Shown here: piece after piece, positions 1-64,000 of the stretch
Position numbering within the stretch: position 1 is the stretch's first letter
How the letters are laid out: each line of letters begins with the position of its first letter
DNA from: Patescibacteria group bacterium
GTDB lineage: Bacteria > Patescibacteriota > Saccharimonadia > UBA4664
DNA length: 64,000 bases
Reading direction: 5' to 3'
NCBI GenBank assembly: GCA_028288925.1
Contig: JAQGHG010000010.1
Coordinates: 8,057-72,056, forward strand
The notes under the pieces: generated by a model
Databases searched by the model: none
The model's input: the letters and a program-made list of their open reading frames with translations, nothing else
Told to the model about the DNA's origin: nothing
Translations under genes and position numbers: made by a program

Positions 1-2
1 AT

Positions 3-1415
3 CTGGAGCACTTGGCCGACACCTGCATTGCCGAGGGCCGGCTGAGCTCGCCGTATTATCCCTCGCCATATCCGATTGAGTATTTTTTGTCGCGCTGGTA
101 CCGCGGAGCGTACCGAGGGCAGTTGCAAGAGCGGATAGTGGCACGGCAGAAGACCGGGCGGTGGGGCAATCCGCTCGATACGGCACTGGCAGTGAGCGCC
201 TTGCTAAACATCGGGGCCGAGCCGGCGGCCGTGGCCGGGGCGGTAGATTGGCTGCGGGCTCAGCGCCCAGATGATATAGCGCCGTATGCCTTTTGTCTCG
301 ACCCGGCGATCGAGGGCCGGCCGTACGTTGCGGGTTCGCGGGCACTGACGGCGGCGTTTTGCTTGGAGGCCATAGCGAAATACGACGAGGCGGCGCGGGC
401 GGATAGCGCAAAGACGCCGGCCAAGGCCGCTAAGGCCTCCGGCGCTTTAGACGACCGGATCCACGAGCAGGTAGTCGCCCAAGCGATGGCGCGGTTTGAT
501 CAATCCGAGCGCGCCATACAAAGTGCGGCGCGCCAGATGCACGACCGCCTGCTGGGCGGAACGGCGGCGAGTCAGATTGCCCTCCTTCCCTACCTGTTCC
601 GGCAGGCACTGGGCGAGAACGGCCGGAGCATTAGCGACGAGCGGGTAGTGGCCCTGGGCGTGATCAGCTTCTACGGTTGGTTGGCCTACACGGTATACGA
701 CGATTTTCTGGACGAGGAGGGTGAGCCGCCCCTACTGCCACTGGCCAATATTGCGCTGCGAGAACTGGTACTGGCCCTGCACCGGGAGGCGGCGGACACG
801 CGCGGGTTTGGCGCCGTAGCCTGGCCGGCCCTCGACCGGCAGGAAGCCGCTAACGCCTGGGAGGTGACCCACTGCCGGGTACGCCGCCAGAGCGACCTCG
901 TGCGGGTGCCGCCGCCGGAATATGCCGATCGGCGGGTGCTGGCGGAGCGCTCGATGGGGCACGCGCTGGGGTGTCTGGCCATCACGATGGAATTGGGCCA
1001 CGGAATGGATAGTTTAGAGGTGCGGGCTGTGCAGGCGTTTTTCCATCACTTTCTGATCGCGCGGCAGCTATGCGACGATGCTCAGGATTGGAAAGCCGAC
1101 TTGCAGAAGGGGCAAATTAATGCGGTGGGAGCGTACTTGCTGAGTGGCATGAGCAAGCGAGGACCGTCGGTGCGCCACCTGTATGCACAGCTTGATCAGT
1201 TCTTTTGGGAGCACGCCGTCGGCGAGATAAACGAATGGATTTTTGGCGAGTTGACGCAGGCCCGGGCGGCCCTGAAGGGCGCCGCCTTCATCCAGAAACC
1301 TGAGGTGCTCGAGGCCTTGCTGGCGCCACTCGAGGAAGCCGCACACAAGGCCCAGGCCCAGCAACAACAAATGGTTGAGTTCTTGCGGACGTATCAGCCG
1401 GAGAAGCCGGCCTAA
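3..1415 (+). CDS. terpenoid synthase/cyclase-like protein (5' end probably outside window)
   Basis: Frame open from window start, so the gene is likely truncated. Asp-rich YDDFLDEE (DDxxD) plus a second acidic motif LCDDAQDWKAD fit a class I isoprenoid-synthase fold. N-terminal WGNPLDTALAVSALL resembles a prenyltransferase/squalene-cyclase repeat. Confidence 0.4.
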   Translation: MEHLADTCIAEGRLSSPYYPSPYPIEYFLSRWYRGAYRGQLQERIVARQKTGRWGNPLDTALAVSALLNIGAEPAAVAGAVDWLRAQRPDDIAPYAFCLDPAIEGRPYVAGSRALTAAFCLEAIAKYDEAARADSAKTPAKAAKASGALDDRIHEQVVAQAMARFDQSERAIQSAARQMHDRLLGGTAASQIALLPYLFRQALGENGRSISDERVVALGVISFYGWLAYTVYDDFLDEEGEPPLLPLANIALRELVLALHREAADTRGFGAVAWPALDRQEAANAWEVTHCRVRRQSDLVRVPPPEYADRRVLAERSMGHALGCLAITMELGHGMDSLEVRAVQAFFHHFLIARQLCDDAQDWKADLQKGQINAVGAYLLSGMSKRGPSVRHLYAQLDQFFWEHAVGEINEWIFGELTQARAALKGAAFIQKPEVLEALLAPLEEAAHKAQAQQQQMVEFLRTYQPEKPA

Positions 1416-1432
1416 TTTCGAGAGTAAAAGAA

Positions 1433-1828
1433 TTACTCTTCTAGCAATTGCTTTATAGGATCAAAATAATAATCCCGCCAACCGTCCGTCATACTTACAA
1501 GTTCATCGTCGCCGACATTTGTTTGTGTGAGATGAACTATGGTCTTATTGTCACCATCTGCCTGAAGTGAAAAAGTAACGTTATGAAGCCGCCTGGGGTA
1601 GTCGTGTTCGTACCAGTTCTGCTCCAAGCGTTCCTCCGCCTCAATTTTCGTGATTGTGCCATGAATATCACCGCCCCAGTAGCTAAACTCGCCACCGATC
1701 GTCGCATCAACTTTGGCCGAGCCCGCGCCCCATTGCTCGGCCGCACCGGCACTCGTCAATGCCTTCCAAACCGCACTTCGTGGACATTTTATAAGGTAGT
1801 CTTGGTGGATTGTATGCATATACAACAT
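1433..1828 (-). CDS. SRPBCC superfamily protein (Aha1/AHSA1-like)
   Basis: CPRSAVWKALTSAGAAEQW... is a typical SRPBCC/Aha1 N-terminus. Start moved to ATG 1828 because the longer ORF overlaps the tRNA. Gene is conspicuously low-GC. Confidence 0.55.
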   Translation of the reverse strand: MLYMHTIHQDYLIKCPRSAVWKALTSAGAAEQWGAGSAKVDATIGGEFSYWGGDIHGTITKIEAEERLEQNWYEHDYPRRLHNVTFSLQADGDNKTIVHLTQTNVGDDELVSMTDGWRDYYFDPIKQLLEE

Positions 1829-1855
1829 TTTATCAGACAAGATAAGAATAATTCC

Positions 1856-1941
1856 TGGTGCGCGAGAGAGGAGTCGAACCTCCACGTCCTTGCGGACACT
1901 AGTACCTGAAACTAGCGTGTATACCATTTCACCACTCGCGC
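1856..1941 (-). tRNA. tRNA-Leu (anticodon CAG), class II with long variable arm, encoded CCA
   Basis: Reverse complement GCGCGAGTGGTGAAATGGTATACACGCTAGTTTCAGGTACTAGTGTCCGCAAGGACGTGGAGGTTCGACTCCTCTCTCGCGCACCA. 7-bp acceptor stem; anticodon stem CTAGT/ACTAG with loop TTCAGGT; long variable arm; GGTTCGACTCC T-arm. Confidence 0.9.
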
Positions 1942-1996
1942 GAGTAGCTGACTGTAACTGGCCTAGAATAGCATAATTTCCCGGCGGATGGAAGAT

Positions 1997-3757
1997 CTAG
2001 CGGGCGGGCACGAAGCGTTGGCGGACTGTCCAGTGCTCGACGCCGTAGTAGCGGTCGGACGGAACGACCAGCCGGTGGGCTAGTATGCCGTCGACCGAAT
2101 CGCGCACGCCGTAGACGTAGCCGGACTGATAGAGCACGGCGGCCGGCGCGTCGGTGTTCCAGGTCTTTAGGAAGGCATCGTATTTGGCCTCGCGGATGGC
2201 CGGGTCGCTCTTGATGCGGGCGGTCTCTAGGGCGCGGTCGGTGTCGGCGGAGTTGTAGCCCGAGAGGTTTACGCCGGGGTCCTTGGCCTGGCTGGAATGC
2301 CAGTACGAGTAGACGTCGGGGTCGGAGCCCAGGTTGACGCCATAGAGTAGCATTTGGAAATTGCGCGGACGCATGTAGGTTTGTTGGAGTTCGGTGCTGT
2401 CGGCGGTGACGATGGTGAGCTGGATGCCCAGGCCGGCCCATTGGCGCTTGACCTCGCGGGCGGCTCGTTCTAGCTCGCCGCCTTCCAACGTGACGAGCTT
2501 GAGCTGGAGCTTGGCGCCGTCCTTGGTCCGGACAGCGCCGGCTTTGCCCTGGCTCCATCCGGCGTCCGTAAGCGCCTGGCGGGCCGCGGCGGTATTCAAC
2601 GGGGCCGGCGCGTAGCGGTTGGTATAGCCAATCTGGCCCGGCAGGAGCGGCTGGGACACGTCCGTACCTTGGTCGCCGGCCGCATGCTGCAAGATCTGCT
2701 GGCGGTCGAGCGAGCGCGAGAGAATCTGGCGCAGGGCTTTGTCTTTGAGGAGCGGATCGTTGGTGGCAAAGAACAGCGTTTGCTCTTCGGGCAGGGTCAA
2801 ATGGTGGTCGATGAGCTGCGCTTCGTGGCGCGAAGTTGGGTCGAGCTGCGGTTCGACGCGGCCCGGCGAGGTTACTTGATGTTGGGCGTATGCGACGAGG
2901 GCTTGGGCGGACGTGTCGTAGAATTTAAAGTCGAACTCGTCGAGCTTGGGCTTGCCGAGATGATAACGCGGGTTCGCCGTGAGCTCGATTTCCCGTGCCG
3001 AAGGCGCGAAGGTTTTGATTTGAAACGGTCCGGTGCCGATGGGATGCTGGTTGAACGAGGCCTCGCGCAATTGCGACGGCTCGACGTTTTCGAGCAGATG
3101 CCGGGGCACGATGCCGACGGTAGTGGAGTCGAGGAAGGAGTTTAGCGGCTGGGGCAGCACGAACACAACGGTGGAATCGTCCTTGACCTCAACTTTAACT
3201 CCTTGCCAAGAGGAGGCCAGCGGCGAGCGCGAATCGGGGTTTTGGATAGCGGTGAGGGTGAAGGCGACGTCGGCCGAAGTAAACGGCACGCCGTCATGCC
3301 ACTTGACGCCCTTGCGCAGGTGGAAGGTGTAGCTTTTGCCGTCGGGCGTGATAGCCCAAGACTCGGCCAGGTCGGGGATGAGCTGGCGGCGGGAGTTGTA
3401 GCGGGTAAGGCCGCTAAAGATCAGCCGGTTCACGTCCGAGGCGGCCGTGGATTCGGGCAATACCGGGTTGAGCGTCTGCACGGTACCGACCGCCGCCTCG
3501 GTGTAAATGCCGCCCGGCACCGGCACCGCGATACCGGCCGCGCGCCGCAGGCCGCCAATCCCCTGCCAAAGGCCGATCAAACCGATGGCCATTACCAGCC
3601 ACCACAGGGTCAAGAAGCGGCGCACCAGGTTGATTTGGTGCCACTTGCCCCAGATGTGCCGGTTGACGTAATTCGTAGCCCACTTGCGCAGGATGCGGGT
3701 ATCTCTCCTGATGCGGCGGACCTGCCGCCGATAGCGAAATCTCAGATAGTTGAACAT
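1997..3757 (-). CDS. ABC transporter substrate-binding protein, family 5 (OppA/DppA-like), N-terminal membrane anchor
   Basis: Family-5 SBP length with N-terminal TM; motifs such as DLAESW...DGKSYTFHLRKGVKWHDG. Confidence 0.8.
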   Translation of the reverse strand: MFNYLRFRYRRQVRRIRRDTRILRKWATNYVNRHIWGKWHQINLVRRFLTLWWLVMAIGLIGLWQGIGGLRRAAGIAVPVPGGIYTEAAVGTVQTLNPVLPESTAASDVNRLIFSGLTRYNSRRQLIPDLAESWAITPDGKSYTFHLRKGVKWHDGVPFTSADVAFTLTAIQNPDSRSPLASSWQGVKVEVKDDSTVVFVLPQPLNSFLDSTTVGIVPRHLLENVEPSQLREASFNQHPIGTGPFQIKTFAPSAREIELTANPRYHLGKPKLDEFDFKFYDTSAQALVAYAQHQVTSPGRVEPQLDPTSRHEAQLIDHHLTLPEEQTLFFATNDPLLKDKALRQILSRSLDRQQILQHAAGDQGTDVSQPLLPGQIGYTNRYAPAPLNTAAARQALTDAGWSQGKAGAVRTKDGAKLQLKLVTLEGGELERAAREVKRQWAGLGIQLTIVTADSTELQQTYMRPRNFQMLLYGVNLGSDPDVYSYWHSSQAKDPGVNLSGYNSADTDRALETARIKSDPAIREAKYDAFLKTWNTDAPAAVLYQSGYVYGVRDSVDGILAHRLVVPSDRYYGVEHWTVRQRFVPAR

Positions 3758-3776
3758 GCCGGCTACGAAATCCTAC

Positions 3777-3998
3777 TTATTTCTTGGAGAGAATACTCAG
3801 GATCACAGAAAGCACAAAGATAACCGCCAGAACAATGGTGGCGTTGAAAATGACGGCCTCGGCGCCGCGCCGTGAGCGATAAAACGACGTGTCGCCACCA
3901 AAGGCCGCCCCTAGGCTCTGGCCGCGGGACTGGATAAGTACGGTCAGGATCATCAGCAAGGCCGAGATCACGGTAATTACATTAAATAGGCTTTTCAC
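3777..3998 (-). CDS. secG: preprotein translocase subunit SecG
   Basis: 73 aa, two TM helices, LIQSRGQSLGAAFGG SecG signature; GTG start. Confidence 0.75.
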   Translation of the reverse strand: MKSLFNVITVISALLMILTVLIQSRGQSLGAAFGGDTSFYRSRRGAEAVIFNATIVLAVIFVLSVILSILSKK

Positions 3999-4350
3999 GC
4001 TTGAACTCCAGAATATCGATTAGCAGATAGTTGACGATCCAGATGATGACAGTAGCCACAATGGCTGTCCAGAAGGAACGCAGATGGAAGCTTGGGTAGA
4101 TCTTGGTGACCAAATACAGCATAAAGGCGTTGATCACGAGGGTAAAGAGGCCGAGGGTAAGGACGATGGCCGGTAGCGACAGCAAGATCACCAATGGACG
4201 GATGACAGCGTTGACGATGGAAAAAATAAGAGCTGCGATGACGAGCACCCGCAGCTTATCATTGTAGTTGATACTACCGGTCATTAATTCAGCCGCGGCC
4301 CAAAGGCCGAGGAAGTTAACCAGCCAACGCAGGATAAACTTACGAATCAC
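3982..4350 (-). CDS. DUF360 / phage holin-4-like family membrane protein (YvlD-like)
   Basis: 122 aa, four predicted TM segments; overlaps secG by 17 nt. Confidence 0.5.
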   Translation of the reverse strand: MIRKFILRWLVNFLGLWAAAELMTGSINYNDKLRVLVIAALIFSIVNAVIRPLVILLSLPAIVLTLGLFTLVINAFMLYLVTKIYPSFHLRSFWTAIVATVIIWIVNYLLIDILEFKREKPI

Positions 4351-4410
4351 CCCCCTATGATAGCATAATCCGTCCCGCTAGGCTAGCTGCGGTGGCGTCG
4401 TAATGAGGCT

Positions 4411-4442
4411 CGTAGGGGCAGAACTTGCGTTCCGCCCCTACG
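4411..4442. other. 9-bp inverted repeat hairpin (CGTAGGGGC...GCCCCTACG) downstream of small membrane gene
   Basis: Perfect reverse-complement arms with a 14-nt loop. Confidence 0.4.
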
Positions 4443-4479
4443 CTGGTTGCCTTTTCGTCCCTCGGGTTCGGTAAGCCGC

Positions 4480-4668
4480 CTATTTTATCCCTGCACGGCG
4501 CCCGCTCCAGCCTAGGAGCACTACGCCGACGAAGATGAGAAGTGCACTTACCGCAAAGATGATGTAATCGGTGGCTCCAGGTGGTTGTTCGGTGGACATG
4601 ACTCGCCATGCCCCAAAAATGAACAACGCGATCCCAGAAAATCCGAGGGCCAATCCGAAGCATCCCAT
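4480..4668 (-). CDS. small two-TM membrane protein (62 aa)
   Basis: Start reassigned to internal ATG preceded by GGGAGGG RBS. A TTGACA -35-like box lies about 100 nt upstream. Confidence 0.5.
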   Translation of the reverse strand: MGCFGLALGFSGIALFIFGAWRVMSTEQPPGATDYIIFAVSALLIFVGVVLLGWSGRRAGIK

Positions 4669-4915
4669 GTTCCCTCCCAAACGACCAAAAACGATCGTTT
4701 TCAAGGCATCATCACGAGTGCGATGACGTAGGTTACTTAATCAGTTGCGAATATGATTGTCAATTTTTAGGCGTTGTTTTCGAGTATTTACTTTTTCTTG
4801 CGCAGAAGTTTTTGGATGGCGAAGACGCTGGCGCCGGTTATTTTCATTTTGGGCTGGCGTTTGCGGTCGCGGCTAGTGGCGCGGCGGAGGGCCCGGTCGA
4901 TCTGGTGAGCCCGGC

Positions 4916-7051
4916 TCATGAGGCTGCCTCCGGCGCGATCACGTCCAGATGGCGGCGGAGGAAATCGAGCTGCAGCTTGAGCAGGTTTTCGGCGACTTCC
5001 TCTTGAGGGGTCATATGTGTGACGCCGGAGAGGGGCAAAACCTCGTGCGGCCGGCCGGCCGCGAGCAGGGCGCCCGAGAGCCTCAGGGAGTGCGCCACTA
5101 CTACATTGTCGTCGGCTAGCCCATGAATAATTTGTAGCGGTCGCTCCAGCCGGGCGGCGGCGGTGAGTAATGAGGTTTGGTCGTAGACAGCCGGGTTGGC
5201 CTGGGGATCGCCCAAGTACCGCTCGCTGTAATGGGTGTCATAGAGCCGCCAGTCGCTGACGGGGGCACCGGCTATCGCGGCCGCGAAGATGTCCGGTCGA
5301 AAGATGACTGCGGCGGCGGCCAGGTAGCCTCCAAACGACCAGCCCCGAATGGCGACTTTGCGACTGTCGAGCTGAGGATATTTGGCCAGGACCGTCTGCA
5401 GAGCCTCTACTTGATCCTCGATAGCTGGATTTAGGAGATCGCGATGGATGGCTTTTTCCCAGGCCGGCCCTCGCCCAGGCGCACCGCGGCCGTCCGCCAC
5501 TATCACGGCAAAACCGGCGTTGGCAAACCATTGGGCCGACAGCAAGGCGTGGCTGGCAGCTACAGCATACTGGGCGTGTGGTCCGCCGTAGGGGCTCATG
5601 AGCACCGGCAGCGGAGACGTGCCGTCGTAATGTTCCGGCAGGATTACGGCTGCTTCGAGGTGGCGCTTGGTGCTCGTAAGCCATGCGGGCCGGGGCTGGA
5701 GCGGCGGGACGGCGGCATGCGTAGCGATCTCCCCTATCCGTTTGAGCGCGCCATCCATCCAGAGGTGCACCTGCGGCGCCTCGTAACGGCAGGTGCTCAG
5801 GGTATTCTCATGGATGATCACGGTGGAACCGCCGACGGTGGCGCCGTGAACGCCCTCGCCCCGAGTGAGCTGGGTGGGCTTACCCTCGGGCGCCACCGCC
5901 CAAACCTGCCAAGAGCGAGGGGTCGGGTCCCAGGCCTCGAAGATGAGAGTACCGTCGTCTGTCCGCCCGCTAAACTGGCGCACATTGAGGTGAGGTGGCG
6001 TAACGGCTTTACCGTTTACCGTGAGGTGGCGGACGTCTGTGTCGGCCAGATCCACGATCTGGCCGTCTGGGAATTGGGCCGGCAACCCAGCGTGAATCTC
6101 GATCCAACGGGGATCTTTTTGCTCGGCTTGGAGCTGGGCATCGCCCGAAACAGGGTCTATTAGGTAGTGCTTGATGCGCGTTTGGTCGCGCGACTGAACT
6201 ACTATCAGAGGTGATGCCGAGGCCCATCTGACTGCTACCAGATAGGGATAATCGCGGTGGTCCCAGGTGATCGCGGTCTTATCCCCGCTCGCGGCGTCGA
6301 TGAGGCTCAGCGTGACGCCGGCGTTGGCCGTGCCGGCCGCTGGGTACTTAATGGTGGTGGGAGCCGCCGCCGGGTTGCTGGGATCACTGATAAACCAATC
6401 CGTCACCGGCTGGTTGTCGACCCGGGCGGCGATCAGCCGGGTACTGTCCGGCGACCACCAATAGCCCCGCTGGCGGTCCATCTCTTCGGCCGCTACAAAG
6501 TCCGCCACGCCCCAGGTGACGTGTGGGACGTCGGGTTTGGCTAGCTGTTTAACTTGGGGCTCGGCGGCCGAAACATCCAGACGGCCGAGCGCTCCGCCGG
6601 ATATATATGCTACGTAGTGGCCGTCGGGGCTCAGGCGGGGGTCGTAGGCCGATTCGCCTTTTAAGACGCGGGCCGGTTGCCGGCCGGGTTTTTCCGGCGC
6701 CAGGTACAGGTCGCCATTTAGCGCGAAAACGACCCGCTGCCCATCTTTGGATACGCTGTAGCTAGTGATGCCGGCCGAACGTTCCCGCAGGCGCTCGCGG
6801 CGGCGGCGCTCCTCGGCGGGCAATTCGCCGCTTTCGCCCGCGGCCAATGTGAGCGGATCGGCCACCAGCACCGCTGCGGCCATTTGGTCGTTGGTTATAT
6901 CAATGCGCCAGAGACAATTTACGGTATCTTCGCCGTGCCGTGAGCGCAAAAAGTAAATCCGCCCACCCCCGCCCGTAACGGTGACAGTCCGGGGATGGCC
7001 CAAGGTAAAGTTGCGAGTACGGGCGTTTTGACGGGGGAAAGAATCTGCCAT
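4916..7051 (-). CDS. S9 family serine peptidase, dipeptidyl-peptidase IV-like (beta-propeller + alpha/beta hydrolase)
   Basis: 710 aa; C-terminal GWSFGG nucleophile elbow and HGLADDNV; N-terminal propeller region. Confidence 0.85.
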   Translation of the reverse strand: MADSFPRQNARTRNFTLGHPRTVTVTGGGGRIYFLRSRHGEDTVNCLWRIDITNDQMAAAVLVADPLTLAAGESGELPAEERRRRERLRERSAGITSYSVSKDGQRVVFALNGDLYLAPEKPGRQPARVLKGESAYDPRLSPDGHYVAYISGGALGRLDVSAAEPQVKQLAKPDVPHVTWGVADFVAAEEMDRQRGYWWSPDSTRLIAARVDNQPVTDWFISDPSNPAAAPTTIKYPAAGTANAGVTLSLIDAASGDKTAITWDHRDYPYLVAVRWASASPLIVVQSRDQTRIKHYLIDPVSGDAQLQAEQKDPRWIEIHAGLPAQFPDGQIVDLADTDVRHLTVNGKAVTPPHLNVRQFSGRTDDGTLIFEAWDPTPRSWQVWAVAPEGKPTQLTRGEGVHGATVGGSTVIIHENTLSTCRYEAPQVHLWMDGALKRIGEIATHAAVPPLQPRPAWLTSTKRHLEAAVILPEHYDGTSPLPVLMSPYGGPHAQYAVAASHALLSAQWFANAGFAVIVADGRGAPGRGPAWEKAIHRDLLNPAIEDQVEALQTVLAKYPQLDSRKVAIRGWSFGGYLAAAAVIFRPDIFAAAIAGAPVSDWRLYDTHYSERYLGDPQANPAVYDQTSLLTAAARLERPLQIIHGLADDNVVVAHSLRLSGALLAAGRPHEVLPLSGVTHMTPQEEVAENLLKLQLDFLRRHLDVIAPEAAS

Positions 7052-7522
7052 TTAGCCCTCCTGAACAGCCCGAAGCCGCATTATGTCTTGGGAGTGGCGG
7101 TTTACGAGCCGGTTTTGGCTTTTCATCTCATGTTTGATCTCGACAAGATCTTTTTTCACCTTGCTCATATCCTGTTTGAGCCCGGCGACGTCTTGCTTGA
7201 GTTCGGAAACATCGTGCTTGAGCCCAATGACATCTTGTTTGAGCCCGGCGACGTCGTGTTTAAGCACGGTGACGTCATGTTTAAGTTCAGCGACGTCTTG
7301 TTTAAGTTCGGCGACGTCTTGTTTAACTGCCCCCAACTCTTTTTCTATGCTATCGAACCGTCCATATACGGCCAGGAAGTCTTGCTGGATAGCCGCCATA
7401 TCGTCTTCGTAACGATTCTCAAACACCCGGAACCGAGTATCGACCGATTGATCGACGATCTGCCGGATGTCGGGAAGGATCGCTATTTTGAGCTCATCGA
7501 GAGTAAAATCTACCGTTGCCAT
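7052..7522 (-). CDS. coiled-coil tandem-heptad-repeat protein, paralog family A (N-terminus MATVDFTLDELK)
   Basis: Eight imperfect 7-aa repeats (LKQDVAE-type). Stop TAA directly abuts the peptidase ATG (TAAATG), and a GGAGGG RBS sits inside its 3' end. Confidence 0.7.
   Translation of the reverse strand: MATVDFTLDELKIAILPDIRQIVDQSVDTRFRVFENRYEDDMAAIQQDFLAVYGRFDSIEKELGAVKQDVAELKQDVAELKHDVTVLKHDVAGLKQDVIGLKHDVSELKQDVAGLKQDMSKVKKDLVEIKHEMKSQNRLVNRHSQDIMRLRAVQEG
7176..7331. repeat. ~7.5 imperfect 21-bp tandem repeats inside the CDS
   Basis: ttgagcccggcgacgtcttgc / ttgagttcggaaacatcgtgc / ttaagttcggcgacgtcttgt ... Confidence 0.8.
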
Positions 7523-7573
7523 GACTTGGTTCCTGTTCTCATCCGAGTATACCCTTTAATTTTGTATCTATTG

Positions 7574-7589
7574 TACCGAACAAAAGCCG
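7574..7589 (-). promoter_or_regulatory. conserved promoter-proximal element TACCGAACAAAAGCCG (gene orientation CGGCTTTTGTTCGGTA) upstream of repeat-protein gene
   Basis: Near-identical 16-mer upstream of the paralog at 41038..41053; GTTCGGTA also upstream of uvrA. Confidence 0.45.
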
Positions 7590-7604
7590 TATGTAAAGAC
7601 CCTA

Positions 7605-9131
7605 TTAGCGTTCTTCGGTGGACATGTCGTCGGAAGTAGCCTCGAGGGTCGGCGCGGGCGTTTGACCCAGGTGCTCCTTGATGGCTTGAGCCTTGGCCGG
7701 ACCGATGGCGGCTGAGACCTCTTCGAGCGTGGCGAGCTTGACGCCGCGCACCGAGCCGAAGCGCCGGATGAGGAGTTTGCGGGTAGCCGGGCCGACGCCG
7801 GGGATCTCGTCGAGGAGGCTGTGGGTGGCGCGCTTGCCGCGAAGGATGCTCTGGTACGTGATGGCGAAACGGTGGGCTTCGTCGCGCACACGCTGGAGCA
7901 GCTGGAGGACATGGCTGGAGGCCGGCAGCAGGATGCTCTCGAAGTCTGTGTTGGCGGTGACCCAGGCCTCGTTGTCCCAGTGGCCGGCGACCCCCTCTTG
8001 CTTGAGGTGGCGGCGAATAATTTCTTCTTCGCGCTTGGCTAAGCCGATAGCCGGGACGCTCAGGCCTTGGGCATCGAGTACGCTAAGGGCGGCGGCGAGC
8101 TGGCCTTGGCCGCCGTCGATCAGGAGCAGGTCGGGCTTGGGCCATTCGGCGGCGTTTTTGGGGCTGAAGCGCCGGGTGATGACCTCGCGCATATGGCCGT
8201 AGTCGTCGTTGCCGGTGAGGTTCATCTTGAAGCGTTTGTACTCGTCGCGGTTGGGCACACCGTCGTTAAACACCACCATGCTGGCCACATTGTCGACGCC
8301 GCCGAGATGCGAGATGTCGTAGGCTTCGATCCGGCGCGGAATGCTCTTGAGCTCCAGGCGTTCGGCCAGTCCGGTGAGCGCCTGGTCGCGCGTGAGGTCG
8401 AAGGCTTCTTTGTCGCCAAATACCATTTGTTTGCCAAACGAGCGCAGGTCGGTGAGCTGGTCGCGCAGACGGGCGGCGTGCTCGAAGTCTTTCTTTTTGG
8501 CGGCGCGCTGCATTTCGGTTTCGAGCTGGGTCATAAGCTTGGTTTGCTCGCCCTTGAGGTAGAGCTCGAGCTTGCGGATGCCGCGGCGGTAATCGATGGC
8601 GTCGATGGCGCCTTCTTCGGGACCAGGGCACAATCCAAGGTGGTATTGTAGGCAGCCGCGCTTGGGCCAGTTGGCGTGGGTGATGTAAGGGAAGACTTTG
8701 CGCAGCATACGCATGGCCCGGCGCAGCGAGTCGCTGGAGGTGAAGGGACCGTAGTAATGAGCGCGGTCGTCGAGCGGCCGCCGCACATAACTAACGACCG
8801 GGAAGTCGTCGGCCGAGATTTTGACGTACAGGAAGTTTTTGTCGTCCTTGAGATCGATGTTGTACTTGGGCTTGTAGCGTTTGATGAACTCTGACTCCAG
8901 AAATAGCGCCTCGACCTCGCTACCTACGGTGACCCACTCGGTGTCGGCGATATCGGCTACCAGGAGCCTCGTTTTGGGGTCGCGGTGCTTGTTTTGGAAA
9001 TAGCTCATGACGCGGTTTTTGAGCACGGCGGCTTTGCCGATGTAAATAATTTTACCCTTGGCGTCACGGTGGAAATACACCCCGGGCTCGGCCGGGAGGG
9101 TCTTGAGTTTGTCGCGGAGGTGGTCGGTCAT
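7605..9131 (-). CDS. uvrC: excinuclease ABC subunit C
   Basis: GIY-YIG N-terminus (PAEPGVYFHRDAKGKIIYIGKA), UvrC middle region and C-terminal HhH. Start set at ATG 9131 (MTDHLRDK); the 200-aa upstream extension of the ORF is rejected. Confidence 0.9.
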   Translation of the reverse strand: MTDHLRDKLKTLPAEPGVYFHRDAKGKIIYIGKAAVLKNRVMSYFQNKHRDPKTRLLVADIADTEWVTVGSEVEALFLESEFIKRYKPKYNIDLKDDKNFLYVKISADDFPVVSYVRRPLDDRAHYYGPFTSSDSLRRAMRMLRKVFPYITHANWPKRGCLQYHLGLCPGPEEGAIDAIDYRRGIRKLELYLKGEQTKLMTQLETEMQRAAKKKDFEHAARLRDQLTDLRSFGKQMVFGDKEAFDLTRDQALTGLAERLELKSIPRRIEAYDISHLGGVDNVASMVVFNDGVPNRDEYKRFKMNLTGNDDYGHMREVITRRFSPKNAAEWPKPDLLLIDGGQGQLAAALSVLDAQGLSVPAIGLAKREEEIIRRHLKQEGVAGHWDNEAWVTANTDFESILLPASSHVLQLLQRVRDEAHRFAITYQSILRGKRATHSLLDEIPGVGPATRKLLIRRFGSVRGVKLATLEEVSAAIGPAKAQAIKEHLGQTPAPTLEATSDDMSTEER

Positions 9132-9216
9132 GAGAGTATTATACCTCATACTTCTATTGACATGGATAGCGCTTTGTGTTACTATGTGTTTACTCGAAAG
9201 AGTACCCCCCCTGTTC

Positions 9217-9456
9217 ATGCGGCTGATGGCCGCTGACGAAAGGCTTGAAAAAATGGCCGACCGCGCAGACTCCCCGAGGCCGTTCGAATTCGACATCCTG
9301 GAGGCGCCCTCTACTACGAGTCTCAAGCAGGCTCTGGCCTCCCTCCTAAGGGTGACCGGCCTCGGCATCGCGGATGTGGACTTGCAGTACATCGCCTTTG
9401 ATGGCCCCAAAGGTGCCGTGTTCACGCTCCTGGTCACGCGCAAGAGCGCCATGTGA
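9217..9456 (+). CDS. small hypothetical protein (uncertain)
   Basis: Only the part of ORF 9058..9456 that does not overlap uvrC or its promoter; weak RBS; followed by a strong terminator. Confidence 0.25.
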   Translation: MRLMAADERLEKMADRADSPRPFEFDILEAPSTTSLKQALASLLRVTGLGIADVDLQYIAFDGPKGAVFTLLVTRKSAM

Positions 9457-9523
9457 CCCACCCGCCTCTCCCCATCCAGCCGCCTATGGCTGTGCGGGGA
9501 GAGGCCACCCCAGCACTTATACC

Positions 9524-9556
9524 AAAAAAGACCCGCGCCTGGCGGGTCTTTTTGTG
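9524..9556. terminator. bidirectional intrinsic terminator (GACCCGC-gcctg-GCGGGTC flanked by A6 and T5)
   Basis: 7-bp GC stem; A-run on one side and T-run on the other; immediately downstream of the minus-strand gene that ends at 9574. Confidence 0.75.
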
Positions 9557-9573
9557 CTGACGAGGCGGCTGCC

Positions 9574-9843
9574 TTAAGCGGCCTGGTCGAAGTCTTCTTG
9601 GGTCTCTTTGGCGGTGTTGCTATCGCCGCGGTGGCTGTTCTTGCCACCTTCGCTAGCGACTTTGCGTACCTCATCCTTGTCGCGGTTGGCGAAGTTGCCG
9701 GGGTTGTTTTCCTTACCCTGCTTCTGGCCAATCTCCGAGTAGAACTCCGGACCGCGTTCGTCGCGGACCTTCTCGCCGCCTTTGCGGCCGGCCTCGGCCG
9801 TGGTCATTGTGTCGTCTTTTTGGTCGTCATTCTTGGTTGCCAT
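9574..9843 (-). CDS. KGG-repeat general stress protein (YciG/GsiB/Con-10-like)
   Basis: Short hydrophilic protein with RKGGE / GQKQGKEN / GGKNSHRG repeats; strong AAGGAGGAAG RBS. Confidence 0.7.
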   Translation of the reverse strand: MATKNDDQKDDTMTTAEAGRKGGEKVRDERGPEFYSEIGQKQGKENNPGNFANRDKDEVRKVASEGGKNSHRGDSNTAKETQEDFDQAA

Positions 9844-9939
9844 AATTATCTTCCTCCTTACGTGGTACCTAAATTACCAGCTTGAGCGGCGCAGCGTAAC
9901 TGGTGATCTCACAAAGTGGACGGTGGACCATGGAAGATA

Positions 9940-9957
9940 ATACTGTCATAACAGTAT
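9940..9957. promoter_or_regulatory. palindrome ATACTGT-cata-ACAGTAT upstream of KGG stress gene
   Basis: Perfect 7-bp inverted repeat about 85 nt upstream of the start codon. Confidence 0.35.
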
Positions 9958-9986
9958 AAGCGCTTTAACCATTGATGAAGCTGGTC

Positions 9987-12845
9987 CTATGTGTGAACCG
10001 CTGTTTTGGAAGTCTTTTTGGCAGCCGCTGCCTCGAAGATGCGCTTGAGGTATTTGCCGGTATGACTACCGGTTTCTTTGGCGACTTGCTCGGGTGTGCC
10101 GAGGGCGATGACCATGCCGCCGCCGGAGCCGCCTTCGGGGCCCATGTCGATGAGCCAGTCGGAGCATTTGATGACGTCCAAGTTGTGCTCGATAACGAGC
10201 ACCGTGTTGCCGGTATCGACCAGCGCGTTGAGCACTCCCAGCAGGCGGTTGACGTCCTCGAAGTGGAGGCCGGTGGTGGGCTCGTCGAGGATATAGAGGG
10301 TGCGGCCGGTGCTGCGGCGGGCGAGCTCGGCGGCGAGCTTGATACGCTGGGCCTCACCACCGGAAAAGGTAGTAGCGGACTGGCCGAGGTGGATGTAGCC
10401 TAGGCCGACTTTGTTGAGGGTGTCGAATTTGCGGCGGATGGCCGGATGGTTCTCGAAGAAGGTGACGGCTTCTTCGACGGTCATATCGAGCACGTCGGAG
10501 ATGTTTTTGCCTTTGTAGTGGATCTCGAGCGCTTCCCGATTGTAGCGCTTGCCTTTGCACTCTTCGCAGGTCACGTACACATCGGGCAGGAAGTGCATCT
10601 CGATCTTGATGATGCCGTCGCCACGGCAGAGCTCGCAGCGGCCGCCTTTGACATTGAAGCTGAACCGGCCGGCTTTGTAGCCACGTATTTTGGCCTCGGG
10701 GGTCTGGGCGAACAGCTCGCGGATGTCGGCGAAGACGCCGGTGTAGGTGGCGGGGTTGGAGCGCGGGGTGCGGCCGATGGGCGATTGATCGACGCTAATG
10801 ACCTTGTCGAGATTTTTGAGGCCTTGGATCTCATCGTGCTTGCCGGGGAGGTCGCCGGCACGGTGGTAAACTTGGGCGAGTTTCTTGGCCAGGATGTCGT
10901 TGACGAGGCTGGATTTGCCCGAGCCGGACACGCCGGTCACGCTCACCAGCATGCCGAGCGGGATGGTGACGTCGACATTCTGGAGGTTGTGCTCGCGGGC
11001 GTTTTTGATGATGAGCTGCTTGTGGTTGCCTGGGCGGCGCTTGGTGGGCGTCATGATGGCCTTGGTGCCGGAGAGGTATTGGCCGGTGAGGCTGCCGGGG
11101 GTAGCGGCTACCTCTTCGGGGGTGCCGGCCGCCACGATCTCGCCGCCGTGCTCGCCCGCCGCGGGGCCCACATCGATGACGTAGTCGGCCATACGGATGG
11201 TATCTTCATCGTGCTCGACGACGATGACGGTGTTACCAAGCTCGCGCAACCGTATGAGTGTGGCGATGAGGCGGTCGTTGTCGCGCTGGTGGAGGCCGAT
11301 GCTTGGCTCATCGAGGATGTAGAGCACGCCCATCAGGCTAGAGCCGATCTGGGTGGCCAGCCGGATGCGCTGAGCCTCGCCGCCAGCTAGCGTGTTGGCA
11401 CTGCGGTCGAGCGTGAGGTAGTTGAGGCCGACGTCGCGTAGGAAGGTCAGGCGGGCGCATATCTCTTTGAGAATTTGGACGGCGATTTGAGCTTCGCGCG
11501 GCCCTAATTCCAGTGTTTCGAACAGCTTGGCCGCCTCGCCGATAGAAAGCATGGTGAGGTCAACGATGGATTTGCCACCCACCGTCACGGCCAGGATTTC
11601 GGGCTTGAGGCGCTTGCCGTGGCAAACGGGGCATTCGCGCTCGGCCATGTATTTTTCGATCTCTTTGCGCACGAATTCCGAATCGGTCTCATGGTAGCGC
11701 CGCTCCATATTGGGGATCACACCTTCGTAGACGGTGTGATAGGTGCGGCCGCCGGGGCCGCGCATGGTGATCTCGGCGTCACCGGAGCCATACAGGATGA
11801 CACGCAGGTCGGCCGGCTTCATGTCCTGGACCGGCGTGTCGAGCGAGAAGTCGTAGGTCTTGGCGACGCCCTCGAGCAGCTTGGTGTACCAGCTGAGGCG
11901 GCTAGTGGTCTTGGCCCACGGCCGGATGGCGCCTTCGGCCAGGGTGAGACGGCGGTTGGGTATGACGACTTCGGGATCGACCTCGAGCTTGGTGCCGAGC
12001 CCGGTGCAGTGCGGGCAGGCGCCGTGGGGCGAGTTGAACGAGAAGTTGCGCGGCGCGATCTCGGGCAGCGAGATTTCGCGGTGTACCGGGCAGGCATAGT
12101 GCTCGGAGTGAATGTGCTCGGTGCCGTCTTCTGCTTGGAGCACTTTGATGATGCCGTCGCTGAGGTTGAGGCCGTGCTCCACGCTCTCGGTGAGGCGCTG
12201 GCGAATTTCGGCGTCGACGGCCACGCGGTCGACCACGGCTTCGACGGTATGCTTCTTTTGTTTGTCGAGAGCCGGGAACTCATCAATATCCATAACGGCG
12301 CCGTCGACGCGCAGCCGCGTGTAGCCGGCCTTCTTGAGCTCGGCCACTACCTGGCGATGCTCGCCTTTTTTGTCGTCTATGACCGGCGCGATTAGCATAA
12401 CCCGCGTACCGGCCGGGAGTTCGAGGATTTGGTCGACGATCTGGCCGGGCGTCTGGCGGGTGACTTCGTTGCCGCAAATAGGACAATGCGGTATACCCAC
12501 GCGGGCATAGAGCAAACGCAGGTAATCATAAATTTCGGTGACGGTACCGACGGTAGAGCGAGGGTTGCGCGAGGAGCTCTTCTGGTCGATGGAGATGGCC
12601 GGACTTAAGCCGTCAATCTGGTCGACGTCGGGCTTCTCCATAAGGCCAAGGAATTGCCGCGCGTAGGCCGAAAGCGATTCGACATAGCGGCGCTGACCTT
12701 CGGCATAGATGGTATCGAAGGCAAGCGACGATTTGCCCGAGCCGGAAAGGCCGGTAATAACGACGAGTTTATCGCGCGGTATCTCGACGTCGATATTTTT
12801 GAGGTTGTGTTCCCGGGCGCCCCGGACAACGATCTTATCTGTCAT
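9987..12845 (-). CDS. uvrA: excinuclease ABC subunit A
   Basis: Two ABC ATPase modules ([12 protein letters not shown]... and [10 protein letters not shown]), zinc-finger CxxC pairs; ~953 aa. Start set at ATG 12845 ([17 protein letters not shown]). Confidence 0.95.
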
Positions 12846-12963
12846 ATACCTCCCCACCCCGGGCAAAATGGCCCGGACATTACGAACAGGAATTGTACAC
12901 ATATTTAGTGCATTTTGCAATGGTAGGCTGTGACGAAACGACCGGCCTACCTTCGCCATTATG

Positions 12964-12980
12964 CCGAACGTTTACCGAAC
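12964..12980 (-). promoter_or_regulatory. direct repeat GTTCGG-N5-GTTCGG (gene orientation) about 120 nt upstream of uvrA
   Basis: CCGAACgtttaCCGAAC on the + strand with 11-bp periodicity; shares GTTCGGTA with the repeat-protein promoters. Confidence 0.35.
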
Positions 12981-13084
12981 ATACAAGTATTGTCATATTT
13001 GCAATTTTAGTTTATAGTTACAGTGCTTTCACGAGATCCTCTCGAGAAGTAGCCCCTACTACCCTCCCGAAGGGAGGTTGTCTT

Positions 13085-13894
13085 ATGCCCAAGCCCGACT
13101 GGCTGCTCATCTACGACGAAGGGCGCGCCCGTCGAATCCAGTTCCGGATCGGTGTATTCATCTGGGACGCGGCCGTAATAGCCACGCTCATGTGGTGCAT
13201 CCGCCACGGCGCCGGACCGGTTGCTTTTGCCCTTGTGGCATTCGCGGGACCGATCATGGTGTTCGCCCTTGCCAAGTACGAGGGCGGTAAGCTGAGGGAA
13301 TTCTGGGACCTGCGCAAGTTGTCCTGGGGATTCCTCTCCCAGGCTTTCGTGCTAGGGCCCCTGACGTGGCTCGAAGCGTCTCAGTGGGACTCGCTTGGTC
13401 CAAACCCTAGCTGGGTCCCCGACTGGATTCCCGACCAGTGGTACGACACCTGGCAGTGGACGGTCGTCTGCAGCGCGGCCGGCGCGGCTTTCACGGCCGC
13501 AGTCCGGATCGGCGAACGCGTCAACTTCGACCCGCTGCGGTATCACGGGCGCGGCAAAACGTATCATGATGTGGGAGCACACATGATCGTGATCACGGTT
13601 CCCGTGCTCTTCGGTGCGATCCCGCTCCTCATCAACGGGCACTGGGGCCTGATATCGGTGCCGGTGCTGGTGTCAGTACTCGTTCTGTCGTGGCTCGGAC
13701 TGGGTCAGGTTGACCTCAAACGGGCCAAGCTGGTCGGCAGCAAGTGGAGGATGGTACGCGAACTCCTCCACGCCCAGATCGACCAACACGGCAGGTCGAT
13801 CATCCCATCGATTCCAAACCTCCCCAACATGAAGGAGTACCTGAAGATGAGAGCCCAGAAGCTCGACTACGGCGGCCCCTACCGCCCTGGGTGA
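13085..13894 (+). CDS. hypothetical multi-TM membrane protein
   Basis: Start at ATG 13085 preceded by GGGAGG; several hydrophobic segments; no recognisable domain. Confidence 0.55.
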   Translation: MPKPDWLLIYDEGRARRIQFRIGVFIWDAAVIATLMWCIRHGAGPVAFALVAFAGPIMVFALAKYEGGKLREFWDLRKLSWGFLSQAFVLGPLTWLEASQWDSLGPNPSWVPDWIPDQWYDTWQWTVVCSAAGAAFTAAVRIGERVNFDPLRYHGRGKTYHDVGAHMIVITVPVLFGAIPLLINGHWGLISVPVLVSVLVLSWLGLGQVDLKRAKLVGSKWRMVRELLHAQIDQHGRSIIPSIPNLPNMKEYLKMRAQKLDYGGPYRPG

Positions 13895-14096
13895 TCCAAG
13901 GGGGGTGTGGTGTCCCGGCCGGCTGCTTCAGCTGGTTGGGGCGCCTTCCTATGGAATTATTCAAAAAACTCCTCGCCTAACGAGCTGGGAGTTTTTTTGA
14001 TCTATATGATAATGACGGGGGCGCCCCAGTCCGTCAGCCGCAATGAGGGCGGATCTTCAGTTGTCCCCAGCGTCACAACCAGGTAGCATAAGGGTA

Positions 14097-14933
14097 ATGA
14101 TTCGCCACACTGTCACCGTTATGGGTAAGGAAGTTGCTTATTGGGAGCGCAATCCCAGTATGCCGCGGACGATTGTGATGTTGCATGGCTTCCGTGGGAA
14201 CCATAAGGGGCTCACAGATATGGTGCAGCATTTCCCCGGGTTTCGGCTGATCATGCCAGACCTGCCGGGGTACGGCGAGTCCGAGACGCTGTTTGTGCCG
14301 CACACGCTCACGAATTACGCGCGGTGGCTGGATGAGTTCGTGGGCGAGCTGGACTTGGAAGATTGGGTGAGCTGGAGCCACTCGTATAGCGGTAGTATCG
14401 CGCTGATTCAGGCCGCTGAGGGCGCCCACAAACCGGCCGCCGTGGTGAGCGTGTCGCTGGCGGCGGTGCGGCGCGATGTGGCGAGCGCGGTGAGTACGCT
14501 GTACTACTGGGTCGGTCAATTTTTGCCGCATAGAGTGCGCCGGCGCTGGATTGCCAGCCGCACCGTAGACCACGCCACGGGGCGATGGCTGTTTATGACC
14601 GCCACCACCCGGCGGCGCAAAGCACTCATGAGGCGCGGTGACCGCAACTTGCCCATCCTCAACGTGCAAGTAGTGACCGAAGAATACATGAGTGCCCGGC
14701 AGACTCCGCTGGAGCCCTATGCCGCGGCGGTGGATATGCCGGTGCTGATCGTCGCCGGCGCGCGGGATATCATTGTGCCGCTCAAACAGCTCGAACAGCT
14801 CGTGAGCCTAATGCCCGACGGCGCGCTGACGGTCATGGAAGACCAAGGCCACCTGGCGCCCATCGAGCGGCCGGCCGCCACGGCCACCATTACCAAGCGT
14901 TTTATCAATGGTTTAGAGGGATCGCGGCCCTAG
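14097..14933 (+). CDS. alpha/beta-fold hydrolase
   Basis: IVMLHGFRGNHKGL, nucleophile elbow HSYSG, C-terminal DQGHLAPIE. Confidence 0.7.
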   Translation: MIRHTVTVMGKEVAYWERNPSMPRTIVMLHGFRGNHKGLTDMVQHFPGFRLIMPDLPGYGESETLFVPHTLTNYARWLDEFVGELDLEDWVSWSHSYSGSIALIQAAEGAHKPAAVVSVSLAAVRRDVASAVSTLYYWVGQFLPHRVRRRWIASRTVDHATGRWLFMTATTRRRKALMRRGDRNLPILNVQVVTEEYMSARQTPLEPYAAAVDMPVLIVAGARDIIVPLKQLEQLVSLMPDGALTVMEDQGHLAPIERPAATATITKRFINGLEGSRP

Positions 14934-15361
14934 CGGTTGAGCGGTGTGAGGTCGGAGGTCGCGGTAATTACGGTGTAGGTAAAGCACTGCCGGCCCAGGC
15001 CGTGTTCACTGGGATCGGGCGACGTCCGAAGCTCGGGTACGGTGGGGCCGGTCGAGTTTTTATCTACGTGATGGACTGTCATAAAGGTGGCACAAAGTTG
15101 ATAATGAGTGTCGTCCAAACGGGCGTATGAGTATTCCGAGAGAGACCGCTTGAGCTTTTCGCTGCCAGTATTGATCTGACTCAGGCTGGACGGAAGCATA
15201 TTTTGGTTCGAATAATCAGTCTCAGCGCCCGATTGAAGGATGTTTAGGTCCGCGACCGCATCGGTGTCGTGCGCCGGACCGCGGCGCAGCATAATATTGC
15301 CGCCAATGGCCGCGGCCGTTACGAGAGCCAGCACCACGAAGAATATATAATACCGCTTCAT
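14930..15361 (-). CDS. hypothetical membrane-anchored/secreted protein
   Basis: MKRYYIFFVVLALV signal-anchor; start 2 nt after the stop of the upstream gene. Confidence 0.5.
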   Translation of the reverse strand: MKRYYIFFVVLALVTAAAIGGNIMLRRGPAHDTDAVADLNILQSGAETDYSNQNMLPSSLSQINTGSEKLKRSLSEYSYARLDDTHYQLCATFMTVHHVDKNSTGPTVPELRTSPDPSEHGLGRQCFTYTVITATSDLTPLNR

Positions 15362-15362
15362 G

Positions 15363-16055
15363 CTAATTGTTCCCGCGCCGGTGCTCATCGTGCCAGTAAT
15401 AGGCGAATATACCGCCGGCAATGACAAGCGTTATGAGTAGGTGGATGAAGTTACCGAGGGGGCCGGTAGCGGCGGAACTGCCGAGGATGTTAAAATCGGT
15501 GGCGTTATTGCTGCCGGACATCAAGCTATAGACGAAGAAAATAATGTTGCCAAGACCGACCAGGAAAGTGATGACGAGCGTTAGCTGGACGGCGTGCTTG
15601 CGCGAGGGATCATTGTGGAGGCTAGCATCGCGGTGTTCGGCCCTCTGGAGGCGCAAGAACAGACCCGCGAAGACCGGCAGGCCCACCACGAGGGCAGCTA
15701 TAGCATACGAAGCAAAATAGTTATCAATCGAAGTATCCCCGCCTAACAAGGTATTGACGTTCGAGTGCAGTACAGAGCCAAGGGACAGCGCCGACACCGC
15801 CAGCGCGATGAACATGATGATGTATTCGAGGCCGCGGGTGGTGAAGTTCTGGACGACAGCCTGGGGTTGCCGAGCCGGGACGGCGGGGGCGTAGGCCGGT
15901 GGCGGGGGCGGAACCTGGAGCTCGCCGCCGCCCGAGAGGGCGACTTCTACCATACCTGGGTCCCAGCCGGCTTCAACCATGTCGGCTTTGATACGTTCGT
16001 CTTTGTGGCCTTTGCGGCGGGCAGACTCGATGTAGCTATGCAGCGCAGTATTCAC
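15363..16055 (-). CDS. hypothetical membrane protein with N-terminal cytoplasmic domain and Pro-rich linker
   Basis: GTG start; four or five TM helices after PPPPPAYAPAVPARQP. Confidence 0.5.
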   Translation of the reverse strand: MNTALHSYIESARRKGHKDERIKADMVEAGWDPGMVEVALSGGGELQVPPPPPAYAPAVPARQPQAVVQNFTTRGLEYIIMFIALAVSALSLGSVLHSNVNTLLGGDTSIDNYFASYAIAALVVGLPVFAGLFLRLQRAEHRDASLHNDPSRKHAVQLTLVITFLVGLGNIIFFVYSLMSGSNNATDFNILGSSAATGPLGNFIHLLITLVIAGGIFAYYWHDEHRRGNN

Positions 16056-16122
16056 GGAGAGCTCCCATTGTGTTGGAGCAATTGTGCGGCTAAAGTACTT
16101 GCGCTGTCAAATTAGACTGCGG

Positions 16123-16377
16123 CTAAAAGATCGAAGTGGAAGTCCCCGAGCTGGCCCTGTCGGCGTCCCGGGCGGCGGCATCGGCGCGGTCCTGAGCGGC
16201 TTGGGCGTCCCGGGCTACGTTTCGGGCTGTATCACGGGTGCTAGACGCCCCACGCTCCAGTTCGGTAGCCGTGTCACGAAGCGCCCGTGCTTGGTCTTCT
16301 AAACTGTCAGCTTGGTCTGTCTTGGCACGAGCCTCATCTTCCATTTCAGTGGCTTTACGGTCGAGATCCGGATCCAT
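16123..16377 (-). CDS. small acidic coiled-coil protein (84 aa), hypothetical
   Basis: Good RBS AAGGGATAAGGT; Asp/Ala/Arg-rich helical sequence. Confidence 0.45.
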   Translation of the reverse strand: MDPDLDRKATEMEDEARAKTDQADSLEDQARALRDTATELERGASSTRDTARNVARDAQAAQDRADAAARDADRASSGTSTSIF

Positions 16378-16451
16378 ACCTTATCCCTTTCGCTTACAAC
16401 TTAGTATTTTAGCGAGGTTGGATAAAGTTCTCTTTGTGTATTCCTACAAGA

Positions 16452-18455
<2,004 letters not shown>

Positions 18456-18497
18456 ATCTTGCCGATTATACCATTGTCTGAATCTCAAAGCCTCTGG

Positions 18498-18566
18498 CGA
18501 GGTCCGACCTTGAGCGAACGACTGTAACTAAGCTTAGCCCGGTGGCTCGCTCAAGGTCGGACCTCG
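18498..18566. promoter_or_regulatory. long perfect hairpin (20-bp stem CGAGGTCCGACCTTGAGCGA / TCGCTCAAGGTCGGACCTCG) with 29-nt loop containing palindrome CTAAGCTTAG
   Basis: Lies between divergent uvrB and the GT2 gene, probably in the uvrB 5' region. Confidence 0.6.
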
Positions 18567-18749
18567 GCTATTTGCCTATGGGGGAGGTGGGATCCAGACA
18601 CTCCTTATAGTGCAATGGTACAAAGTTTTGCGCCAAGATGATGATTTATTTTAGTTACTTTGCACAGTTCATGCACCCAGGACACCCGCGTAAAATGGCT
18701 TAGTAGAGCAATATTTTTCAAGGTGCGGCTATGAGAGTTACGTATTAGT

Positions 18750-20030
18750 ATGGCGGTCCGTTCGCCGGTTAGCCGCCGCCGGATTAGCTTGTGGATGCTG
18801 TTTTTCGTCGCGATATACGCGGTACTGATTGTTAAATTGATTACGTTTCAGCAGTACCAGACCGACCCATTGTTCAATGTGTACAGCATTACCATTTCGC
18901 TCTATATTTTGAGCCGGTTTGTATTGGCTTATTATTACGACGCCGCTTATTGGGAGACGGATCCGGAGTATGTGCCGACGGTGACGTTTGGCGTTCCGTC
19001 TAAGAATGAAGCGGCCGGCATCCGCTCGACCATTATGGGCATCGCCGCCGCCGACTACCCTAAGGACCGGTTTAATATCGTGGTGGTGAATGACGGCTCC
19101 ACCGACGACACGCTGGCCGAAATGTACGCGGCCCAAAAGGAGGCCCAGGCCATGGGCGTGGCGGTGGAAGTGGTGGATTGGGCGGTCAACCGCGGCAAGC
19201 GCGAGGGTATGGCCGAGTGCATCCGGCGCTCGGACCATGAAATCATCATCTTTATTGATTCGGACAGCTTAATCGAGCCGGAAACCACCCGCGAGATGGT
19301 CAAGTACTTCACCGATCCCAAGATCGGCGCCGTGACGGCTCATGGCTATGTGGCCAACGCCGAAAAGAATTTACTGACGAAGATGCAGGCCATGAAGTAC
19401 TTTGTCTCGTTTCGGGCGTACAAGGGGGCCGAGTCGCTGTTTGGCTGTGTGACCTGTTGCAGTGGCTGTGGCGCCGCCTACCGGCGCGAGAGCCTGACGG
19501 CGGTGGTGGATGAGTGGCGGCAGCAGCGGTTCCTGGGCGCCCTGTGCACCTTCGGCGACGACCGCGCGCTGACCAACCTCGTGCTGCGCCAGGGCCTGAA
19601 GGCCGTCTACGCGTCCGAGGCGCGGGTGTACACCAAGGTGCCGGAGTCCTGGCGGGTGTACATGACGCAGCAAATGCGCTGGAAGAAATCGTGGATCCGC
19701 GAGAGTCTGCGGGCGAGCTTGTTTATGTGGCGCAAGCATCCCATTATGGCGGTGTCGTATTATGTGGGGCTGATTTTGCCGTTTTTGGCGCCGCTGGTGA
19801 TTCTGCGGGCGGTGGTGTATTACCCCTCGTTTACGCATCATTTGCCGGTTTTTTATCTGTTTGGTTTGGGGCTAATGGGTCTGATTTACGGCCTGTACTA
19901 CCGGCTGTACACCGATGAGCGCGATTGGGTGGCGGGGACGCTGGCGACGTCGTTCTTTGCCATCGTGCTGATCGCGCAATTCCCCTACGCGCTGGCCAAC
20001 ATCCGGGACGGCCGCTGGGGGACGCGATGA
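18750..20030 (+). CDS. processive family-2 glycosyltransferase (PgaC/IcaA/NodC/HasA-like N-acetylglucosaminyltransferase)
   Basis: VVNDGSTDDT, FIDSDS, QQMRWKKSW (QxxRW), multiple TM helices. Confidence 0.8.
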   Translation: MAVRSPVSRRRISLWMLFFVAIYAVLIVKLITFQQYQTDPLFNVYSITISLYILSRFVLAYYYDAAYWETDPEYVPTVTFGVPSKNEAAGIRSTIMGIAAADYPKDRFNIVVVNDGSTDDTLAEMYAAQKEAQAMGVAVEVVDWAVNRGKREGMAECIRRSDHEIIIFIDSDSLIEPETTREMVKYFTDPKIGAVTAHGYVANAEKNLLTKMQAMKYFVSFRAYKGAESLFGCVTCCSGCGAAYRRESLTAVVDEWRQQRFLGALCTFGDDRALTNLVLRQGLKAVYASEARVYTKVPESWRVYMTQQMRWKKSWIRESLRASLFMWRKHPIMAVSYYVGLILPFLAPLVILRAVVYYPSFTHHLPVFYLFGLGLMGLIYGLYYRLYTDERDWVAGTLATSFFAIVLIAQFPYALANIRDGRWGTR

Positions 20031-21580
20031 GGCGCTGGAGCAAGTGGGCGGTGGCGCGCAAGTCGGTCTTGCTGCTGCTGATAGCCGGCATGATGACGGC
20101 CGGCCTGATGGCGTTCCACCGCAACCGCATGGTTTTGATGCACCAGCAGCCATACTACGCGGCGCTCTACCTACAGATAGCCCGGTACAAAGCCGGGAGC
20201 CTATTGGGCAAGTACTTCGACCGGCCGGTTCAGGCCAGCTCCAGGCCGGGCCACGCCGTATCGGTGCCGGTGCTGGTGTACCATGGGGTGCGCCCGAAGC
20301 CCGAGGGCGAGAATATCGACGTTACCAACTTTGCCGAGCAGCTCATCGCGCTCAAACGCGACGGCTGGCAGACAGTGAGCATCCAGGATTATTACGACTT
20401 TATGCGTCACGGCAAGCAGCTGCCGCTCAAGTCGTTTGTGATTACATTCGACGACGCGCGCAAGGATAGTTATTACCCGGTGGATCCCCTGCTGGCGGCG
20501 CTGAATTTCCATGCCACGATGTTTGTTATTACAAAGTCTTCGTTTGATCCGATAGAAAACAAGTTTTATCTGGACAAGGCTGAACTTTTGCGTATGCGTG
20601 ATAGTGGCCGCTGGGACCTCCAGCCGCACGCCGCTTACGGCCATTATCTCTACCCGGTGGACGCCAAGGGAACGCTGGGGCATTTCTACGACAATAAGCT
20701 CTGGCTGTCGGACGCCAAGCGTCTGGAGACCGGGCAAGAGGTGTCGGAGCGGACGCTGGGCGACCTTGAGCTGGCCAAGCGCGAGATGAAGCAGGAGGTG
20801 GGCAGCAGCGGCATCGCGTTCGCGTTCCCGTTTAATGAATTTGGGGCCGGGTCGCTGAACTTTCCCGGTGCTCAGGCGGCGCTGACGAATAATGCCGGGA
20901 AAGTTTTTCCCATAGCGTTTTACCAAATCTGGCCCAACAAGGGTAATTCGCAGAATTATCCGCAGGACCCGTCGTTTTTGATGAAGCGTATTTTGATTGA
21001 ATCGGACCTGAACGCGTCAAAGCTGCTCAAGATTCTGCATACCAGCGGGGCCAAACCGCTGCCGTATACCAACGATATGACGCGCAAAACCAGCGACTGG
21101 CTAAGTACGTGGGGCGATGAGCATTGGGGACCGGGCGGTCTGACCATCGACGCCAGCCCGGACGGCACCGGCGCGGCTATGTTTGTAGACGGCGGCGGGG
21201 CCTGGCGCGATTACTTGGTGAATGCCCGGCTGCACTTGGAGCGCGGCCAATGGGCCCGGGTATTGGGCCGCTTCCGCGATGACCGCAACTATGTATCGTG
21301 CAGTTATTCTTCCCGCGGCGTGCTCATGGAAGAGACGGTCGACGGCGTGACGCATGAACTCGAAGATATTGATATGCCGGTGCCCACGGGTGATTTCCGA
21401 GCGGAACTGGGCGTAAATGGATCGCGCGTAGAGTGTAAGATTGATGGTAAGATTGTGACCTACGATGATGGATTAACTCCGGTGTTGGGGTATGGAAGCG
21501 CGGGCTTTTCCTCGTATGATCCCGCCAAGCATAACAGCCAGGTGCGGATTAGCGACATGCGTGTCGAACCGTTAGAGTAG
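20027..21580 (+). CDS. polysaccharide deacetylase (CE4/NodB domain) with C-terminal beta-sandwich domain
   Basis: ATGA overlap with the GT2 gene; VLVYHGV...ITFDDARKDSYY NodB motifs; N-terminal TM. Confidence 0.75.
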   Translation: MRRWSKWAVARKSVLLLLIAGMMTAGLMAFHRNRMVLMHQQPYYAALYLQIARYKAGSLLGKYFDRPVQASSRPGHAVSVPVLVYHGVRPKPEGENIDVTNFAEQLIALKRDGWQTVSIQDYYDFMRHGKQLPLKSFVITFDDARKDSYYPVDPLLAALNFHATMFVITKSSFDPIENKFYLDKAELLRMRDSGRWDLQPHAAYGHYLYPVDAKGTLGHFYDNKLWLSDAKRLETGQEVSERTLGDLELAKREMKQEVGSSGIAFAFPFNEFGAGSLNFPGAQAALTNNAGKVFPIAFYQIWPNKGNSQNYPQDPSFLMKRILIESDLNASKLLKILHTSGAKPLPYTNDMTRKTSDWLSTWGDEHWGPGGLTIDASPDGTGAAMFVDGGGAWRDYLVNARLHLERGQWARVLGRFRDDRNYVSCSYSSRGVLMEETVDGVTHELEDIDMPVPTGDFRAELGVNGSRVECKIDGKIVTYDDGLTPVLGYGSAGFSSYDPAKHNSQVRISDMRVEPLE

Positions 21581-21607
21581 ACGCGGACGAGGCGAAGGAG
21601 GGTTGAT

Positions 21608-22546
21608 GTGCAGCGGAGATTTGTAACCATGGCTCTGACGGCGGCCGTAACACTGGCGCTGGCAGGTTTAATACTGGGGACTATTGCCCTGGCCCGGCAT
21701 CAGCGCTCGGGGCGGGCTAGCCCGCCATCCACGGAGTCTGTGCGCGCTCCCGGAGGGTCTCCTGGTGCGCGGCCGGAGATCTCGCGCAGCTTTAGCGATA
21801 CCTTTCGTACTAGCGGCACGCTGGCGGAGACCGGCGGCATGGGCGAGAGCGCGAGCCCGAATTGGTGGCTCAATTCGGGTGGCCTGGTTTCGTTTTTGAA
21901 CGGTTACGGGCAGACCATCCAGGGCGCGCTGCCGGCGAATTCCCGCTGGCGCCAGCAATATGACAAGAATAATCCGGCCGATACCGACGGCGGGCTGCAC
22001 CCTCAGAATATTTTTCGCCTGGTGACGCGCTCGCGCTTCCGTCAACTGCGGCAAGAGGTCTTCTTCCGCGTCGACGCCGACGAGCTGTCTCCGAGCTCCC
22101 AACGGGCCGCTTCGAACGGTGTGCTGCTCTTCAACCGGTATCAAGATGGCAATAATCTCTACTACACTGGTCTGCGCGTGGACGGGCACGCGGTTATTAA
22201 GAAGAAACAGAGTTTAACCAAGGGGGCGGGCGGCACGTACTTTACCATGGCCGAGAAGCCAGTCTTCGAAGGCGAGTATAATCGTGCTACAAAGCCAAAT
22301 CTTTTGCCGAAGCAAACCTGGATCGGGCTCCGCAGCGTCGTGACCACGCTGGCAAACGGCACGGTGGATGTGCAATTGTGGTCCGACCTCGGCAAGACTG
22401 GAAATTGGCAGCCGCTGCTGGAGGCGACCGATGACGGCCGCGGCTTTGGCGGCGCGCCGATTACCGCTGATGGCTACGGCGGTGTCCGCACAGATTTTAT
22501 GGACGTAAGTCTACGCCAATATTCTATTTCGGAATTAAATCGTTAA
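21608..22546 (+). CDS. hypothetical exported protein (signal-anchor), possible LamG-like beta-sandwich
   Basis: GTG start with AAGGAGGG RBS; no confident domain. Confidence 0.5.
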   Translation: MQRRFVTMALTAAVTLALAGLILGTIALARHQRSGRASPPSTESVRAPGGSPGARPEISRSFSDTFRTSGTLAETGGMGESASPNWWLNSGGLVSFLNGYGQTIQGALPANSRWRQQYDKNNPADTDGGLHPQNIFRLVTRSRFRQLRQEVFFRVDADELSPSSQRAASNGVLLFNRYQDGNNLYYTGLRVDGHAVIKKKQSLTKGAGGTYFTMAEKPVFEGEYNRATKPNLLPKQTWIGLRSVVTTLANGTVDVQLWSDLGKTGNWQPLLEATDDGRGFGGAPITADGYGGVRTDFMDVSLRQYSISELNR

Positions 22547-22605
22547 AATAACTAAAGCTTTTGTGGCTTGAGTATGGTTAATTCTATGCTTATGGAGGCA
22601 CACAA

Positions 22606-23979
22606 ATGACACCAGTGAGAGAAGCTATATTCCGTTCGGGCCGGTTTTTTTTGGTAACGTTATCAGTACTTCTCGCGCCATTGGTGTTTCATACAATTCC
22701 GGCGGCACAGGCCGCTCCGCAGACGGTGGTGAGCTTGACGTTTGATGACGGCTCGGCCGATCAGGCCACGGCGGCCCAACTACTGGCAAACCATGGTATG
22801 CACGGCACGTTTTACGTCAATAGTGCCCGGCTCGGCACGAGTGATTACCTGACCTCCGCCGGGGTGAAGCAACTACAGGACGCCGGCCAGGAGATTGGCG
22901 GGCATACGCTCAGCCATCCCGACCTCACGACACAGAGCGCGGCGCAGCAACAGCACGAAATCTGCGACGACCGGACCGCGCTCAAGAACATGGGGCTAAC
23001 TATCAATAATTTCGCCTATCCCTTCGGCTCTTATGACGGCACGACCCAAAATATCGTCCGCCAGTGCGGCTACGCGAGTGCGCGGAGCGTGGGCGGCATC
23101 AGCTGTAGCGGCTGCGATCCGGCCGAATCGATTCCCCCGGCCGATGCCTACGGGGTGCAGACACCGGATTCCATTAAATCCGACACAACGCTTGCCACGA
23201 TGGAGGCGTACGTAACCAAGGCTGAGGCCGGGGGTGGCTGGGTAGTGCTGGTGATGCACCACATCTGTAGCGGCGGCGGCTGCGATACGTACTCGGTGAG
23301 CCCGGCGACCCTAGACGCGTTCTTGGGCTGGCTGCAGGCGCGCGCGAGCCGCGGCACGGTGGCGCGGACGGTGGGTGAAGCTTTGGGTAGTAGCCCGACG
23401 CCCAGCCCAACGCCAACGTCCACTCCCTCGCCCTCACCCAGTCCGAGCCCGTCGCCCAGCCCAAGTCCGAGCCCGTCGCCATCGCCGAGCCCCAGTCCCA
23501 CGCCGGGGCTCCAGAATCCCTCCTTGGAGACCGACGCCAGCGCCGATCTGACGCCGGATTGCTGGCAGTTGGGCGGCTATGGCACCAATGCCTCCACCTG
23601 GACGCGCACAGCCGACGCGCATAGCGGTAGCTTCGCGGAGAAACTGCAGATCACGAGCATTACGGATGGCGACCGCAAGCTCGTCACCCAGCAGCACGAC
23701 AACACGTGCGCGCCCACCGCGAAGGCCGGGCGCACCAACACGCTCCAAGCCTGGTACAAGTCGGACCAGCCGGTATATCTGGTGGCGTATTACCAGGACG
23801 CCGCCGGGGTGTGGAACTTCTGGGACCAGAGCCCGGCGCTGCCGGCCAGTACGGTTTACGCGCGGGCGAGCTGGACTACTCCGGTGGCGCCCAGCGCGGC
23901 GGTGCGATTGAGCTTCGGCCTGAGCCTGCGCAAGGTTGGGACGGTGACGATGGATGACTTTAGTTTGGTACAGAACTAG
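22606..23979 (+). CDS. secreted polysaccharide deacetylase (CE4) + Ser/Pro linker + C-terminal carbohydrate-binding-like domain
   Basis: Signal peptide, LTFDDG...HTLSHPDL, then (SP)n linker. Confidence 0.8.
   Translation: MTPVREAIFRSGRFFLVTLSVLLAPLVFHTIPAAQAAPQTVVSLTFDDGSADQATAAQLLANHGMHGTFYVNSARLGTSDYLTSAGVKQLQDAGQEIGGHTLSHPDLTTQSAAQQQHEICDDRTALKNMGLTINNFAYPFGSYDGTTQNIVRQCGYASARSVGGISCSGCDPAESIPPADAYGVQTPDSIKSDTTLATMEAYVTKAEAGGGWVVLVMHHICSGGGCDTYSVSPATLDAFLGWLQARASRGTVARTVGEALGSSPTPSPTPTSTPSPSPSPSPSPSPSPSPSPSPSPSPTPGLQNPSLETDASADLTPDCWQLGGYGTNASTWTRTADAHSGSFAEKLQITSITDGDRKLVTQQHDNTCAPTAKAGRTNTLQAWYKSDQPVYLVAYYQDAAGVWNFWDQSPALPASTVYARASWTTPVAPSAAVRLSFGLSLRKVGTVTMDDFSLVQN
23395..23510. repeat. 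Ser-Pro-Thr low-complexity coding repeat (linker)
   Basis: ccgagcccgtcgcccagcccaagtccgagcccgtcgcc... Confidence 0.8.
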
Positions 23980-24521
23980 AGCGCGAGCGCGATTTCACTG
24001 GGGTCTTCGCCGCGGTTGGCGAGTTCGTGCATGCGAAGCGTGGCATCGGCGACATCGTCGGGGCGGGGCGCTTTGTGGAAGATGAATTTCTCGAGCGCGC
24101 CGGCCGTCTGCACTTCTACGTCGCCATAGTTGAAGATGGTCGGGAAAATGCCGGCCTTGTTGCCAGTGGCGTCCTGTACATGCTTATAGCTAAGCTGTGA
24201 GACCCGGCGGCTAAAGATCCCCTGCTGCTCGACCTGCACGAGGTGCACATTGGTAAAGACGAGCACGTTGCGCCGGTAATTGAAAATGCCGATAAAGAGG
24301 ATGAGGGCGCCGATTATGGGCATAATGACGACCATGGCTATTACCATGGCGGGCGGAAACGGGATGGTGGCGGGAAATTGAGTGTAGCCGAACCACAAGA
24401 GAACCGACAGGATAATTAATATGACAAAAGCGGCTACGGGCGGAATAATATCAATGATATGGCGGCGGATAACCCGCAATATGCGCTCGCCGGGATCGGG
24501 CCGAAAGCCGTATTCATTCAT
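23976..24521 (-). CDS. bacterial PH domain (bPH_2/YdbT-like) membrane protein
   Basis: Two TM helices followed by a PH-like domain. Confidence 0.6.
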   Translation of the reverse strand: MNEYGFRPDPGERILRVIRRHIIDIIPPVAAFVILIILSVLLWFGYTQFPATIPFPPAMVIAMVVIMPIIGALILFIGIFNYRRNVLVFTNVHLVQVEQQGIFSRRVSQLSYKHVQDATGNKAGIFPTIFNYGDVEVQTAGALEKFIFHKAPRPDDVADATLRMHELANRGEDPSEIALAL

Positions 24522-25576
24522 TAGCTAACCTTACCAAAGCCGGAAACCGCCAGCAAGACGATGATGACGGCTAGGCCGCTGATCTGGGCGGCAGCCGTGA
24601 GGCGGTAATGGGTGGTGCGCCAGCGGGCGAGGCCTTTGCGCCAGACGGTCATGTGGGTGTGGAAGTAGACCGCCAGGAGAATGATGAGCAGGAAGATGGT
24701 GACGAGCGTGCCCCAGGTGAGCGTGCGGCCGAGCGACAGTGGCTTGAAGAGGCTGTAGCTGACCGGCGCGGGAGCACTGGTGCCGGCACTCACCCGGCCT
24801 TTGACGGCCGGCACTACCGGTGTAGAGGTAGGTACAGGCGTGGCGGCCGGGGTAGCCACTGCCACCGTGGGGGCCGGGGTAGGTTCGGTGGTAGGCGCGG
24901 GAGTAGCAGCCGGCTGGACGGGGGGCTTGGCGGCCGGGGTGGGTGGCGCGGCCACGGTCGCGGTCACCGTATTAGCTCCCGTGGAGCCATAGTGCGCCAC
25001 TACCAGGGTAGTCTGGCCGCCCACGAGCGTGCCGTTTTGGACAGCAAAGCCGACGTCGGTGTAGTTGGCGTTGAGGATGTTGGCACGGTGGCCGGGCGAG
25101 TTCATCCAGCCTTGTGTGGCGCCGGCCGAGGTGTCGAAGTCTTTGGCCAGGTTTTCGCCGGCGTATTTGTAAGGATAGCCGGCTTGATTAAACCAATACC
25201 ACGGCTGGATTCCACTGGGGCTCACATGCGCCCAGTAGTCTTCGGCGAACATATTGCCGGCCTTGAGGCTGGCGCTTTGGTTGAGCCGCGAGTCTAGGCG
25301 CAGCGCGGGGAGCCCGGCGGCGGCGCGCTCGGCATTGGTCTGGTTGAGCAGGTCGACCGGCGTAATATCGCTGGCGTAGGCCAAGACATGCCCGCTGCCC
25401 CCCACCAGCCGAGCCGAGGCCGGCTGCAGCGCATAGGCCGAGGCCTGCACGCCCAATATAAGCACGGCCATAACCGCCAGGCCGTGCGCGCGGATGAGAT
25501 GCGGCCGGTGATTATTGTGCTTGTGGGGGACAAACCAATGGCGGATGTGGCGGAAAGTTTTGGACGGATGCTTCAT
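24521..25576 (-). CDS. CAP/SCP/PR1-like (YkwD) extracellular protein with Pro/Thr-rich linker and C-terminal TM anchor
   Basis: NAERAAAGLPAL...GENLA...NSPGHRANIL CAP motifs. Confidence 0.75.
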   Translation of the reverse strand: MKHPSKTFRHIRHWFVPHKHNNHRPHLIRAHGLAVMAVLILGVQASAYALQPASARLVGGSGHVLAYASDITPVDLLNQTNAERAAAGLPALRLDSRLNQSASLKAGNMFAEDYWAHVSPSGIQPWYWFNQAGYPYKYAGENLAKDFDTSAGATQGWMNSPGHRANILNANYTDVGFAVQNGTLVGGQTTLVVAHYGSTGANTVTATVAAPPTPAAKPPVQPAATPAPTTEPTPAPTVAVATPAATPVPTSTPVVPAVKGRVSAGTSAPAPVSYSLFKPLSLGRTLTWGTLVTIFLLIILLAVYFHTHMTVWRKGLARWRTTHYRLTAAAQISGLAVIIVLLAVSGFGKVS

Positions 25577-25580
25577 TAGA

Positions 25581-25606
25581 TATAAAAAGCCTTGTGCTTA
25601 AGGCTA
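25581..25606 (-). terminator. intrinsic terminator (AGCCTT-6nt-AAGGCT + T-run on minus strand)
   Basis: Immediately downstream of the gene that ends at 25631. Confidence 0.6.
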
Positions 25607-25630
25607 TTGTATACGGTTTTTGGCTCGTGC

Positions 25631-26809
25631 CTAGCGGTCAAACAACCAGAGCCCTATTTCTTCATCATAAAGACGCTTGGCGAAGTCATGGAAGACAATG
25701 GCGTCGGGAGAATTAAGCGGCTGGTCTTTTTTCCAATACGACCAGTTCGTGGCTTCGTCGACGGCGCTTTTGTCCTGCGAAAACAGATTGATAGATACTT
25801 GGTAACCCTGGCCTTTGAGCTTGAGCGCCTCATCTACGATGCCGCCCAGAATGGCCTGCCGCTTCTCGGGTGTGAGCGTGACCGTGTCGTGTTCGTCTAA
25901 GGTGTACTTACGGCCGAAGGAACCGGTGTTGAGCCAAATCTGCTTAACGCCGAGCTGGTCGGCCGCTTCTTTGGCCAAAGTCGCGTTGAGGTACTCGCTG
26001 GCGTCAAAGATGCCGGCACCTGGCTTTTTGGCACGGGGCGTCCAAGGGAAGCCCTGTAGGCCGAAACTATCAATGAGGCCGCGACTAATACCTTTGACAT
26101 AGGGCACGAGGCTGACATATTCGCCCTTGGCCCAGTCGAAGTCGTCGTTAGTGTACGTAGCGGAGTTGAGCATCACGCTAGCTTTTGATTTAGGGAAGTA
26201 GGTCTTCTGGATGTTAACGAAACGGTTGATATTGGCGGCGAAGTCGGCGGGGGTGGAGTTATGGTGGTTCCAATACGGGAGATTCGCCTCAGGGAAGGCC
26301 ACCCACATGCCCATCTGCTCGTCGGTGACACCGTTTGCCTTGAGGTTTGTAAAGTAAGCTGTAATCCAGGGGTCATAGAGGCCATCGCGAAATTCAGTAA
26401 AGTCAACGCTCCCCCAGCTAGCCACCGGCTCCATCACTACTAGTGGCATAACGCCATAATGTTTAAACTCTTTCAGACGCACAGCCATATCAGCGGCCAT
26501 CTGCTTGGCCTCTAGGGCGTCTTTTGGCATATCGGTGAATGTCATCATGGCGCTGGCGGCATATGAGCTACAGGCAGTCTGGAAAGCAGGCAAGGTACGG
26601 AGCTCGGGGGCGCTAGCCTTCTCAAGCCCACGAACAGGATCCCGGGCGTCACATCTGCTGCTGACGGTGTAAGTCTTGGCTTTATGCAGCCAGAGTTTGG
26701 GAAGGCTCACGATATGCTGGCCGCGTAGTCCCACTGAAGCAGTGTCCACGGCAAAGAGCGCCACAAGAAAGAAAATAAGGGTACAGATGATAATATCGCG
26801 GCGTTTCAT
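25631..26809 (-). CDS. hypothetical secreted protein (possible glycoside-hydrolase-like)
   Basis: N-terminal signal-anchor MKRRDIIICTLIFFLV. ATGA-coupled to the upstream GT2, which suggests a polysaccharide-processing role. Confidence 0.45.
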   Translation of the reverse strand: MKRRDIIICTLIFFLVALFAVDTASVGLRGQHIVSLPKLWLHKAKTYTVSSRCDARDPVRGLEKASAPELRTLPAFQTACSSYAASAMMTFTDMPKDALEAKQMAADMAVRLKEFKHYGVMPLVVMEPVASWGSVDFTEFRDGLYDPWITAYFTNLKANGVTDEQMGMWVAFPEANLPYWNHHNSTPADFAANINRFVNIQKTYFPKSKASVMLNSATYTNDDFDWAKGEYVSLVPYVKGISRGLIDSFGLQGFPWTPRAKKPGAGIFDASEYLNATLAKEAADQLGVKQIWLNTGSFGRKYTLDEHDTVTLTPEKRQAILGGIVDEALKLKGQGYQVSINLFSQDKSAVDEATNWSYWKKDQPLNSPDAIVFHDFAKRLYDEEIGLWLFDR

Positions 26810-28071
26810 CCTACGCCCTCTACACCCTTGCGATCCCAGCGCTGCCATTCTATATCTTCGCCGCGCATAACCATAAACAGGCTCTTTAGGAGCACGATGT
26901 ACTCAACCCAGACGAGCACATAGAACAATGGCCAGGTTAGAGGAAAGAGCCCGAGCACGTGCAGCTGGAGTTTTTGATGGCTAAACAGGGCCACCACAAG
27001 GTATGTGACGGAGACAAACATAACACCTAGGGCAAGTGAGATGAAATCGCCCGACAAGAAGCTATAGGTAAGCAAGAGACTGATGCCGATGGGTTCAAAT
27101 AGGAGCTGAAGTTCGGCCAGTAAGGTATATGGCAACACAAACCACGCCAATGAACGATTGTGCCGCTTATCCCGAGAGAAGAAGATGCGGCGGTACTTCA
27201 TAAACGTGTCGAATCGGCCTTTCTTCCAGCGCAAGCGCTGATTGATAAGGCCTTTGATGGTGGATGCTCCTTCCGTGTGACAGATCACGTCCTCGGCATA
27301 GACGGAATTGAGGCCGTAGTATCGAGTGCGCAGCGACATCTCGATGTCCTCAGTCTTGTTTTCGCCGTCAAATAGGCCGAGGCGATCGAAGGTGGTGGTA
27401 CGGCGGAAGGCGGCGCAGGCTCCGCCGTAGATGTATTCGGCTCCCAGAACGGAGTGGGCTCGTTTGTAGTAAAAACCAAATAGGTATTCGAGCGACTGGA
27501 GACGCCCGATGAGGGTAGCATTGTAGGCGACCTTGACGTTGCCTACAACCGCGTCCACGCTAGGGTCCTTGAAATATTCTACGAGGTTACTGATAGCATC
27601 GCGCTCAAAAACCGTATCGGCGTCCATGGTTACCACGATGTCGCCGCGGGAATGCTCGATGCCGTGATTGAGGGCGTGCCCCTTGCCGCCATTTTCCTTG
27701 TAGAAGTATTTGACCCGCGGGTTAGTCCGCCGAACAAGCTCCGGGTGTTGCGATAGGAACCTCATCATCTGGTTGTGCGAGCGGTCTGTGGAACCATCGT
27801 TTACCACTATAACTTCGAGATTGGGGTATGAATTGCGCAAGAGTGACCGGACAGTTTTGAGAAGACCAACCTCTTCGTTCCAGGCTGGTACGATCACCGA
27901 TACGCGCGGTTCATAGGGCTGGAGGTGCAGACGGGCGACCCGGCGGCGACGCAACGCTTCCTTGACGGTGTGTAATGGCGAGATGAGCAAGAACACATAG
28001 TATTTGATGAGCATGGCGCTGGCGAAGAAGACCGCCCAGCCCCGCAAAATTTCAAACCAGTGAGTATCCAA
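26806..28071 (-). CDS. processive family-2 glycosyltransferase (PgaC/IcaA-like)
   Basis: TTG start; VVNDGSTD, TMDADT, QRLRWKKG (QxxRW), N- and C-terminal TM helices. Confidence 0.8.
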   Translation of the reverse strand: MDTHWFEILRGWAVFFASAMLIKYYVFLLISPLHTVKEALRRRRVARLHLQPYEPRVSVIVPAWNEEVGLLKTVRSLLRNSYPNLEVIVVNDGSTDRSHNQMMRFLSQHPELVRRTNPRVKYFYKENGGKGHALNHGIEHSRGDIVVTMDADTVFERDAISNLVEYFKDPSVDAVVGNVKVAYNATLIGRLQSLEYLFGFYYKRAHSVLGAEYIYGGACAAFRRTTTFDRLGLFDGENKTEDIEMSLRTRYYGLNSVYAEDVICHTEGASTIKGLINQRLRWKKGRFDTFMKYRRIFFSRDKRHNRSLAWFVLPYTLLAELQLLFEPIGISLLLTYSFLSGDFISLALGVMFVSVTYLVVALFSHQKLQLHVLGLFPLTWPLFYVLVWVEYIVLLKSLFMVMRGEDIEWQRWDRKGVEGVG

Positions 28072-28075
28072 TGTT

Positions 28076-28729
28076 CTACTGTCCTATATTCTGCAGGCTA
28101 ACAAACTCTGCTTTGGCGGTAGTGATAGTGCCCGTGGTAGTATCTTCTAGATCAAGTAAGAGCTGCCCCTGACGGCTCTCGGGGAGAAGGTACTGTCCCG
28201 TCTTGGCCTCCATATGGCTTACGGTCGTAATGCGATACATGTAGCGCCAGCCTTTGTCGGTGTCGACAAAGATATTGCCGTCCACTGTGAGTGCGCTTGG
28301 GTCGTCGATAGTACGCCAACCTTGCCGTAAGTACACCAGGAGATCGCCAAGGTTACCGCTTTTGGCGGTGGTGAGCAGAAGGTAGTGGCCTGTGTTTGAG
28401 CGGGCCTCCCAAGTGTTGTTGGGGGTGGTGATAGCCGGAGCCAGAGGGAGCTTTACCTGGCGGCTGGCGATGCGCAAGGTGGTGGGGGCACCATAGCCGC
28501 CGATGCGCTTGGAGGGATCGGCGGCGTAGGCCGACTTGGGAACGCTGGGGGCGAAGGGTTTGGCGTCGACTTTGGCGACAGCGGTAGCAAACGGTAAGTC
28601 TTGATCGAAGGCCGTCTCATAGCTATTAGTAAAGATGTAAACGGTGAGCACGCCGGACGCCAACATCAAGAGGGTCGTAATGGTACGACCGAAGACACGG
28701 CGGGCACTGACGTGGCGTCGACGCTTCAT
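28076..28729 (-). CDS. sortase-fold-like protein lacking catalytic Cys (no Cys in sequence)
   Basis: Signal-anchor; NTGHYLL (His) and GDLLVYL...YRITTV resemble sortase strands; the expected TLxTC is replaced by LLLDLEDTT. Confidence 0.3.
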   Translation of the reverse strand: MKRRRHVSARRVFGRTITTLLMLASGVLTVYIFTNSYETAFDQDLPFATAVAKVDAKPFAPSVPKSAYAADPSKRIGGYGAPTTLRIASRQVKLPLAPAITTPNNTWEARSNTGHYLLLTTAKSGNLGDLLVYLRQGWRTIDDPSALTVDGNIFVDTDKGWRYMYRITTVSHMEAKTGQYLLPESRQGQLLLDLEDTTTGTITTAKAEFVSLQNIGQ

Positions 28730-28995
28730 CGTTGCGGCACCTTCTTGAGCTTTAGCACGAATAGGATGAGGAGAACGACGGCGTTTACAATAACTACGCT
28801 GCTCACAAAGAAAGCGAACAGCACGACCAGGGCTTGGTAAGGGCTAACGGACACTATTGTTTCTCCAACCTATACGCGGCTATTTTGAATGGTAGCGCTA
28901 GCTTCCGTTTTTATCACGTTTGGCCCTCAGAGTCAAAGCTGCGGGCTTGGCATAAGCATTATCACAAGGCGCGAATGCCAGCTCTACAGGCCTGC

Positions 28996-29025
28996 AAAAA
29001 CCCCGCTTGGGGCGGGGGGTTTTTA
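28996..29025. terminator. bidirectional intrinsic terminator (A5-CCCCGC-ttggg-GCGGGG-T5)
   Basis: Directly downstream of the deacetylase gene that ends at 29059. Confidence 0.7.
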
Positions 29026-29058
29026 TTGCATCGGACTGATTCCTGGACCAGGAAGGTG

Positions 29059-30915
29059 TTACTTGCCGACCTGCGGCAGGACTTCCTTGATAGCCTGGGC
29101 GATGGTGAGGACACCAAGGCCGGAGTTTTTGATGATCTGGAGCTCGGCGTCCAGGTCGGCCGGCTTGGTGAGGTAGTCGGTATCGGTGGGGTCGATCGGC
29201 GTGGCTCCGACTTCGTGGTAGACCAGGATGAGCCAGGTCTTGTCACGCGCGGCTTGGTTGACCCATGCCTGCACCTGCGCCGGCGTAGTGCTGGCGTAAA
29301 TGTTCTGGACCTTGAGAGTCGTGAGGCTCAGGTTGTCCTTGGTGTTGTAGCCGGAGTCGGTGGAGCGCTGCGTCTGGTAGTACTTGAGGCCTTCGGTGAT
29401 AGTCTTGGCGTTGTAGGCGCCGAAGGGATAGGCGAAGTTGCTGATGGTGCCGCCGAAGTTGGCCTTAAGGGTGGTCTGGCTGTTTTTCATTTCGGCGGTC
29501 AGCTTGGCGGCCGTAAGCGTCGTGAGATCCGGGTGGGTCACGGAGTGCGAAGCAATCTCGCTCCCCTGAGCCTGCAGGGCTTTGATCTGGGTAACGCTCA
29601 TGTAGTCGGGCTGGTCGGTGAGCTCGCCGGAGATGATGTAGAAGGTGGCGGGCTCGTTGTACTTCTTGAGCAACGGCAGGGCGTTGGTGTACTGGTTGGT
29701 CCAGCCGTCGTCAAAGGTGAGGGTGACGAGGCCGCGGCTAAACGGTGAGGGCTGGTAGATCCCAAAGCTGTAGTCGTCGGTGGTCAAGTAGCCCTTGGCG
29801 GCGATGAGGTGGAAGACAGTAGCCGAGACGGCACCGGCCGGCATGTCGAATTCGGCTGAGGCTTGGGCCCAGGTCGTGGACGGCAGAACTTTGCCGAGGT
29901 AGAAGTATTGGACAGTACCGTTACTCATCGTGACGCCCACATCGATCTCGGTGTCGGTGTTTGACTGGTACCAGTCGGTGAAGCGGTAGTGACCGCCGAC
30001 TTTGACCGGCTGGGGGGCGTAGTTCCAGTTGGCCGAGCCGCTGGTATAGCTGGTGACGTTTACTTTTACACTGCGGGAGCTGGCATGGCCGGTGTTTTCG
30101 TAGGTAAAGGCCGGGGTGTTGGTGCCCCAATAGTCGGAGGCCCAGCCTTGAGGCGTGGCGCCGTTGGCCGTCTCAAGACCAGGGTTGGGTATGCCGGCTG
30201 CCGGTGTGGGCGTAGGAGACGGGCTGGGCGTGGGGCTCGGCGTAGGCGAGGCAGAAGGGTTGGGGGTAGGCGAAGGGCTGGGACTGGCCGAGGGAGAGGG
30301 GGTGACGGTAGGAGAAGGGCTGGGCGTAACGGTGGGCGACGGAGAGGGGCTGGGAGTCGGGCTAGGGGTCGCGGCGGTCTCGGCCAACGAGTAGTTGTCG
30401 GTCTTGAGTGTACCGTTGCCGGCAATCACATGGAAGACCGTGACGTTCTTGGCGCCGGCCGGGGTAGTAAAGTCGACGCTCAGCTGCTTCCAGCTCGCGC
30501 TAGCCGGCACGTCGGCCAGCCAGACATAGCTGTAGTTGCCGGCCGCATCTTGGACCTGAGCATCAAGTTCGGTAGCAACACCCGACTGATACCAGTCGCT
30601 AAAGGTGTACTTGGTGCTAGCAGCTACGGCTACGGGGCTAAAGTACCACTTGGCGTCACCGCTGGAATAGCCCGAAACGGTCAGCCCTAGCGAACGGGCG
30701 CCGTTTTGGGCCCCGGTGGAGTCATAGCTGAAAGCGGCCGTGTTGGTGCCCCAGCCACCTTGGCTCCAGCCGGAGGGAAGGGCGCCTGCGGCTGTTTCGA
30801 CCGACGGATTTGTAATGAGGTTTGCCCCGGCCGCACGTGCCACTTCGGCGAGTGGCTGGGCAATGATGGCTAGGATTAAAGTGATACCAGAAAGAGCGGC
30901 AATGAGGCGCTTCAT
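29059..30915 (-). CDS. secreted protein: two tandem beta-sandwich (CBM-like) domains + Ser/Pro/Thr linker + CE4 polysaccharide deacetylase
   Basis: Internally duplicated N-domains ([17 protein letters not shown] / [17 protein letters not shown]); LTFDDGW...HSVTHPDL. Confidence 0.8.
30185..30375. repeat. Ser-Pro-Thr low-complexity coding repeat (linker)
   Basis: [27 protein letters not shown]... Confidence 0.8.
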
Positions 30916-31096
30916 ATTTGAGTTCCTTTGAGCTTAGATTCCGGTCGGGCGCCAGTCTCCTACGGACCTAACGTCCAACCGGCCCGGGAGCGCTCTCTTG
31001 AATGCGCGATGCTCCCGGACGGTTGATGTGATGATTGCGGCATCCTAACTCGCGCGGGGTCAGGATACCAGGGGGTGTGGGTTTTTGACCGGCGCC

Positions 31097-31207
31097 TTAA
31101 TGGATGACACCGAAGAGTGAGAGCAGTAAACCGCCCGTACTCACGAGATGATATCCAACGAAGGCGACCAAAAATCCGGTACCAGCCAGCTTAACATAAC
31201 GCTTCAT
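31097..31207 (-). CDS. 36-aa hydrophobic peptide (MKRYVKLAGTGFLVAFVGYHLVSTGGLLLSLFGVIH)
   Basis: Starts 2 nt after the stop of the LPQTG mini-protein; not in the ORF track because it is under 60 aa. Confidence 0.3.
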   Translation of the reverse strand: MKRYVKLAGTGFLVAFVGYHLVSTGGLLLSLFGVIH

Positions 31208-31209
31208 GA

Positions 31210-31389
31210 TTAGCGCTTGTTAAATTTGGCCATGGCGGCGTAGACGATCGCCCAAACGGCGAGGCCGGCGGCGGCGGCGATGGCAATCGCGACAGCGCTG
31301 TGCATGCCCGTCTGGGGCAGAACGGCGGCGGTGGCGGCACCGAGAACGGCGGGAACAACCCCACCCTTGCCAGGTTCAATGCTCGACAT
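31210..31389 (-). CDS. 59-aa mini-protein ending in an LPXTG-type sorting signal (LPQTG + 22-aa hydrophobic stretch + KFNKR)
   Basis: AAAGGA RBS 7 nt upstream of ATG 31389; the C-terminal tripartite sorting-signal architecture is clear in the sequence. Confidence 0.5.
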   Translation of the reverse strand: MSSIEPGKGGVVPAVLGAATAAVLPQTGMHSAVAIAIAAAAGLAVWAIVYAAMAKFNKR

Positions 31390-31412
31390 ATTATGTCCTT
31401 TCGTTAAATTAC

Positions 31413-32504
31413 TTACCTTGCGACATTGGTCACAATGCGGTATCGGCGGCCAGCTACATCCCACCCGGCTTGGGGTGAGTTGAATTTGCGCTGGACGACG
31501 ATTTCGTACCAGGACCGAATAAATATGATCAAGCTAACAAAGCGCAGTATGTAGAACAAGGGAAAGGCGCCCATTACATTGGAGCGGGGGTTTTTGGCCG
31601 CGGCCCACATCGTAAACAGGGTGAAGATCAGGAGGTCGCTAAGGAACATGAGGGCTAGCGGACGATAATTTTGCCCCCACCAAGCCATGAAAGGCAGAAC
31701 GGTAAGCTGGGCGACCAGAATCCACTGCTCGAACATGACATAGCTCAGGTAGGCATCGATCTTTTGCGGGTGAAGCCCCACGCGATGGCGCATCATTACC
31801 TGGAAGTTACCCCGGTACCAGCGGCTGATTTGCTTCATGTAGTCAGTGAGGTCTTTGGGGTCTTGCGTGAAGGTTTTGGCCTGCGGAATGTAGGCAATCT
31901 TGCCGAGCCGGCCGCGGTGAATCTGCAGGGTGATGTCCATGTCCTCGGTGAGTGAGTCGACAGAGAAATCCAGCTTGTTCAGAATATCGGTACGGAACAC
32001 CGAGGTGGGTCCAGGGATAACCGGAATGACACCAAGGAACGCTTGGATCCGGCGCAAGATCTCCAGACCAAGCGTGTACTCATAGGTGCGGTACTTGGAG
32101 ATCCAGCCACCTTGCAAGCTCTGGATGTACCCGGTAGCGGCAACGTATTCGCGCGACAAGCGTGACTGCAGCTCACTAAAATAGGTGATGGCGAAGACGC
32201 CGTCGGCGTCGGCGATGTGCAGCCACTCGTAGCGGCTGATGATGCCGAAATGCTCGATGGCGTGCAGGATGGCCTTGGCCTTGCCACTCTGAGGCTGGTC
32301 GAGAATATTCTTGGCGGCTAACAGTTCTGAGGCTATTTTGACCGTGTCGTCCTTGGAGCCGTCGGACACTACGAAGATGTCGGCCGGGTGCTGGCCCGCG
32401 GCGATTGCCGAGTGTATAGTGTCGGCGATAACCATCTCCTCGTTGTGCGCGGGGATGACGAGAGCGAGCTTGCGTTTCTTAAACTGGTAGCGATTGAAGA
32501 TCAT
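31413..32504 (-). CDS. family-2 glycosyltransferase (QxxRW processive type)
   Basis: LVIPAHNEE, SDGSKDDT, ADADG, QISRWYRG; C-terminal TM helices. Confidence 0.75.
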   Translation of the reverse strand: MIFNRYQFKKRKLALVIPAHNEEMVIADTIHSAIAAGQHPADIFVVSDGSKDDTVKIASELLAAKNILDQPQSGKAKAILHAIEHFGIISRYEWLHIADADGVFAITYFSELQSRLSREYVAATGYIQSLQGGWISKYRTYEYTLGLEILRRIQAFLGVIPVIPGPTSVFRTDILNKLDFSVDSLTEDMDITLQIHRGRLGKIAYIPQAKTFTQDPKDLTDYMKQISRWYRGNFQVMMRHRVGLHPQKIDAYLSYVMFEQWILVAQLTVLPFMAWWGQNYRPLALMFLSDLLIFTLFTMWAAAKNPRSNVMGAFPLFYILRFVSLIIFIRSWYEIVVQRKFNSPQAGWDVAGRRYRIVTNVAR

Positions 32505-32638
32505 GATTTTCTCAAAAAAGAAAAGGGTCCCTGAACTACATTCAGAAGTACCCTCTCTTGAACTTTTCCTTAGCTAGTACGTTACCTCATTTTTGTAGTT
32601 GTGTCAAGCTTATGTTAAAACAATACTTCTTATGATTG

Positions 32639-34033
32639 TTACGGCTTAACCTGAGACTTGATTTCGGTGTATGCCTGGTGCATGGTCTCGATGGTGAGAC
32701 CCGATACCTTGATGGCTTGGAGGTCGTGTTCGAAGTCTGCCGGGTGGCGGGCGTAGGAGCTGGGGCCGTTATCGATCTGGTGATACACCAGGATGAGCCA
32801 AGCGTGGTTGACGCGGGCGGTCTCTAGCCACGAATTGAGCTGCTCGGCCGAGGTGTTGGCGGTCATGTTCTGGACCATCAGACCGTAGGGATCGAGGTTG
32901 TCGGCGGTATTGAACCCGACATCGGTGGAGCGTGAGGTCTGATAGTTTTTCTGGACTTGGGCGGTGGTGGCAGCGTTGTAGGCGCCGTACGGCGGCGCGA
33001 AATCTGTCGGCTTGCCGTAGCACCTGGTGAGGTCCTTGTCGGAACGTTCAAGTTGGAACGCGGCGGCTTCGGCCTTCTGTTTCGTGAGGTCGGCGTGGTC
33101 TACCGTGTGCGATGCGATCTCGTGCCCGGCGTTGCGGAAGTCGTACAGTTGGCCGGGGGTAACGTAATCCTTCTCTTGGCCGACGTAGCCGGAAATGATG
33201 TACTGCGTGGAAGCGATGTTGTAGCGCTGCATAAGCGGCAGGGCATTGTCGTGAATGGAGCGCCAGCCGTCGTCAAAGGTGAGGGTGACGATGGGCCGGC
33301 TGAAGCCCTGTACCGTGGCCGGCTCCAGCGAGAAGTCGTCGGTCTCGAGGAAGCCCTTGCCGGCTAGAGGATGAAAAACCATGGCTTCGGTAACATCCTT
33401 GGGTATAAAGAATGACGCCTGGTACTGTGTCCAACCCGACGCGGGGGCGGCGACCTTGAGGTTGATGTATTGAGTGTGGCCGGCGGCGTCTCTGAGCATC
33501 AGGATAGCCCGGGTAGAAACATCCGAACGGTAATAATCGGAGTAGCGGTAGTAACCGCCAGGCTGTACCTTCACGGCATTGTAGTACCAGTCGGCGTCGC
33601 CGTCGGTGTAATTGGTAATGGCCGTCCGAACAGCATTAGCTGAGCCGTGGCCGGGCACGAGGCCGAAGGTGGCGTTATTTTTACCGTAGATATTGGTGCT
33701 CCAGCTGTACGGCGAAATACCGGTGGTATCCTCCACGTCGCCGTTCGGGACGAGGTCGGCGCCGGCAATCTCGGTGCTCCTAAGCTTAGCGCCCTTCGCT
33801 ACCGGAGTAGCTACGGTGGTGGCTCGAGAAGTTACCGCGTCGCCGGTATCGGAATCGGCGGCCACGACCTCAGCTTTGTCGCTGTGGTGCACAAAGGCGC
33901 CGGCACTACAGCGCGATTCAGTAATGGCGCGGCCGAGGTCTAGGCCGTTACGGCCGGCCACGTAGGAACCGCTGGCAATAGTGAGCGTAATAGCTGCTAC
34001 TATGATGGCTTTGCGAGGGAATTTCATTTGCAT
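32639..34033 (-). CDS. secreted beta-sandwich (CBM-like) + CE4 polysaccharide deacetylase (paralog of 29059..30915)
   Basis: LTFDDGWRSIHDNALPL...HTVDHADL. Confidence 0.8.
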   Translation of the reverse strand: MQMKFPRKAIIVAAITLTIASGSYVAGRNGLDLGRAITESRCSAGAFVHHSDKAEVVAADSDTGDAVTSRATTVATPVAKGAKLRSTEIAGADLVPNGDVEDTTGISPYSWSTNIYGKNNATFGLVPGHGSANAVRTAITNYTDGDADWYYNAVKVQPGGYYRYSDYYRSDVSTRAILMLRDAAGHTQYINLKVAAPASGWTQYQASFFIPKDVTEAMVFHPLAGKGFLETDDFSLEPATVQGFSRPIVTLTFDDGWRSIHDNALPLMQRYNIASTQYIISGYVGQEKDYVTPGQLYDFRNAGHEIASHTVDHADLTKQKAEAAAFQLERSDKDLTRCYGKPTDFAPPYGAYNAATTAQVQKNYQTSRSTDVGFNTADNLDPYGLMVQNMTANTSAEQLNSWLETARVNHAWLILVYHQIDNGPSSYARHPADFEHDLQAIKVSGLTIETMHQAYTEIKSQVKP

Positions 34034-34104
34034 ATGTTATCCCGCTTTTGTCTAATTGTCAAGTATATGTTGCGGCTGCGTTTCTTATGCCCCTACTTCT
34101 ATTC

Positions 34105-34746
34105 TCAGGGACAATCGCGCGTTTCTTTGGATGCGCGAAAACTAATCGGCGCGGGAAGCCTGGCGGTGCGCACGATGTAGTAACGGTCGGTGACCTTCTG
34201 CGTGACGATACATTTGGCACCTGATATTTGCTCGGTAACGTCGACGGCAGTGCCAGCGGGGCTCGTGATAATACCCGTAACCTTCAGGTTGTACCCACCG
34301 GTAGCGCGAGGGCCTTCGCTGAGCGCGATGACGTTGCTGGTAGTGAAATCGACGGGCAAAAGCGGCGGCAACGGCTTAATATTGGCGTGGACCGCGGCCC
34401 AATACCGCTCCCACTGTGCCTGGGAGGTGATGATTTCCTGGCGTTGGGGGTAGGCGCCACGGCTGTCGCCTTCTACCAAAAGTTGAAACTCTTGCGAGAC
34501 ACCAGGCTCGGATATGGGGACCGGCGAGCCGCGCGGACCCACATAGGTGTGACCCTTTGCTACACAAGCGGGCGGTTCGCTCTCCATGATCGGGTAGCCG
34601 GCCCGGGCGCAAGCCGCGTATGAATCGATGGGCTCGGTAGGATGGCCCCGCAGCAGCCAGACCGCGCCGGCTAGCATGACGGCGAGACCCGTGAATACGA
34701 TGATTCGGTGCTTGTGCTTGGCCCAAATGAGAGCTAGCGGTGTCAT
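34105..34746 (-). CDS. exported protein, PrcB C-terminal-domain-like
   Basis: N-terminal TM; FQLLVEGDSRGAYPQRQEI...GGYNLKV...DRYYIV pattern. Confidence 0.35.
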   Translation of the reverse strand: MTPLALIWAKHKHRIIVFTGLAVMLAGAVWLLRGHPTEPIDSYAACARAGYPIMESEPPACVAKGHTYVGPRGSPVPISEPGVSQEFQLLVEGDSRGAYPQRQEIITSQAQWERYWAAVHANIKPLPPLLPVDFTTSNVIALSEGPRATGGYNLKVTGIITSPAGTAVDVTEQISGAKCIVTQKVTDRYYIVRTARLPAPISFRASKETRDCP

Positions 34747-34752
34747 CGTGGC

Positions 34753-35349
34753 CTACAGCTCTTTCGTGAGATCTTCGGGGAGTTTGCTGTTCTTGGATTC
34801 GACTATGTCGATGAGCTCGTCGACGAGCGCCACCGGATCGTGGCCGAAGATAATGCCGGTACGGGCGCGCTTGGCGGCCTTGAGGACGCGCTCAACTTCT
34901 TCGGTCATGCCGCCGGAGCCTAGCAGGACACCGATGGGTTTGCGCTCCTCGATGGCGATGGTGAGCTCGTTGAGTGTGCCGATGCGGCCGCCGACCATTA
35001 CGACGGCGTCGCAGGAGCGCACCAGCAGCAGGTTGCGGCCGGTGTACTCGAAGCCGGTGAAGACCACGGTGTCGAAGGCGTCGAGGGGCAACTGGTACTT
35101 CTTGACGTGGGCCAGGCGGCTGGCGGCCGGCGAGAAGCCGATGGAGGTGACGTGTTCGCCGCCGGCTTTCTTGGCGGCGATGGCCGCGTAGTACGGCAGA
35201 CCGCGGGTGGCGCCGGTGACTACCAGATGCCCCCGCCGGACGATCTCGTGCGCGACCTCGCCGGCCAAGCCTTTGGCCAGCTCGACGCTATCGCCGCGGG
35301 CCGCGCCGGATACGCAGATTTGGTAGCGCAACGGCGGCATTTTTGGCAT
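34753..35349 (-). CDS. LOG-family / TIGR00725 Rossmann-fold nucleotide-binding protein (nucleoside 5'-monophosphate phosphoribohydrolase-like)
   Basis: VSGAARGDSVELAKGLAGE...MVGGRIGTLNELT (PGGxGTxxE-like). Confidence 0.7.
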   Translation of the reverse strand: MPKMPPLRYQICVSGAARGDSVELAKGLAGEVAHEIVRRGHLVVTGATRGLPYYAAIAAKKAGGEHVTSIGFSPAASRLAHVKKYQLPLDAFDTVVFTGFEYTGRNLLLVRSCDAVVMVGGRIGTLNELTIAIEERKPIGVLLGSGGMTEEVERVLKAAKRARTGIIFGHDPVALVDELIDIVESKNSKLPEDLTKEL

Positions 35350-36596
35350 TATTTGACCTCCCGCGTGAGGCTTTCGGGCTTAATGATGGCGTTGTCGAGC
35401 TTGCCGAGGAGTTGCTCCTCGAGGACTTTTTCGCCCAGATAGCGCGCGAATACTTCGTTCCAGAGCGCCTCACGGAAATGGTACAGGTAGCGGTCCGGGT
35501 AGGCTATGGCATTGGAATAGCCCAGGCTGAGGTCCATGAGGTTGAACGTGACGGTGTCGTGAGATTCGCCCTTGAGGACGGCTACGTAGTCGAGACCGCG
35601 CCAAAAATCGAGTTCGGGATCGATTTCGTAGAGGATGTCTTCGGCGCGGCGCCAATGCAGGTCTTCGGGCTGGACGTGCGGCTCGAAGATTTCGGGATGA
35701 TTCTCATTCTTGAGCTTGCCGAAGTAGCGCTGGATGACGCGCCAGTGGATGTGGGCATTGTCGGTTATTTTGACGTGCGCGGGGTCGGCGATGAGGGTGT
35801 CGGAAACTATGGCGCCGAAATTCTTTTTGGCTTGCATAAGCTTAAAGAACGAACTGTAGAGACGGATTTCATTGAAGTAATGAAACAGCAGCGGCATGAC
35901 CTTGAGCGTAATACCCGTCATGTGGGTTTCCTTCATGGGCATAATGGCGATGGCGCCCATTTCTTTGGAATGGGTGATGTTGTGGCGTTTTTTGGCGATA
36001 AAGTGCTCGGCGACGTCACCCCATTTTTCGACTGCGAATGGTACCACCCGAATGCGGCGCGGCTCGAAATCCTCGGGGGTAAGGTCGAGATATTGGCGGT
36101 CGAAGCCGTTGAGCCAGTCGGCGTCTTCGACGAAACGCAGGGCCAGGAAGAGCTCATAAATATCCTCGTGCTCGAGCAGGGCCGAGACCAGGTGGTAGCC
36201 GAGGCGGTCCATGATGGCCATGGGTGGGTTGCGGCGGAGCATGTCGCGGGCCTTGGCCTCGGTGAGAAACCAGCCGTCCTTGGGCAATGGCGCGGCTTCG
36301 GCGGCTTTGACGATGAGCGGGATCATTTCGCGCAGATCGCTGGGGTCGGCGCCGCCGATGGCCTTGGCCAAATGGGCGTCGTGGAGGCCGACCTGCTTGA
36401 TGAGCGCGTCGTAGAGCTCCGGTCCGGTCGCATCGGCGGAAAGTCCAAGTTGTTTGGCGGTGCGGGCGGCTTTTTGGGCAATCTCGGCGCCCAGCTTTAC
36501 ATCTACGCCTTTTTGGTGCGTGCGCAGCTCGAGCTGGTGCAAGGCGTGGTCGAAGAGGGGTTCTTTGGCCTGGAGAAAGCGCCCGATGGTACTCAT
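35349..36596 (-). CDS. conserved hypothetical cytoplasmic protein (415 aa), no recognisable domain
   Basis: Start/stop overlaps (ATGA, TAATG) with the flanking pfkB and LOG genes indicate one operon. Confidence 0.6.
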   Translation of the reverse strand: MSTIGRFLQAKEPLFDHALHQLELRTHQKGVDVKLGAEIAQKAARTAKQLGLSADATGPELYDALIKQVGLHDAHLAKAIGGADPSDLREMIPLIVKAAEAAPLPKDGWFLTEAKARDMLRRNPPMAIMDRLGYHLVSALLEHEDIYELFLALRFVEDADWLNGFDRQYLDLTPEDFEPRRIRVVPFAVEKWGDVAEHFIAKKRHNITHSKEMGAIAIMPMKETHMTGITLKVMPLLFHYFNEIRLYSSFFKLMQAKKNFGAIVSDTLIADPAHVKITDNAHIHWRVIQRYFGKLKNENHPEIFEPHVQPEDLHWRRAEDILYEIDPELDFWRGLDYVAVLKGESHDTVTFNLMDLSLGYSNAIAYPDRYLYHFREALWNEVFARYLGEKVLEEQLLGKLDNAIIKPESLTREVK

Positions 36597-37564
36597 AGCG
36601 TAGTGATCTTTAATTTCATGCGTTTGACGCGCTGGGTCTTGAGGATGCCGGTCTTGCCGCCGATCTGGGCGACGACGCTGGAGGCGTTGGCGGCCGCCAG
36701 GCTGAGGGCGTCTTCCATAACGAGGCCCCGGGCGAGGCCGGCCACGAAGCCGGAGCCGAAGGCGTCGCCGGCGCCGAGGCGGTCCACGGGTTTCGCCTTC
36801 TGGTAGACGCCGGCCTGGTAGAGCTTGCCGGTGGCCGAGGCGTAGGAGCCGGCCGGGCCGTTGGTGCCGATCACATAGGGGCAGGTGTCGGCGGCGCGGA
36901 CGACGGTCTCGCGGACGTCTTCGCCGCCAAACAGTACGCGCAGCTCCTCGGCGTTGGCTTTGAGCACCGTCACGAGCGGCAGGAGGCTGCGCAGCTTCTT
37001 GGTCTGCGCCAGCTCGGCGTTGCCGGGATCGAGCGCCACTTGGATGCCGTGATTGTTGGCGTGCTTGAGCAGCTTGCCGAGCAGGTCCATGTTGCCAGCT
37101 AGCGAGGTAATGTAAAACCAGTCGGCTTCGAGCGTGCGGATGGCAATCTCTTTGGCCTTGAGTTCGTGTGAGGCGCCGCGGTGTGTTAGGATGGTGCGTT
37201 CGCCGCTGGGCGCCAGCAGGATGGTGGAATAACCGGTGCCGAGCTTGGTGTCATAAACGAGACGGTCGAGCGCCACGCCTTCGCGGCGCAGAGCCCGCAC
37301 GACTTCGCCGCCGGCTGGGTCGTGGCCGATCTTGCCGACGTATCCCGCCTGCAAGCCTTGCCGGGCAAAGGTAACGGCCGCATTAGTGGCGCCGCCGCCG
37401 GTATCGAAGTAGACATTGTCGACATCGATCTTGGCGCCGAGCGGGAACTGCTCGACGTAATCCCGGGTACGGACATCGCGCCGGGCATGCAGCGCTTTGC
37501 CGCTCAGGAAGACGTCTTGAGTAGCGGCGCCGAATGTTAGAATTTTGACATTTATATCAGCCAT
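36593..37564 (-). CDS. PfkB-family carbohydrate/nucleoside kinase (ribokinase-like)
   Basis: DTGGGATNAAV and GAGDAFGSGF motifs. Confidence 0.8.
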   Translation of the reverse strand: MADINVKILTFGAATQDVFLSGKALHARRDVRTRDYVEQFPLGAKIDVDNVYFDTGGGATNAAVTFARQGLQAGYVGKIGHDPAGGEVVRALRREGVALDRLVYDTKLGTGYSTILLAPSGERTILTHRGASHELKAKEIAIRTLEADWFYITSLAGNMDLLGKLLKHANNHGIQVALDPGNAELAQTKKLRSLLPLVTVLKANAEELRVLFGGEDVRETVVRAADTCPYVIGTNGPAGSYASATGKLYQAGVYQKAKPVDRLGAGDAFGSGFVAGLARGLVMEDALSLAAANASSVVAQIGGKTGILKTQRVKRMKLKITTL

Positions 37565-37644
37565 TACATCTGATGATAGCAGTTATGCTTTGAGAATGAT
37601 AGCGCTTTTGGTTGACTATTATCTCTTATTGTGGTATTTGTTTA

Positions 37645-37944
37645 TTTATCGTGTGTGCGAATTTGCGCAGACGCCGTAATGCGGTCTAACGGCCGCTCAC
37701 AACTTGTCCGAGATTGGAAATAGATGACCATCACCATCTTTGATGGCTGCGCCGTCCCCGTCGCTGCGCCCGCGCGTCCCGGGAGACACCGGCGCCATGT
37801 CCGTCGCTCGGCGGCTTGGGCGGTCGCCACGGCACTCCCCCGCCTCGTTTGGTGGCTCGTGAAGGCCATAGGCCGGGCCGTGGGAAGTGACCCGCTGATG
37901 TGGATCGTCGTCCCCCGCCCTTTTTGGGCGGTTTTTTGTTTGTG
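37645..37944 (+). ncRNA. candidate small RNA (TTGACT -35-like box at 37611, GC-rich structured body, strong intrinsic terminator 37914..37944)
   Basis: Terminator CCGCCC-ttttt-GGGCGG + TTTTTTGTTTGTG lies inside the only + strand ORF, so that ORF is unlikely to be a real protein. No protein gene follows on the + strand. Confidence 0.3.
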
Positions 37945-38098
37945 CGCGGCTTCATCGGTTTGCCATTATGCAATTAAAATGAATGCCCTAGATGGTTATG
38001 GCTTTGTGTAGCTAAATATTTCTCCCTCGACAGCAAAGAGTGTTCAGTTTTATTGAATAGTGAGAGCTCTGCGTATAGCAACCGTGAGGTAGGGCTCT

Positions 38099-38989
38099 CT
38101 AGCCCTGAGTTTTGCCGGCCGAGCCGAAGACATCCATCTTGTGTTCAACGACGGCCTGGATCGCATCGAGCACCGGGCCCATTAGCTTGATGACGGCGAA
38201 TTGGTCGGGGTTGGCTTTGAGCTGGGTTTCGAGGGTAGTGCGGAAGGCCCGGCGCATTTCGGAATTGATGTTGATCTTGGAGACGCCGCGCTCCACCGCG
38301 CCGCGGAACTGGTCGTCGGGCGTGCCGGAGCCGCCGTGGAGCGAGAGGTAGCCCGGCACTTCCTCGCGGATAGCGGCGAGCAGGTCGAGGTCGAGCTGCT
38401 TGGGCACGGGATACAGGCCGTGCAGGTTGCCGACGGCCACGGCGAAGGTGTCGATGCCGGTGGTCTCAATGAACTTAAAGGCTTCTTTCGGCTTGGTGAA
38501 GGTCTTCTTTACGACCTCGTAATCCATGGCTTCTTTGAACACATTGGAGCCGCCGCCGAAGTAGTGCGGCTCGCTCTCTACCATCGCGCCGGTCTTTTTG
38601 GCGTACTCGACGACTTCTTTGGTGGCGGCTATAATTTCCGCTTCGGTGTCGTCATGATTGGCTTGGCTGACATCAATGTGAATAAATTCAAACCCGGCGT
38701 CAATACCGGCCTTTGCATCCTCTACACTGGGCGAATGATCGAGGTTGATGTACATTTCGATGTCGAATTCGGTCTTATAATTATCAACGATGCAGCGCAG
38801 ATTATGCAGGCCGATGAGCTTGGCTTCGTCCTTGGAGACCTCGACGAGCACCGGGGACTTCTTGGCGGCGGCGGCGCGGGCGATGGCCAGGAGCGTCTCT
38901 AGATTGTCGATATTAAAAGCGCCTAAGGCAAACTTTTCTTGCCTGGTACGGGCGTAGAGTGCGCGGGCGGCTTCGGTGTTGGAATGCAT
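38099..38989 (-). CDS. fba: fructose-bisphosphate aldolase class II
   Basis: GAFNIDNLE, LDHS, LHGGSG motifs. Confidence 0.9.
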   Translation of the reverse strand: MHSNTEAARALYARTRQEKFALGAFNIDNLETLLAIARAAAAKKSPVLVEVSKDEAKLIGLHNLRCIVDNYKTEFDIEMYINLDHSPSVEDAKAGIDAGFEFIHIDVSQANHDDTEAEIIAATKEVVEYAKKTGAMVESEPHYFGGGSNVFKEAMDYEVVKKTFTKPKEAFKFIETTGIDTFAVAVGNLHGLYPVPKQLDLDLLAAIREEVPGYLSLHGGSGTPDDQFRGAVERGVSKININSEMRRAFRTTLETQLKANPDQFAVIKLMGPVLDAIQAVVEHKMDVFGSAGKTQG

Positions 38990-39067
38990 TGAGATTGAGA
39001 TCCGCTTATGGTTGAACTTAGCATAACACGGAAGAAGCTTCCTTTAGCGGGATGGCAAGTTAGGAGC

Positions 39068-39493
39068 TCATTTGGCAAGCTTGCGGGCAAGGGCCCAGCC
39101 GATAACGAAATAGATACCATAGATGAGATAGAGCACGAAGGCGAGGATAGCGAGTTGGGCGGTGGTTTGGGTGCGCCCGAGATTGGTAAAGGTGAGAACC
39201 GAGGACGAGATGAGGGCCAGCGTGGTGGCGACACCGGTAGCTACCAGAATGGGCTTGCGGGCGCGACGTTTGCCGAGTGTAACCCATACCCAGGCGGCCA
39301 TGCCCAGCCCGTAAACGGCTAACGCCAACACCATAGTGACGATGAGCGCGGGCAGGTAGCTGTGGAAGACCGTGGTGAGGGGTAAATATCCCGGGAGGCG
39401 TCCGCTCAGCCAAAAAGCGCCCATACCCGCGGCAAAGGTGAAGAGGAACTGGATATCTGTACCTGAGAAGACCGATTGTTTGCCGACAGTCAT
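39068..39493 (-). CDS. hypothetical 4-TM membrane protein
   Basis: Hydrophobic profile only. Confidence 0.45.
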   Translation of the reverse strand: MTVGKQSVFSGTDIQFLFTFAAGMGAFWLSGRLPGYLPLTTVFHSYLPALIVTMVLALAVYGLGMAAWVWVTLGKRRARKPILVATGVATTLALISSSVLTFTNLGRTQTTAQLAILAFVLYLIYGIYFVIGWALARKLAK

Positions 39494-39511
39494 ATAAAAG
39501 CGCTCCTGTTA

Positions 39512-39540
39512 GCTATACGTGCGATTATTACCCGTATAGC
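39512..39540. other. hairpin GCTATACG-14nt-CGTATAGC between tkt C-half and downstream gene
   Basis: Perfect 8-bp inverted repeat, followed on the minus strand by AGGAG and a T-rich stretch. Confidence 0.4.
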
Positions 39541-39548
39541 ATAGCAGA

Positions 39549-40532
39549 TTATTTGCGCTTGATGAGCTCTTGGGCCTTGGCGGTGATATGCGGCGCGGTG
39601 AGGCCGAAGTGCTCCATGAGCTCGGCCGGGGTGCCGGATTCGCCGAAGTGGTCGAGCAGACCGATGCGGCTCATGGGGACGGGGTGATGGTCGGCCAGGG
39701 TCTCGGCCACGGCGCCACCGAGGCCGCCGGCGACCTGGGCTTCTTCGGCCGTCAGGACGGCGCCGGTCTTCTTGGCGCTGGCTACGATGGTGATAGTGTC
39801 GAGCGGCTTGACGACGGCCGCGTTGATGACCTCGGCTTCGATGCCTTGCTTGGACAGCGCTTCGGCGGCCACGAGCGCCTGGTACACCAGCGCGCCGCAC
39901 GCCACGATGGTGAGATCTGTGCCGGCGCGCAGCACTTGGGCCTTGGAGAGCGAGAATGGTGACTTGTCGGTGGTAATAACGGGTGATTTTTCGCGAGCCA
40001 AGCGCAGGTAGGCCGGGCCTTTGTGGCTAGCTAGCACTATGGTGGCTTTAGCCGCCTCGACGGCGTCGGCCGGCACTACCACCGTCATGTTGGGCAGCAC
40101 GCGCATGAGCGCGATGTCTTCGAGCATCTGGTGGGTGGCGCCGTCGGGCCCCACCGAGACGCCGGCGTGCGAGCCGACGATCTTGACGTTGGTCTGGTTG
40201 AGGCAGATGGTAGTGCGGATTTGTTCCCAGTTGCGGCCGGGCGAGAAAGCAGCGTAGCTAGAGACGAACGGCGTCTTCCCGGCCAGGGCCATGCCGGCGG
40301 CGACGGTCACGAGGTTTTGCTCGGCGATGCCGACTTCTACGAAGCGCTCGGGGTAGCTCTTGGCGAAATCATCCATCTTGGTGCTGATGGTGAGGTCGGC
40401 GCAGAGGGCCACAATGTCTTTGTCCTTGTGGGCGGCTTCAAGCAAACCGCGACCGAAGCCCATGCGGTTGGCTTCTTGTTTGACTTCCGGGCTGAGAAGA
40501 TCCGGGGCGAGATGTTGTTGCGGGTCGATCAT
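39549..40532 (-). CDS. transketolase, C-terminal subunit (pyrimidine-binding + C-terminal domains)
   Basis: Split-transketolase C half (FGRGLLEAAHKD..., EDIALMRVLPNM...). Confidence 0.9.
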   Translation of the reverse strand: MIDPQQHLAPDLLSPEVKQEANRMGFGRGLLEAAHKDKDIVALCADLTISTKMDDFAKSYPERFVEVGIAEQNLVTVAAGMALAGKTPFVSSYAAFSPGRNWEQIRTTICLNQTNVKIVGSHAGVSVGPDGATHQMLEDIALMRVLPNMTVVVPADAVEAAKATIVLASHKGPAYLRLAREKSPVITTDKSPFSLSKAQVLRAGTDLTIVACGALVYQALVAAEALSKQGIEAEVINAAVVKPLDTITIVASAKKTGAVLTAEEAQVAGGLGGAVAETLADHHPVPMSRIGLLDHFGESGTPAELMEHFGLTAPHITAKAQELIKRK

Positions 40533-40572
40533 GATCTTATGATACGGTTCTCGGGCCGAAAAGACAAAATAG

Positions 40573-40986
40573 TTATGCTCTGTCGCTAGCAGAGGAGGCT
40601 GTGCGGGTACGAAGAACCTGCTTGATGTGGCGCAAATCGGTCCGGACTATGGCGCTGTCCCCCTCTAGGCGGTCGAGACGGTCTTCGATGTGATCAAAAT
40701 GATCATCCACCGCCTGCATAGCAGGATTAAAGTTCTCGTCTATAAAACTCTGGAATTGCTCTAGCACCTGATTGGTGCTTTCTTGGATCATGTGTCTCGT
40801 ATGACCGCGCTCTACTTGAAACATCTGCTCGGTGTGTTGGCGCTCAGCACGGAGCAGTTGCCCGGTGTGTTGGCGTTCTAATTGGAGCATTTGTGCGGTG
40901 TGCTCACGTTCCGCAATGAAACGTTCATCGAGGCCCTCATCAATCACTTTTTTGATATCTTCGAGCGTGAAATCGACCGTCGGCAT
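40573..40986 (-). CDS. coiled-coil tandem-repeat protein, paralog family A (N-terminus MPTVDFTLEDIKK)
   Basis: Shares its N-terminus with 7052..7522; three 11-aa repeats (ERQHTGQLLRA/ERQHTEQMFQV/ERGHTRHMIQE); inserted between the two transketolase genes. Confidence 0.65.
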   Translation of the reverse strand: MPTVDFTLEDIKKVIDEGLDERFIAEREHTAQMLQLERQHTGQLLRAERQHTEQMFQVERGHTRHMIQESTNQVLEQFQSFIDENFNPAMQAVDDHFDHIEDRLDRLEGDSAIVRTDLRHIKQVLRTRTASSASDRA

Positions 40987-41037
40987 AGAGGACCCCCTTA
41001 TTCATTCCCAGTATATTGCTCACCTTCGCACTTATAC

Positions 41038-41053
41038 TACCGAACAAAAACCG
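41038..41053 (-). promoter_or_regulatory. conserved promoter-proximal element TACCGAACAAAAACCG (gene orientation CGGTTTTTGTTCGGTA)
   Basis: 15 of 16 nt identical to 7574..7589, at a similar distance from the start codon. Confidence 0.45.
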
Positions 41054-41090
41054 ATACTACAATCTTTTTTATGAAGCCGAGGCCGGGGCT

Positions 41091-41954
41091 TTATTCGTGC
41101 TCGGAGCGGATTTGGCCGCCGAGGGTGCGGAGCTCGTGCAGGGCGATGCGGGCTTGATCGGCGGCGGGCGGCGCGCCGGGCACATTGGCAAAGTAGCCGT
41201 GCCAGTGGTAATCGTATTGCATGTAATCGACGCCTTTGCCGGGGATGGTGTGGGCGATGATGACGGTGGGACGCTCGACAATGGCCTTGGCCAGATTGCA
41301 GGCGCTAATGATGGCGTCCATGTTGTGGCCGTCGATCTCGATGACGTGCCAGCCGAAGGCGGCGAACTTTTGCGCCACGTCGCCCAGGGGCATGACGCGC
41401 TCGGTGGGGCCGTCGATCTGGATGTTGTTGCGGTCGACGATTACTGTGAGGTTAGTGAGCTTCTTGGCGGCAGCGAACATGGCGCCTTCCCAGATATTGC
41501 CTTCGTCGAGCTCGCCGTCGCCGGTGATGCAATAGACGCGGCCGCGAGAGCCGTCCATACGCAAAGCCAGGGCCATGCCGGCGGCCTGGCTGAGGCCCGA
41601 GCCGAGCGGGCCGGAGGTGGTTTCGAGGCCGGGCAGGCGCACCCGCTCGGGATGGCCCTGGAGGCGCGAGCCAAATTTGCGCAAGGTTTTGAGCTCGCTC
41701 ACCGGAAAGTAGCCGGCGCGGGCCATGGTGGCGTAGCGCACAGGCACGGTGTGGCCGTTTGAGAGCACCAGGCGGTCACGGCCGGGCCACTCCGGCTGCT
41801 TGGGCCGGTGCTCCATGACCTCGAAGTAGAGGGCGGTAAAGATATCGGCTAGGCCAAGCGGACCGGCGCTGTGACCGCTCCCCGCTTCCACCAGCATCTT
41901 GATGATGTCTTCGCGGATTTCGTTGGCTTGGAGTTCTAATTGCTTGTGCGTCAT
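41091..41954 (-). CDS. transketolase, N-terminal subunit (thiamine-diphosphate-binding)
   Basis: SGHSAGPLGLADIF, GDGELDEG motifs. Start set at ATG 41954 (MTHKQLELQ); the upstream Ser/Pro-rich extension is rejected. Confidence 0.9.
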   Translation of the reverse strand: MTHKQLELQANEIREDIIKMLVEAGSGHSAGPLGLADIFTALYFEVMEHRPKQPEWPGRDRLVLSNGHTVPVRYATMARAGYFPVSELKTLRKFGSRLQGHPERVRLPGLETTSGPLGSGLSQAAGMALALRMDGSRGRVYCITGDGELDEGNIWEGAMFAAAKKLTNLTVIVDRNNIQIDGPTERVMPLGDVAQKFAAFGWHVIEIDGHNMDAIISACNLAKAIVERPTVIIAHTIPGKGVDYMQYDYHWHGYFANVPGAPPAADQARIALHELRTLGGQIRSEHE

Positions 41955-42003
41955 ACCATAAGCATAATCATAAATTACGATTTTGGCGATGGGGTTCGCG
42001 GGG

Positions 42004-42663
42004 TTAGCTCGTACCTTCGGCGATGGCCTGGACGGCGATGTAGGCGATTTCGGGATCCTCGGCGTCGTGGATGAAGCTGCCGACATCTAGCAGGTTGGCG
42101 CCGGCTTCGATGGCTTGGCGGGCGGTCACTTGGTTGAGGCCGCCGTCGACGGCTATCTCGAGGTCGGGACTGATGGCGCGGGCCTGGGCGATCTTCTCCA
42201 GGCAGTCGGCGCGGAATTCGCCGCCGTTGTGGCCGAGCTTGCCGGTAAAGACCACTAAATGATCGATGGTGGGCAGGATGTCGCGGACTTGCTCGATGGT
42301 AGTCTCGACATTCACCGCCAAACCGACCTTGATGTCGACAGACCGGAGTTCCTTGGCAAAGGCTTGATGGTCGAACGGCGCCTCGAAGTGAGTGATGACG
42401 AGTTCGGGCTGCAGCGCGCAGATATCTTCGAAGTGGCCTTCGGGATGGTTCATCATGAGGTGGAGATCGAACGGCACGCCGTCGATGTCGTAGATTTGGC
42501 TGAGGCCGACGGTTTTGACGTCGGTGAAGACGCCGTCGCCCACATCGATGTGCAGGCGCGTCGCGAAGGGTTTGACGTTGTTGATGCGGCGGGCGTAGTC
42601 CTCGGGCGTGGTGGCGTTGATGGTGGGTGCGACACTAGCCATAGAGCTGCTCGATTTGATCAA
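42004..42663 (-). CDS. rpe: ribulose-phosphate 3-epimerase
   Basis: ATRLHIDVGDGVF...DLHLMMNHPE...VDGGLN; true start may be the internal ATG 42642. Confidence 0.8.
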   Translation of the reverse strand: MIKSSSSMASVAPTINATTPEDYARRINNVKPFATRLHIDVGDGVFTDVKTVGLSQIYDIDGVPFDLHLMMNHPEGHFEDICALQPELVITHFEAPFDHQAFAKELRSVDIKVGLAVNVETTIEQVRDILPTIDHLVVFTGKLGHNGGEFRADCLEKIAQARAISPDLEIAVDGGLNQVTARQAIEAGANLLDVGSFIHDAEDPEIAYIAVQAIAEGTS

Positions 42664-43078
42664 GGCGGTGCTGATATTTGGGACTTTTGGAAAATTCGGT
42701 GGCCAGCCAGGCGTCGGCGGCCTTGATACAGTCTTCTTGTTTGGTGTAGAGAGGCGCTAGTACGAGCACGTTGACGTCATCGTCGCGGCGCGCGTGAGCC
42801 GCCACTTCTTCGTTCCAGGCGATGGCGGCGCGGATGCCACCGATGCGATTGGCAGCGATGGCCATCCCCTGCCCCGATTTGCACATGAGGATGCCGAGGC
42901 TGTCGTCTTCGCCCAGGACTTTGCTGGCTACAGCGAAGGCGTATTGGGGGTAATTGTCGAGGGGATCGTAGGTGTGGGCGCCGAGATCTTCGATATCGTG
43001 CCCAGCTTGGGCAAGATGCTCTTTTAGGACCTTTTTGAGTTCGTAGCCGCCATGATCGGCGCCCAAATAGATTTTCAT
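42635..43078 (-). CDS. rpiB: ribose-5-phosphate isomerase B
   Basis: MKIYLGADHGGYELK...GILMCKSGQGMAIAANR RpiB/LacAB signature. Confidence 0.9.
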   Translation of the reverse strand: MKIYLGADHGGYELKKVLKEHLAQAGHDIEDLGAHTYDPLDNYPQYAFAVASKVLGEDDSLGILMCKSGQGMAIAANRIGGIRAAIAWNEEVAAHARRDDDVNVLVLAPLYTKQEDCIKAADAWLATEFSKSPKYQHRLDQIEQLYG

Positions 43079-43207
43079 TGGTTGGCTTTTTTTACTACAT
43101 TCACCTTATAGGCTGGCTTTTGTTCCCGCAAGTTTGGCCCGGGCGGGTAGGTGCCCTCACATCGAGTAGTATCAACATACGAGTACCTATGCTAATGAGG
43201 AGCTCCC

Positions 43208-43546
43208 ATGCGCCGGCCATCCCGTTTCCCGCAACCGCTAGATACGAAGCAATTCTATATTTTGCTAGCGTTGAGCCTAGAACCAATGCATGGCTACGCG
43301 GTTCACGAGCAAATCCTAACAGATACTAAGGGAACGTTTTATTTTTACCCGGCCTCGCTCTACCGGCTCCTGGTGGAATTGAGCAAGCAGGGGCTAGTGG
43401 AAGTGGTGCGCCAAGAGCGCGGTCTAGGCGGCGTAGGGGCTACCCGGACGGTTTATCGCCTTACCGGGCAGGGTCGTCGCATGCTCAAATCCGAGGGCGT
43501 CCAATGGCAAGACGCCGGACGCCTAGCGGCCCGCAGAGTACCTTAG
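43208..43546 (+). CDS. PadR-family transcriptional regulator
   Basis: YILLALSLEPMHGYAV...ASLYRLLVELSKQGLVE winged HTH. Confidence 0.8.
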   Translation: MRRPSRFPQPLDTKQFYILLALSLEPMHGYAVHEQILTDTKGTFYFYPASLYRLLVELSKQGLVEVVRQERGLGGVGATRTVYRLTGQGRRMLKSEGVQWQDAGRLAARRVP

Positions 43547-44553
43547 GCGATAGTCTTGCCGACGTTGATGACCTGCTCGACGAGGCGGTTGGAGTAGCCC
43601 CATTCGTTGTCGTACCAGGCCACAACCTTGAGCAGGTTGCCGCCGACGACATTGGTGAGCGCCAGGTCGACGATGCCGGAGTGCGGGTTGCCGATGAAGT
43701 CGGAGCTGACGAGCGGCTCGCTGGTCACATCTAGCACGCCCTGGAACCGAGGCTCTTTGGTGGCGGCCACGAGGGCTTTGTTGACCTCTTCGATGGTGAC
43801 GTCCTTGCTGGTGACGAACGTAAAGTCGGACAGCGACACCACGGGCGTAGGTACGCGCACGCTCAGGCCGTCGAACTTGCCTTTGAGCGCCGGGAAGGCC
43901 TTGGCCGCGGCGGTGGCAGCGCCGGTGCTGGTGGGTACGATGTTTTCGGCGGCGTTGCGGCCTTCGCGCACGTCCTTGGAGGGCGCGTCTTGCAGGGCTT
44001 GGCTGGCGGTGTAGCTGTGGATGGTGGTCATCATGGCCTTTTCGATGCCGAATTTCTCCTCGATGACGACCGCCACGGGCGTGATGCAGTTGGTGGTGCA
44101 GGAGGCATTGGAGATGACGGTGTCGCCGGGCGTGAGGTCGTGCTCGTTGACGCCGATCACGAAGGTGCCGGCGCCTTCGCCCTTGGCCGGGCCGGAGATT
44201 ACCACCCGCTGCGCCCCGGCGGTGAGGTGTTTGCTGGCGTCTTCGTATTTGGTGAAGCGGCCGGTGGATTCGATGACGATATCAATGCCAAGATCTTTCC
44301 AGGGCAGGAGGGCCGGGTCTTTTTCGGCTGTCACTTGGATTTTGTGACCGTCTACAATGATGTGCTGGTCGTCGTGCCCGACCTCTTCGTGATAGGTGCC
44401 GTAATTGGAATCGTGCTTGAGGAGATAGGCCAGTGTATCGGTGCTGGTGAGGTCGTTGACGGCCACGACCTCGAGTCCGGGGTGGTTCATAGCGATCTTG
44501 AAGGCATTGCGCCCGATCCGTCCAAAGCCGTTGATAGCGATTTTGTAACTCAT
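43543..44553 (-). CDS. gap: glyceraldehyde-3-phosphate dehydrogenase, type I
   Basis: INGFGRIGR, SNASCTTNC active site. Confidence 0.95.
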   Translation of the reverse strand: MSYKIAINGFGRIGRNAFKIAMNHPGLEVVAVNDLTSTDTLAYLLKHDSNYGTYHEEVGHDDQHIIVDGHKIQVTAEKDPALLPWKDLGIDIVIESTGRFTKYEDASKHLTAGAQRVVISGPAKGEGAGTFVIGVNEHDLTPGDTVISNASCTTNCITPVAVVIEEKFGIEKAMMTTIHSYTASQALQDAPSKDVREGRNAAENIVPTSTGAATAAAKAFPALKGKFDGLSVRVPTPVVSLSDFTFVTSKDVTIEEVNKALVAATKEPRFQGVLDVTSEPLVSSDFIGNPHSGIVDLALTNVVGGNLLKVVAWYDNEWGYSNRLVEQVINVGKTIA

Positions 44554-44720
44554 GTGTTGGTTTTGCCTTATTATTCTTTATTACCATATAAGCTCAGGCG
44601 GTTTCGGGCAAGGGGTACAAACGTGACGCAACCCCGACCACCCAGCGCAGAGCGCGGGACAGTCAGGGTCTGGGCGGATGGGGACGGTTCGCTCGGCGGG
44701 GAGCCGAGCAACGGGTGCCG

Positions 44721-44876
44721 TTAAGCACCGAGATGGTTGACGAACTGCGCTAGCGATGTACCGGCTACAGCCAGCGCCCTGAAGGCGTTGTTGACCACGC
44801 CGGCCGCGTTCGTCGGTTGGCTGAGCAGGTAGAAGATTACGAAGGCGAGAGCCACGTAGCGAAGGTTCTTCTTCAT
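44721..44876 (-). CDS. small exported peptide (51 aa; MKKNLRYVALAFVIFYLLSQPTNAAGVV...)
   Basis: Strong GGAGAGGAGG RBS 8 nt upstream of the ATG; signal-peptide-like N-terminus; under 60 aa so absent from the ORF track. Confidence 0.5.
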   Translation of the reverse strand: MKKNLRYVALAFVIFYLLSQPTNAAGVVNNAFRALAVAGTSLAQFVNHLGA

Positions 44877-44956
44877 CGGTTTTCCTCCTCTCCGAGAGGC
44901 GATGCCCTGGATGCCGTATTATTACTATCCTATATATTCGATATAAAAGCAAGACT

Positions 44957-45469
44957 CTAACGAGCGGCCGGCTCACCATTTTGGAGGTATATCGTGGTAT
45001 CGTGATCGTAGGCTTCGAGCATCTGGCGGAAGCGGTCTTTGAGGCGGTCGGAGATAAGTTCTTGGGCTTGCTGGCGGGTGGCCCAGCGGTGGTCGGAGAT
45101 CTCGTACTCTTCGAGCTTGAGCTCGCGCTCTTGCCGGCGGTCGACATGCGCCGCGAAGGTAAATACGAGGTTGCCGTTGGGGGTGCGGCGGCGGAAGAAG
45201 TCGACGCCGAGGAGGCGGAAACCGGTGGGCGCGAGGCCGACTTCTTCCGCTACCTCGCGCTTGGCAGCTTCTAGTGGCGACTCAGCGTCGTCGGTGGTGC
45301 CCACGGGGTATTCCCAATCCCCCCGCCAGCGGTGCTTGATGAGCAGAATGCGTCCGTCTTCGTTAAAGATAATGGCGCCGGCCGCCACCCACTTGGAGCC
45401 GTGGAGCAGAACCCAGAGATTGCGGTAACGGTAGCGGGAAAAGTATTTAAGCCTTCTTATAAGCTGCAA
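44957..45469 (-). CDS. NUDIX hydrolase
   Basis: Nudix box GTTDDAESPLEAAKREVAEEVGL. Confidence 0.85.
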   Translation of the reverse strand: MQLIRRLKYFSRYRYRNLWVLLHGSKWVAAGAIIFNEDGRILLIKHRWRGDWEYPVGTTDDAESPLEAAKREVAEEVGLAPTGFRLLGVDFFRRRTPNGNLVFTFAAHVDRRQERELKLEEYEISDHRWATRQQAQELISDRLKDRFRQMLEAYDHDTTIYLQNGEPAAR

Positions 45470-45971
45470 TTGACTCTTCTATGACTTTCCGGGCGGCGGC
45501 GGCATCGCCCCAGCCGTTAAAGCTGACGTCGGCGCCTTTCCAGCCCTTCTTCCAATCTTTGTAGTGCGAGTAGAAGTGGGTGACGACTTTTTGGAAGTTT
45601 TCGCCGAGGTCGGCGAGGTCTTTGATGTGGTCTTTGCTGACGTCGTCCACGGGTACACAAACGAGCTTTTCGTCGCGCTCGCCGTCGTCGATCATGTAGA
45701 GCACGCCGATGGCGCGGCTCGGGACTACCACGCCGTGCGGCACGGATTCATCGATCACCAGCAGCGCGTCGAGCGGGTCGCCGTCTTCGCAGAGCGTCTC
45801 GGGCAAGTAGCCGTAATCGGCCGGATAGCCCAGCATGGTGCCGTTGACGCGGTCGAGGAAGAGCGCGCCGGAGGCTTTGTCGACTTCGTATTTGTTGCGC
45901 TCGCCGCGGCGAATCTCGATAACGACATTAACAACTTCGGGGGCGTCTTTGCCCAAAGGGATGGTATTCAC
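45447..45971 (-). CDS. ppa: inorganic pyrophosphatase (family I)
   Basis: GTG start; DPLDALL, MIDDGERDEKL motifs. Confidence 0.9.
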   Translation of the reverse strand: MNTIPLGKDAPEVVNVVIEIRRGERNKYEVDKASGALFLDRVNGTMLGYPADYGYLPETLCEDGDPLDALLVIDESVPHGVVVPSRAIGVLYMIDDGERDEKLVCVPVDDVSKDHIKDLADLGENFQKVVTHFYSHYKDWKKGWKGADVSFNGWGDAAAARKVIEESIAAYKKA

Positions 45972-46147
45972 GGAAATCTCCAGGATTTATTGGTTGGGGC
46001 TATTGTACCACGGCCGGGCTGGCCGGCTGACCTTGGGCGTTTTGATGAACCCCCTTGCTGCCATGGCGGAAGTATTGGAAGAACAACCATTACGGCAAGC
46101 GTGGCGTGGCGCTATTCTGGGTAAGCAATTAAGTGAGGAGTAACACT

Positions 46148-46411
46148 ATGCTTTGGACTATTATTACTTGGATCGTCTTGGGCGCGCTGGCCGGCTGGAT
46201 CGCCTCGATGATTACCGGCACGGAGGCGCGAGTAAACGGCTGGATGAACGTCGTGGTCGGTGTGATCGGCGCGTTTGTCGGAGGTTTGGTGCTACAGCTA
46301 CTGGGAGCGGGAACACCGAGCGGGTTTAACTTGGCCAGCCTGCTCACGGCCATCTTGGGCGCCGTGATCTTGCTCTCGCTGGTGCGGGCGTTCCGCCGCG
46401 ACACTCTGTAG
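46148..46411 (+). CDS. GlsB/YeaQ/YmgE-family stress-response membrane protein
   Basis: GAGGAG RBS; WIVLGALAGWIA...GVIGAFVGGLVLQLLG. Confidence 0.7.
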   Translation: MLWTIITWIVLGALAGWIASMITGTEARVNGWMNVVVGVIGAFVGGLVLQLLGAGTPSGFNLASLLTAILGAVILLSLVRAFRRDTL

Positions 46412-46474
46412 CGCTGGTCGCACGCCACGATAAAATAACCTGCCATTGGGCAGGTTATTTTGTATATCCCGGTG

Positions 46475-46726
46475 CTACGCGAGCTTGAGTTCTTTTACCA
46501 ATTGGGGCTGGTTAAAGCCGAGGATGCCGACTTTGCTGTCATCGTCGTGGGTGATGACGGTAAACGGCACGCCCATTTGGCCGGACATCTTCATCATCTC
46601 TTCGGCGGCTTTGGGATCGGTTTCGACGTTGAGGTCCTGATACGGTACGCCTTTTTCGTCGAGGAATCGTTTTTCGGCCCGGCAAAAGCCGCACCAGCTA
46701 GTGGAATAGATTGTTACTTTTGGCAT
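46475..46726 (-). CDS. glutaredoxin-like protein (CxxC = CGFC), NrdH/Grx family
   Basis: Perfect AAGGAG RBS; KVTIYSTSWCGFCRAEKRFLDEKGVPY. Confidence 0.8.
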   Translation of the reverse strand: MPKVTIYSTSWCGFCRAEKRFLDEKGVPYQDLNVETDPKAAEEMMKMSGQMGVPFTVITHDDDSKVGILGFNQPQLVKELKLA

Positions 46727-46772
46727 AGGTATCTCCTTACCTCTACTATACCAAGTATAGCAAGCGTACGTC

Positions 46773-47408
46773 TTATGGCGTGGAGGGACCGGTGGCGTCA
46801 CCGAGCACCTGGCCGGCGGGCGGGGTGGGGACCGGAAGCGGAGAAGGGGCGGGAAGCCCGACGTTTGGCGTAGGCACGGGCGCGTCAGGTAGAACTATGG
46901 GCAGCGGTAGGGGCGATGGTACCGGGAGCGCATTTGAAACCACCGGAGGAATAAGTGGCGCGGGTTTGAGCGCGGGGCGGTTGGCCACGGGCCGCCGCGG
47001 CCGCAAGGCTGGTTTTAGCGGGGCCGCTGCTACCGTGGTACTGCCCTCGGCTGAAGGCGCCGGCGCCGGGGATAGCGTGGGGCTGGGTGGGTTGAGGCTG
47101 CGCACAACGGTGGACGAGGCGGGCGCGGGAGCGACAGACCACGGCGGCCGCCAGAGGTGCGCCACCGCCCGGCCGCCCGCGAATAGCAACGCCATGACCC
47201 CGCCCACGATGAGAATAATGACGGCCCTGGGCATGTGACGGCGCAGGAACTCTTGGCGGAGCTTGATAGCACTGGTGATTTTTTGCAGGTCGTGAGGCGC
47301 CAGATAGCGCCGGAGCTGGTCCATGGGCACGCGCAACCGGCGACCGTCAGTAAACGAAAGTAACACGGTTTGGTCTGTCTCGATGCTATAGTTTGCTAAT
47401 TCGCTCAT
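46773..47408 (-). CDS. hypothetical single-TM protein with long Pro/Ala/Ser-rich extracytoplasmic tail
   Basis: N-terminal ~60-aa cytoplasmic domain, one TM, low-complexity C-terminus. Confidence 0.5.
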   Translation of the reverse strand: MSELANYSIETDQTVLLSFTDGRRLRVPMDQLRRYLAPHDLQKITSAIKLRQEFLRRHMPRAVIILIVGGVMALLFAGGRAVAHLWRPPWSVAPAPASSTVVRSLNPPSPTLSPAPAPSAEGSTTVAAAPLKPALRPRRPVANRPALKPAPLIPPVVSNALPVPSPLPLPIVLPDAPVPTPNVGLPAPSPLPVPTPPAGQVLGDATGPSTP

Positions 47409-47469
47409 ACCAATATGTTACCACTTACGTTTTCGGGGATAATTTGGAGATAATCACAACTTTTGAGCC

Positions 47470-47634
47470 TTAATTGGAGATTTTATAGGCTAACCAGAGC
47501 CCAATGAACCCACCGGCCATGCTTAGCACAATCCCCCACCCCGAGAGGTCATTGCCGCCCCAAAGTCCGGGCAGCAGGCCACCGATGGTGCCGCCGATAC
47601 CGGCGAACAGGAGGTAGAGGCCGCGTTTGTTCAC
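47470..47634 (-). CDS. small GlsB/YmgE-like membrane protein (54 aa; VNKRGLYLLFAGIGGTIGGLLPGLWGG...)
   Basis: GTG start 5 nt after the dehydrogenase stop; GxxGG glycine-zipper similarity to 46148..46411; under 60 aa. Confidence 0.35.
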   Translation of the reverse strand: MNKRGLYLLFAGIGGTIGGLLPGLWGGNDLSGWGIVLSMAGGFIGLWLAYKISN

Positions 47635-47636
47635 CG

Positions 47637-48653
47637 CTATGACACCAGGTTTTCGGGCTTGCCGGCGGTAAATGCCAGGATGTTTGCCACGGATGTACCG
47701 CGAATGCGGCCCAAGGCTTCGGCGCTGTTGTAGGCGTTGTGGCTGGTAACGAGCACATTTGGCATCTTGGTTAGAGTGTCGATACCAAGGACGGCCCGGG
47801 CCGGCTCGTCGATATGATGCCCCTGAAGCAGCTGGATTTCGGAGGAGATCTGGAGAAATTCTTCGCCTTCCACCACATCGAGCCCGGCTCCGCCGACCTG
47901 GCCACTCTCAAGGGCCTCGATGAGCGCCGGCGTGTCGATGAGCTCGCCCCGGGCCGTATTTACAATGAAGGCCCCGGGCTTCATCTGGGCGAATTCCCGA
48001 GCGCCGAGGAGGTGGTGTGTCTCGGGAGTAGCGGGCGCGTGAAGCGTAAGGCAATCGGCTCGCGCGAGTAATTCTTTGAGCGGCAAGTACTCGTAGCCGA
48101 GCTCGCGCGCGGCCGCCTCATTGGGATATGGATCATAGGCCACTACTTTCATTCCGAAACCAAGACCAATGCGCGCGGCATGGCGACCGATCCGGCCGGT
48201 ACCGATAATGCCGAGCGTCTTGCCCGCGAGGTCGTGGCCGGTGAGTTTGGACGGCACGATGTCTCCAAACCGGGTGGCGTGAGCCGTGCGCATAAGCCGG
48301 CGCGAGACCGCCAGCAACAGCAGGAAGCTGTATTCGGCGACGGTGGCCTCGCCGTAGCCCGGCACGGTGGAGACAGTGATCTGGTGCGACTTGGCATAGG
48401 CGAGGTCCACATGGTCGAAGCCCGTACTGCGGCAGGCGATATGACGCAGATCCGGCATTTGCTTCATGGCCCCGGCCGTTACTTGGCTCGAAACATGCAC
48501 CGACAGGATCGTGGCGGAAGCGGCGAGATGGGCCGTGTCGGGTCTGAGGCCTTGGTCGGTAAAGACGAGTTTGTAATCCGAACCGAGCGCCTCCTGGAAA
48601 TGGGCCTGATCGGGCGCGTAGGCGTCGTAGAAGGCTATGGTGGGCTTAGCCAC
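47637..48653 (-). CDS. D-isomer-specific 2-hydroxyacid dehydrogenase (D-lactate / phosphoglycerate dehydrogenase family)
   Basis: GIIGTGRIGRHAARIG NAD-binding motif. Start set at GTG 48653 (VAKPTIAFYDAY); the 33-aa low-complexity extension overlapping galU is rejected. Confidence 0.8.
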   Translation of the reverse strand: MAKPTIAFYDAYAPDQAHFQEALGSDYKLVFTDQGLRPDTAHLAASATILSVHVSSQVTAGAMKQMPDLRHIACRSTGFDHVDLAYAKSHQITVSTVPGYGEATVAEYSFLLLLAVSRRLMRTAHATRFGDIVPSKLTGHDLAGKTLGIIGTGRIGRHAARIGLGFGMKVVAYDPYPNEAAARELGYEYLPLKELLARADCLTLHAPATPETHHLLGAREFAQMKPGAFIVNTARGELIDTPALIEALESGQVGGAGLDVVEGEEFLQISSEIQLLQGHHIDEPARAVLGIDTLTKMPNVLVTSHNAYNSAEALGRIRGTSVANILAFTAGKPENLVS

Positions 48654-49533
48654 CGAGTTTGTCCTGCAGGTAGGCCTTGAAAGCCGGAGCGATGGCGGGG
48701 TCGTCGAGAGCGACGTCGACGATGGCCTCGAGGTATTTCTCTTTGTTACCACAGTCGTGCCAGCGGCCTTCGATGTGGCGGGCGAAGACTTTGTCCTGGC
48801 TCATGAGCTGTTTGAGGGCGTTGGTGAGGTAGATTTCGCCGGTGTGGTCGGGCTGTTGAGCCTCGAGCAGGGGTATGATGTCGGGCGTCAGGAGGAAGCC
48901 ACCGGTGACGGCGTAGACTTGGCCGTCGTGGGTGGGGGCTTGCTCCACGGCCGGCTTCTCGACGAGCGTATTGAGCTCAAAGGTATGATCGTCGAGAGCA
49001 CTCTTGATGTCGACGACGCCGTAGTTTTTGGCCCGCTCGCGCTCGACCTGCGTTACCGCGATGACCGATTTGCCGGTTTTTTGGTAAGCGTCGAGGAGCG
49101 CGACGGCTCGCGGCACGGGACCATTAAAGAAATCGTCGGCGAAGAGGACGAAGAACGGCTTGCCGTTGAGGAGGTGAGCGGCATTGAGCACCGGCGTACC
49201 GTTGCCGTAGGTGCCTTTTTGGCGCAGATAGATGAAGTTTGCCATGTCGGCGACCTTCTTCATGCGCTCGGCGATGTCGGTTTTGCCTTTCTGCATGAGT
49301 TGGTTTTCGAGTTCGTATTGATGGTCAAAGTGGTCTTCGATGGTGCGCTTGTTGGCGCTGCCGACGATGATGATGTCGGTGACGCCGGCGGCGACGGCTT
49401 CTTCTACGACGTACTGGATGATGGGCTTATCAATGATGGGCAGCATTTCTTTGGGCATGGCTTTGGTCATTGGCAAGAAGCGGGTGCCCAGCCCGGCGGC
49501 GGCGATGACGGCGGTGGTAACTTTTTTATTCAT
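48646..49533 (-). CDS. galU: UTP--glucose-1-phosphate uridylyltransferase
   Basis: AVIAAAGLGTRFLPMTKAMPKEMLPI, VEKP motifs. Confidence 0.9.
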   Translation of the reverse strand: MNKKVTTAVIAAAGLGTRFLPMTKAMPKEMLPIIDKPIIQYVVEEAVAAGVTDIIIVGSANKRTIEDHFDHQYELENQLMQKGKTDIAERMKKVADMANFIYLRQKGTYGNGTPVLNAAHLLNGKPFFVLFADDFFNGPVPRAVALLDAYQKTGKSVIAVTQVERERAKNYGVVDIKSALDDHTFELNTLVEKPAVEQAPTHDGQVYAVTGGFLLTPDIIPLLEAQQPDHTGEIYLTNALKQLMSQDKVFARHIEGRWHDCGNKEKYLEAIVDVALDDPAIAPAFKAYLQDKLGG

Positions 49534-49546
49534 AATCGTTAGTTTA

Positions 49547-50689
49547 CTACAATTGGCGCCAAAATAGGCTGGAGCCTATCTCGGGCAAGCGCGCTATCCA
49601 ATTGCGCTGAGGCCAAACCGAGCTACGGATGTAGTGGGATTTCTTGAGATCTTCGAGAAATTGGAGGTCGAGCGTGGTGATAGTGCCGGGATCGGTGACG
49701 GAAATGTTGAGCTCGTCATTGAGGACGAGTGAGCGGTTGTCGAGATTGGTAGAGCCGAGGGTAGCCCACATGCTATCGGCGGTGATGATCTTGGAGTGGT
49801 GCATGGTGTGTTGGTACTCATAGATTTTGACACCGCTGTCCAAGAGAGGCTGGTACGTGGCGCGGGCGGCGAAAAGGGTGATCTTGTAGTCGGTAAAAGG
49901 ACCGTTGGTGAGTACGCGCACGTCGACGCCGCGCCGGGCCGCCGCGGCTAGCGCCTCCACGATCTTGGGGCTGGGTATAAAGTAGGCGCTGGTGATCCAC
50001 AGGCGGTGCTCGGCCGCGGCAAAGACCACATCGAGCAGCTTTTCGATCTGGGTGGGGCGCGAACGGGTCGAGCTGATGGTGGTATGGACGGCGACGGAGC
50101 CGCGGTCCAGCGGCGTGGGTAGCTCCGGCAGCCGCTGGCGGGTGGCTTCGCGCCAGTTTTCGGCGAAGCCGGCGTAGAGATCGAGACAGGCGGGGCCTTC
50201 GATGCGGCAGTGGGTTTCGCGCCAGTGATGCCGGTCTTGGGCCGAGCCGGTCCACTCGTCGGCGATGCCGACACCGCCGGTGAATCCGACGGCGCCGTCG
50301 ACGAGCAGGATTTTGCGGTGGGTGCGGTTGTTGAACTTGTGCAGATGCGGCCATCGCACCGGCCGGAACCACGCCACCTGCACGCCCGCGCGTTCGAGTC
50401 GCCAGAGGCTGCGCGTATCCATGGTAGCCGCGCCGATGGCGTCGAGCAGCAAGCGCACTTTGATGCCGGCGCGGGCCCGCTCGCAGAGGGCTTGCTCGAC
50501 CTCGCTGGCGATGCGGCTGCGCCAAAATACGTAGGTCAGGAATTCGATCTGAGTTTCGGCGCCGCGGATGGCCGCGAGCATCGCCGGAAAGATTTCATCG
50601 CCGTTTTGCAGGATGGTGATCTGATTTCCCGCCCGGTACGGTGTGCCGGTGGCTTCTTGGGTGATGTTGATATACCGGTTATGGCTCAT
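49547..50689 (-). CDS. phospholipase D-family protein / cardiolipin synthase (ClsB-like, no N-terminal TM)
   Basis: Two HKD motifs (HRKILLVDG, HSKIITAD). Confidence 0.8.
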   Translation of the reverse strand: MSHNRYINITQEATGTPYRAGNQITILQNGDEIFPAMLAAIRGAETQIEFLTYVFWRSRIASEVEQALCERARAGIKVRLLLDAIGAATMDTRSLWRLERAGVQVAWFRPVRWPHLHKFNNRTHRKILLVDGAVGFTGGVGIADEWTGSAQDRHHWRETHCRIEGPACLDLYAGFAENWREATRQRLPELPTPLDRGSVAVHTTISSTRSRPTQIEKLLDVVFAAAEHRLWITSAYFIPSPKIVEALAAAARRGVDVRVLTNGPFTDYKITLFAARATYQPLLDSGVKIYEYQHTMHHSKIITADSMWATLGSTNLDNRSLVLNDELNISVTDPGTITTLDLQFLEDLKKSHYIRSSVWPQRNWIARLPEIGSSLFWRQL

Positions 50690-50695
50690 GTTGTT

Positions 50696-51055
50696 CTATT
50701 TTACACGCCAATGGGTAGGTCCGAGCAAGCGTTGGCGGGAGAGTACCGCGGCGCGCTCCATTCGCCGGCGTTCTTGATCGAGCTGGGAGCGGCCTAATTG
50801 AGTGATTTGATAATATCGGCGGGGCTTGCCGGGCGCTATTTGGGGGCGCCCATTGTATTCGTCAATGAGCCGGCTCTTAGCCAGTGTGGCGAGCGCGCCG
50901 TAGAGCGTGCTAGATGAGAGTACCACGCTTCCGGCCGAGTCGGTAGACACTTGCTGCTGGATGTCGTATCCGTGAGCCGGCGCGTCGCAAAGCGCTAGTA
51001 GGATATGGAATATTTGAGGTGTGAGCGGGGTGTCGTACCCGCGGGTGGAATGCAT
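50696..51055 (-). CDS. PadR-family transcriptional regulator
   Basis: FHILLALCDAPAHGYDI...LYGALATLAKSRLI. Confidence 0.8.
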   Translation of the reverse strand: MHSTRGYDTPLTPQIFHILLALCDAPAHGYDIQQQVSTDSAGSVVLSSSTLYGALATLAKSRLIDEYNGRPQIAPGKPRRYYQITQLGRSQLDQERRRMERAAVLSRQRLLGPTHWRVK

Positions 51056-51065
51056 GCAGGGCAGT

Positions 51066-51086
51066 ATATGTCGTCAAACGACATAT
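51066..51086. promoter_or_regulatory. perfect palindrome ATATGTCGT-caa-ACGACATAT (ATGT-N9-ACAT, PadR-type operator) 10 nt upstream of padR start; degenerate second copy at 51121..51145
   Basis: 9-bp inverted repeat; PadR regulators commonly bind ATGT-N8/10-ACAT. Confidence 0.55.
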
Positions 51087-51321
51087 AGTCAATCGTTTTC
51101 GAGTAAGAAATTCGATATTCTATATGTCGTTTGGCGATATATAGGCTTATGGGTGCGTCGGGCCCTGAGTAATCCCCGCAACATCACCCACCTCCGGCGC
51201 CTTAGAGTCATACACCACGATCGCCACAGTAGGCCACTCTGGCAAACAGCTTTTGGGCCGCCACCAGCTTTCACCCACCGGACAGCGTCGCGCTTTCCGG
51301 CGGTTTGACGATCGACGAATA

Positions 51322-51576
51322 CTAATCCGGAATCCGGATGCGATCGGGGTTGTTGGCTTGCCACTGCTTGATGGCATCGATTTGTTTCTGGAGAATCTTG
51401 ATGAACTTTTCGGAGCTGCCGGCGTTGATGCGCAAGACTTTGTAGTGGTCGAGGAGCTGCGGCAGGAGCTTGTCGCGGCCGCGGAAGAGCATGAGCGGCT
51501 CATCGGCCGGGATGGGCGTGCCGTCAAGCTTGGTGATGTCGCCGGAGGTTTGGTACTTGGTGTCGATCTGTCGCAT
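51322..51576 (-). CDS. small hypothetical protein (84 aa)
   Basis: ORF only. Confidence 0.4.
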   Translation of the reverse strand: MRQIDTKYQTSGDITKLDGTPIPADEPLMLFRGRDKLLPQLLDHYKVLRINAGSSEKFIKILQKQIDAIKQWQANNPDRIRIPD

Positions 51577-51658
51577 GGTGAGACCTTTTCGTTAATTGGA
51601 TATTCTCAGCGTAGCGAGCTGGGTGAGGCCAATCTAGAGAAGAGGTCTTCGGTAGATA

Positions 51659-52393
51659 CTAAAAGATGTCGTGATGATAGATCTCTTCGATATAGAAGAG
51701 CGGAAGGTCGCGGAACGGCTGGCCGGCCAATTGGACAAGTACCTGGGAGAATTGCTTACTGCCGTTAGTCTCGAGAGCCTCAGCCCGCGCGGCTTCCGGC
51801 AGGGGCAGCCAGGTATGCAGGCCAAATTCGTTCTTGACTGCCAGATCACCCTCGTACTTATCGGCGACACAAACATGATAGATAATGTCGCTGTAAAGCA
51901 GACCCTGGCTATCGAAGCGCACTTTGCGGAGCATGCCGAGGAGCGTGAAATTCGCGCTGAGGCCGGCCTCCTCGCCGAGGCGACGCTTCGCTGCCCGAAG
52001 GACGGGCTCGCCGCGCCGTAGCCCGCCGCCAATAAACTCGCGCTGGCCGGCAAACGGCTGACGCAGACGGTGTTGGGATAAAATCTGAGGACCTTGCTCT
52101 GACTCCCGGATTACCAAGCACAAAACCGCGATCTTAAAGCGGTTGCTCTCCCCTTTTTCGTCGAGAGGATTGAGCTCAATAATATATTTCTTGCCGCTCG
52201 AAGTTAGGAAGTATTTTTCGTCTTCTTTAAAAACGAGCTGGTTCTTGACCAAATATTGCAGATGGTAATTGTAGAGATCGCTCTCGACGTCGTCGGGCTT
52301 CATGTCGGTGTAGCGTAGGCCGGCTGAGGCGACCCGCAGGCACTCGAGAATAGCCTGCTGGATGGGGTGGCGCGATGTCATAGGGGTAGCCAT
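51659..52393 (-). CDS. NUDIX hydrolase with N-terminal winged-helix-like domain
   Basis: C-terminal Nudix box GGGLRRGEPVLRAAKRRLGEEAGL; ~100-aa N-terminal wHTH-like region. Confidence 0.65.
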   Translation of the reverse strand: MATPMTSRHPIQQAILECLRVASAGLRYTDMKPDDVESDLYNYHLQYLVKNQLVFKEDEKYFLTSSGKKYIIELNPLDEKGESNRFKIAVLCLVIRESEQGPQILSQHRLRQPFAGQREFIGGGLRRGEPVLRAAKRRLGEEAGLSANFTLLGMLRKVRFDSQGLLYSDIIYHVCVADKYEGDLAVKNEFGLHTWLPLPEAARAEALETNGSKQFSQVLVQLAGQPFRDLPLFYIEEIYHHDIF

Positions 52394-52419
52394 GGGCTGA
52401 GTATATCAAATGGTATGAT

Positions 52420-52821
52420 ATGACCATGGATCTGCAAGTAGGGGTAAAAGCCCTGATTCGAGATAACGACGGCCGGTTTTTGCTGCTGCACCGGACCGAG
52501 CCGCTGCTGGACGGGAGTGGTATGCGATGGGATATTCCGGGCGGCAAGATCAATGCCAACGAACGGCTGCCCGACGCGCTGCAACGCGAAGTGCTAAAAG
52601 AGACCGGCCTAGCGCTGGAAGGTGAGCCCGTGCTCGTGGCTGCCCAGGATATCTTCATCATGGGCGCGGGCCAACATGTGGTACGGCTGACGTATGTGGC
52701 GCGGGCCAAGGGATTTGTCCGGCTCGGCGACGAGCACCAGGAGTACCGCTGGCTCAAGCGCGAGGGGGCGCTGGGCCTGCCGGTGGATGATTATTTGCGG
52801 GCGGTACTGGAGTCTCTCTAG
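52420..52821 (+). CDS. NUDIX hydrolase
   Basis: GGKINANERLPDALQREVLKETGL Nudix box. Confidence 0.8.
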   Translation: MTMDLQVGVKALIRDNDGRFLLLHRTEPLLDGSGMRWDIPGGKINANERLPDALQREVLKETGLALEGEPVLVAAQDIFIMGAGQHVVRLTYVARAKGFVRLGDEHQEYRWLKREGALGLPVDDYLRAVLESL

Positions 52822-53906
52822 GCTTCGAGGCGGACGATGCCGGCGTCGGCGTCGACGGTGACGCGCTGGCCGTCCTTGAGCTTGGTAGTGGCATCGCGGG
52901 TGGCGGTGAGGCAGGGTTTGCCGAGCTCGCGGGCGATGATAGCCGCGTGGCTCAGTATGCCGCCCAGATCGGTGACGATGGCGGCGGCCTGTTGCATGAG
53001 CGGCAGATAGTCCGGCGTGGTCATGCGGCAGACCAGGATTTCGCCGGGGTTCAGTGTCACGTTTTTAATGTCTTCAACTATGCGTATGCGACCCGTGGCC
53101 TTCCCCGGGCTACCAGCCTGGCCTGATACCAGTGCATTTTTGGTATGGTCCCCTATGGCCAAGGGCGTCTGATAAAGCCGTCCCAAGATGCGATTGTAGT
53201 CGATAAACCAGATCCCGAATTGGTCCGAAGCGGTACTCTCAAAGTAGCCCTCCAGATAGTTGTGAGCAAACGTAGCATCGAGTTCAGCCGCAAGGATGCT
53301 TTGTTTATCCGCGTCGGCTACCCGGAGGTGAGCTAGGAGAACTTTAAGATGCTCAAGCGCCGCCGGTTCGTCCTGATCCATATTCCAGGTATCAAAATCC
53401 CATGAAAAGCCTATGGGTGTATGGGCTTCGTAGTAGCCTTGAGTAAGTTCATTGTGACCACCCCTAGTAATCTCCCCGAATACCCCCTGGTGATTGACGA
53501 CAAAGATGGTGGCCCAGTTGGTTCGCTCTGCATGAGGTACAAAGTCGATGCGGTAATCGGAGGGATTAATGGTTTGGCCGGCGAGCCAATCCAGGGCATC
53601 GTTTATTGTTTTGCCACGCATTCGCAGTTTGGGCAATGCAGGATCATGGGGTATAACGCGAATGGCACAGAGTTCGTGGCCGTGGGTTTTGAGGAAAGCC
53701 TGGAACTTGGTTCCGCGCTCGATAACTGTTTTTGCCTCAAACTGCTGTGGTTGGTCAAACGGAAGCCCGATGAGCTCTTTGAGATGTCTGAGACGCTCGC
53801 GTTTGTTGTTGTCTTCGATACTCATGGCCTCAGCTCCAGCGTGGTTCATCTTCTGTAGCCATTCGGTGAGTGATATTTGCTTTTTATAGAAAGCGGCGTG
53901 GTCCAT
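52818..53906 (-). CDS. PEP-utilising-enzyme mobile (phosphohistidine) domain protein with ~250-aa uncharacterised N-terminal region
   Basis: C-terminal GRIRIVEDI...DLGGILSHAAIIARELGKPCL; own AGGAG RBS. Confidence 0.7.
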   Translation of the reverse strand: MDHAAFYKKQISLTEWLQKMNHAGAEAMSIEDNNKRERLRHLKELIGLPFDQPQQFEAKTVIERGTKFQAFLKTHGHELCAIRVIPHDPALPKLRMRGKTINDALDWLAGQTINPSDYRIDFVPHAERTNWATIFVVNHQGVFGEITRGGHNELTQGYYEAHTPIGFSWDFDTWNMDQDEPAALEHLKVLLAHLRVADADKQSILAAELDATFAHNYLEGYFESTASDQFGIWFIDYNRILGRLYQTPLAIGDHTKNALVSGQAGSPGKATGRIRIVEDIKNVTLNPGEILVCRMTTPDYLPLMQQAAAIVTDLGGILSHAAIIARELGKPCLTATRDATTKLKDGQRVTVDADAGIVRLEA

Positions 53907-53921
53907 TGAAGGGCTCCTGAG

Positions 53922-54755
53922 TTAGAGGGTGGTAATGGGACGGGCTTGGAGGATGTGGAGTTTGTCCCAGGCATAGGCCCACTCGAGGTCGAGCGGAAGG
54001 CCAAATTGGGCTTCGAGGCGGCCCGCCAGCTGGGTGAGTTCGGCGAGCTGGACCGGAGTGAGAGCGGGCTTGGTTTGACGGTCCGGAGCTACGGGCTGCT
54101 CTCTGAGACCGCTGGTCGCCCCCACCAGCATAACGGTTTTTTCGACGATGGTCTGATTGATGATTTGACCTGTGGTTTTATTAATAAGGTAATTATCGGG
54201 CGTCGCGATGCCTTGCACTAATAGCTCTCCCAGGCCATAAACGGCTTCTACCACGATCTGATCGCGGGCCTTGGTGACGGGATTGGCGGTAAAGAGCACG
54301 CCGGAAACGTCGCTTGGGATCATGGCCTGAACGATGACTGCCACGGGCATGTGGCTCCGGCCGGCGTCATAGGCTTGGGCGCGGGCGGCCGCGCCGGACC
54401 GGCGGCAATCGGCGATGCGCGCCAAGATGTCGCCGCGCTGCACGTACAGGTAGCTCTCGAACTGACCGGCCCATGATTGGCCCGGGCCGTCCTCCCCCAC
54501 CCCCGAGGAACGTACCGCCACGGAAGGCGTACCGAGCTGATCGAAGGCAGCGAGTATTTGGCTTTGCGAGGCTCCGATATCAGTGTCCGGCGGCACGACG
54601 AAGCCCGGCGGCACCGGCGCGCCGTACGCCATGAGCCGGCCGAGAGCGGCGGCTTTGCCGCCTACCGTGCCGAGGGGCGCTGCGGCGGCTTGCTTGAGGC
54701 CCCAGGTAATACGTGCGTTAGGTGAGATCATATATGCGATTATATCCTTATTCAT
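53922..54755 (-). CDS. pyruvate-phosphate-dikinase N-terminal (ATP-grasp PEP/pyruvate-binding, PPDK_N) domain protein
   Basis: GGKAAALGRL...VAVRSSGVGEDGPGQSWAGQFESYL...ANPVT. With the downstream ORF it forms a split PEP-synthase / rifampin-phosphotransferase-like enzyme. Confidence 0.7.
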   Translation of the reverse strand: MNKDIIAYMISPNARITWGLKQAAAAPLGTVGGKAAALGRLMAYGAPVPPGFVVPPDTDIGASQSQILAAFDQLGTPSVAVRSSGVGEDGPGQSWAGQFESYLYVQRGDILARIADCRRSGAAARAQAYDAGRSHMPVAVIVQAMIPSDVSGVLFTANPVTKARDQIVVEAVYGLGELLVQGIATPDNYLINKTTGQIINQTIVEKTVMLVGATSGLREQPVAPDRQTKPALTPVQLAELTQLAGRLEAQFGLPLDLEWAYAWDKLHILQARPITTL

Positions 54756-55141
54756 CCAGTATTTGACGACCGACCGAGGCCGATGTACATTTAAACGACA
54801 AATAGGCTATGCCCCGCCCCCCCCGTTTCTTTGTAAGAGCGGGGGGAGAACTTTTTAAGCGGCTCTCACGATATCTGCTATTTCTTGTCTTATTTTTGTA
54901 ATATCTTCATCGCCCACCCACCCATCGTGATTAATGAGCCGGCGCGCATCAAAGGCTCGGATCTGTGAGACCAATGCGGTTTTGTAGGATACAGACTGTT
55001 GAAAACGGGGCGGGTGAAGTCTGGGCCCTTGCCGTCCTCCTCGAACCCGACATTACACCCAACAGCTGCCCACCAAACCTCTTGCTCGTAATAGTGAGGG
55101 ATGGTTAACCGAACATAATGCGAACGTGCAAGCTTAAGGGG

Positions 55142-55627
55142 CTAGCGGCGGGCCCGGGCGCGTTTGTGGCGGGCTTCGGTGCGGCGGTCGGCTTCGCGCT
55201 TGGCCAGGTGGTGGGCGTCGTCCATTTCGGTGGCTAGGTCGGTGATGTCGACGCCTTGCTTTTCGGCGAGGCGGATGAGGGTTTTCATGATGACGGCGAT
55301 TTCTTTTTCGGCTTGGAGGTCGGTTTCGTAGTCGAGCTGGGCGCGGATTTCGGCTTTTTCGGCGCTGCGGTTTTGGCTAATCATGACGAAGGTCGAAAGG
55401 AAGATGGCTTCCAGCGACACGACCATGGTCAGGAGGCCGAAGGGAAATTTATCGAACATGTAGGAGGCGCCGAGCAGGCCGAGATTGGCCGCGATCCACA
55501 GGCCGAACCAGAGGGTGTGGAAGTAGACGAACTTGATGTTGCCGGCAAAGGCTGTAATGCCGTCGGACAGCTTATCCTCGAAATCCCGGAACTGCCTAAT
55601 ATACGAGTTAGGGTTGATGAGCGCCAC
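55142..55627 (-). CDS. DUF1003-family membrane protein
   Basis: MVVSLEAIFLSTFVMISQNR consensus with a coiled-coil tail. Confidence 0.6.
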   Translation of the reverse strand: MALINPNSYIRQFRDFEDKLSDGITAFAGNIKFVYFHTLWFGLWIAANLGLLGASYMFDKFPFGLLTMVVSLEAIFLSTFVMISQNRSAEKAEIRAQLDYETDLQAEKEIAVIMKTLIRLAEKQGVDITDLATEMDDAHHLAKREADRRTEARHKRARARR

Positions 55628-55672
55628 GTGGTGAGCCCTTTCGTTATACGCTTAAGTATAGAACCGTGGGGG

Positions 55673-56242
55673 CTATTTGACGATGAGCAGCAGGATGAGG
55701 CTGGCGGCGAGCAGGCCGATGAAGACAAGGGCGGCCATCTCGGTGAGCTGCTGCTCGCGGGCTTCGACCTCGCGCAGATTGCGGGCGGCCACCACGTAGC
55801 CGCCGTGATAGTGGACGATGACGGCGGCGAGGCGGGATTGATCGTTGGGCTGCCAGGTGACGCGGTTTTCCTGAGGGGCGGCGGTGTCTTTGCCGGTGTC
55901 GGCCTTGGCGGCCGCGAAGGCGCCGGCCGGAGGCAGCACGGTGGCGCCGTCGAGCGTACCGGAGGTGGCGACGACGCCGCGCTGCTCATCGGTGACGATC
56001 AGGAACGGCGCCAAGCTGGCGCGCATATTCACCTGGCGGGCCGGCACGAGCGCACTGGGCTTCTCGCCGGCGGCCAGGGCGGCGGCGGTGTCCTCGGCCA
56101 TCTGGATCTGCGGGTCGTTGGCCGCCTGGCGGTGGCTCTGCTGCACGGTGGCGTACACCAGCGTGGTGAGGCCGACGCTCATCACCAAGTATGGCAGCCA
56201 GAGCCGGACGAGGGGAATTTCGCGAAAGGTGGGTAATTTCAT
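55673..56242 (-). CDS. hypothetical bitopic membrane protein (N- and C-terminal TM, Ala-rich periplasmic domain)
   Basis: Hydrophobic profile; preceded by RR-box site 2 and an 11-codon leaderless mini-ORF. Confidence 0.5.
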   Translation of the reverse strand: MKLPTFREIPLVRLWLPYLVMSVGLTTLVYATVQQSHRQAANDPQIQMAEDTAAALAAGEKPSALVPARQVNMRASLAPFLIVTDEQRGVVATSGTLDGATVLPPAGAFAAAKADTGKDTAAPQENRVTWQPNDQSRLAAVIVHYHGGYVVAARNLREVEAREQQLTEMAALVFIGLLAASLILLLIVK

Positions 56243-56298
56243 AGTAAGGGCTCCTTAGGCCGTCAATTGGGAGAGTGCACTTTGCTTCATGTACTTAG

Positions 56299-56329
56299 CT
56301 TACGCCTGCGGTGTGAAGGGGGCGTGAAG
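56299..56329 (-). promoter_or_regulatory. RR-box site 2: CTTACGCCTGCGGTGTGAAGGGGGCGTGAAG (GTGAAG-N5-GTGAA) 9 nt upstream of a mini-ORF ATG (56290)
   Basis: Same spacing and architecture as the sites at 59054 and 63361; in gene orientation a -10-like TAAGCT lies 7 nt before the ATG. Confidence 0.5.
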
Positions 56330-56334
56330 ACCTA

Positions 56335-56736
56335 TTACTCGTGTTTGAGCACTTGTTTAAAGTCGGCCATTGTCATAATCCTAATACCTTTGTGCTCGCC
56401 CAGCACCAATAGGTCCTGATCGGCCGTCACCAAATAATCAACCCGTCCGGCGATAGCTGCTGCCAAAATATGGTCGTCGGATGGGTCGCGGCAGATTTGT
56501 TCGATAGTGGTAGGAGTGACTACCTCGGAAACTTTGGCGAGTGCTCGGGTGGCGGCTTTGGCTTTCTGCTTAGTGAGACCTAAAGCTTCTACGAGCACCC
56601 GCTCGGTTTCATCGAGGATGAACTCCGAGGTTATATGGGCTACCTCGTTGTGCAGCAGGAGGTTTCGAAACACCAGCAGCTCGCCACGGCGCGCCAGTAT
56701 CTTTATGAGGATATTAGTGTCGAAAAGTACCCGCAT
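56335..56736 (-). CDS. PIN-domain toxin (putative VapC-like TA toxin)
   Basis: MRVLFDTNILI...D...D acidic PIN residues. Confidence 0.7.
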   Translation of the reverse strand: MRVLFDTNILIKILARRGELLVFRNLLLHNEVAHITSEFILDETERVLVEALGLTKQKAKAATRALAKVSEVVTPTTIEQICRDPSDDHILAAAIAGRVDYLVTADQDLLVLGEHKGIRIMTMADFKQVLKHE

Positions 56737-56739
56737 TGG

Positions 56740-57021
56740 CTACTTTTGAGTTTTTTGCTTCTGGCGGATGGTTTTAACAGCGCGCACAAAATCTTCATCG
56801 GTGTCGTAGCCTAGCGCCTGGGCTTTGATGGCCACATCCTCGGACAGGGCCTCGAGCAAGAGCCAATTGTCGGCCCGGCTCTGCATTTCGGTGGCTTTGA
56901 GCCTGCCCACGAGAGCTTGGCGAATGTAGTCGCTACGGCTGGCGTATTCGGCCTTGGCGGCTACGTCGATCTTTTTGACGAGCTCTTCGGGCAGGGAGAT
57001 GTTGATGGTTTGGGTGGACAT
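56740..57021 (-). CDS. ribbon-helix-helix (CopG-like) antitoxin
   Basis: INISLPEELVKKIDVAAKAEYASRSDYIRQAL RHH; 3-nt gap to the PIN gene. Confidence 0.65.
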   Translation of the reverse strand: MSTQTINISLPEELVKKIDVAAKAEYASRSDYIRQALVGRLKATEMQSRADNWLLLEALSEDVAIKAQALGYDTDEDFVRAVKTIRQKQKTQK

Positions 57022-57090
57022 GATTTTTGCTCCCGGTTATACAACAATTGTATGGTTGTTGTATGGTTTGTGTCAATTGTATCTAGGGAG

Positions 57091-58371
57091 TTAATCGTGG
57101 CGCAGCGCGGTGATGGGATCGAGGCGGGCGGCGCGGAGGGCGGGCAGCGTGCCGGCGAGCAGACCCAGGGCCATGGCCCCAGCGATGATGAAGATCATAT
57201 CGGTAGCCGGGTACAGCAGGATGTGGGTACCGGGAAAGCCTTTAAAGACCGACTTGAGCAAGATGCGGTCAATGAGCGGCCCGATGGCTATGGCCAGCCC
57301 TACGCCCGCTACGCCGCCCCAGAAGCCGATGGAGACGGCCTCGGATAGGAAGATGGCGAAGATGCCACGCGGGCGCATGCCTAGCGCCTTGAGCAGGCCG
57401 ACCTCTTGCGTGCGCTCGAGCACGGCCATGAGCAGGGTGTTGATGATGCCCAGCGCGGCGGCCAGCAAGGCTACCCCGGCGAAGGCGCTCAGACCCAGCT
57501 GCACCATATTGATGACGGTGTTGAAGTGGGCGGTTTCGTCGGCGAAGGTTTGGGCACTGTAGCCGCCGGCGTCGAGCGCGGACTTCATGCTGGCGGTTTG
57601 GGCGGAGGTCTGGTTGGGGTCGGTGGTGGCGAAGAGGCCTTCGGCTTTGAGTTTGCCGGCGGTTTGGTAGCTCGCCAGGTCGGCCTGCTCCAGGTAGCTG
57701 ATGGTCGCTCCCGGCGCGTGCAGGGTGTCGCTGGCCACGGCCGCCACCTTAAACTGTACGGTTTCGGAGCGCAGCACCTGGCCGGGCTTGTCGCCGGCCT
57801 GGCTCAGGCCCACGGTCACGGTCTTGCCCAGGGCGTCGGCGGCCGAGGCAAAGCCCAGGGTCTGGATGTAGGCGTAGGGCAGCACGATGGCGGTCTTGTC
57901 GGCCGGGTCGGGGTATTTGCCGGCGGTCACTTCTGGGTTGTTGGCGGTGGGATAGTTGGCTTGGAGCTGCACCACGTATTTCTTGCCACTGCCGGCCTGG
58001 ATGTAGTCCGGATTTACCTTATACACGGGATATGCTCCGGTGACGCCGGCCGCTTTCTTCACGGCGGCCACGTCGGCGTCGGTCATGTAGACGGTGCCGG
58101 TGGCGGCGCTGTGGGTGGGATCGTATTCGAGCACATTATTGGCGCTGCGGCGCTCGTCTTTGGTGTTGGCTTTGAGCTGCACGCTCATGGTATTAGGCTG
58201 GCCGTAGGCCTGGATCTGCGCGTCTATGTAGTGCCGCACGCCCTGGCTGAGCGCGGTGACCATAGCGAGCGTGAAGGTGCCTACTAAAATGGCGGTCACC
58301 GTAAGGAAGGTGCGGGACTTGGAGCGGGCCAGGTTGGAGCTGCCGGTTTTGGCGTATTCGAGGAGTTTCAT
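57091..58371 (-). CDS. ABC transporter permease, FtsX/MacB-type (1 TM + large extracytoplasmic domain + 3 TM)
   Basis: FtsX-like C-terminal TM bundle; overlaps the ATPase gene by 1 nt. Confidence 0.8.
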   Translation of the reverse strand: MKLLEYAKTGSSNLARSKSRTFLTVTAILVGTFTLAMVTALSQGVRHYIDAQIQAYGQPNTMSVQLKANTKDERRSANNVLEYDPTHSAATGTVYMTDADVAAVKKAAGVTGAYPVYKVNPDYIQAGSGKKYVVQLQANYPTANNPEVTAGKYPDPADKTAIVLPYAYIQTLGFASAADALGKTVTVGLSQAGDKPGQVLRSETVQFKVAAVASDTLHAPGATISYLEQADLASYQTAGKLKAEGLFATTDPNQTSAQTASMKSALDAGGYSAQTFADETAHFNTVINMVQLGLSAFAGVALLAAALGIINTLLMAVLERTQEVGLLKALGMRPRGIFAIFLSEAVSIGFWGGVAGVGLAIAIGPLIDRILLKSVFKGFPGTHILLYPATDMIFIIAGAMALGLLAGTLPALRAARLDPITALRHD

Positions 58372-59045
58372 TACTGGATCTTCCCGTCTTTTATGATGAT
58401 GGTACGGTCGCAGAGCTTGGCCAGGTCGGCGTCGTGGGTCACGACCACCAGGGTGATGTGGCGCTTGCGGTGCAAGTCAAATAGCAGCTTGATGACGGTA
58501 TGGCCGGTCTGGGTATCCAGGTTGCCGGTGGGCTCGTCGGCGAAGATCACTTCGGGGCCGGCCACCAGGGCGCGGGCGATGGCTACGCGCTGCTTTTGGC
58601 CGCCGGAGAGGTCGGTGGCGCGGTTTTTGGCCTTGTCGGTCAGCTCCACTTGCTCTAGGGCTTCCATGGCGCGGCGGTTGCTCTCCGCGACGGAGATGTT
58701 GGCAATCTTGAGCGGCAGCGCCACGTTTTCGAGCACGGTCAGGCGCGGCTGCAGGAAGAATTGTTGGAATATGAAGCCAAATTTGGTGTTGCGCAAGGAG
58801 CTGAGCTCGCCCTCGCTCATGTGGCCCAGATCGTGGCCGCCGACCTTTACCGAGCCGGAGGTGGCGGTGTCGAGCCCGGCCAGCAGGTGCATGAGTGTGG
58901 ATTTGCCCGAGCCGCTCTTGCCCACTATGGCCACGCTCTCGCCCGGCGCGATGCTCAGATCCACGCCGCGCAGCGCCTCATAGGCCGTATCGCGCTTGCC
59001 ATAGGTTTTATGGAGTTGGTTGGTTTGGAGTAATGCGTTTGTCAT
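58371..59045 (-). CDS. ABC transporter ATP-binding protein (MacB/LolD/BceA-like)
   Basis: GKSGSGKST Walker A, LSGGQKQR signature, FADEPTGNLD Walker B. Confidence 0.9.
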   Translation of the reverse strand: MTNALLQTNQLHKTYGKRDTAYEALRGVDLSIAPGESVAIVGKSGSGKSTLMHLLAGLDTATSGSVKVGGHDLGHMSEGELSSLRNTKFGFIFQQFFLQPRLTVLENVALPLKIANISVAESNRRAMEALEQVELTDKAKNRATDLSGGQKQRVAIARALVAGPEVIFADEPTGNLDTQTGHTVIKLLFDLHRKRHITLVVVTHDADLAKLCDRTIIIKDGKIQ

Positions 59046-59053
59046 GGTCTTAC

Positions 59054-59084
59054 TTTACACCGGGGATGTGAAGGGGGTGTGAAC
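59054..59084 (-). promoter_or_regulatory. RR-box site 1: TTTACACCGGGGATGTGAAGGGGGTGTGAAC, 8 nt upstream of the ABC ATPase ATG
   Basis: GTGAAG-N5-GTGAA with 11-bp periodicity; in gene orientation a -10-like TAAAGT lies 7 nt before the ATG (leaderless). Confidence 0.55.
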
Positions 59085-59132
59085 GACGAACGGCCCGATA
59101 CTATTCATCAAAGATTCTGCTATTCTCGAGAT

Positions 59133-59822
59133 ATGCAGCCGTTTAATACCGAAATTGACCAAATTACGCAAGACGTCTCCTCATATGCTAAGAGGATTTT
59201 TGATGAATATGCGGAGCTTAATCTCGAGTTAAAATCTGATTATTCAAAAAGCGCGGTATGGATAAGTTTTCACCTGGGTTGTGATTATTTCTTGAGTGCT
59301 CGCGATACCTTGGAAGCGAGCCGACTCCTAGGAGGAGGTGCAATTGTCAGAACATGTATTGAGAATATAGCTGATCTTTTCTATATCTTCGCCTCGTCAC
59401 AAAAAGAGGGTAAGCGAGCTAAGGCTTACGTCGAAAGTCTAGAGACATTTAGACAGAAGATGATAGAGATAACGAAATTGGGCAGCGATGCCGTCTTTGA
59501 GGCTCGCATGGCGAAACAGGTTAATGACTGGACCACCTCTACCATTACCGATCGAATGAAGGTGACAGGTCAAGCGATGACGACAATCTATGACTTTCTT
59601 AGTTACTCGAGCCACCCCAACCCAGGCGCTCTTTCCTATCTCCTAATTCCAGGGTTCAAAAAAGCACAACAAAATTTACTGCAACAGGTCAATTGTACCG
59701 TGATGTTGCATTTAATTAGTCATGTTCTCATGCATGATGATCTCAAGTCAGTGACCCTAGAAGAAGCCGACGCCGTAGCTAGGCGCCTTGGCTCAAAAGT
59801 ATTACCTGATGGAGAGAGGTAA
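59133..59822 (+). CDS. hypothetical cytoplasmic alpha-helical protein (low-GC island gene A)
   Basis: ~40% GC against ~62% background. The ORF-track start at 59079 is a GTG inside the RR-box, so the first ATG (59133) is preferred. Confidence 0.5.
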   Translation: MQPFNTEIDQITQDVSSYAKRIFDEYAELNLELKSDYSKSAVWISFHLGCDYFLSARDTLEASRLLGGGAIVRTCIENIADLFYIFASSQKEGKRAKAYVESLETFRQKMIEITKLGSDAVFEARMAKQVNDWTTSTITDRMKVTGQAMTTIYDFLSYSSHPNPGALSYLLIPGFKKAQQNLLQQVNCTVMLHLISHVLMHDDLKSVTLEEADAVARRLGSKVLPDGER

Positions 59823-59835
59823 TTGATGGTGGTAT

Positions 59836-60519
59836 TCACTTGAGCATTAGGGGCAGGTTTGAAGTAACCCATCTCCAGTCAAAAAGGACTGCCTGCAAGA
59901 GAACGAAATACGCGATTAGAGCTATCTTTAAAGCCCACTTCTGAACGTTTAACCATCTAGGTTCGGGTGTTGTTTTTCCCTGAGTTGGCTTGAAGATGAC
60001 ATTTTCCATAGTCTCCATTTCGCCAAAACTACGAAACTTTGCTTCAGATAGTAATTTAGCCCTTGCGCTATTAGCAAAACCCCACATCTTATGGAAGCCC
60101 ACAAGTACCATATAATATTGAAGCCCAGCAGCAATGGAAACTCCGAGCGACAGAACGCCCAAGAGGGTCAGCCATTTCTGATCAAACGTCATCGACTTCA
60201 GAATCTCACCGTTAGAGAGCATAACTATGTTTGCCGACAACATTACAGTCGTTGCCAGCATTAGCTGACCACACATAGCCCTCTCTGTCTCGTTTTCCTC
60301 TAGAAAGGCTTTGTCTCTTTGGTGCACCGCTTTCTCGATTTCTCCATCCAGGAAATTCTTGAGCTCTGGCGTTTTCTGGGCGAGGTCAGAATATATTGGA
60401 CGGGTATCGGGAGTTGCACTCGACAAGGAGCCGCGTTCAGTCTTTGATCTACTGATTCTGGTCACTTGATGTAGGGGCTTCTGGTGCCGTAGAAGTAGGC
60501 TCACTAACCGCAGGTCCAC
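59836..60519 (-). CDS. hypothetical membrane protein (low-GC island gene B; start uncertain, GTG 60519 or ATG 60276)
   Basis: Three or four TM helices in the C-terminal two-thirds; a 68-aa ORF (60449..60655) overlaps in another frame, which may indicate a frameshift. Confidence 0.45.
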   Translation of the reverse strand: MDLRLVSLLLRHQKPLHQVTRISRSKTERGSLSSATPDTRPIYSDLAQKTPELKNFLDGEIEKAVHQRDKAFLEENETERAMCGQLMLATTVMLSANIVMLSNGEILKSMTFDQKWLTLLGVLSLGVSIAAGLQYYMVLVGFHKMWGFANSARAKLLSEAKFRSFGEMETMENVIFKPTQGKTTPEPRWLNVQKWALKIALIAYFVLLQAVLFDWRWVTSNLPLMLK

Positions 60520-60720
60520 TTACTTGGGTTTCAGCCGGATTGCTTACTTGACTCATGTCAGGGTAAATCGCATGGGGTGTGCGGTCATCAGAGCCTTTAA
60601 CCACACGACCAGTTGGAATATCTACGAGTTTAACTTCTTTGCTGTCTTCATTCATAATTGCTTGCCCCTTTATATTCTTAGTGTACTTCTTTCACAGTCG
60701 TTCTGTGTAGCCATTTTTCT

Positions 60721-61611
60721 CTAATCAGTGCTTGATGACTGGTCTTGCCTCTGAGATGCATGCCAAGCTGCTTTCTCCGCTACATCTGCATCCATAATCT
60801 CTTGACCCTCCCTGGAGACAACCTTCATTTCAGCCTTAACAGCTTCGTCAGTAATCGAACTTTTACGACTAGCGACGATCCCATTCGACCGCTTAATCAT
60901 ATCTGGGGTCTTGTCGACGTTGGTGGCCAACCGCACATAGGCCGTAATCTCTCTGAGCCTATGGGCGATTAGGTACTCGATGAAATCAACGATTCCGCTC
61001 ATCTGGCTACGGATGTGAGTTGTGTGGTTTTTATAAATCTCGGGGGACATTATTGCCTTCAGCCTCAACTCCCCCAGCTCATCCAAGGTTCTGCCGATAC
61101 CCTGGCTGTCCAAATTCAATCGGCGTATATCGTAGTAAAGGTCACTTAGCATTTGGGCCAGTTTAAGGTCCGCAAGTTTCAGGAAATGGGCTTCATCCGT
61201 TGGCAAGTGAACCGGTCGCCGAAAGTTGACCGCACCTTGATCACTTGCTTGGATTAGCGACTTGATTGCCACAATGTTGTCACCGAGCATGGCGTACAAG
61301 AGTACCAATTCACGATTGAGCTTAATCAGGTCATTGTAGTGCAATACGCGTCGTTCGTGGGCTAAGCGCCGATCTTCCGCCGCCAGGTCAGCTTTGAGCT
61401 TTCGTTGGTCCTTATACCAGTCGTTAATGACGATACCCAGAGTGGCGCCAAGGGCGCCGATTAGCCCGCCGAGAGCTGACGATACTGATTGCTGTCCTAG
61501 GGGACTAAGTATAGGCATACTGGGACGAAAACGAGCTACCAGATAGCAAAGTGAACCTAGTGCTACCAGAATGATGGCCGTGGAGCCATAAGCCCTGAGT
61601 TTTCGAGTCAT
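60721..61611 (-). CDS. hypothetical protein with two N-terminal TM helices and long cytoplasmic helical domain (low-GC island gene C)
   Basis: ~37% GC; ATG 61611 (GTG 61620 is the alternative); located 59 nt downstream of the histidine-kinase stop. Confidence 0.5.
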   Translation of the reverse strand: MTRKLRAYGSTAIILVALGSLCYLVARFRPSMPILSPLGQQSVSSALGGLIGALGATLGIVINDWYKDQRKLKADLAAEDRRLAHERRVLHYNDLIKLNRELVLLYAMLGDNIVAIKSLIQASDQGAVNFRRPVHLPTDEAHFLKLADLKLAQMLSDLYYDIRRLNLDSQGIGRTLDELGELRLKAIMSPEIYKNHTTHIRSQMSGIVDFIEYLIAHRLREITAYVRLATNVDKTPDMIKRSNGIVASRKSSITDEAVKAEMKVVSREGQEIMDADVAEKAAWHASQRQDQSSSTD

Positions 61612-61679
61612 AGTATCCACACCGGCTCCAGATTAGAGATACTATAACTCACGGTCGGCCAGATAGAAACTTCTGGATA

Positions 61680-62681
61680 TTAGTGAGGGATCGGTAGCTC
61701 AATGATAAACGTCGCGCCAGGACGGATGTTCTCGGCAGAAATGGACCAGCCGTGCGCTTCGGTGATTTCTTTGGCTATGGCAAGCCCTAAACCGAGGCCA
61801 CCGGTAGCGCGGGAGCGGGATTCGTCCACTCTGTAGAAGCGTTCGAAGAGGTCGGGGAGGCTTTCTTCCGGGATGCCTCGGCCGTTGTCTTGGACAGATA
61901 GCATACTGCCGTCGTAGGTGAGGGTGATTTGGGTGCCTTGGGAGTATCGGATGGCATTACTTATGAGATTGCCGAGCAGGCGTTCGAGGAGTTTGGGGTC
62001 GGCCTGGAGGGGTTGGGAGGTGAGATTGAGGTCGAGGGTGAGGTTGGCGGTTTTGAGCTCGTCGGCGTAGTGGCGGCTTAGGCGGCGGGCGAGTTTGGCG
62101 AGGTCGACGGGCTCGAGGTGGGGGCGGATGGCCGAGGAGCGGATGGAGGCGTAGTCGCCCAGGCCTTGGACGAGGTCACTGAGGCGTTCGGCTTGTTCGT
62201 AGAGGAGTTGGACGCGGTCTTGGTCCATTCTGAGGACGCCGTCTTTGACGCCTTTGAGCTGGGCGTAGAGGGCCGTGACGGGGGTGTTGAGCTCGTGGGA
62301 GGTGTCGGAGATGAGGTCGCGGCGGAGTTTTTCTTCGTGGGCCAGGCGGGTGCCAAGCTCGTTGACTTCGGCGATGACGGCGTCGAATTCCTGGACGTCG
62401 CTGGATCCCAGCTTGGCCTGGTAGTTGTTTTGGCGCAGGGAGGCGATGACTGCGGCGAGGTTGCGCAGGGGCTCGGACACCAGGCGGGCGGCCAGGATGC
62501 CGAGAATGAGCGGGATGAGGATAGCCAGGGTGGGCAGCTCCAGGAAGACGAGCGGGAAGTGGGTGCGGCCGGAGCGGACGTAGAAGGCGGTGATGATGAG
62601 GGCGCCGATGAACAGCGTGGGGCCGACCACCACGATGAGCAGCGCGATGCGGACGGAGAGGCGGCGGAAGAGGCGCTTCAC
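61680..62681 (-). CDS. intramembrane-sensing sensor histidine kinase (BceS/LiaS-like: two TM with very short loop, HisKA + HATPase_c)
   Basis: SHELNTP H-box, GLGLGLAIAKEI G-box; ATGA overlap with the RR gene. Confidence 0.85.
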   Translation of the reverse strand: MKRLFRRLSVRIALLIVVVGPTLFIGALIITAFYVRSGRTHFPLVFLELPTLAILIPLILGILAARLVSEPLRNLAAVIASLRQNNYQAKLGSSDVQEFDAVIAEVNELGTRLAHEEKLRRDLISDTSHELNTPVTALYAQLKGVKDGVLRMDQDRVQLLYEQAERLSDLVQGLGDYASIRSSAIRPHLEPVDLAKLARRLSRHYADELKTANLTLDLNLTSQPLQADPKLLERLLGNLISNAIRYSQGTQITLTYDGSMLSVQDNGRGIPEESLPDLFERFYRVDESRSRATGGLGLGLAIAKEITEAHGWSISAENIRPGATFIIELPIPH

Positions 62682-63352
62682 TCCCCTACCTCGCGGAACC
62701 GGTAGCCACGGCCGATGACGGTCTGGATGTAGACGGGGTGGGCCGGATCGGGCTCGAGGGCCTTGCGGATGGCTTTGATGTGGGCGTCGATGGTGCGGTC
62801 GAAGACGGCGTGGCCGGCGGGGTCGTCGTAGGACTGGTCCAGGAGCTGGTCGCGGGTGAGGACCTGGCCGGGCTGCTTGGCCAGCGCCAGCAGAATGTTG
62901 AACTGGGTGGTAGTGAGGGCGATGGCGCGATTGTTTTGGGTGACGCGCATGGCGGCGGGCTCAATGGCGATATCTTTGAACTCGAGGCGGGCGGGCGCGT
63001 GACGGCGGAGCAGGGCCTGGGCGCGGGCCACGAGGATGGGCGGTTTGAAGGGCTTTTTGATGTAATCGTCGGCGCCGAGGTCTAGGCCCAGCAGCTCATC
63101 GGTGTCCTCGGCGCGGGCGGTGAGCATGATGATGGGCACCAGGGAATCGGCGCGGATACGGCGACAGACTTCGAGGCCGGAGAGGCCCGGGAGGTTGAGG
63201 TCGAGGACAATTAAGTCGAATTTCGACTGCTCGAATAATTCGAGGGCGGCCGGGCCGGTGGCGGCTTCGGCCACGTCGTAACCCGCACGTTTGAGGTAGG
63301 CGGCTTCGACCTCGCGGATAGGGGCTTCGTCTTCGACGATGAGGATCTTCAT
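62678..63352 (-). CDS. OmpR/PhoB-family response regulator
   Basis: MKILIVEDE...D receiver; C-terminal winged helix (GYRFRE). Confidence 0.9.
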   Translation of the reverse strand: MKILIVEDEAPIREVEAAYLKRAGYDVAEAATGPAALELFEQSKFDLIVLDLNLPGLSGLEVCRRIRADSLVPIIMLTARAEDTDELLGLDLGADDYIKKPFKPPILVARAQALLRRHAPARLEFKDIAIEPAAMRVTQNNRAIALTTTQFNILLALAKQPGQVLTRDQLLDQSYDDPAGHAVFDRTIDAHIKAIRKALEPDPAHPVYIQTVIGRGYRFREVGE

Positions 63353-63360
63353 GGAGCCTA

Positions 63361-63391
63361 TTTTACACGAGGGGCGTGAAGCTGGCGTGAA
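63361..63391 (-). promoter_or_regulatory. RR-box site 3: TTTACACGAGGGGCGTGAAGCTGGCGTGAAT, 8 nt upstream of the RR ATG (likely autoregulatory)
   Basis: Same motif and spacing as site 1; in gene orientation TAAAAT lies 8 nt before the ATG. Confidence 0.55.
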
Positions 63392-63470
63392 TGCCCCCTG
63401 TGAGCTTTTTGAGGGCGGGTTGAACCTGCGCGAGTTTAAATTAGAGAAACAGCTGGTGTTGGTATATAAT

Positions 63471-64000
63471 TTAAAGATTCATGCTTCTGCTCTGCTACGT
63501 CTTCTACTTCATTGCGGCTACGCTCTCGCCGCTACAACGGCGTAAACTTTCACTCACATCCCCTACTAGCGGTTACACATTTGCCTTCGCCTTTAGGACT
63601 TCACTTGTAGTAGGTTGCCTCGGCTTACTCTTACCTTTCTTCTCACCAGCGGAATTCAAGGGAGAATCATCAACAATCTTGGTTCTGGCATTTGCTAGTG
63701 GTATATTCGGCACCATCTCAATCACAAGTCAATATTGGGCACAAAAACACGTTGAGGCAGGCACTACCATCCTCATTGGAAACATATACACTCCAGTGAC
63801 AATTATTTTGGCGTCCTTATTGCTAAGAGAAGGACTCACACCACTGCAAGCAATCGGGACTCTATTACTGCTTGCTGCAATGATAGTGGTCTCAAAAAAA
63901 CATCACCTTGGTAAACAGCGATTCGACAAATACTTCTTAACAATGCTTTTAAGCGGGATCGCTCTCGGAATCGCTCTAACTGCGGAACGTGCACTTATTA
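63471..64000 (+). CDS. EamA/DMT-family transporter (3' end beyond window)
   Basis: No stop codon before the window end; EamA-like LLLREGLTPLQAIGTLLLLAAMIVV; low GC; not in the ORF track. Confidence 0.55.

What the first reader, a model, noticed from the sequence alone, without database searches (positions are those of the whole stretch)
7052..7604. Paralogous family of coiled-coil tandem-repeat proteins sharing an N-terminus and a promoter element; copy 1 is coupled to an S9 peptidase
The proteins at 7052..7522 and 40573..40986 share the N-terminus M-[AP]-TVDFTL-[DE]-[ED]-[LI]-K but differ in internal repeat units. Copy 1 has eight 7-aa (21-bp) repeats; copy 2 has three 11-aa repeats. Both genes are preceded by an almost identical 16-mer (CGGCTTTTGTTCGGTA / CGGTTTTTGTTCGGTA in gene orientation) just upstream of a -10-like TA-rich hexamer, which implies co-regulation. 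Copy 1 ends TAA directly on the ATG of the DPP-IV-like peptidase, with the peptidase RBS inside its coding sequence, implying translational coupling. The repeat DNA (7176..7331) is a plausible substrate for repeat-number variation. I do not recognise the family.
Basis: seen in the sequence. Interest (0 to 1): 0.6.

Follow-up and report, generated by a model that had tools for sequence, protein, structure and literature searches.

The report
Saccharimonadia helix-protein family with conserved promoter
The two small genes are real paralogues of an unannotated protein family found only in Saccharimonadia (candidate-phyla-radiation bacteria): each protein is one long helix whose length changes through in-frame tandem repeats, nearly every copy examined has the same unusually conserved promoter, and the genes often sit beside DNA-repair genes, while the link to the S9 peptidase is local to this genome.

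Summary
Both ORFs (7052..7522 and 40573..40986, minus strand) are real genes. Profile-profile comparison shows they are full-length homologues (99.5%, E=9e-23). About 90 clusters of 70-160 aa proteins belong to the family; every source that names an organism says Saccharimonadia or Patescibacteria. No Pfam, NCBIfam, PHROG or PDB family matches.

Members share M-[PA]-T-V-D-F-T-L-E-D at the N-terminus and HS-x-DI-x-x-LRA at the C-terminus. Between these lie lineage-specific tandem repeats of 4, 7, 8 or 11 aa. AlphaFold predicts one unbroken helix for both window proteins.

A metagenome contig identical in its flanks lacks exactly five heptads, so repeat number does vary.

The 16-mer is the spacer of a near-consensus sigma-70 promoter: TTGcat, then (G/A)TTCGG-N5-GTTCGG, then TAtAAT, then 16-18 nt, then TATACT. 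It is present at 20 of 21 distinct loci, although the proteins are only 25-50% identical. I read it as an operator.

The S9 link is not general: the syntenic locus in another genome has an M24 Xaa-Pro aminopeptidase. Recurrent positions are Ku-X-LigD, uvrC-X-peptidase, X-uvrA and tktN-X-tktC. The window's uvrA keeps a family-type promoter with no family gene.

Best reading: a co-regulated, probably DNA-damage- or dormancy-responsive, coiled-coil adaptor. Its function is inferred, not shown.

The parts
7052..7522 (-). Copy 1 CDS, 156 aa. It consists of the N-terminal peg MATVDFT, one long helix and the C-terminal motif RHSQDIMRLRA. It belongs to the SIDxRFxVFExxYxxDMxAIQxDF subfamily.
7173..7324 (-). 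21-bp (heptad) tandem array encoding DVxxLK[QH]. Five units are deleted in allele L001.
7570..7597 (-).
7546..7551 (-). Near-invariant TATACT box, 18 nt after the -10 hexamer and 23 nt before the ATG. Role unknown: it could be a second -10 or a leader element.
7049..7062 (-). Junction with the peptidase gene: SD AGGAGG inside copy 1, stop TAA, then the peptidase ATG directly after.
4916..7051 (-). S9 / DPP-IV-like peptidase (DPPIV_N + Peptidase_S9). It is a downstream neighbour and not a conserved partner of the family.
40573..40986 (-). Copy 2 CDS, 137 aa, lying between the split transketolase genes tktN (41091..42086) and tktC (39549..40532). This position is conserved in other Saccharimonadia.
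40826..40902 (-). 33-bp (11-aa) tandem repeats encoding xER[EQG]HTxxMxx. There are four units at protein level.
41010..41062 (-). Copy 2 promoter: -35 TTGTAG (41062..41057), 17-nt spacer TATCGGTTTTTGTTCGG, -10 TAGTAT (41039..41034) and TATACT (41015..41010).
12958..12986 (-). Family-type promoter with no family gene, about 110 nt upstream of the uvrA start codon: TTGTAT-GTTCGGTAAACGTTCGG-CATAAT, a perfect GTTCGG-N5-GTTCGG repeat. Two relatives carry a family gene at this position.
9987..12845 (-). uvrA. I place the start at ATG 12845 by alignment with its orthologues.
7605..9131 (-). uvrC, immediately upstream of copy 1. It looks leaderless: TATAAT lies 7 nt before the ATG.

Best explanation
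The two genes are paralogues of a previously unannotated family of small cytoplasmic proteins. Every source that names an organism says Saccharimonadia or Patescibacteria.

Anatomy (shown or predicted). Each protein has a 7-residue non-helical N-terminal peg (M-[PA]-T-V-D-F-T). This is followed by one continuous alpha-helix with a/d-type hydrophobic periodicity, which should form a coiled coil. The helix ends in a conserved HS-x-DI-x-x-LRA motif. The proteins are acidic, hydrophilic and almost free of cysteine. Helix length is set by lineage-specific in-frame tandem repeats. These expand and contract by recombination or slippage between units, and the reading frame and heptad register are kept.

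Promoter (shown). All but one of the members examined carry a dedicated near-consensus sigma-70 promoter. Its spacer is a conserved direct repeat, (G/A)TTCGG-N5-GTTCGG, with an 11-bp period. A near-invariant TATACT box follows, then an unstructured leader with a strong Shine-Dalgarno sequence.

Regulation (inferred). I read the direct repeat as the operator of a trans-acting regulator. This is most simply a repressor that occludes RNA polymerase. A tandem-binding winged-helix protein such as an OmpR-type response regulator is one plausible binder. All paralogues in a genome would then switch together.

Position (shown) and consequence (inferred). The promoter-plus-gene unit always lies directly upstream of another gene on the same strand: LigD, UvrA, a proline-specific peptidase, TktC or ParA. 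No terminator was detected after either window gene. It probably adds regulated read-through transcription to that neighbour.

Function (inferred). Three independent position classes touch DNA-repair genes. The most likely signal is therefore DNA damage, or dormancy or desiccation. The most likely role is a homo-oligomeric coiled-coil adaptor or spacer: the conserved ends contact partners and the variable helix sets the distance between them.

The abutment to the S9 peptidase is a feature of this genome, not of the family.
For: Homology and family:
- hhalign of the copy-1 subfamily against the copy-2 subfamily gives 99.5%, E=8.7e-23, over 87 columns.
- The profile search of 1.84 billion representatives returns 114 hits, about 90 of them small full-length proteins.
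- The conserved termini are visible in the sequences.

Fold and composition:
- AlphaFold2 predicts a single helix for both: residues 8-155 with pLDDT 86.8, and residues 8-136 with pLDDT 94.9.
- Median pI is 5.1, GRAVY is -0.45, and there is 1 Cys in 60 proteins.

Repeat plasticity:
- L001 is identical to the window apart from a 105-bp in-frame deletion. The junction shares only 11 bp, too short for a k-mer assembly to collapse.
- Other members carry 4-, 7-, 8- and 11-aa repeat arrays.

Promoter:
- 20 of 21 distinct loci have the element with fixed geometry. The gap from the -10 hexamer to TATACT is 16-18 nt in most, and TATACT to the ATG is 17-24 nt.
- Held-out loci L025, L027, L028 and L011 score 14-30 bits, against a shuffle maximum of 13.3.
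- In about 249 kb of fetched sequence, the only clear non-family hit is the uvrA promoter of the window: 19.4 bits, against 7.4 or less in 5 shuffles.
- The consensus scanner independently calls the copy 1 promoter, with 10 of 12 matches.
- The leaders fold less stably than shuffled versions, z = +0.9 to +2.7.

Context:
- Ku-X-LigD in 3 genomes.
- uvrC-X-peptidase in 2 genomes.
- X-uvrA in 2 genomes, plus the gene-less promoter in the window.
- tktN-X-tktC in 5 genomes.
- No terminator-like site follows either window gene on its strand.
- An OmpR-type response regulator and a histidine kinase are encoded in the window at 61680..63352.
Against: - No regulator has been tied to the element. Repression, activation, and even the true transcription start (TATAAT-driven or TATACT-driven) are all unresolved.
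- The uvrA-upstream element is not conserved upstream of uvrA in L025. No recA or lexA promoter was available to test. A wider regulon beyond the family is therefore unproven.
- Many members sit next to genes unrelated to DNA repair: tkt, parAB, a ZIP transporter, a polyprenyl synthase, response regulators and pilin-like genes.
- tktC and LigD appear to have their own -10 boxes placed for leaderless transcripts, so read-through may matter little.
- One member (P0123, L019) lacks the element entirely.
- AlphaFold on a monomer cannot show oligomeric state.
- There are no expression data.
Confidence: 0.55

Rival explanations
1. The conserved spacer and the TATACT box are not an operator. They are intrinsic parts of an exceptionally strong constitutive promoter and leader. 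The family is then simply an abundant structural or cytoskeletal coiled-coil protein, and its position beside repair genes is an accident of synteny.
For: The -35 and -10 hexamers are near consensus. The leaders are unstructured and carry a strong SD. The element is almost confined to the family. The uvrA element is not conserved in L025.
Against: Sigma-70 spacers are not normally sequence-constrained. Here an 11-bp-periodic direct repeat is kept while the proteins diverge to 25-50% identity. DNA-repair neighbours recur in three independent position classes.
Confidence: 0.22
2. The promoter plus ORF is a mobile or duplicative cassette that inserts between adjacent genes. The promoter is conserved because copying was recent. 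The gene-less promoter at uvrA is a decayed insertion.
For: The unit lies between functionally paired genes (Ku/LigD, tktN/tktC) that are usually adjacent. There are several copies per genome. A family-type promoter without a gene sits upstream of uvrA, where relatives have a gene. One member lies next to an rve transposase.
Against: There are no terminal inverted or direct repeats at the cassette edges. The same insertion positions are shared by genomes whose copies are only 30-50% identical, so the positions are old and inherited.
Confidence: 0.1
3. One reading: copy 1 is functionally and translationally coupled to the proline-specific peptidase. It could be a substrate, because the N-terminus M-P or M-A fits X-Pro/X-Ala exopeptidase specificity, or it could be a regulator.
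For: The TAA-ATG abutment has an SD inside the gene. At the syntenic locus in another genome the S9 DPP-IV is replaced by an M24 Xaa-Pro aminopeptidase that starts 2 nt after the small gene's stop codon. Position 2 of the family is nearly always Pro or Ala.
Against: Both peptidase-linked copies begin with MA, not MP. Pro or Ala at position 2 is common wherever the initiator Met is removed (general knowledge). Most members are not next to any peptidase. The same tight abutment is seen with LigD. The peptidases sit beside an oligopeptide-binding SBP_bac_5 gene, which points to peptide catabolism.
Confidence: 0.08
4. A phase- or antigen-variable surface protein (contingency locus), in which repeat changes alter an exposed coiled coil.
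For: There is repeat-number polymorphism within a population.
Against: The proteins have no signal peptide, membrane segment or anchor, as the sequences show directly. The repeats are imperfect (77% matches) and in frame, so they change length and do not switch expression on or off.
Confidence: 0.03

Closest known systems
Direct-repeat operators of OmpR/PhoB-family response regulators (pho boxes, Streptomyces PhoP 11-nt direct repeat units)
   Same: There are two tandem units with an 11-bp period lying within the promoter. An OmpR-type regulator is encoded in the window. The unit starts with GTTC, as I recall for Streptomyces PhoP units; this is from memory and is not a test.
   Different: The repeat fills the -35/-10 spacer and abuts the -10 hexamer, which suggests occlusion rather than class II activation. 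No binding data exist. The unit sequence GTTCGG is not a described box.
Mycobacterial RecA-NDp / PafBC promoters and LexA SOS boxes (DNA-damage regulons)
   Same: A non-palindromic element lies just upstream of the -10 hexamer of genes clustered with uvrA, uvrC, Ku and LigD. PafBC regulons include uvrA and uvrC (PMC8223512). The recalled RecA-NDp consensus, tTGTCRgtg-N8-TAnnnT, loosely resembles tATCGGtt-N9-TAtAAT; this is from memory only.
   Different: No PafBC/WYL or LexA gene was found in the sequence available here. No GAAC-N4-GTTC palindrome lies at these promoters. The spacing differs by 1 nt. The main regulated product here is a coiled-coil protein, not a repair enzyme.
Small SOS- or stress-induced modulators (DinI, SulA/YneA/SidA-type division inhibitors) and the coiled-coil NHEJ scaffolds XRCC4/XLF
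   Same: These are small, poorly conserved, lineage-specific proteins placed in repair loci. XRCC4 and XLF are coiled-coil homodimers that act with Ku and the ligase.
   Different: There is no sequence or fold relationship. This family has no head domain and is only a peg plus a helix. Induction and partners are untested.
Generic prokaryotic DV[AST]xLK[TQ] heptad-array proteins
   Same: The heptads of copy 1 match 657 proteins from many phyla. Those proteins also vary by whole heptads; for example P0004 has 223 aa and P0044 has 216 aa.
   Different: Apart from P0001, the copy-1 allele itself, none of the 27 top-ranked hits I inspected shares the N-terminal peg, the central motif or the C-terminal motif. 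The resemblance is in the repeat only, and other family members use quite different repeats.
LEA proteins / hydrophilins with 11-mer repeats
   Same: They are hydrophilic and charged, contain 11-residue repeats (copy 2 type), and are found in soil organisms near stress genes. A KGG-repeat stress protein lies between uvrA and uvrC.
   Different: The family is predicted to be a stable helix with a hydrophobic seam. Gly is only 3-4% and GRAVY is -0.45 to -0.84, so the hydrophilin criteria are not met. There is no LEA Pfam hit.

Membership tests
Named coiled-coil Pfam/NCBIfam families (EzrA, LPP, DivIC, ZapB, YabA, SMC and others) | Score at or above the curated gathering cut-off | tested here: not met
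   Every hit is below its cut-off. For example EzrA scores 27.7 against 39.6, and LPP 26.3 against 29.1. Copy 2 and other members get no hits.
Sigma-70-type promoter | TTGACA-like and TATAAT-like hexamers 16-18 nt apart, upstream of the gene | tested here: met
   Copy 1 has TTTACA-16-TACAAT, 10 of 12 matches. The same geometry is present at 20 loci. The transcription start has not been mapped.
LexA (SOS) regulon, Gram-positive-type box | Palindromic GAAC-N4-GTTC box in the promoter | tested here: not met
   There is one such box in the whole window, at 4421, which is not at these genes and is the number expected by chance. The element here is a direct repeat, not a palindrome.
LexA (SOS) regulon | Presence of LexA, and the same motif at lexA and recA | not testable with these tools
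   No recA or lexA gene is present in the window or in the fetched loci.
OmpR/PhoB-type direct-repeat operator | Two or more tandem units with a 10-11 bp period | tested here: met
   (G/A)TTCGG-N5-GTTCGG, with perfect repeats at uvrA, L028 and L021.
OmpR/PhoB-type direct-repeat operator | Binding by a response regulator | not testable with these tools
   A candidate regulator is encoded at 62678..63352. There is no binding assay.
Hydrophilin / LEA | Gly above 6% with high hydrophilicity; LEA Pfam match | tested here: not met
   Gly is 2.9-3.8% and GRAVY is -0.45 to -0.84. There is no LEA family among the hits.
Contingency (phase-variable) locus | Repeat changes that shift the frame or the promoter spacing and so switch expression | tested here: not met
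   The units are 21 and 33 bp long and imperfect. The observed change is 105 bp and in frame.
Rfam cis-regulatory RNA (riboswitch or leader) | Covariance-model hit or a stable conserved fold in the leader | tested here: not met
   The only Rfam hit in the window is a tRNA. The leaders fold less stably than shuffles.
The new family itself (operational definition) | N-terminal M-[PA]-x-V-D-F-T-L-[ED]-D, a single long helix, a C-terminal HS-x-DI-x-x-LRA (or its RH[IV]KQ variant), and the TTCGG-repeat promoter | tested here: met
   Both window genes meet all four criteria; copy 2 has the RHIKQ variant at its C-terminus.

The most novel reading that the evidence does not exclude
Saccharimonadia have a previously undescribed stress regulon, triggered by DNA damage or dormancy, that is governed by a new direct-repeat operator (GTTCGG-N5-GTTCGG in the promoter spacer). 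Its main output is a family of variable-length single-helix proteins that act directly in DNA repair. One example would be a coiled-coil scaffold between Ku and LigD, a functional analogue of XRCC4/XLF. Another would be a sliding-clamp or UvrA adaptor that docks through the N-terminal TVDFTL peg; its V-x-F-x-L pattern resembles clamp-binding hexapeptides, a resemblance recalled from memory only. In either case repeat number would tune the reach of the adaptor.
Probability: 0.15. Interest if true: 0.8.

Novelty: new variant of a known kind. Interest (0 to 1): 0.55.

Why it matters
Almost nothing is known about gene regulation in candidate-phyla-radiation bacteria, because few are cultured and many of their small proteins are unannotated. 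This finding offers a sharply defined cis-element that is conserved across genera and testable by EMSA or DAP-seq. It is tied to a defined protein family and to the NER and NHEJ loci, which gives a concrete handle on a stress response in Saccharimonadia. The family is also a clean natural example of helix length being changed by in-frame repeat gain and loss while both ends are held constant. If the proteins do work with Ku/LigD or UvrA, they would be the first accessory factor of bacterial NHEJ or NER of this type. In practical terms, the gene is easy to mis-annotate: a longer ORF lies on the opposite strand, and the exact protein is absent from the public protein collection.

Tried and rejected
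- Heptad-driven homology search. It gave 657 hits, but apart from the copy-1 allele P0001 none of the 27 top-ranked hits inspected has the conserved termini. I rejected them as family members.
- Pfam, NCBIfam, PHROGs and PDB sequence searches. They returned only sub-threshold coiled-coil noise.
- Fold search. I did not run it, because both models are single helices and any match would be meaningless.
- Rfam scan and RNA folding of the leaders. There is no RNA element; the leaders are unusually unstructured.
- LexA box search. Nothing was found at these genes.
- Search for terminal repeats around the cassettes. None were found, which argues against a transposon-like unit.
- Scan of viral contigs for the operator. 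It gave 13 chance matches, mostly one phage lineage with the motif in unrelated sequence, and no family gene downstream.
- Co-occurrence with S9 peptidases. Rejected, because the syntenic locus has an M24 enzyme and other loci have no peptidase.
- Conservation of the uvrA-upstream element in another genome. It is not conserved, so a wider regulon is unproven.
- A third promoter-like site at 55103..55131. It has the right -35 and repeat geometry but a poor -10 hexamer (TTAACC), and it lies upstream of what looks by eye like a truncated PemK-like ORF. Left unresolved.
- The Ku promoter in L018. It has a TGTTTGGTA box at its -10 hexamer, but the upstream repeat is out of register. Not counted.
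- The Patescibacteria SOS paper (PMID 28618189). It is not held in the library. The RecA-NDp consensus is not printed in the two papers I could read, so the comparisons with LexA and PafBC motifs rest on memory.
Full report

Both ORFs are present on the minus strand at the stated coordinates: 7052..7522 (156 aa) and 40573..40986 (137 aa). Their N-termini, MATVDFTLDE and MPTVDFTLED, align with E=3e-5 in a pairwise BLASTP.

Tandem Repeats Finder reports a 21-bp array of 7.2 copies at 7173..7324. A 63-bp super-period scores higher still. It also reports a 33-bp array of 2.3 copies at 40826..40902. At protein level copy 1 has seven regular DVxxLK[QH] heptads flanked by about three degenerate ones. 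Copy 2 has four xER[EQG]HTxxMxx hendecads.

The 16-mer CGGYTTTTGTTCGGTA occurs exactly twice in the window, once upstream of each gene.

The stop codon of copy 1 (TAA, 7054..7052) directly abuts the ATG of a DPPIV_N + Peptidase_S9 protein, and AGGAGG lies at 7062..7057.

**2. Organism and family**

Copy 2 is identical to NCBI MDB5178514.1 from a 'Patescibacteria group bacterium' MAG. Its closest relatives are labelled Candidatus Saccharimonadia.

A search with copy 1 alone was dominated by its heptads. It gave 657 hits in many phyla. Apart from one allele of copy 1 itself (P0001), the 27 top-ranked hits I inspected share only the DV[AST]xLK[TQ] repeat.

A search with copy 2 found a small set of 93-137 aa proteins starting MPTVDFTLED. 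Some of them end in ..HS[KR]DI[MI]ELRA, which is the C-terminus of copy 1, RHSQDIMRLRA.

A profile search over 1.84 billion representative proteins gave 114 hits. About 90 of them are 70-160 aa proteins matched from residue 1.

The conserved features are:
- M-[PA]-[TN]-V-D-F-T-L-E-D at the N-terminus. F6 is invariant, and M1, D5, T7, L8 and D10 are at least 90% conserved.
- One or more ERE[HY]T units.
- A central F-x-S-F-W-D-x-N-L-x-P motif, or a SIDxRFxVFExxYxxDMxAIQxDF motif in the copy-1 subfamily.
- C-terminal HS-x-DI-x-x-LRA. Copy 2 and its closest relatives have an RH[IV]KQ variant there instead.

To avoid circularity I aligned the copy-1-like and copy-2-like subfamilies separately and compared the two profiles. 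The result was probability 99.5%, E=8.7e-23, over 87 columns spanning both termini. The two window genes are true paralogues.

No Pfam, NCBIfam, PHROG or PDB family reaches significance. Of the 55 members listed with precomputed Pfam hits, 53 have none and two have only a weak coiled-coil DUF.

**3. What the protein looks like**

AlphaFold2 predicts both window proteins as seven non-helical residues followed by one unbroken helix. The helix spans residues 8-155 (mean pLDDT 86.8) in copy 1 and residues 8-136 (mean pLDDT 94.9) in copy 2.

The heptads place V and L at a/d-type positions, which is what a coiled coil needs. This is read directly from the sequence.

The family is acidic (median pI 5.1) and hydrophilic (GRAVY -0.45). 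About 34% of residues are charged, and it is almost free of cysteine. No signal peptide or membrane segment is visible in the sequences.

Between the conserved ends, members carry different tandem repeats. Examples are DVxxLKQ (7 aa), AEREHTKGLFV (11 aa), KPAFDAAF and DDVRKVVV (8 aa), RFDRMDE (7 aa) and EVRK (4 aa). Helix length is thus the most variable property of the family.

**4. Repeat number varies**

JGI contig L001 (1,138 bp) is identical to the window at every aligned base. It spans the 3' end of uvrC, the promoter, copy 1 and the start of the peptidase. The only difference is that it lacks exactly 105 bp, which is five heptads.

The junction shares only CAAGACGTCGC (11 bp) between repeat units. 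That is too short for a k-mer assembler to collapse, so the deletion is most likely a real allele. It probably arose by unequal recombination or slippage. The change keeps the reading frame and the heptad register.

**5. The promoter element**

Upstream regions of family genes from different genomes align strikingly well. Across 21 distinct loci, 20 carry the following arrangement:
- TTGcat.
- A 16-17-nt spacer, tATCGGtTTTTGTTCGG.
- TAtAAT.
- 16-18 nt (15 nt in one locus that has a variant box).
- TATACT.
- 17-24 nt containing GGGG.
- ATG.

Variants such as GTTCGGCTTGCGTTCGG (L028), ATTCGGTATTAGTTCGG (L027) and TTCGGTATTTGTTCGG (L021) show what the spacer is. It is a direct repeat of (G/A)TTCGG with an 11-bp period, and the second unit abuts the -10 hexamer.

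Loci that were not used to build the PWM still score 14-30 bits, against a maximum of 13.3 in shuffled sequence. The proteins these promoters drive are only 25-50% identical, so the spacer is under its own selection.

One member, P0123 in L019, has an ordinary TTGACC-N19-TATCAT promoter with no such element.

The leaders have no Rfam match and fold less stably than shuffled versions. This fits efficient translation rather than an RNA switch. Neighbouring genes (uvrC, tktC, LigD) look leaderless, with a -10 box about 7 nt before the ATG.

I interpret the repeat as an operator. An 11-bp-periodic direct repeat is the usual target of tandem-binding winged-helix regulators. Its position between the -35 and -10 hexamers suggests occlusion of RNA polymerase. 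The window encodes an OmpR-type response regulator with its histidine kinase at 61680..63352, but nothing ties it to the element. The role of TATACT is unresolved. It lies exactly one promoter-spacer length after the TATAAT box.

**6. Genomic context**

The S9 peptidase link does not generalise. In GCA_038245115.1 the syntenic block is uvrA..uvrC-X-peptidase-holin-SecG-SBP_bac_5. There the peptidase is an AMP_N + Peptidase_M24 Xaa-Pro aminopeptidase, and it starts 2 nt after X. Both enzymes are proline-specific N-terminal exopeptidases, and both lie near an oligopeptide-binding protein gene. The simplest reading is a non-orthologous replacement within a peptide-catabolism cluster.

Recurrent positions of X are:
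- Between Ku and LigD, in three genomes. These are all copy-1-like proteins, and X abuts LigD.
- Between uvrC and a peptidase, in two genomes.
- Directly upstream of uvrA, in two genomes.
- Between the two halves of the split transketolase, in five genomes.
- Downstream of a CheY-like response regulator, in two genomes.
- Singletons next to parAB, a ZIP transporter, a polyprenyl synthase, and pilin-like or Laminin_G genes.

In the window, uvrA has no X gene in front of it. It does have a perfect family-type promoter at 12958..12986: TTGTAT-GTTCGGTAAACGTTCGG-CATAAT. This lies about 60 nt upstream of the uvrA leader region that is conserved in the X-uvrA genomes. It was the only clear non-family PWM hit in about 249 kb. 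I read it as a retained promoter after loss of the gene. It is not present upstream of uvrA in L025.

Three of roughly nine position classes touch NER or NHEJ genes. If repair genes are only a few per cent of a genome of about 1 Mb, this is far more than chance predicts (my rough estimate, not computed with a tool). The classes are few, however, and each is inherited as a unit.

**7. Mechanism, and what is shown versus inferred**

Shown: paralogy, family boundaries, the single-helix prediction, repeat plasticity, promoter conservation and geometry, and the recurrent contexts.

Inferred:
- The direct repeat is bound by a regulator and co-regulates all paralogues.
- The cassette adds regulated read-through into the downstream gene. 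No terminator-like site follows either window gene.
- The trigger is DNA damage or dormancy.
- The protein is a homo-oligomeric coiled-coil adaptor whose ends bind partners.

I give the whole package 0.55, with most of the uncertainty in the last two points.

The rivals are a constitutive strong promoter (0.22), a duplicative cassette (0.10), a functional link to the peptidase (0.08) and a variable surface protein (0.03).

**8. Comparison with known systems**

The operator architecture works like OmpR/PhoB direct-repeat boxes. Its placement just before the -10 hexamer of repair-linked genes recalls the actinobacterial RecA-NDp/PafBC promoters, whose regulon includes uvrA and uvrC (PMC8223512, PMC6789036). 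The motif comparison rests on my memory of the consensus.

The Gram-positive LexA palindrome is absent.

The protein is not a hydrophilin or LEA protein by composition, and it is not a member of any named coiled-coil family.

Its placement between Ku and LigD invites an analogy with XRCC4/XLF, but there is no head domain and no evidence of interaction.

**9. Verdict**

The finding is a genuine, previously unannotated Saccharimonadia family with a genuinely conserved and unusual promoter-operator. It shows real repeat-length polymorphism, and its link to DNA-repair loci is suggestive but unproven.

Novelty: a new variant of a known kind, namely a regulated small coiled-coil protein with a direct-repeat operator. 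Interest: 0.55.

Noticed in passing
window 12958..12986 (-): A perfect family-type promoter (TTGTAT-GTTCGGTAAACGTTCGG-CATAAT) lies upstream of uvrA with no family ORF behind it. In L007 and L009 a family gene occupies this position. It looks like a promoter retained after the gene was lost.
   Followed up: partly
window 4916..7051 (-) versus L025 8285..9571: At the same syntenic position (uvrC-X-peptidase-holin-SecG-SBP_bac_5) one genome has an S9 DPP-IV-like peptidase and another has an M24 (AMP_N) Xaa-Pro aminopeptidase. This is a non-homologous swap between two proline-specific N-terminal exopeptidases.
   Followed up: partly
window 55103..55131 (-): A third site has the family geometry (TTGCAC-GTTCGCATTATGTTCGG-TTAACC) but a poor -10 hexamer. 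It lies upstream of a short region that by eye resembles a truncated PemK/MazF-type toxin (..WWAAVGCNVGFEEDGKGPDFTRPVF..).
   Followed up: no
window 6995..7639 (+): A 214-aa ORF on the opposite strand spans the whole of copy 1 and is longer than the real gene. Neither this ORF nor the exact 156-aa copy 1 protein is in the public protein collection, although the neighbouring peptidase and copy 2 are. The gene may be missing or called differently in the deposited annotation.
   Followed up: partly
window 9574..9843 (-): A KGG-repeat stress protein (PF10685) is encoded between uvrA and uvrC, so stress and repair genes are interleaved in this block (uvrB at 16452..18488, uvrA, KGG, uvrC, copy 1).
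   Followed up: no
window 18498..18566: A 25-nt-arm inverted repeat (92% complementary, 19-nt loop) lies just upstream of the uvrB -10 box. It could be an operator or a hairpin.
   Followed up: no
window 12860..12900 (-); L007, L009, L025 uvrA leaders: The uvrA proximal region GTGTACAATT..(C/G)(T/C)TCGTAATG is conserved in four genomes. The TTCGTAAT piece just after the -10 hexamer resembles the TTCGGTA unit of the family operator.
   Followed up: no
window 9129..9150, 40530..40570; L016, L018 LigD starts: uvrC, tktC and LigD have a -10-like hexamer about 6-8 nt before the ATG and no Shine-Dalgarno sequence, so they look leaderless. The family genes instead have a leader of about 45 nt with GGGG.
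   Followed up: no
proteins P0002-P0120: DV[AST]xLK[TQ] heptad arrays occur in hundreds of otherwise unrelated small proteins from many phyla. Near-identical proteins differ by whole heptads, for example 223 aa against 216 aa.
   Followed up: no
window 1859..1941 (-): A tRNA gene overlaps the 5' end of the listed ORF 1433..1927. The true start of that AHSA1-domain gene is probably further downstream.
   Followed up: no
L005 1765..6481: One family member sits inside a cluster of paralogous secreted proteins that all end in ..TY[IV]CT[AG][ST]F. These may be pilin- or surface-type proteins.
   Followed up: no

Follow-up and report, generated by a model that had tools for sequence, protein, structure and literature searches.

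Introduction

The textbook sortase substrate combines a signal peptide, a passenger and a sorting signal. In the canonical LPXTG substrates of Gram-positive bacteria (models TIGR01167 and PF00746) the sorting signal comprises the LPxTG motif, a hydrophobic span of about 20 residues and a basic tail. The exosortase/PEP-CTERM systems studied by Haft and colleagues co-encode a sorting signal, a transpeptidase and a PgaC-like GT2 (the XrtG- and XrtP-associated GT2s) near exopolysaccharide loci, and some PEP-CTERM proteins are very small. The genes of the ica system follow the order icaA-icaD-icaB. Cultures and genetic tools now exist for some Saccharibacteria. More than half of CPR genomes contain a sortase family (PMC6744442). 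For the handling of glycopolymers by sortases, GspA of Actinomyces oris is the relevant case: as PMC11623550 relates the work of Wu et al. (2014), this LCP-glycosylated LPXTG protein is anchored by the housekeeping sortase, and it thus offers a precedent for a sortase substrate that carries a glycopolymer to the wall.

Here we analyze a gene for a 59-residue protein, the mini-protein, which lies within the window, that is, the whole 64-kb stretch of DNA under study. Judged from the sequences compared below, the ORF is a real and functional member of a conserved family of Saccharibacteria that is restricted to this phylum as far as seen. Sortase/LPXTG sorting itself is known; what is new is its minimal, signal-peptide-less and polysaccharide-linked form. 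These peptides are not described in the full-text literature that we surveyed on LPXTG and sortase in Saccharibacteria, Patescibacteria, CPR and TM7; papers beyond that set may exist. The preprint on the CPR Pam pilus is unrelated to the mini peptides.

Sequence and predicted structure of the mini-protein

The mini-gene encodes MSSIEPGKGGVVPAVLGAATAAVLPQTGMHSAVAIAIAAAAGLAVWAIVYAAMAKFNKR. It is preceded by a well-placed Shine-Dalgarno sequence and followed by the gene of a 36-aa hydrophobic peptide (Table 1), and its start codon lies 23 nt past the stop codon of the GT2 synthase gene. The preliminary description, which had reported a 59-aa ORF with a good ribosome-binding site downstream of a GT2 synthase and, 2 nt further on, the hydrophobic peptide gene, is accurate in each of these respects, including the exact protein sequence. 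A protein identical to the translated product is deposited at NCBI as 'hypothetical protein JWN01_447 [Patescibacteria group bacterium]'.

Table 1. Positions of the features discussed in the text, numbered along the window
Feature	Position	Strand	Remarks
Secreted CE4 polysaccharide deacetylase, 464 aa, upstream of GT2	32639..34033	minus	Syntenic in L001, L002, L007
Processive GT2 polysaccharide synthase GT2_363, 363 aa	31413..32504	minus	PgaC/IcaA-like, partial match
Shine-Dalgarno sequence GAAAGGA of the mini-gene	31396..31402	minus	6 nt upstream of the ATG
Mini-gene, passenger-less LPXTG precursor, 59 aa	31210..31389 (stop codon included)	minus	ATG at 31389, stop 31210-31212; ORF, TIGR01167, homologues, AF2
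LPQTG codons (residues 24-28), recognition site for a sortase	31306..31320	minus	Invariant columns in alignments
Gene of the 36-aa single-TM peptide MKRYVKLAGTGFLVAFVGYHLVSTGGLLLSLFGVIH	31097..31207	minus	Translationally coupled, 2-nt spacer (TAA-TC-ATG)
Secreted polysaccharide deacetylase with CBM4_9 and CE4 domains, 618 aa; final gene of the unit	29059..30915	minus	Syntenic in L001, L003, L008
GC hairpin with a T-run behind it, terminator-like	29001..29017	minus	Closes the deacetylase-GT2-mini-36aa-deacetylase unit
217-aa protein without Cys	28076..28729		Sortase homologue by profile comparison

The precursor is laid out as a 23-aa N-terminal tail (N-tail), the LPQTG motif, one transmembrane (TM) helix and a KFNKR tail. 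These elements form the tripartite sorting signal that had been proposed for it, and the protein scores 19.7 bits with TIGR01167 (NCBIfam LPXTG_anchor), against a curated cutoff of 15.9. A search of the window's mini-protein against Pfam, including PF00746, gave no match. Hydropathy places the TM segment at residues 31–49. The AF2 model, computed from a 112-sequence alignment, consists of one helix spanning residues 27–57 (pLDDT 88–98) and an N-tail that is modeled as a low-confidence coil. A helical hairpin, in which the N-tail would constitute a second TM segment, finds no support in the AF2 model and is made less likely by the shortness of the segment, with just 11–16 hydrophobic residues. 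A six-frame scan of the 64-kb window for LPxTG followed by a hydrophobic span and a basic tail retrieved the mini ORF alone.

In the N-terminus of the mini-protein, neither an n/h/c architecture with its cleavage site nor a passenger domain is recognizable, the region before the motif being limited to 23 residues that AF2 renders as coil. The open frame on the 5' side of the ATG extends for 25 codons and overlaps the 3' end of the GT2 gene; there is, therefore, no room for a passenger or a signal peptide. The earlier view that the protein lacks both is thus borne out.

A conserved family of mini-proteins in Saccharibacteria

Database searches revealed more than 170 homologues of the mini-protein, nearly all of 50–66 aa, and those with a named taxon all belong to Candidatus Saccharibacteria/Saccharimonadia. 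The eight close homologues measure 56–61 aa. A profile built from 25 mini sequences retrieved 314 proteins at E ≤ 1; among the best 120 of these, almost all are 50–65 aa long, the named ones all derive from Saccharimonadales/Saccharibacteria, and the annotations read only 'hypothetical' or 'LPXTG cell wall anchor domain-containing protein'. Among 1.84 billion cluster representatives, searched exhaustively with HMMER, 81 matched at E ≤ 1e-3, about 73 of them with a length of 51–82 aa. TIGR01167 recognizes 16 of 25 family members (E ≤ 0.01), and Pfam and NCBIfam contain no family specific for these mini peptides. The conservation of length, frame and motif over more than 170 homologues indicates that the mini-gene is more than a chance ORF.

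The mean column identity is 41% in the 25-member alignment and 39% in the 112-member alignment, and in both the only columns without variation are the four fixed positions of LPxTG (L, P, T, G), a motif present in all aligned members (25/25 and 112/112). The motif occurs in 122 of the 124 proteins retrieved, the other two having LPNTS. The x position is occupied by 14 different residues (N 48, F 14, A 13, Q 10 and V 10 times among these 122 proteins, and others). At the codon level, 27 loci use all six Leu codons, all four Pro codons, all four Thr codons and three Gly codons, together with 14 codons for x. The motif is invariant despite near-saturated synonymous codons, which indicates long-standing purifying selection on precisely those four positions that are read by a sortase, with x left free. 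The pN/pS values of the two small ORFs are 0.54 for the mini-gene (pairwise within the window's clade) and 0.62 for the 36-aa peptide, which is weak evidence of selection because the synonymous sites are saturated (pS ~0.7).

The N-tail comprises 16–27 residues with a median of ~17–18, so that the tail of the window's protein (23) is long for the family; it is rich in Ala (19%), Gly (18%), Val (16%) and Thr (12%), contains less than 1% Asp plus Glu, and carries a net charge of 0 or +1. The mature peptide has no recognizable domain and is poorly conserved. The last 10 residues bear a net charge of +1 to +4 in 121 of 122 members. Motif-spanning stretches of two mini peptides read ...GVAVLPNTGDSR... 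and ...TAAVLPQTGMHS..., respectively.

The preliminary description had considered a degraded surface-protein gene. The mini ORF could, in principle, have decayed from an LPXTG surface protein of full length, or could be a spurious reading frame in DNA rich in GC, and one observation agrees with the former: a related genome encodes a canonical LPXTG protein whose linker before LPVTG is similar to the N-tail (TTAATLPVTG in the linker, TTAAVLPLTG in the mini family). This similarity suggests that the family may have arisen from such a C-terminus. Against a pseudogene, however, more than 170 homologues share the mini length and strong ribosome-binding sites, synteny is kept across loci, the motif is invariant where synonymous sites are saturated, and there is no upstream coding capacity, given a start so close behind the GT2 stop. 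No relative with a longer frame, and no full-length LPXTG protein at this position, was found. Because the homologues are mini-sized throughout, the family is intrinsically mini, with no gradual transition to the C-terminal parts of large surface proteins. The reading as a pseudogene or artefact is refuted, and we assign it practically no probability.

Genomic neighborhood and associated sortases

A search of GTDB species representatives with the GT2 as bait gave 25 loci, 24 of them usable, and the taxon-named records among the 25 are all Candidatus Saccharimonadia/Saccharibacteria or 'Patescibacteria group'. An LPxTG ORF of 53–65 aa with a strong ribosome-binding site lies within 6 kb of the GT2 gene in 21 of the 24 usable loci. 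Neighbors were then counted within a radius of 6 kb in 31 non-redundant loci that contain the mini-gene. A GT2 of the same orthogroup is found in 30 of them (the exception is a contig end), a CE4 polysaccharide deacetylase in 27 and a sortase in 10, the last mostly ~200–350 nt from the mini-gene, or else about 2 kb away. The linkage is bidirectional, as four distant family members, picked for their long contigs only, all show the same gene set of a CBM/Big_7-deacetylase, the mini-gene, a sortase (PF04203) and a GT2. The GT2 located beside the mini-gene and the sortase in L036 and L037 shares 46% identity with GT2_363 of the window, and only 24–25% with the second GT2 of the window. A metagenome search for related loci with the clade-C sub-alignment yielded two loci.

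The arrangement of the genes varies among clades. In clade A and the window, the mini-gene is placed directly downstream of the GT2 gene and upstream of a CE4 deacetylase gene; in clades B and C, it lies 0.2–2.8 kb from the GT2 gene or on the other strand. Many loci transcribe it together with the sortase gene and convergently to the GT2 gene, and in L024, L025, L026, L031, L036, L038, L039 and L042 the sortase gene begins ~70–90 nt past the mini-gene on the same strand. The sequence aaggag or aaagga precedes the ATG of the mini-gene in most orthologous loci.

The locus sortases are of two kinds: type 1 enzymes of ~196–201 aa with the sequence LTVQTCSG (TVQTC), and type 2 enzymes of ~235 aa with LITCTP. 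Both keep the His, Cys and Arg residues and belong to PF04203 (E 3.4e-26 for the enzyme of L027), and both score under the NCBIfam cutoffs of every named sortase class. Examples of locus sortases lie at 10246-10836 in L036 and at 7050-7760 in L027. Within ±10 kb of the locus sortases, the only sorting-signal ORFs are those of mini-proteins. The occurrence of intact PF04203 sortases near the mini-gene in 10 of the 31 related loci supports the earlier suggestion that the peptide is processed by a sortase-like enzyme.

No sortase was detected in the 64-kb window, either by a scan for the TLxTC motif or by tblastn with five Saccharibacteria sortases (best E 0.47, spurious), nor is one present within ±6–10 kb of the mini-gene in clade-A and clade-B loci. 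One clade-A genome encodes, 3 kb from the mini-gene, a canonical protein with a signal peptide and LPVTG, which implies that clade A uses a sortase. From this neighbor, and from the invariance of LPxTG in clades A and B where a local sortase is missing, a sortase acting in trans is likely in the window's clade.

Instead of being joined to the wall, the peptide might be a block polymerized or cyclized by a sortase, in the form either of a minimal pilin-like fiber assembled through the Lys of YGKG or of a head-to-tail product joined through the alpha-amine. The start M-x-Y-G-K-G, replaced by MSSIEPGKGG in the window's subgroup, is frequent in the family, with a Tyr among the first five residues in 139 of 173 members and a Lys in the N-tail in 102 of 173, and superficially recalls the YPKN pilin motif; the type 2 locus sortases, moreover, obtain their best scores, though below cutoff, with the models of classes C and E. 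However, the N-tail Lys is missing in 41% of the members, including several clade-A orthologues (for example, MYTPTPTPVPAVLGA...), which makes polymerization through this residue unlikely. In sortase-assembled pilins the pilin-motif Lys resides in an Ig-like CnaA/CnaB domain, and no such domain exists in the mini family; the locus sortases also remain under the class C cutoff. We consider polymerization or cyclization highly improbable.

The polysaccharide synthesis module

The mini-gene lies in a unit devoted to polysaccharide synthesis, as had been proposed, in which GT2_363 is flanked by two secreted CE4 deacetylases. Three motifs that mark processive beta-glycan synthases embedded in the membrane are present in GT2_363, namely DAD99, TED186 and QISRW225. 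The enzyme matches the PgaC/IcaA model from model position 45 on, with 93.8 bits against an equivalog cutoff of 422, and has TM helices at the C-terminus only. It lacks the N-terminal TM helix that is found in GT2_421, a GT2 of the same window.

The 36-aa peptide encoded behind the mini-gene presents a conserved Y-[HQ]-[LVF] sequence within its single TM span. It is found in 9 of 10 clade-A species, where its start is located −1 to +5 nt from the stop of the mini-gene. In clade B there is no separate 36-aa peptide, and the CE4 that comes right after the GT2 opens with a basic-hydrophobic anchor that bears (Y/W)HL. As this motif is common to the anchor and the peptide, the 36-aa peptide may be a split-off or stand-alone version of the clade-B CE4 anchor, which we note as a lead.

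The preliminary description had also entertained a novel small membrane component of the polysaccharide machinery, a reading that agrees with the almost constant linkage to the GT2. The truncated N-terminus of GT2_363 raises the question of whether the mini-protein, alone or together with the 36-aa peptide, is chiefly a small TM accessory subunit of the synthase, comparable to IcaD/PgaD, that would supply the TM helices missing from the enzyme. Sortase cleavage would then be absent, or would be a mere maturation or regulatory step that leaves a functional TM fragment. The order GT2, small TM protein, small TM protein and CE4 deacetylase mirrors icaA-icaD-icaB, with the mini-gene packed between the GT2 and the second TM peptide in the window's clade; the partial alignment of GT2_363 and its contrast with GT2_421 also agree with such a role, as does the finding that the mini-gene occurs near this GT2 more often (30/31 loci) than near a sortase. 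In clades A and B, furthermore, the TM half (AAGLxxWxxxY) is better conserved than the N-tail. By contrast, the residues that are invariant over the whole family are those of the LPxTG motif, none of them in the TM segment, and the TM sequences are clade-specific, being wholly different between clades (AAGLAVW... versus LFIVAASLIALGV...). The co-transcription of the mini-gene with a sortase gene, convergently to the GT2 gene, in many loci also disagrees with a subunit, and neither the 59-aa nor the 36-aa protein has an IcaD/PgaD match in Pfam or NCBIfam. The AF2 model of the mini-protein, finally, shows one TM helix and not two. A role chiefly as a synthase subunit is, in our estimation, rather unlikely. 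It is not mutually exclusive with a role as sortase substrate, and both can hold. As a pure IcaD-like synthase partner, the 36-aa peptide is regarded as a better candidate than the mini-protein.

Proposed mechanism

We think it probable that the mini-protein is a passenger-less sortase substrate, of which a hydrophobic peptide of ~20–27 residues is moved to an envelope amine, and that it works with the GT2/CE4 exopolysaccharide module. Against this assignment stand the lack of a sortase gene in the window and near the mini-gene in clades A and B, the missing Sec signal peptide, the poor conservation of the mature peptide, and the packing of the gene between the GT2 and a second TM peptide, which would suit a membrane subunit as well. 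The topology, cleavage, acceptor and biological role given below are inferred. The precursor would be a single-pass membrane peptide oriented N-out/C-in by the positive-inside rule. Its basic tail would stay in the cytoplasm, and the short N-tail would cross the membrane without the aid of a cleavable signal peptide. Since a canonical Sec signal peptide is absent, the export of the N-tail is inferred; short uncharged N-tails can be translocated independently of such a peptide, the Pf3 coat protein with its YidC-type insertion being an example. Translocation of the N-tail would bring LPxTG to the outer side of the membrane, within reach of a membrane-anchored sortase. The sortase, presumably acting in trans in the window's lineage, would cut between T and G and join the ~27-residue peptide MSSIEPGKGGVVPAVLGAATAAVLPQT to an amine of the envelope, by default that of a peptidoglycan precursor. 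The TM fragment G-MHS...KFNKR would be left in the membrane. The partners of the mini-gene, namely the GT2 synthase, the coupled 36-aa TM peptide and the CE4 deacetylases, would form a PNAG/chitosan-like exopolysaccharide module.

A more specific acceptor may be conceived, in which the nucleophile is provided by the free amines that the CE4 enzymes generate on the GlcNAc polymer made by the GT2, instead of or besides peptidoglycan. The product would be a conjugate of a hydrophobic peptide and a polysaccharide, formally analogous to the lipo-chitooligosaccharides synthesized by NodC/NodB/NodA, with a ribosomal peptide replacing the fatty acid. A literature search on sortase ligation to amino sugars returned nothing usable. 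We view such a conjugate as a speculative and very unlikely product.

Comparison with described systems

With the canonical LPXTG substrates the mini family shares the elements of the sorting signal and, in related lineages, intact sortases encoded next to it. It differs from them in the absence of a Sec signal peptide, in the 16–27 low-complexity residues that precede the motif and in the length of the precursor (50–66 aa), as well as in its occurrence, as far as seen, in Saccharibacteria only and its tie to the GT2/CE4 locus. The likeness to the IcaADBC and PgaABCD systems for PNAG concerns the order of GT2, small TM protein or proteins and CE4, and the D,D,D/TED/QxxRW signature of a GT2 that matches the PgaC_IcaA model. 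The small proteins themselves are different: the mini-protein and the 36-aa peptide bear no sequence similarity to IcaD or PgaD, have one TM helix each, and one of the two has an invariant sortase motif.

PEP-CTERM/exosortase systems resemble the mini locus in bringing together a C-terminal motif followed by a TM segment and a basic tail, a processing enzyme and a PgaC-like GT2, and the NCBIfam models of the XrtG- and XrtP-associated GT2s give weak matches in the window. Sortases, however, have an unrelated cysteine transpeptidase fold and are not polytopic as exosortases are; the motif is LPxTG and not PEP, and the phylum is monoderm-like. In relation to GspA, a full-size secreted protein glycosylated by an LCP enzyme, the mini-protein shows no evidence of glycosylation and has a processive GT2 synthase as its partner.

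A family that lacks both passenger and signal peptide implies either that the ~20-residue peptide is itself what is sorted, or that the function resides in the sorting step or in the TM fragment left over. It points to an undescribed decoration of the envelope by a short peptide. In an episymbiotic phylum with tiny genomes, the coupling to GT2 and CE4 suggests an undescribed tie of sortase chemistry to the assembly of exopolysaccharide or envelope, and the family may bear on how Saccharibacteria build their host-attachment surface. The mini peptides are short enough for chemical synthesis and the sortases are small soluble domains, so that the proposed reaction is directly testable.

The cysteine-less sortase homologue of the window

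The preliminary description had also placed in this locus a sortase-like protein that lacks Cys. The 217-aa protein in question has five homologues of 209–217 aa, and none of the six sequences contains a Cys. Pfam and NCBIfam gave no match for it, and BLASTP against one real sortase was not significant (E 2.1). An hhalign comparison of its family with five Saccharibacteria sortases, however, gave a probability of 97.9% and an E value of 4.8e-13 over 146 columns. A Foldseek search with its AF2 model, which is of low confidence (pLDDT 56.8), returned sortases exclusively among the top 50 PDB matches (best E 1.7e-6). In the profile alignment, the sortase sequence YGH with the catalytic His corresponds to YLRQ, and QTC with the Cys corresponds to DLE. 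On the strength of these alignments, the protein is predicted to be a catalytically dead sortase homologue.

Its kinship with sortases is thus upheld; the link to the mini-gene is not. The 217-aa protein was considered as the processing enzyme of the mini peptide and rejected because the catalytic His and Cys are gone and because it belongs to a separate operon that is unlinked to the mini-gene elsewhere. This operon is itself conserved and encodes a TM peptide of 42–59 aa, the pseudo-sortase, a full-length PgaC-like GT2 (~422 aa) and a protein of ~395–405 aa. With it, the phylum presents another, parallel association of a protein of sortase fold with a small TM peptide and a GT2 synthase; if the peptide-polysaccharide conjugate did exist, this operon would be a non-catalytic derivative of the partnership at the mini locus. 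In the MAG DATIIV01, the pseudo-sortase operon and the mini-gene are located on different contigs.

A conserved polysaccharide synthase–pseudo-sortase operon

A second conserved operon of four genes lies in the window, in which a full-length GT2 polysaccharide synthase resembling PgaC/IcaA is accompanied by a catalytically dead sortase homologue and two transmembrane (TM) proteins. All four genes were found again in two of the related loci (L040 and L041). This pairing of a polysaccharide synthase with a pseudo-sortase appears to be undescribed so far.

Sortases and genomic context of the mini-gene

The Saccharibacteria sortases adjoining the mini-gene, the 59-aa LPXTG sorting-signal ORF, fall into two kinds that differ in length and in the sequence around the cysteine (LTVQTCSG versus LITCTP). 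Both contain His, Cys and Arg, but both score far under the NCBIfam cutoffs for classes C, D, E, F and GN. Perhaps they belong to sortase classes that have yet to be defined.

In clade B, the gene for the CE4 polysaccharide deacetylase directly follows the GT2 gene, and the N-terminal basic and hydrophobic anchor of this deacetylase contains (Y/W)HL. Because this motif is common to the anchor and to the stand-alone 36-aa single-TM peptide of the window's clade, a gene fission or fusion between peptide and deacetylase anchor is suggested. In clade B (locus L021) the mini-gene does not adjoin GT2 but is flanked by two genes whose products, 384 and 411 aa long, are secreted or TM proteins lacking an NCBIfam assignment; the closest neighbours of the mini-gene therefore differ by clade.

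Upstream of the deacetylase–GT2–mini-gene unit, a block encoding a PfkB-family kinase, a 414–415-aa protein with no family match, an LDcluster4 protein and one carrying a PrcB_C domain is shared by the window, L001 and L003. No mini-LPxTG ORF was found within ±6 kb at three GT2/CE4 loci (L016, L029 and L033), even with relaxed motifs, despite the presence in L033 of a type-2 sortase 2.3 kb from GT2. At these loci the mini-gene has either been relocated or diverged past the search pattern.

The clade-A locus L001 also encodes a canonical LPXTG protein, which comprises a signal peptide, a low-complexity passenger rich in His, Asp and Lys, the sequence TTAATLPVTG, a TM span and a terminal RRRA. 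The linker preceding its motif is similar to the N-terminal tail of the mini-proteins, a likeness that hints at how these arose in evolution.

The only match in the window above the Rfam gathering threshold is a single tRNA gene.

Coordinates of features in the window and in related loci
Feature	Locus	Position	Strand	Remarks
Pseudo-sortase operon	window	25631..28854	minus	four genes
TM peptide	window	28726..28854	minus	42 aa; GTG start; MSVSPYQALVV...
Sortase homologue	window	28076..28729	minus	217 aa
GT2	window	26806..28071	minus	421 aa
TM protein	window	25631..26848	minus	405 aa; no family match
Upstream synteny block	window	34105..37564	minus	conserved
tRNA	window	1859..1941	minus	RF00005, 53 bits
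CE4 with (Y/W)HL anchor	L017	7074-8426		clade B
CE4 with (Y/W)HL anchor	L020	7095-8471		clade B
CE4 with (Y/W)HL anchor	L021	7069-8427		clade B
Mini-gene flanking genes	L021	8424-9578; 9996-11231	minus	convergent or divergent
Sortase, LTVQTCSG	L036	10246-10836		~196-201 aa
Sortase, LTVQTCSG	L038	10265-10870		~196-201 aa
Sortase, LTVQTCSG	L039	10252-10842		~196-201 aa
Sortase, LITCTP	L027	7050-7760		~235 aa
Sortase, LITCTP	L037	12299-13006		~235 aa
Canonical LPXTG protein	L001	13241-13777		178 aa; 3 kb from mini-gene

What the first reader, a model, noticed from the sequence alone, without database searches (positions are those of the whole stretch)
56288..63392. Candidate regulon of the local two-component system: a conserved direct-repeat box abutting three leaderless operon starts
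Three copies of a ~31-bp element are visible at 59054..59084, 63361..63391 and 56299..56329. All contain GTGAAG-N5-GTGAA, two half-sites one helical turn (11 bp) apart, preceded by TTTACAC/CTTAC-N4-GG. Each box ends 8-9 nt upstream of an ATG: the ABC ATPase gene, the response-regulator gene, and an 11-codon mini-ORF that precedes the membrane-protein/DUF1003 operon. In gene orientation each box is followed by a -10-like hexamer (TAAAGT, TAAAAT, TAAGCT) 7-8 nt before the ATG, which suggests leaderless mRNAs. The repeats occupy the -35 position, as in PhoB/OmpR-activated promoters. Together with the intramembrane-sensing histidine kinase (two TM, very short loop) and a MacB/BceAB-type ABC transporter, this looks like a Bce/Psd-type peptide-antibiotic sensing and detoxification module with an extra membrane-protein/DUF1003 target operon. 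A weaker, partial match (GGGGCGGGTGAAGTCTGGGC) occurs at about 55004..55023.
Basis: partly seen in the sequence, partly recalled or inferred. Interest (0 to 1): 0.7.

Follow-up and report, generated by a model that had tools for sequence, protein, structure and literature searches.

The report
Response-regulator boxes at three leaderless promoters
Three copies of a conserved DNA box mark the promoters that a local sensor-regulator pair of an uncultured Patescibacteria bacterium most likely switches on, giving one of the first testable gene-control circuits for this little-known group, although the circuit is of a familiar kind.

Summary
TTCAC-N6-TTCAC occurs exactly three times in 64 kb (0.08 expected). 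All three copies are intergenic, on the gene strand, and lie exactly 10 nt upstream of a TAnnnT -10 hexamer that sits 6-7 nt before an ATG.

A weight matrix built only from sites in other genomes scores the three boxes at 20-26 bits; the next best site in the window scores 11. The same box, with the same 10-nt gap, precedes the orthologous response-regulator (RR) and ABC-transporter genes in about ten metagenomic or MAG relatives (39-79% RR identity, 33-60% GC).

The best reading is an OmpR/PhoB-family RR that activates -35-less promoters, including its own, and produces leaderless mRNAs.

It is not a Bce/Psd module. The permease is a 4-TM MacB/YtrF type, and the site is a direct repeat, not the Bce consensus.

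The antibiotic-sensing idea gains support: in relatives the same box drives vanH-vanA, murF-vanZ and vanZ-carboxypeptidase operons.

The third "extra" operon follows the permease directly in two close relatives. In this window a toxin-antitoxin cassette has split that operon, and box C sits just after the cassette.

The weak fourth site is a single half-site inside a pseudogene.

Verdict: new member of a known kind, of moderate interest.

The parts
63360..63391 (-). Box B plus its -10 hexamer at the RR-kinase operon: TTCACgccagcTTCAC, 10 nt, TAAAAT, then 7 nt to the ATG at 63352. This is the predicted autoregulatory promoter.
   Evidence: 20.4 bits. Orthologous boxes lie before the RR genes of L081, L085, L086, L089, L088, L001 and L066.
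62678..63352 (-). OmpR/PhoB-family response regulator, 224 aa (Response_reg + Trans_reg_C).
   Evidence: It falls below every NCBIfam equivalog cut-off; the best is PhoB at 201 bits against a cut-off of 296. It is 100% identical to a protein named 'Patescibacteria group bacterium'.
61680..62681 (-). Histidine kinase, 333 aa. Two TM segments (about 12-30 and 44-62) with a loop of about 10-13 aa, a weak HAMP match, then HisKA and HATPase_c. Its GTG start overlaps the RR stop codon.
   Evidence: The TM1 motif RLSVRIALLI is conserved in orthologues.
59084..61679 (.). Low-GC island (44-47% against about 60% in the flanks) inserted between the kinase gene and box A. It carries a DUF5677 gene and three ORFs with no family match. 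It is not part of the system.
   Evidence: In L081, L085 and L089 only about 60-100 nt separate the kinase and ABC genes.
59052..59083 (-). Box A plus its -10 hexamer at the ABC operon: TTCACacccccTTCAC, 10 nt, TAAAGT, then 6 nt to the ATG at 59045.
   Evidence: 26.4 bits. Orthologous boxes lie before the ABC genes of L081, L085, L086, L088 and L089.
58371..59045 (-). ABC ATPase, 224 aa, of the LolD/MacB/BceA-like class.
57091..58371 (-). MacB-type permease, 426 aa. It has 4 TM segments, with a MacB_PCD extracytoplasmic domain between TM1 and TM2 and an FtsX domain.
   Evidence: YtrF 1e-21, MacB 3e-19, BceB 3e-3, HrtB 4.7.
56335..57076 (-). Inserted toxin-antitoxin cassette with its own promoter, TTGACA-18-TACAAT (57076..57047). 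It encodes an RHH antitoxin (57021..56740) and a PIN toxin (56736..56335). It splits the ancestral ABC operon.
   Evidence: The cassette is absent from L119 and L170, where 18-27 nt separate the permease and the 189-aa gene.
56297..56328 (-). Box C plus its -10 hexamer: TTCACgcccccTTCAC, 10 nt, TAAGCT, then 6 nt to the ATG at 56290. It starts 6 nt after the PIN stop codon. It is a lineage-specific internal promoter for the cut-off operon tail.
   Evidence: 23.7 bits. No counterpart exists in L119, L170, L090, L091 or L171.
56255..56290 (-). 11-codon mini-ORF (MKQSALSQLTA*) that begins at the predicted transcription start. Its TAA stop overlaps the AAGGAG Shine-Dalgarno sequence of the next gene.
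   Evidence: It is not conserved elsewhere, and the leader shows no significant RNA structure. Whether it functions is unknown.
55673..56242 (-). 189-aa membrane protein with N- and C-terminal TM segments and no Pfam or NCBIfam match. It belongs to a widespread uncharacterised family and is usually paired with DUF1003.
55142..55627 (-). DUF1003 membrane protein, 161 aa.
55004..55023 (-). Rejected: it has a single half-site and lies inside a frameshifted PemK/MazF-like pseudogene (about 54855..55117).
   Evidence: no matrix hit.

Best explanation
The three boxes are binding sites for the phosphorylated OmpR/PhoB-family response regulator encoded at 62678..63352.

**Proposed mechanism**
1. A head-to-tail RR dimer binds two TTCAC half-sites spaced 11 bp apart. 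If transcription starts at the A of the ATG, these lie at about -38..-34 and -27..-23.
2. The box takes the place of the missing -35 element and recruits RNA polymerase to the TAnnnT -10 hexamer exactly 10 nt downstream. This is class II, pho-box-like activation.
3. Transcription then begins at or within a base or two of the start codon. The RR-kinase operon (positive autoregulation) and the ABC operon are therefore made as leaderless mRNAs.
4. The partner kinase has almost no extracytoplasmic loop, so it most likely senses a signal within or at the membrane. The probable signal is damage or binding by cell-wall-active (lipid II or glycopeptide type) antibiotics.
5. The output is a MacB/YtrF-type ABC transporter plus a 189-aa membrane protein and a DUF1003 protein.

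**The third box.** Those last two genes follow the permease directly in two close relatives, so they most likely formed the 3' end of the ABC operon. In this genome an RHH-PIN toxin-antitoxin cassette was inserted after the permease gene. Box C, immediately behind the cassette, gives the severed tail its own RR-dependent promoter.

**Shown versus inferred**
- Shown: the sites, their fixed geometry, their conservation next to orthologous genes, the domain content and the operon split.
- Inferred: RR binding, activation rather than repression, the leaderless starts and the nature of the signal.
For: 1. **Specificity.** There are 3 exact sites against 0.08 expected, all intergenic and on the gene strand. 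A matrix from non-window sites scores them 20-26 bits against 11 for the next best.
2. **Phylogenetic footprint.**
   - The box precedes the RR and/or ABC genes in L081/L082 (79% RR identity), L085, L086, L089, L088, L001, L003 and L066. It also appears in a Clostridia locus, L058, arranged RR-kinase-box-MacB permease-ATPase.
   - These loci range from 33 to 60% GC. Only the TTCAY half-sites and the TAnnnT positions carry information; the spacers drift with GC content.
   - In 1.52 Mb of other loci only 4 sites reach 18 bits, and 3 of those lie directly upstream of RR homologues.
   - In 278 kb of DUF1003 loci the relaxed pattern occurs twice, with no -10 hexamer.
3. **Rigid geometry.** The gap between the proximal half-site and the -10 hexamer is 10 nt in every site. 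No -35 is found at 16-18 nt, whereas the scan does find the toxin-antitoxin promoter.
4. **Leaderless starts.**
   - The -10 hexamer sits 6-7 nt before start codons that are fixed by conserved N-termini (MKILIVEDE; MTNALLQTNQLHKTYG versus L081 MTTPLIQTHNLHKTYG).
   - The same 6-nt spacing holds for the RR gene in L081, L085, L086, L089 and L066 although the spacer sequences are unrelated.
   - TAnnnT with its first T about 12 nt before the start codon is the published leaderless signature (PMC3160421).
   - About 13-20 of 60 long ORFs in the window carry it.
5. **RR link.** The Patescibacteria-clade orthologues share an almost invariant DRT(I/V)DAHIK recognition-helix stretch.
6. **Function.** Targets in relatives include a D-Ala-D-Lac ligase (610 bits, cut-off 550) with a vanH-like gene (539.1 bits, just under the 540 cut-off). 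There are also a divergent murF-like/vanZ pair (L087) and a vanZ plus Peptidase_S11 pair (L083).
7. **Operon split.** The permease is followed by the 189-aa gene and DUF1003 after 18-27 nt in L119 and L170.
Against: - There is no experimental evidence of binding, transcription start sites or induction.
- A box that overlaps the -35 and spacer region could in principle act as an operator for repression.
- In L083 the box points away from the RR gene, toward vanZ. Several ABC orthologues (L085, L086, L089) have 20-30-nt leaders with a Shine-Dalgarno sequence. Leaderlessness is therefore not a fixed property of the regulon.
- Box C has no counterpart in any other genome examined. Its function rests only on its perfect match to the consensus geometry.
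- The inferred signal relies on guilt by association in relatives whose taxonomy is not established (L083, L087).
- Only 64 kb of this genome could be scanned, so the full regulon is unknown.
Confidence: 0.75

Rival explanations
1. The boxes are operators and the RR is a repressor. Binding over the -38..-22 region blocks RNA polymerase, and the signal relieves repression.
For: The box overlaps the region normally contacted by sigma region 4 and the spacer. In L083 the box abuts the RR gene's own -10 hexamer in the opposite orientation.
Against: None of the promoters has a usable -35 at 16-18 nt or an extended -10, so they should be weak without an activator. The invariant 10-nt distance to the -10 hexamer is the pho-box arrangement, which I cite from established knowledge of PhoB class II activation. 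Inducible resistance genes such as vanHA are activated by OmpR-family regulators (PMC4405338).
Confidence: 0.1
2. Box C is a non-functional or redundant relic, for example a copied promoter fragment carried in with the toxin-antitoxin insertion. The 189-aa/DUF1003 genes would then be expressed by read-through from the ABC and toxin-antitoxin promoters, so the regulon would have two promoters, not three.
For: Box C is absent from every relative examined. No terminator-like site was found between the permease gene and box C, so read-through is plausible. The mini-ORF is not conserved.
Against: Box C keeps both half-sites perfect, the exact 10-nt gap and a TAnnnT hexamer. It scores 23.7 bits, higher than box B. 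An unselected relic would be expected to have decayed. Outside the motif positions, boxes A and C are only loosely similar, which argues against a very recent copy.
Confidence: 0.2
3. The system is the phosphate (PhoR-PhoB / SenX3-RegX3-like) regulon, and the boxes are pho boxes.
For: PhoB is the best NCBIfam match for the RR (201 bits). Some sources label homologues RegX3 or PhoP. From my own knowledge, TTCAC repeats with 11-bp periodicity resemble actinobacterial PHO boxes.
Against: The score is below the PhoB cut-off of 296. The kinase has no PAS domain. No pst, phoU or phosphatase genes are under the box in any locus; the targets are ABC exporters and van, vanZ or carboxypeptidase genes.
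Confidence: 0.04
4. The repeat is recognised by a different factor, such as an alternative sigma factor or an unlinked regulator. Its association with the RR gene would then be only synteny.
For: No binding data exist.
Against: Two identical half-sites one helical turn apart are the hallmark of OmpR/PhoB winged-helix dimers. The association holds across very different gene orders and target genes. The only constant neighbour is the RR-kinase pair. No sigma factor gene is nearby.
Confidence: 0.04

Closest known systems
PhoB-type class II activation at pho boxes (E. coli PhoR-PhoB; OmpR/PhoB family in general)
   Same: The RR has a winged-helix domain. It has two direct-repeat half-sites with 11-bp periodicity. 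The box replaces the -35 element and lies a fixed ~10 nt from the -10 hexamer. The regulator's own operon is autoregulated.
   Different: The half-site sequence is different (TTCAY). The kinase has no PAS domain and almost no periplasmic loop. The targets are envelope and antibiotic genes, not phosphate genes. The promoters appear to give leaderless mRNAs. The RR scores below the PhoB equivalog cut-off.
BceRS-BceAB / PsdRS-PsdAB peptide-antibiotic modules of Firmicutes
   Same: A two-component system lies next to an ABC transporter whose promoter carries the RR site. The kinase has two TM segments and a very short loop (PMC3023708). A role in resistance to cell-wall antibiotics is likely. The ATPase is similar to BceA (7e-54).
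   Different: The permease has 4 TM segments and a MacB_PCD between TM1 and TM2. BceB has 10 TM segments with a loop of more than 170 aa between TM7 and TM8 (PMC3023708). The site is a direct repeat, not AnnTTACnAnnnnGTnAG (PMC10858260). The organism is a Patescibacterium. Orthologous systems lack any adjacent transporter in L083 and L087, which argues against obligatory sensing through the transporter.
HssRS-HrtAB and HitRS-HitPQ (Staphylococcus, Bacillus anthracis)
   Same: An OmpR-family RR binds a direct repeat in the promoter of an adjacent ABC exporter with a 4-TM FtsX-type permease (PMC10368836, PMC3968170). From my own memory of Stauff et al. 2007, not verified here, the HssR repeat GTTCATATT-N2-GTTCATATT also has the TTCAT-N6-TTCAT register. 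HitRS responds to envelope stress (PMC3968170).
   Different: The permease is not HrtB-like (E = 4.7 to 7w78_B). The kinase has no sizeable extracytoplasmic domain. No link to haem is seen.
VanRS-controlled glycopeptide resistance operons
   Same: In L087 a 61%-identical RR and its kinase sit in a vanH-vanA-RR-kinase operon. The same box lies upstream of it and upstream of a divergent murF-like/vanZ pair. L083 has a box before vanZ plus a D,D-carboxypeptidase-like gene. So in some relatives this RR clade plays the VanR role.
   Different: The window has no van genes. Both the window RR and kinase and the L087 pair score far below the VanR and VanS models (for example 169 against 350 bits). Enterococcal VanR sites are 12-bp (T/C)CGTANGAAA(T/A)T motifs upstream of -35 (PMC4405338), not TTCAC repeats over -35.
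YtrEF / MacB / pneumococcal Spr0694-0695 type VII ABC transporters
   Same: These are the closest solved relatives of the permease: YtrF 1e-21, MacB about 3e-19, 5xu1 6e-16. The domain order and 4-TM topology are the same.
   Different: No MacA-like adaptor gene is present. Regulation is by an adjacent two-component system; from my own knowledge, the ytr operon is instead controlled by the GntR-type repressor YtrA.

Membership tests
OmpR/PhoB-family two-component system with class II (pho-box-like) promoter | RR with a receiver domain plus a Trans_reg_C winged-helix domain, and a partner HisKA/HATPase_c kinase | tested here: met
   Response_reg 3.5e-30, Trans_reg_C 1.6e-22; HisKA 1.4e-09, HATPase_c 6.9e-26.
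OmpR/PhoB-family two-component system with class II (pho-box-like) promoter | Two direct-repeat half-sites about one helical turn apart | tested here: met
   TTCAC-N6-TTCAC (11-bp register) at all three sites, with 3 found against 0.08 expected. The same register is present in the orthologous loci.
OmpR/PhoB-family two-component system with class II (pho-box-like) promoter | The box replaces the -35 element at a fixed distance from the -10 hexamer | tested here: met
   The gap is 10 nt in every site. The sigma-70 scan finds no promoter at the boxes, although it does find the toxin-antitoxin promoter.
OmpR/PhoB-family two-component system with class II (pho-box-like) promoter | Phosphorylated RR binds the box and activates transcription | not testable with these tools
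   Needs EMSA or footprinting, and in vitro transcription or reporter assays.
Bce/Psd-type module | Intramembrane-sensing kinase: two TM segments joined by a linker of no more than about 11 residues (PMC3023708) | tested here: met
   A hydropathy scan places TM segments at about 12-30 and 44-62, with a loop of about 10-13 residues. This is borderline but of the same type.
Bce/Psd-type module | BceB-type permease: exactly 10 TM segments with an extracytoplasmic loop of more than 170 aa between TM7 and TM8 (PMC3023708) | tested here: not met
   The permease is 426 aa with 4 TM segments and a loop of about 258 aa between TM1 and TM2. It has MacB_PCD plus a single FtsX domain. BceB scores E = 3e-3 against YtrF at 1e-21.
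Bce/Psd-type module | RR-binding consensus AnnTTACnAnnnnGTnAG in the transporter promoter (PMC10858260) | tested here: not met
   The promoters carry a direct TTCAC repeat.
Bce/Psd-type module | Signalling requires the transporter (the transporter acts as sensor) | not testable with these tools
   Indirect evidence against: orthologous RR-kinase pairs in L083 and L087 have no adjacent ABC transporter.
HssRS-HrtAB | HrtB-type haem-efflux permease | tested here: not met
   E = 4.7 to C. diphtheriae HrtB, 7w78_B.
HssRS-HrtAB | Direct repeat for the RR in the transporter promoter (PMC10368836) | tested here: met
   Box A. Similarity of the half-site to the HssR repeat rests on my memory only.
VanRS | RR and kinase reach the NCBIfam VanR and VanS model cut-offs | tested here: not met
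   vanR_ACDEGLN scores 169 against 350 bits; HK_VanS scores 130.5 against 400.
VanRS | Controls vanH, vanA and vanX resistance genes | tested here: not met
   No van genes are near the system in the window. In L087 a homologous system with the same box is linked to vanH-vanA and murF/vanZ.
PhoR-PhoB phosphate regulon | PhoB equivalog score, a PAS-containing PhoR, and pst/pho target genes | tested here: not met
   PhoB scores 201 against 296 bits. The kinase has no PAS domain. No pho genes lie behind any box.
Leaderless mRNA genes | TAnnnT with its first T about 12 nt upstream of the start codon and no Shine-Dalgarno sequence (PMC3160421) | tested here: met
   The first T lies at -12 (boxes A and C) or -13 (box B), and no SD is present. 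The spacing is conserved for the RR gene in L081, L085, L086, L089 and L066.
Leaderless mRNA genes | The mapped transcription start coincides with the start codon | not testable with these tools
   Needs 5' RACE, dRNA-seq or Cappable-seq.
MacB-type (type VII) ABC transporter | Separate ATPase, plus a permease with 4 TM segments, a MacB_PCD between TM1 and TM2 and a C-terminal FtsX domain | tested here: met

The most novel reading that the evidence does not exclude
This RR-kinase clade may be a Patescibacteria-wide sensor of cell-wall-targeting antibiotics. It is unrelated to canonical VanRS or BceRS but does their job. Its portable 'TTCAY-N6-TTCAY-N10-TAnnnT' promoter box is repeatedly captured by different resistance genes: MacB-type exporters, vanH-vanA, murF/vanZ, carboxypeptidases and the 189-aa/DUF1003 pair. 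When an operon is broken by mobile DNA, as by the toxin-antitoxin cassette here, the box can be re-created. For epibionts living on antibiotic-producing Actinobacteria, this could be a core survival circuit.
Probability: 0.3. Interest if true: 0.65.

Novelty: new member of a known kind. Interest (0 to 1): 0.42.

Why it matters
Almost nothing is known about transcriptional regulation in Patescibacteria (CPR). The review I checked (PMC11665869) contains no mention of two-component systems, promoters or leaderless transcripts.

This locus offers three things:
- a defined cis-element and a candidate regulator, with a small regulon that can be tested directly by EMSA or reporter assays;
- a consensus usable to predict targets across the many Saccharimonadia, Dojkabacteria and other CPR genomes that carry this RR clade;
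- evidence that leaderless, -35-less promoters are common in at least this lineage.

The link to vanH-vanA and vanZ genes in relatives suggests a non-canonical regulator of glycopeptide-type resistance in environmental bacteria. The mechanism itself (an OmpR/PhoB activator with a direct repeat over the -35 region, next to an ABC exporter) is textbook, so this extends a known kind and is not a new one.

Tried and rejected
- **Exact look-up of the window RR.** It returned no contig, so the rest of the 78.8-kb source contig could not be scanned.
- **Genome-collection scan with the RR.** Closer relatives had to be fetched through the protein search and contig look-ups.
- **Metagenome scan with DUF1003 (80 loci, 278 kb).** No box lies upstream of any 189-aa/DUF1003 pair. 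This ruled out box C as a conserved feature and led to the operon-split explanation.
- **Recent duplication of box A to give box C.** Outside the motif positions the similarity is weak, so this stays unresolved.
- **Attenuator or SD-sequestering hairpin in the box C leader.** None was found; the z-score was +1.27.
- **Defence-system annotation of the low-GC island.** No PADLOC hits and only a DUF5677 match in Pfam.
- **Memberships considered and rejected.** Bce/Psd, HssRS-HrtAB, VanRS and PhoRB; see the membership tests.
- **Recognition-helix comparison.** DRTIDAHIK is invariant in the box-bearing clade, but similar helices (DRTIDSHIK) occur in unrelated alphaproteobacterial RRs. This gives supportive, not discriminating, evidence.
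Rejected.
- **Relaxed-pattern hit in L171.** The one hit, at 5522, lies inside a gene and has no -10 hexamer, so it is a chance match.

Full report
**1. What is in the window**

All relevant genes are on the minus strand. Reading right to left:

| Coordinates | Feature |
|---|---|
| 63391..63360 | box B and its -10 hexamer |
| 63352..62678 | response regulator (RR) |
| 62681..61680 | histidine kinase |
| 61679..59084 | 2.6-kb low-GC island |
| 59083..59052 | box A and its -10 hexamer |
| 59045..58371 | ABC ATPase |
| 58371..57091 | MacB_PCD+FtsX permease |
| 57076..56335 | RHH-PIN toxin-antitoxin cassette |
| 56328..56297 | box C and its -10 hexamer |
| 56290..56255 | 11-codon mini-ORF |
| 56242..55673 | 189-aa membrane protein with no family match |
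| 55627..55142 | DUF1003 protein |

The RR is 100% identical to a protein annotated 'Patescibacteria group bacterium'. The named homologues at 55-65% identity are all Saccharimonadales, Dojkabacteria or other Patescibacteria.

**2.

In gene orientation the three elements read as follows.

- Box A: TTCACacccccTTCACatccccggtgTAAAGTaagaccATG
- Box B: TTCACgccagcTTCACgcccctcgtgTAAAATaggctccATG
- Box C: TTCACgcccccTTCACaccgcaggcgTAAGCTaagtacATG

TTCACN6TTCAC occurs three times in 64 kb against 0.08 expected, and 0 of 100 shuffles reach three. One mismatch adds a single intragenic hit. The relaxed pattern TTCA[CT]N6TTCA[CTA] adds nothing in the window.

The fourth 'weak' match at 55004..55023 has one half-site only. 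It lies inside a frameshifted PemK/MazF-like pseudogene, so I reject it.

**3.

The genome-collection scan gave only distant relatives. I therefore took closer RR homologues from the protein search and fetched their contigs.

Box-bearing promoters in the relatives:

| Locus | RR identity | Promoter | Sequence |
|---|---|---|---|
| L081 | 79% | RR | TTCACgcgtccTTCACatcggccatgTACAATaaccccATG |
| L081 | 79% | ABC | TTCACacgcccTTCACacgcttagtgTAGTCTaagggcATG |
| L085 | 62% | RR | TTCATcgcaaaTTCACataggcgcggTACACTtaaggtATG |
| L086 | 61% | RR | TTCATaccaaaTTCACggccgtaggtTACACTtgaatcATG |
| L089 (Saccharimonadales) | 60% | RR | TTCGTggtaaaTTCACattctcgcggTAAACTtagaatATG |
| L066 (Paceibacterota) | 39% | RR | TTCATattctcTTCATattttaagtgTATAGTtagtatATG |

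- In L081 the ABC genes follow the kinase gene directly, with no island.
- L085, L086 and L089 also have a box plus -10 hexamer before the ABC genes, but there a 20-30-nt leader with a Shine-Dalgarno sequence follows.
- L088, L001 and L003 carry the box as well.
- A Clostridia locus, L058, is arranged RR-kinase-box-MacB permease-ATPase.

A 32-nt matrix built from 14 sites outside the window scores the window boxes 26.4, 23.7 and 20.4 bits, against 11.1 for the next best site. Information is concentrated in the TTCAY half-sites, the A that follows each, and T, A and T of the hexamer. The spacers drift with genomic GC content of 33-60%.

In 1.52 Mb of other fetched loci only four sites reach 18 bits. 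Three of those lie immediately upstream of RR homologues. In 278 kb of DUF1003 loci the relaxed pattern appears twice, with no -10 hexamer. Under a uniform model the chance of the relaxed pattern falling in a given 60-nt promoter is about 3e-4.

The refutation criteria in the finding (similar density in coding or unrelated DNA; no conservation at orthologous operons) are therefore not met.

**4. How it most likely works**

The RR has receiver and Trans_reg_C domains. Two identical half-sites 11 bp apart are what a head-to-tail winged-helix dimer binds; this is established knowledge of the OmpR/PhoB family.

If transcription starts at the A of the ATG, the half-sites lie at -38..-34 and -27..-23. 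The gap to the -10 hexamer is 10 nt in every site I collected. No -35 is present at 16-18 nt. The consensus scan finds no promoter at the boxes, yet it finds the toxin-antitoxin promoter TTGACA-18-TACAAT at 57076..57047.

This is the pho-box arrangement, in which the activator replaces -35 recognition. I therefore favour activation, including positive autoregulation through box B, over repression.

**5. Leaderless starts**

The start codons are fixed by conserved N-termini: MKILIVEDE for the RR, and MTNALLQTNQLHKTYG against L081's MTTPLIQTHNLHKTYG for the ATPase. The -10 hexamer ends 6-7 nt upstream and there is no Shine-Dalgarno sequence.

TAnnnT with its first T about 12 nt before the start codon is the published in-silico signature of leaderless genes (PMC3160421). 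The 6-nt spacing recurs at the RR gene in five other genomes although the spacer sequences are unrelated.

The signature is not special to this regulon. About 13 of 60 long ORFs in the window have it at their first candidate start, where about 2 would be expected, and 15-20 have it overall. So leaderless transcription is well supported by sequence. It remains unproven and is not universal, since several ABC orthologues have leaders.

**6. The third target explained**

In two independent close relatives the 189-aa gene and DUF1003 follow the permease after only 18-27 nt, with no box and no toxin-antitoxin genes.

- L119 has a permease 79% identical to the window's.
- L170 comes from the same sample as L081, and its first 78 nt encode a permease C-terminus that matches the window's.

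More distant 189-aa/DUF1003 pairs (L090, L091, L171) have ordinary promoters and no box.

So this gene pair was most likely the 3' end of the ABC operon. In the window an autonomous RHH-PIN cassette is inserted after the permease gene, and box C begins 6 nt after the PIN stop codon.

Box C matches the consensus better than box B does. I read it as a lineage-specific internal promoter that keeps the severed tail under RR control. Its origin is unresolved, because it resembles box A only loosely outside the motif positions.

The mini-ORF starts where a leaderless transcript would start, and its TAA stop overlaps the AAGGAG of the next gene. It is not conserved, and the leader has no significant structure. 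I attach no function to it.

**7. What the system senses**

The kinase has two TM segments, a loop of about 10-13 residues and a conserved TM1 motif (RLSVRIALLI). This fits sensing within or at the membrane.

The permease's closest solved relatives are B. subtilis YtrF (1e-21), MacB (about 3e-19) and pneumococcal Spr0695, entry 5xu1 (6e-16).

Targets of the same box in relatives point to the cell wall:

- **L087.** The box precedes vanH-like (539 bits; cut-off 540), then a D-Ala-D-Lac ligase (610 bits; cut-off 550), then the RR and kinase. A second box drives a divergent murF-like/vanZ pair.
- **L083.** The box drives vanZ plus a Peptidase_S11 gene.

Both the L087 pair and the window pair score far below the VanR and VanS models.

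I infer a response to cell-wall-active antibiotics, with moderate confidence of about 0.5. The taxonomy of L083 and L087 is not established.

**8. Comparison with known systems**

- **Mechanism.** It works like a PhoB-type class II promoter.
- **Organisation.** It resembles Bce, HssRS-HrtAB or HitRS modules, in which a two-component system controls the adjacent ABC exporter (PMC3023708, PMC10368836, PMC3968170).
- **Bce/Psd membership fails.** BceB needs 10 TM segments and a loop of more than 170 aa between TM7 and TM8 (PMC3023708). This permease has 4 TM segments and scores BceB at only 3e-3. The Bce RR consensus AnnTTACnAnnnnGTnAG (PMC10858260) is absent.
- **HrtAB membership fails.** HrtB scores E = 4.7.
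- **VanRS membership fails.** The model scores are too low, and enterococcal VanR sites are 12-bp motifs upstream of -35 (PMC4405338).
- **PhoRB membership fails.** The score is below the cut-off, the kinase lacks a PAS domain, and no pho genes are targets.

**9. Verdict**

The feature is real and well conserved, and its most likely meaning is clear. It is an uncharacterised clade of a textbook regulator type, with a newly defined box, in a phylum whose regulation is almost unstudied.

I rate it a new member of a known kind, interest 0.42. Confidence is about 0.75 that the boxes are activating sites for the local RR.

Noticed in passing
window 59084..61679: A 2.6-kb island of 44-47% GC (flanks about 60%) is inserted between the kinase gene and box A. 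It holds a DUF5677 gene (59133..59822, +) and three minus-strand ORFs (299, 68 and 227 aa) with no Pfam or PADLOC match. Relatives have only about 60-100 nt at this position.
   Followed up: partly
window 56335..57076: An RHH-antitoxin/PIN-toxin cassette has a near-consensus promoter (TTGACA-18-TACAAT). An inverted repeat (ATACAACAA...TTGTTGTAT) overlaps the -10 hexamer and is probably the antitoxin operator. The cassette is inserted inside what is a single ABC operon in relatives.
   Followed up: partly
window 54855..55117 (minus strand): A frameshifted PemK/MazF-like toxin pseudogene (...EVWWAAVGCNVGFEEDGKGPDFTRPVF / ...SQIRAFDARRLINHDGWVGDEDITKIRQEI) lies just downstream of DUF1003. A third mobile-type element within 6 kb.
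   Followed up: partly
L087 6035..11775: A metagenomic contig carries vanH-like, a D-Ala-D-Lac ligase, then an RR and kinase of this clade, plus a divergent murF-like/vanZ pair. Both operons sit behind the TTCAT-N6-TTCAC box. The RR and kinase are not VanR/VanS by NCBIfam scores, and no vanX was seen. If the contig is patescibacterial, this would be a glycopeptide-resistance cluster with a non-canonical regulator in the CPR.
   Followed up: partly
window, whole (e.g. starts at 54731, 52393, 51055, 50689, 49533, 47408, 40532, 37564, 34027, 24521): Many first genes of operons have TAnnnT 6-8 nt before the ATG and no Shine-Dalgarno sequence. This suggests that leaderless mRNAs are common genome-wide in this 59%-GC Patescibacterium.
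   Followed up: partly
L001 9910..9950: In a Saccharibacteria relative, a heptanucleotide (AGCTATC) is repeated five to six times in tandem between the box promoter and the RR start codon. This microsatellite in the 5' leader might vary in length.
   Followed up: no
L085 18516..18863: An 851-kb contig carrying an orthologous RR-kinase-ABC module also encodes a WhiB-family protein, Ku and LigD. These are gene families typical of Actinobacteria, the usual hosts of Saccharibacteria.
   Followed up: no
L088 12854..15439: Here the box drives an ABC ATPase plus a 611-aa FtsX permease. The permease still has only 4 predicted TM segments, but its extracytoplasmic domain is about 425 aa. It is a much enlarged variant of the MacB-type partner.
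   Followed up: no
window 63442..63999: An EamA-family transporter gene (ATG at 63481) is transcribed divergently from the RR operon. It has its own promoter-like site, TAGAGA-17-TATAAT (63442..63470), and no box.
   Followed up: no
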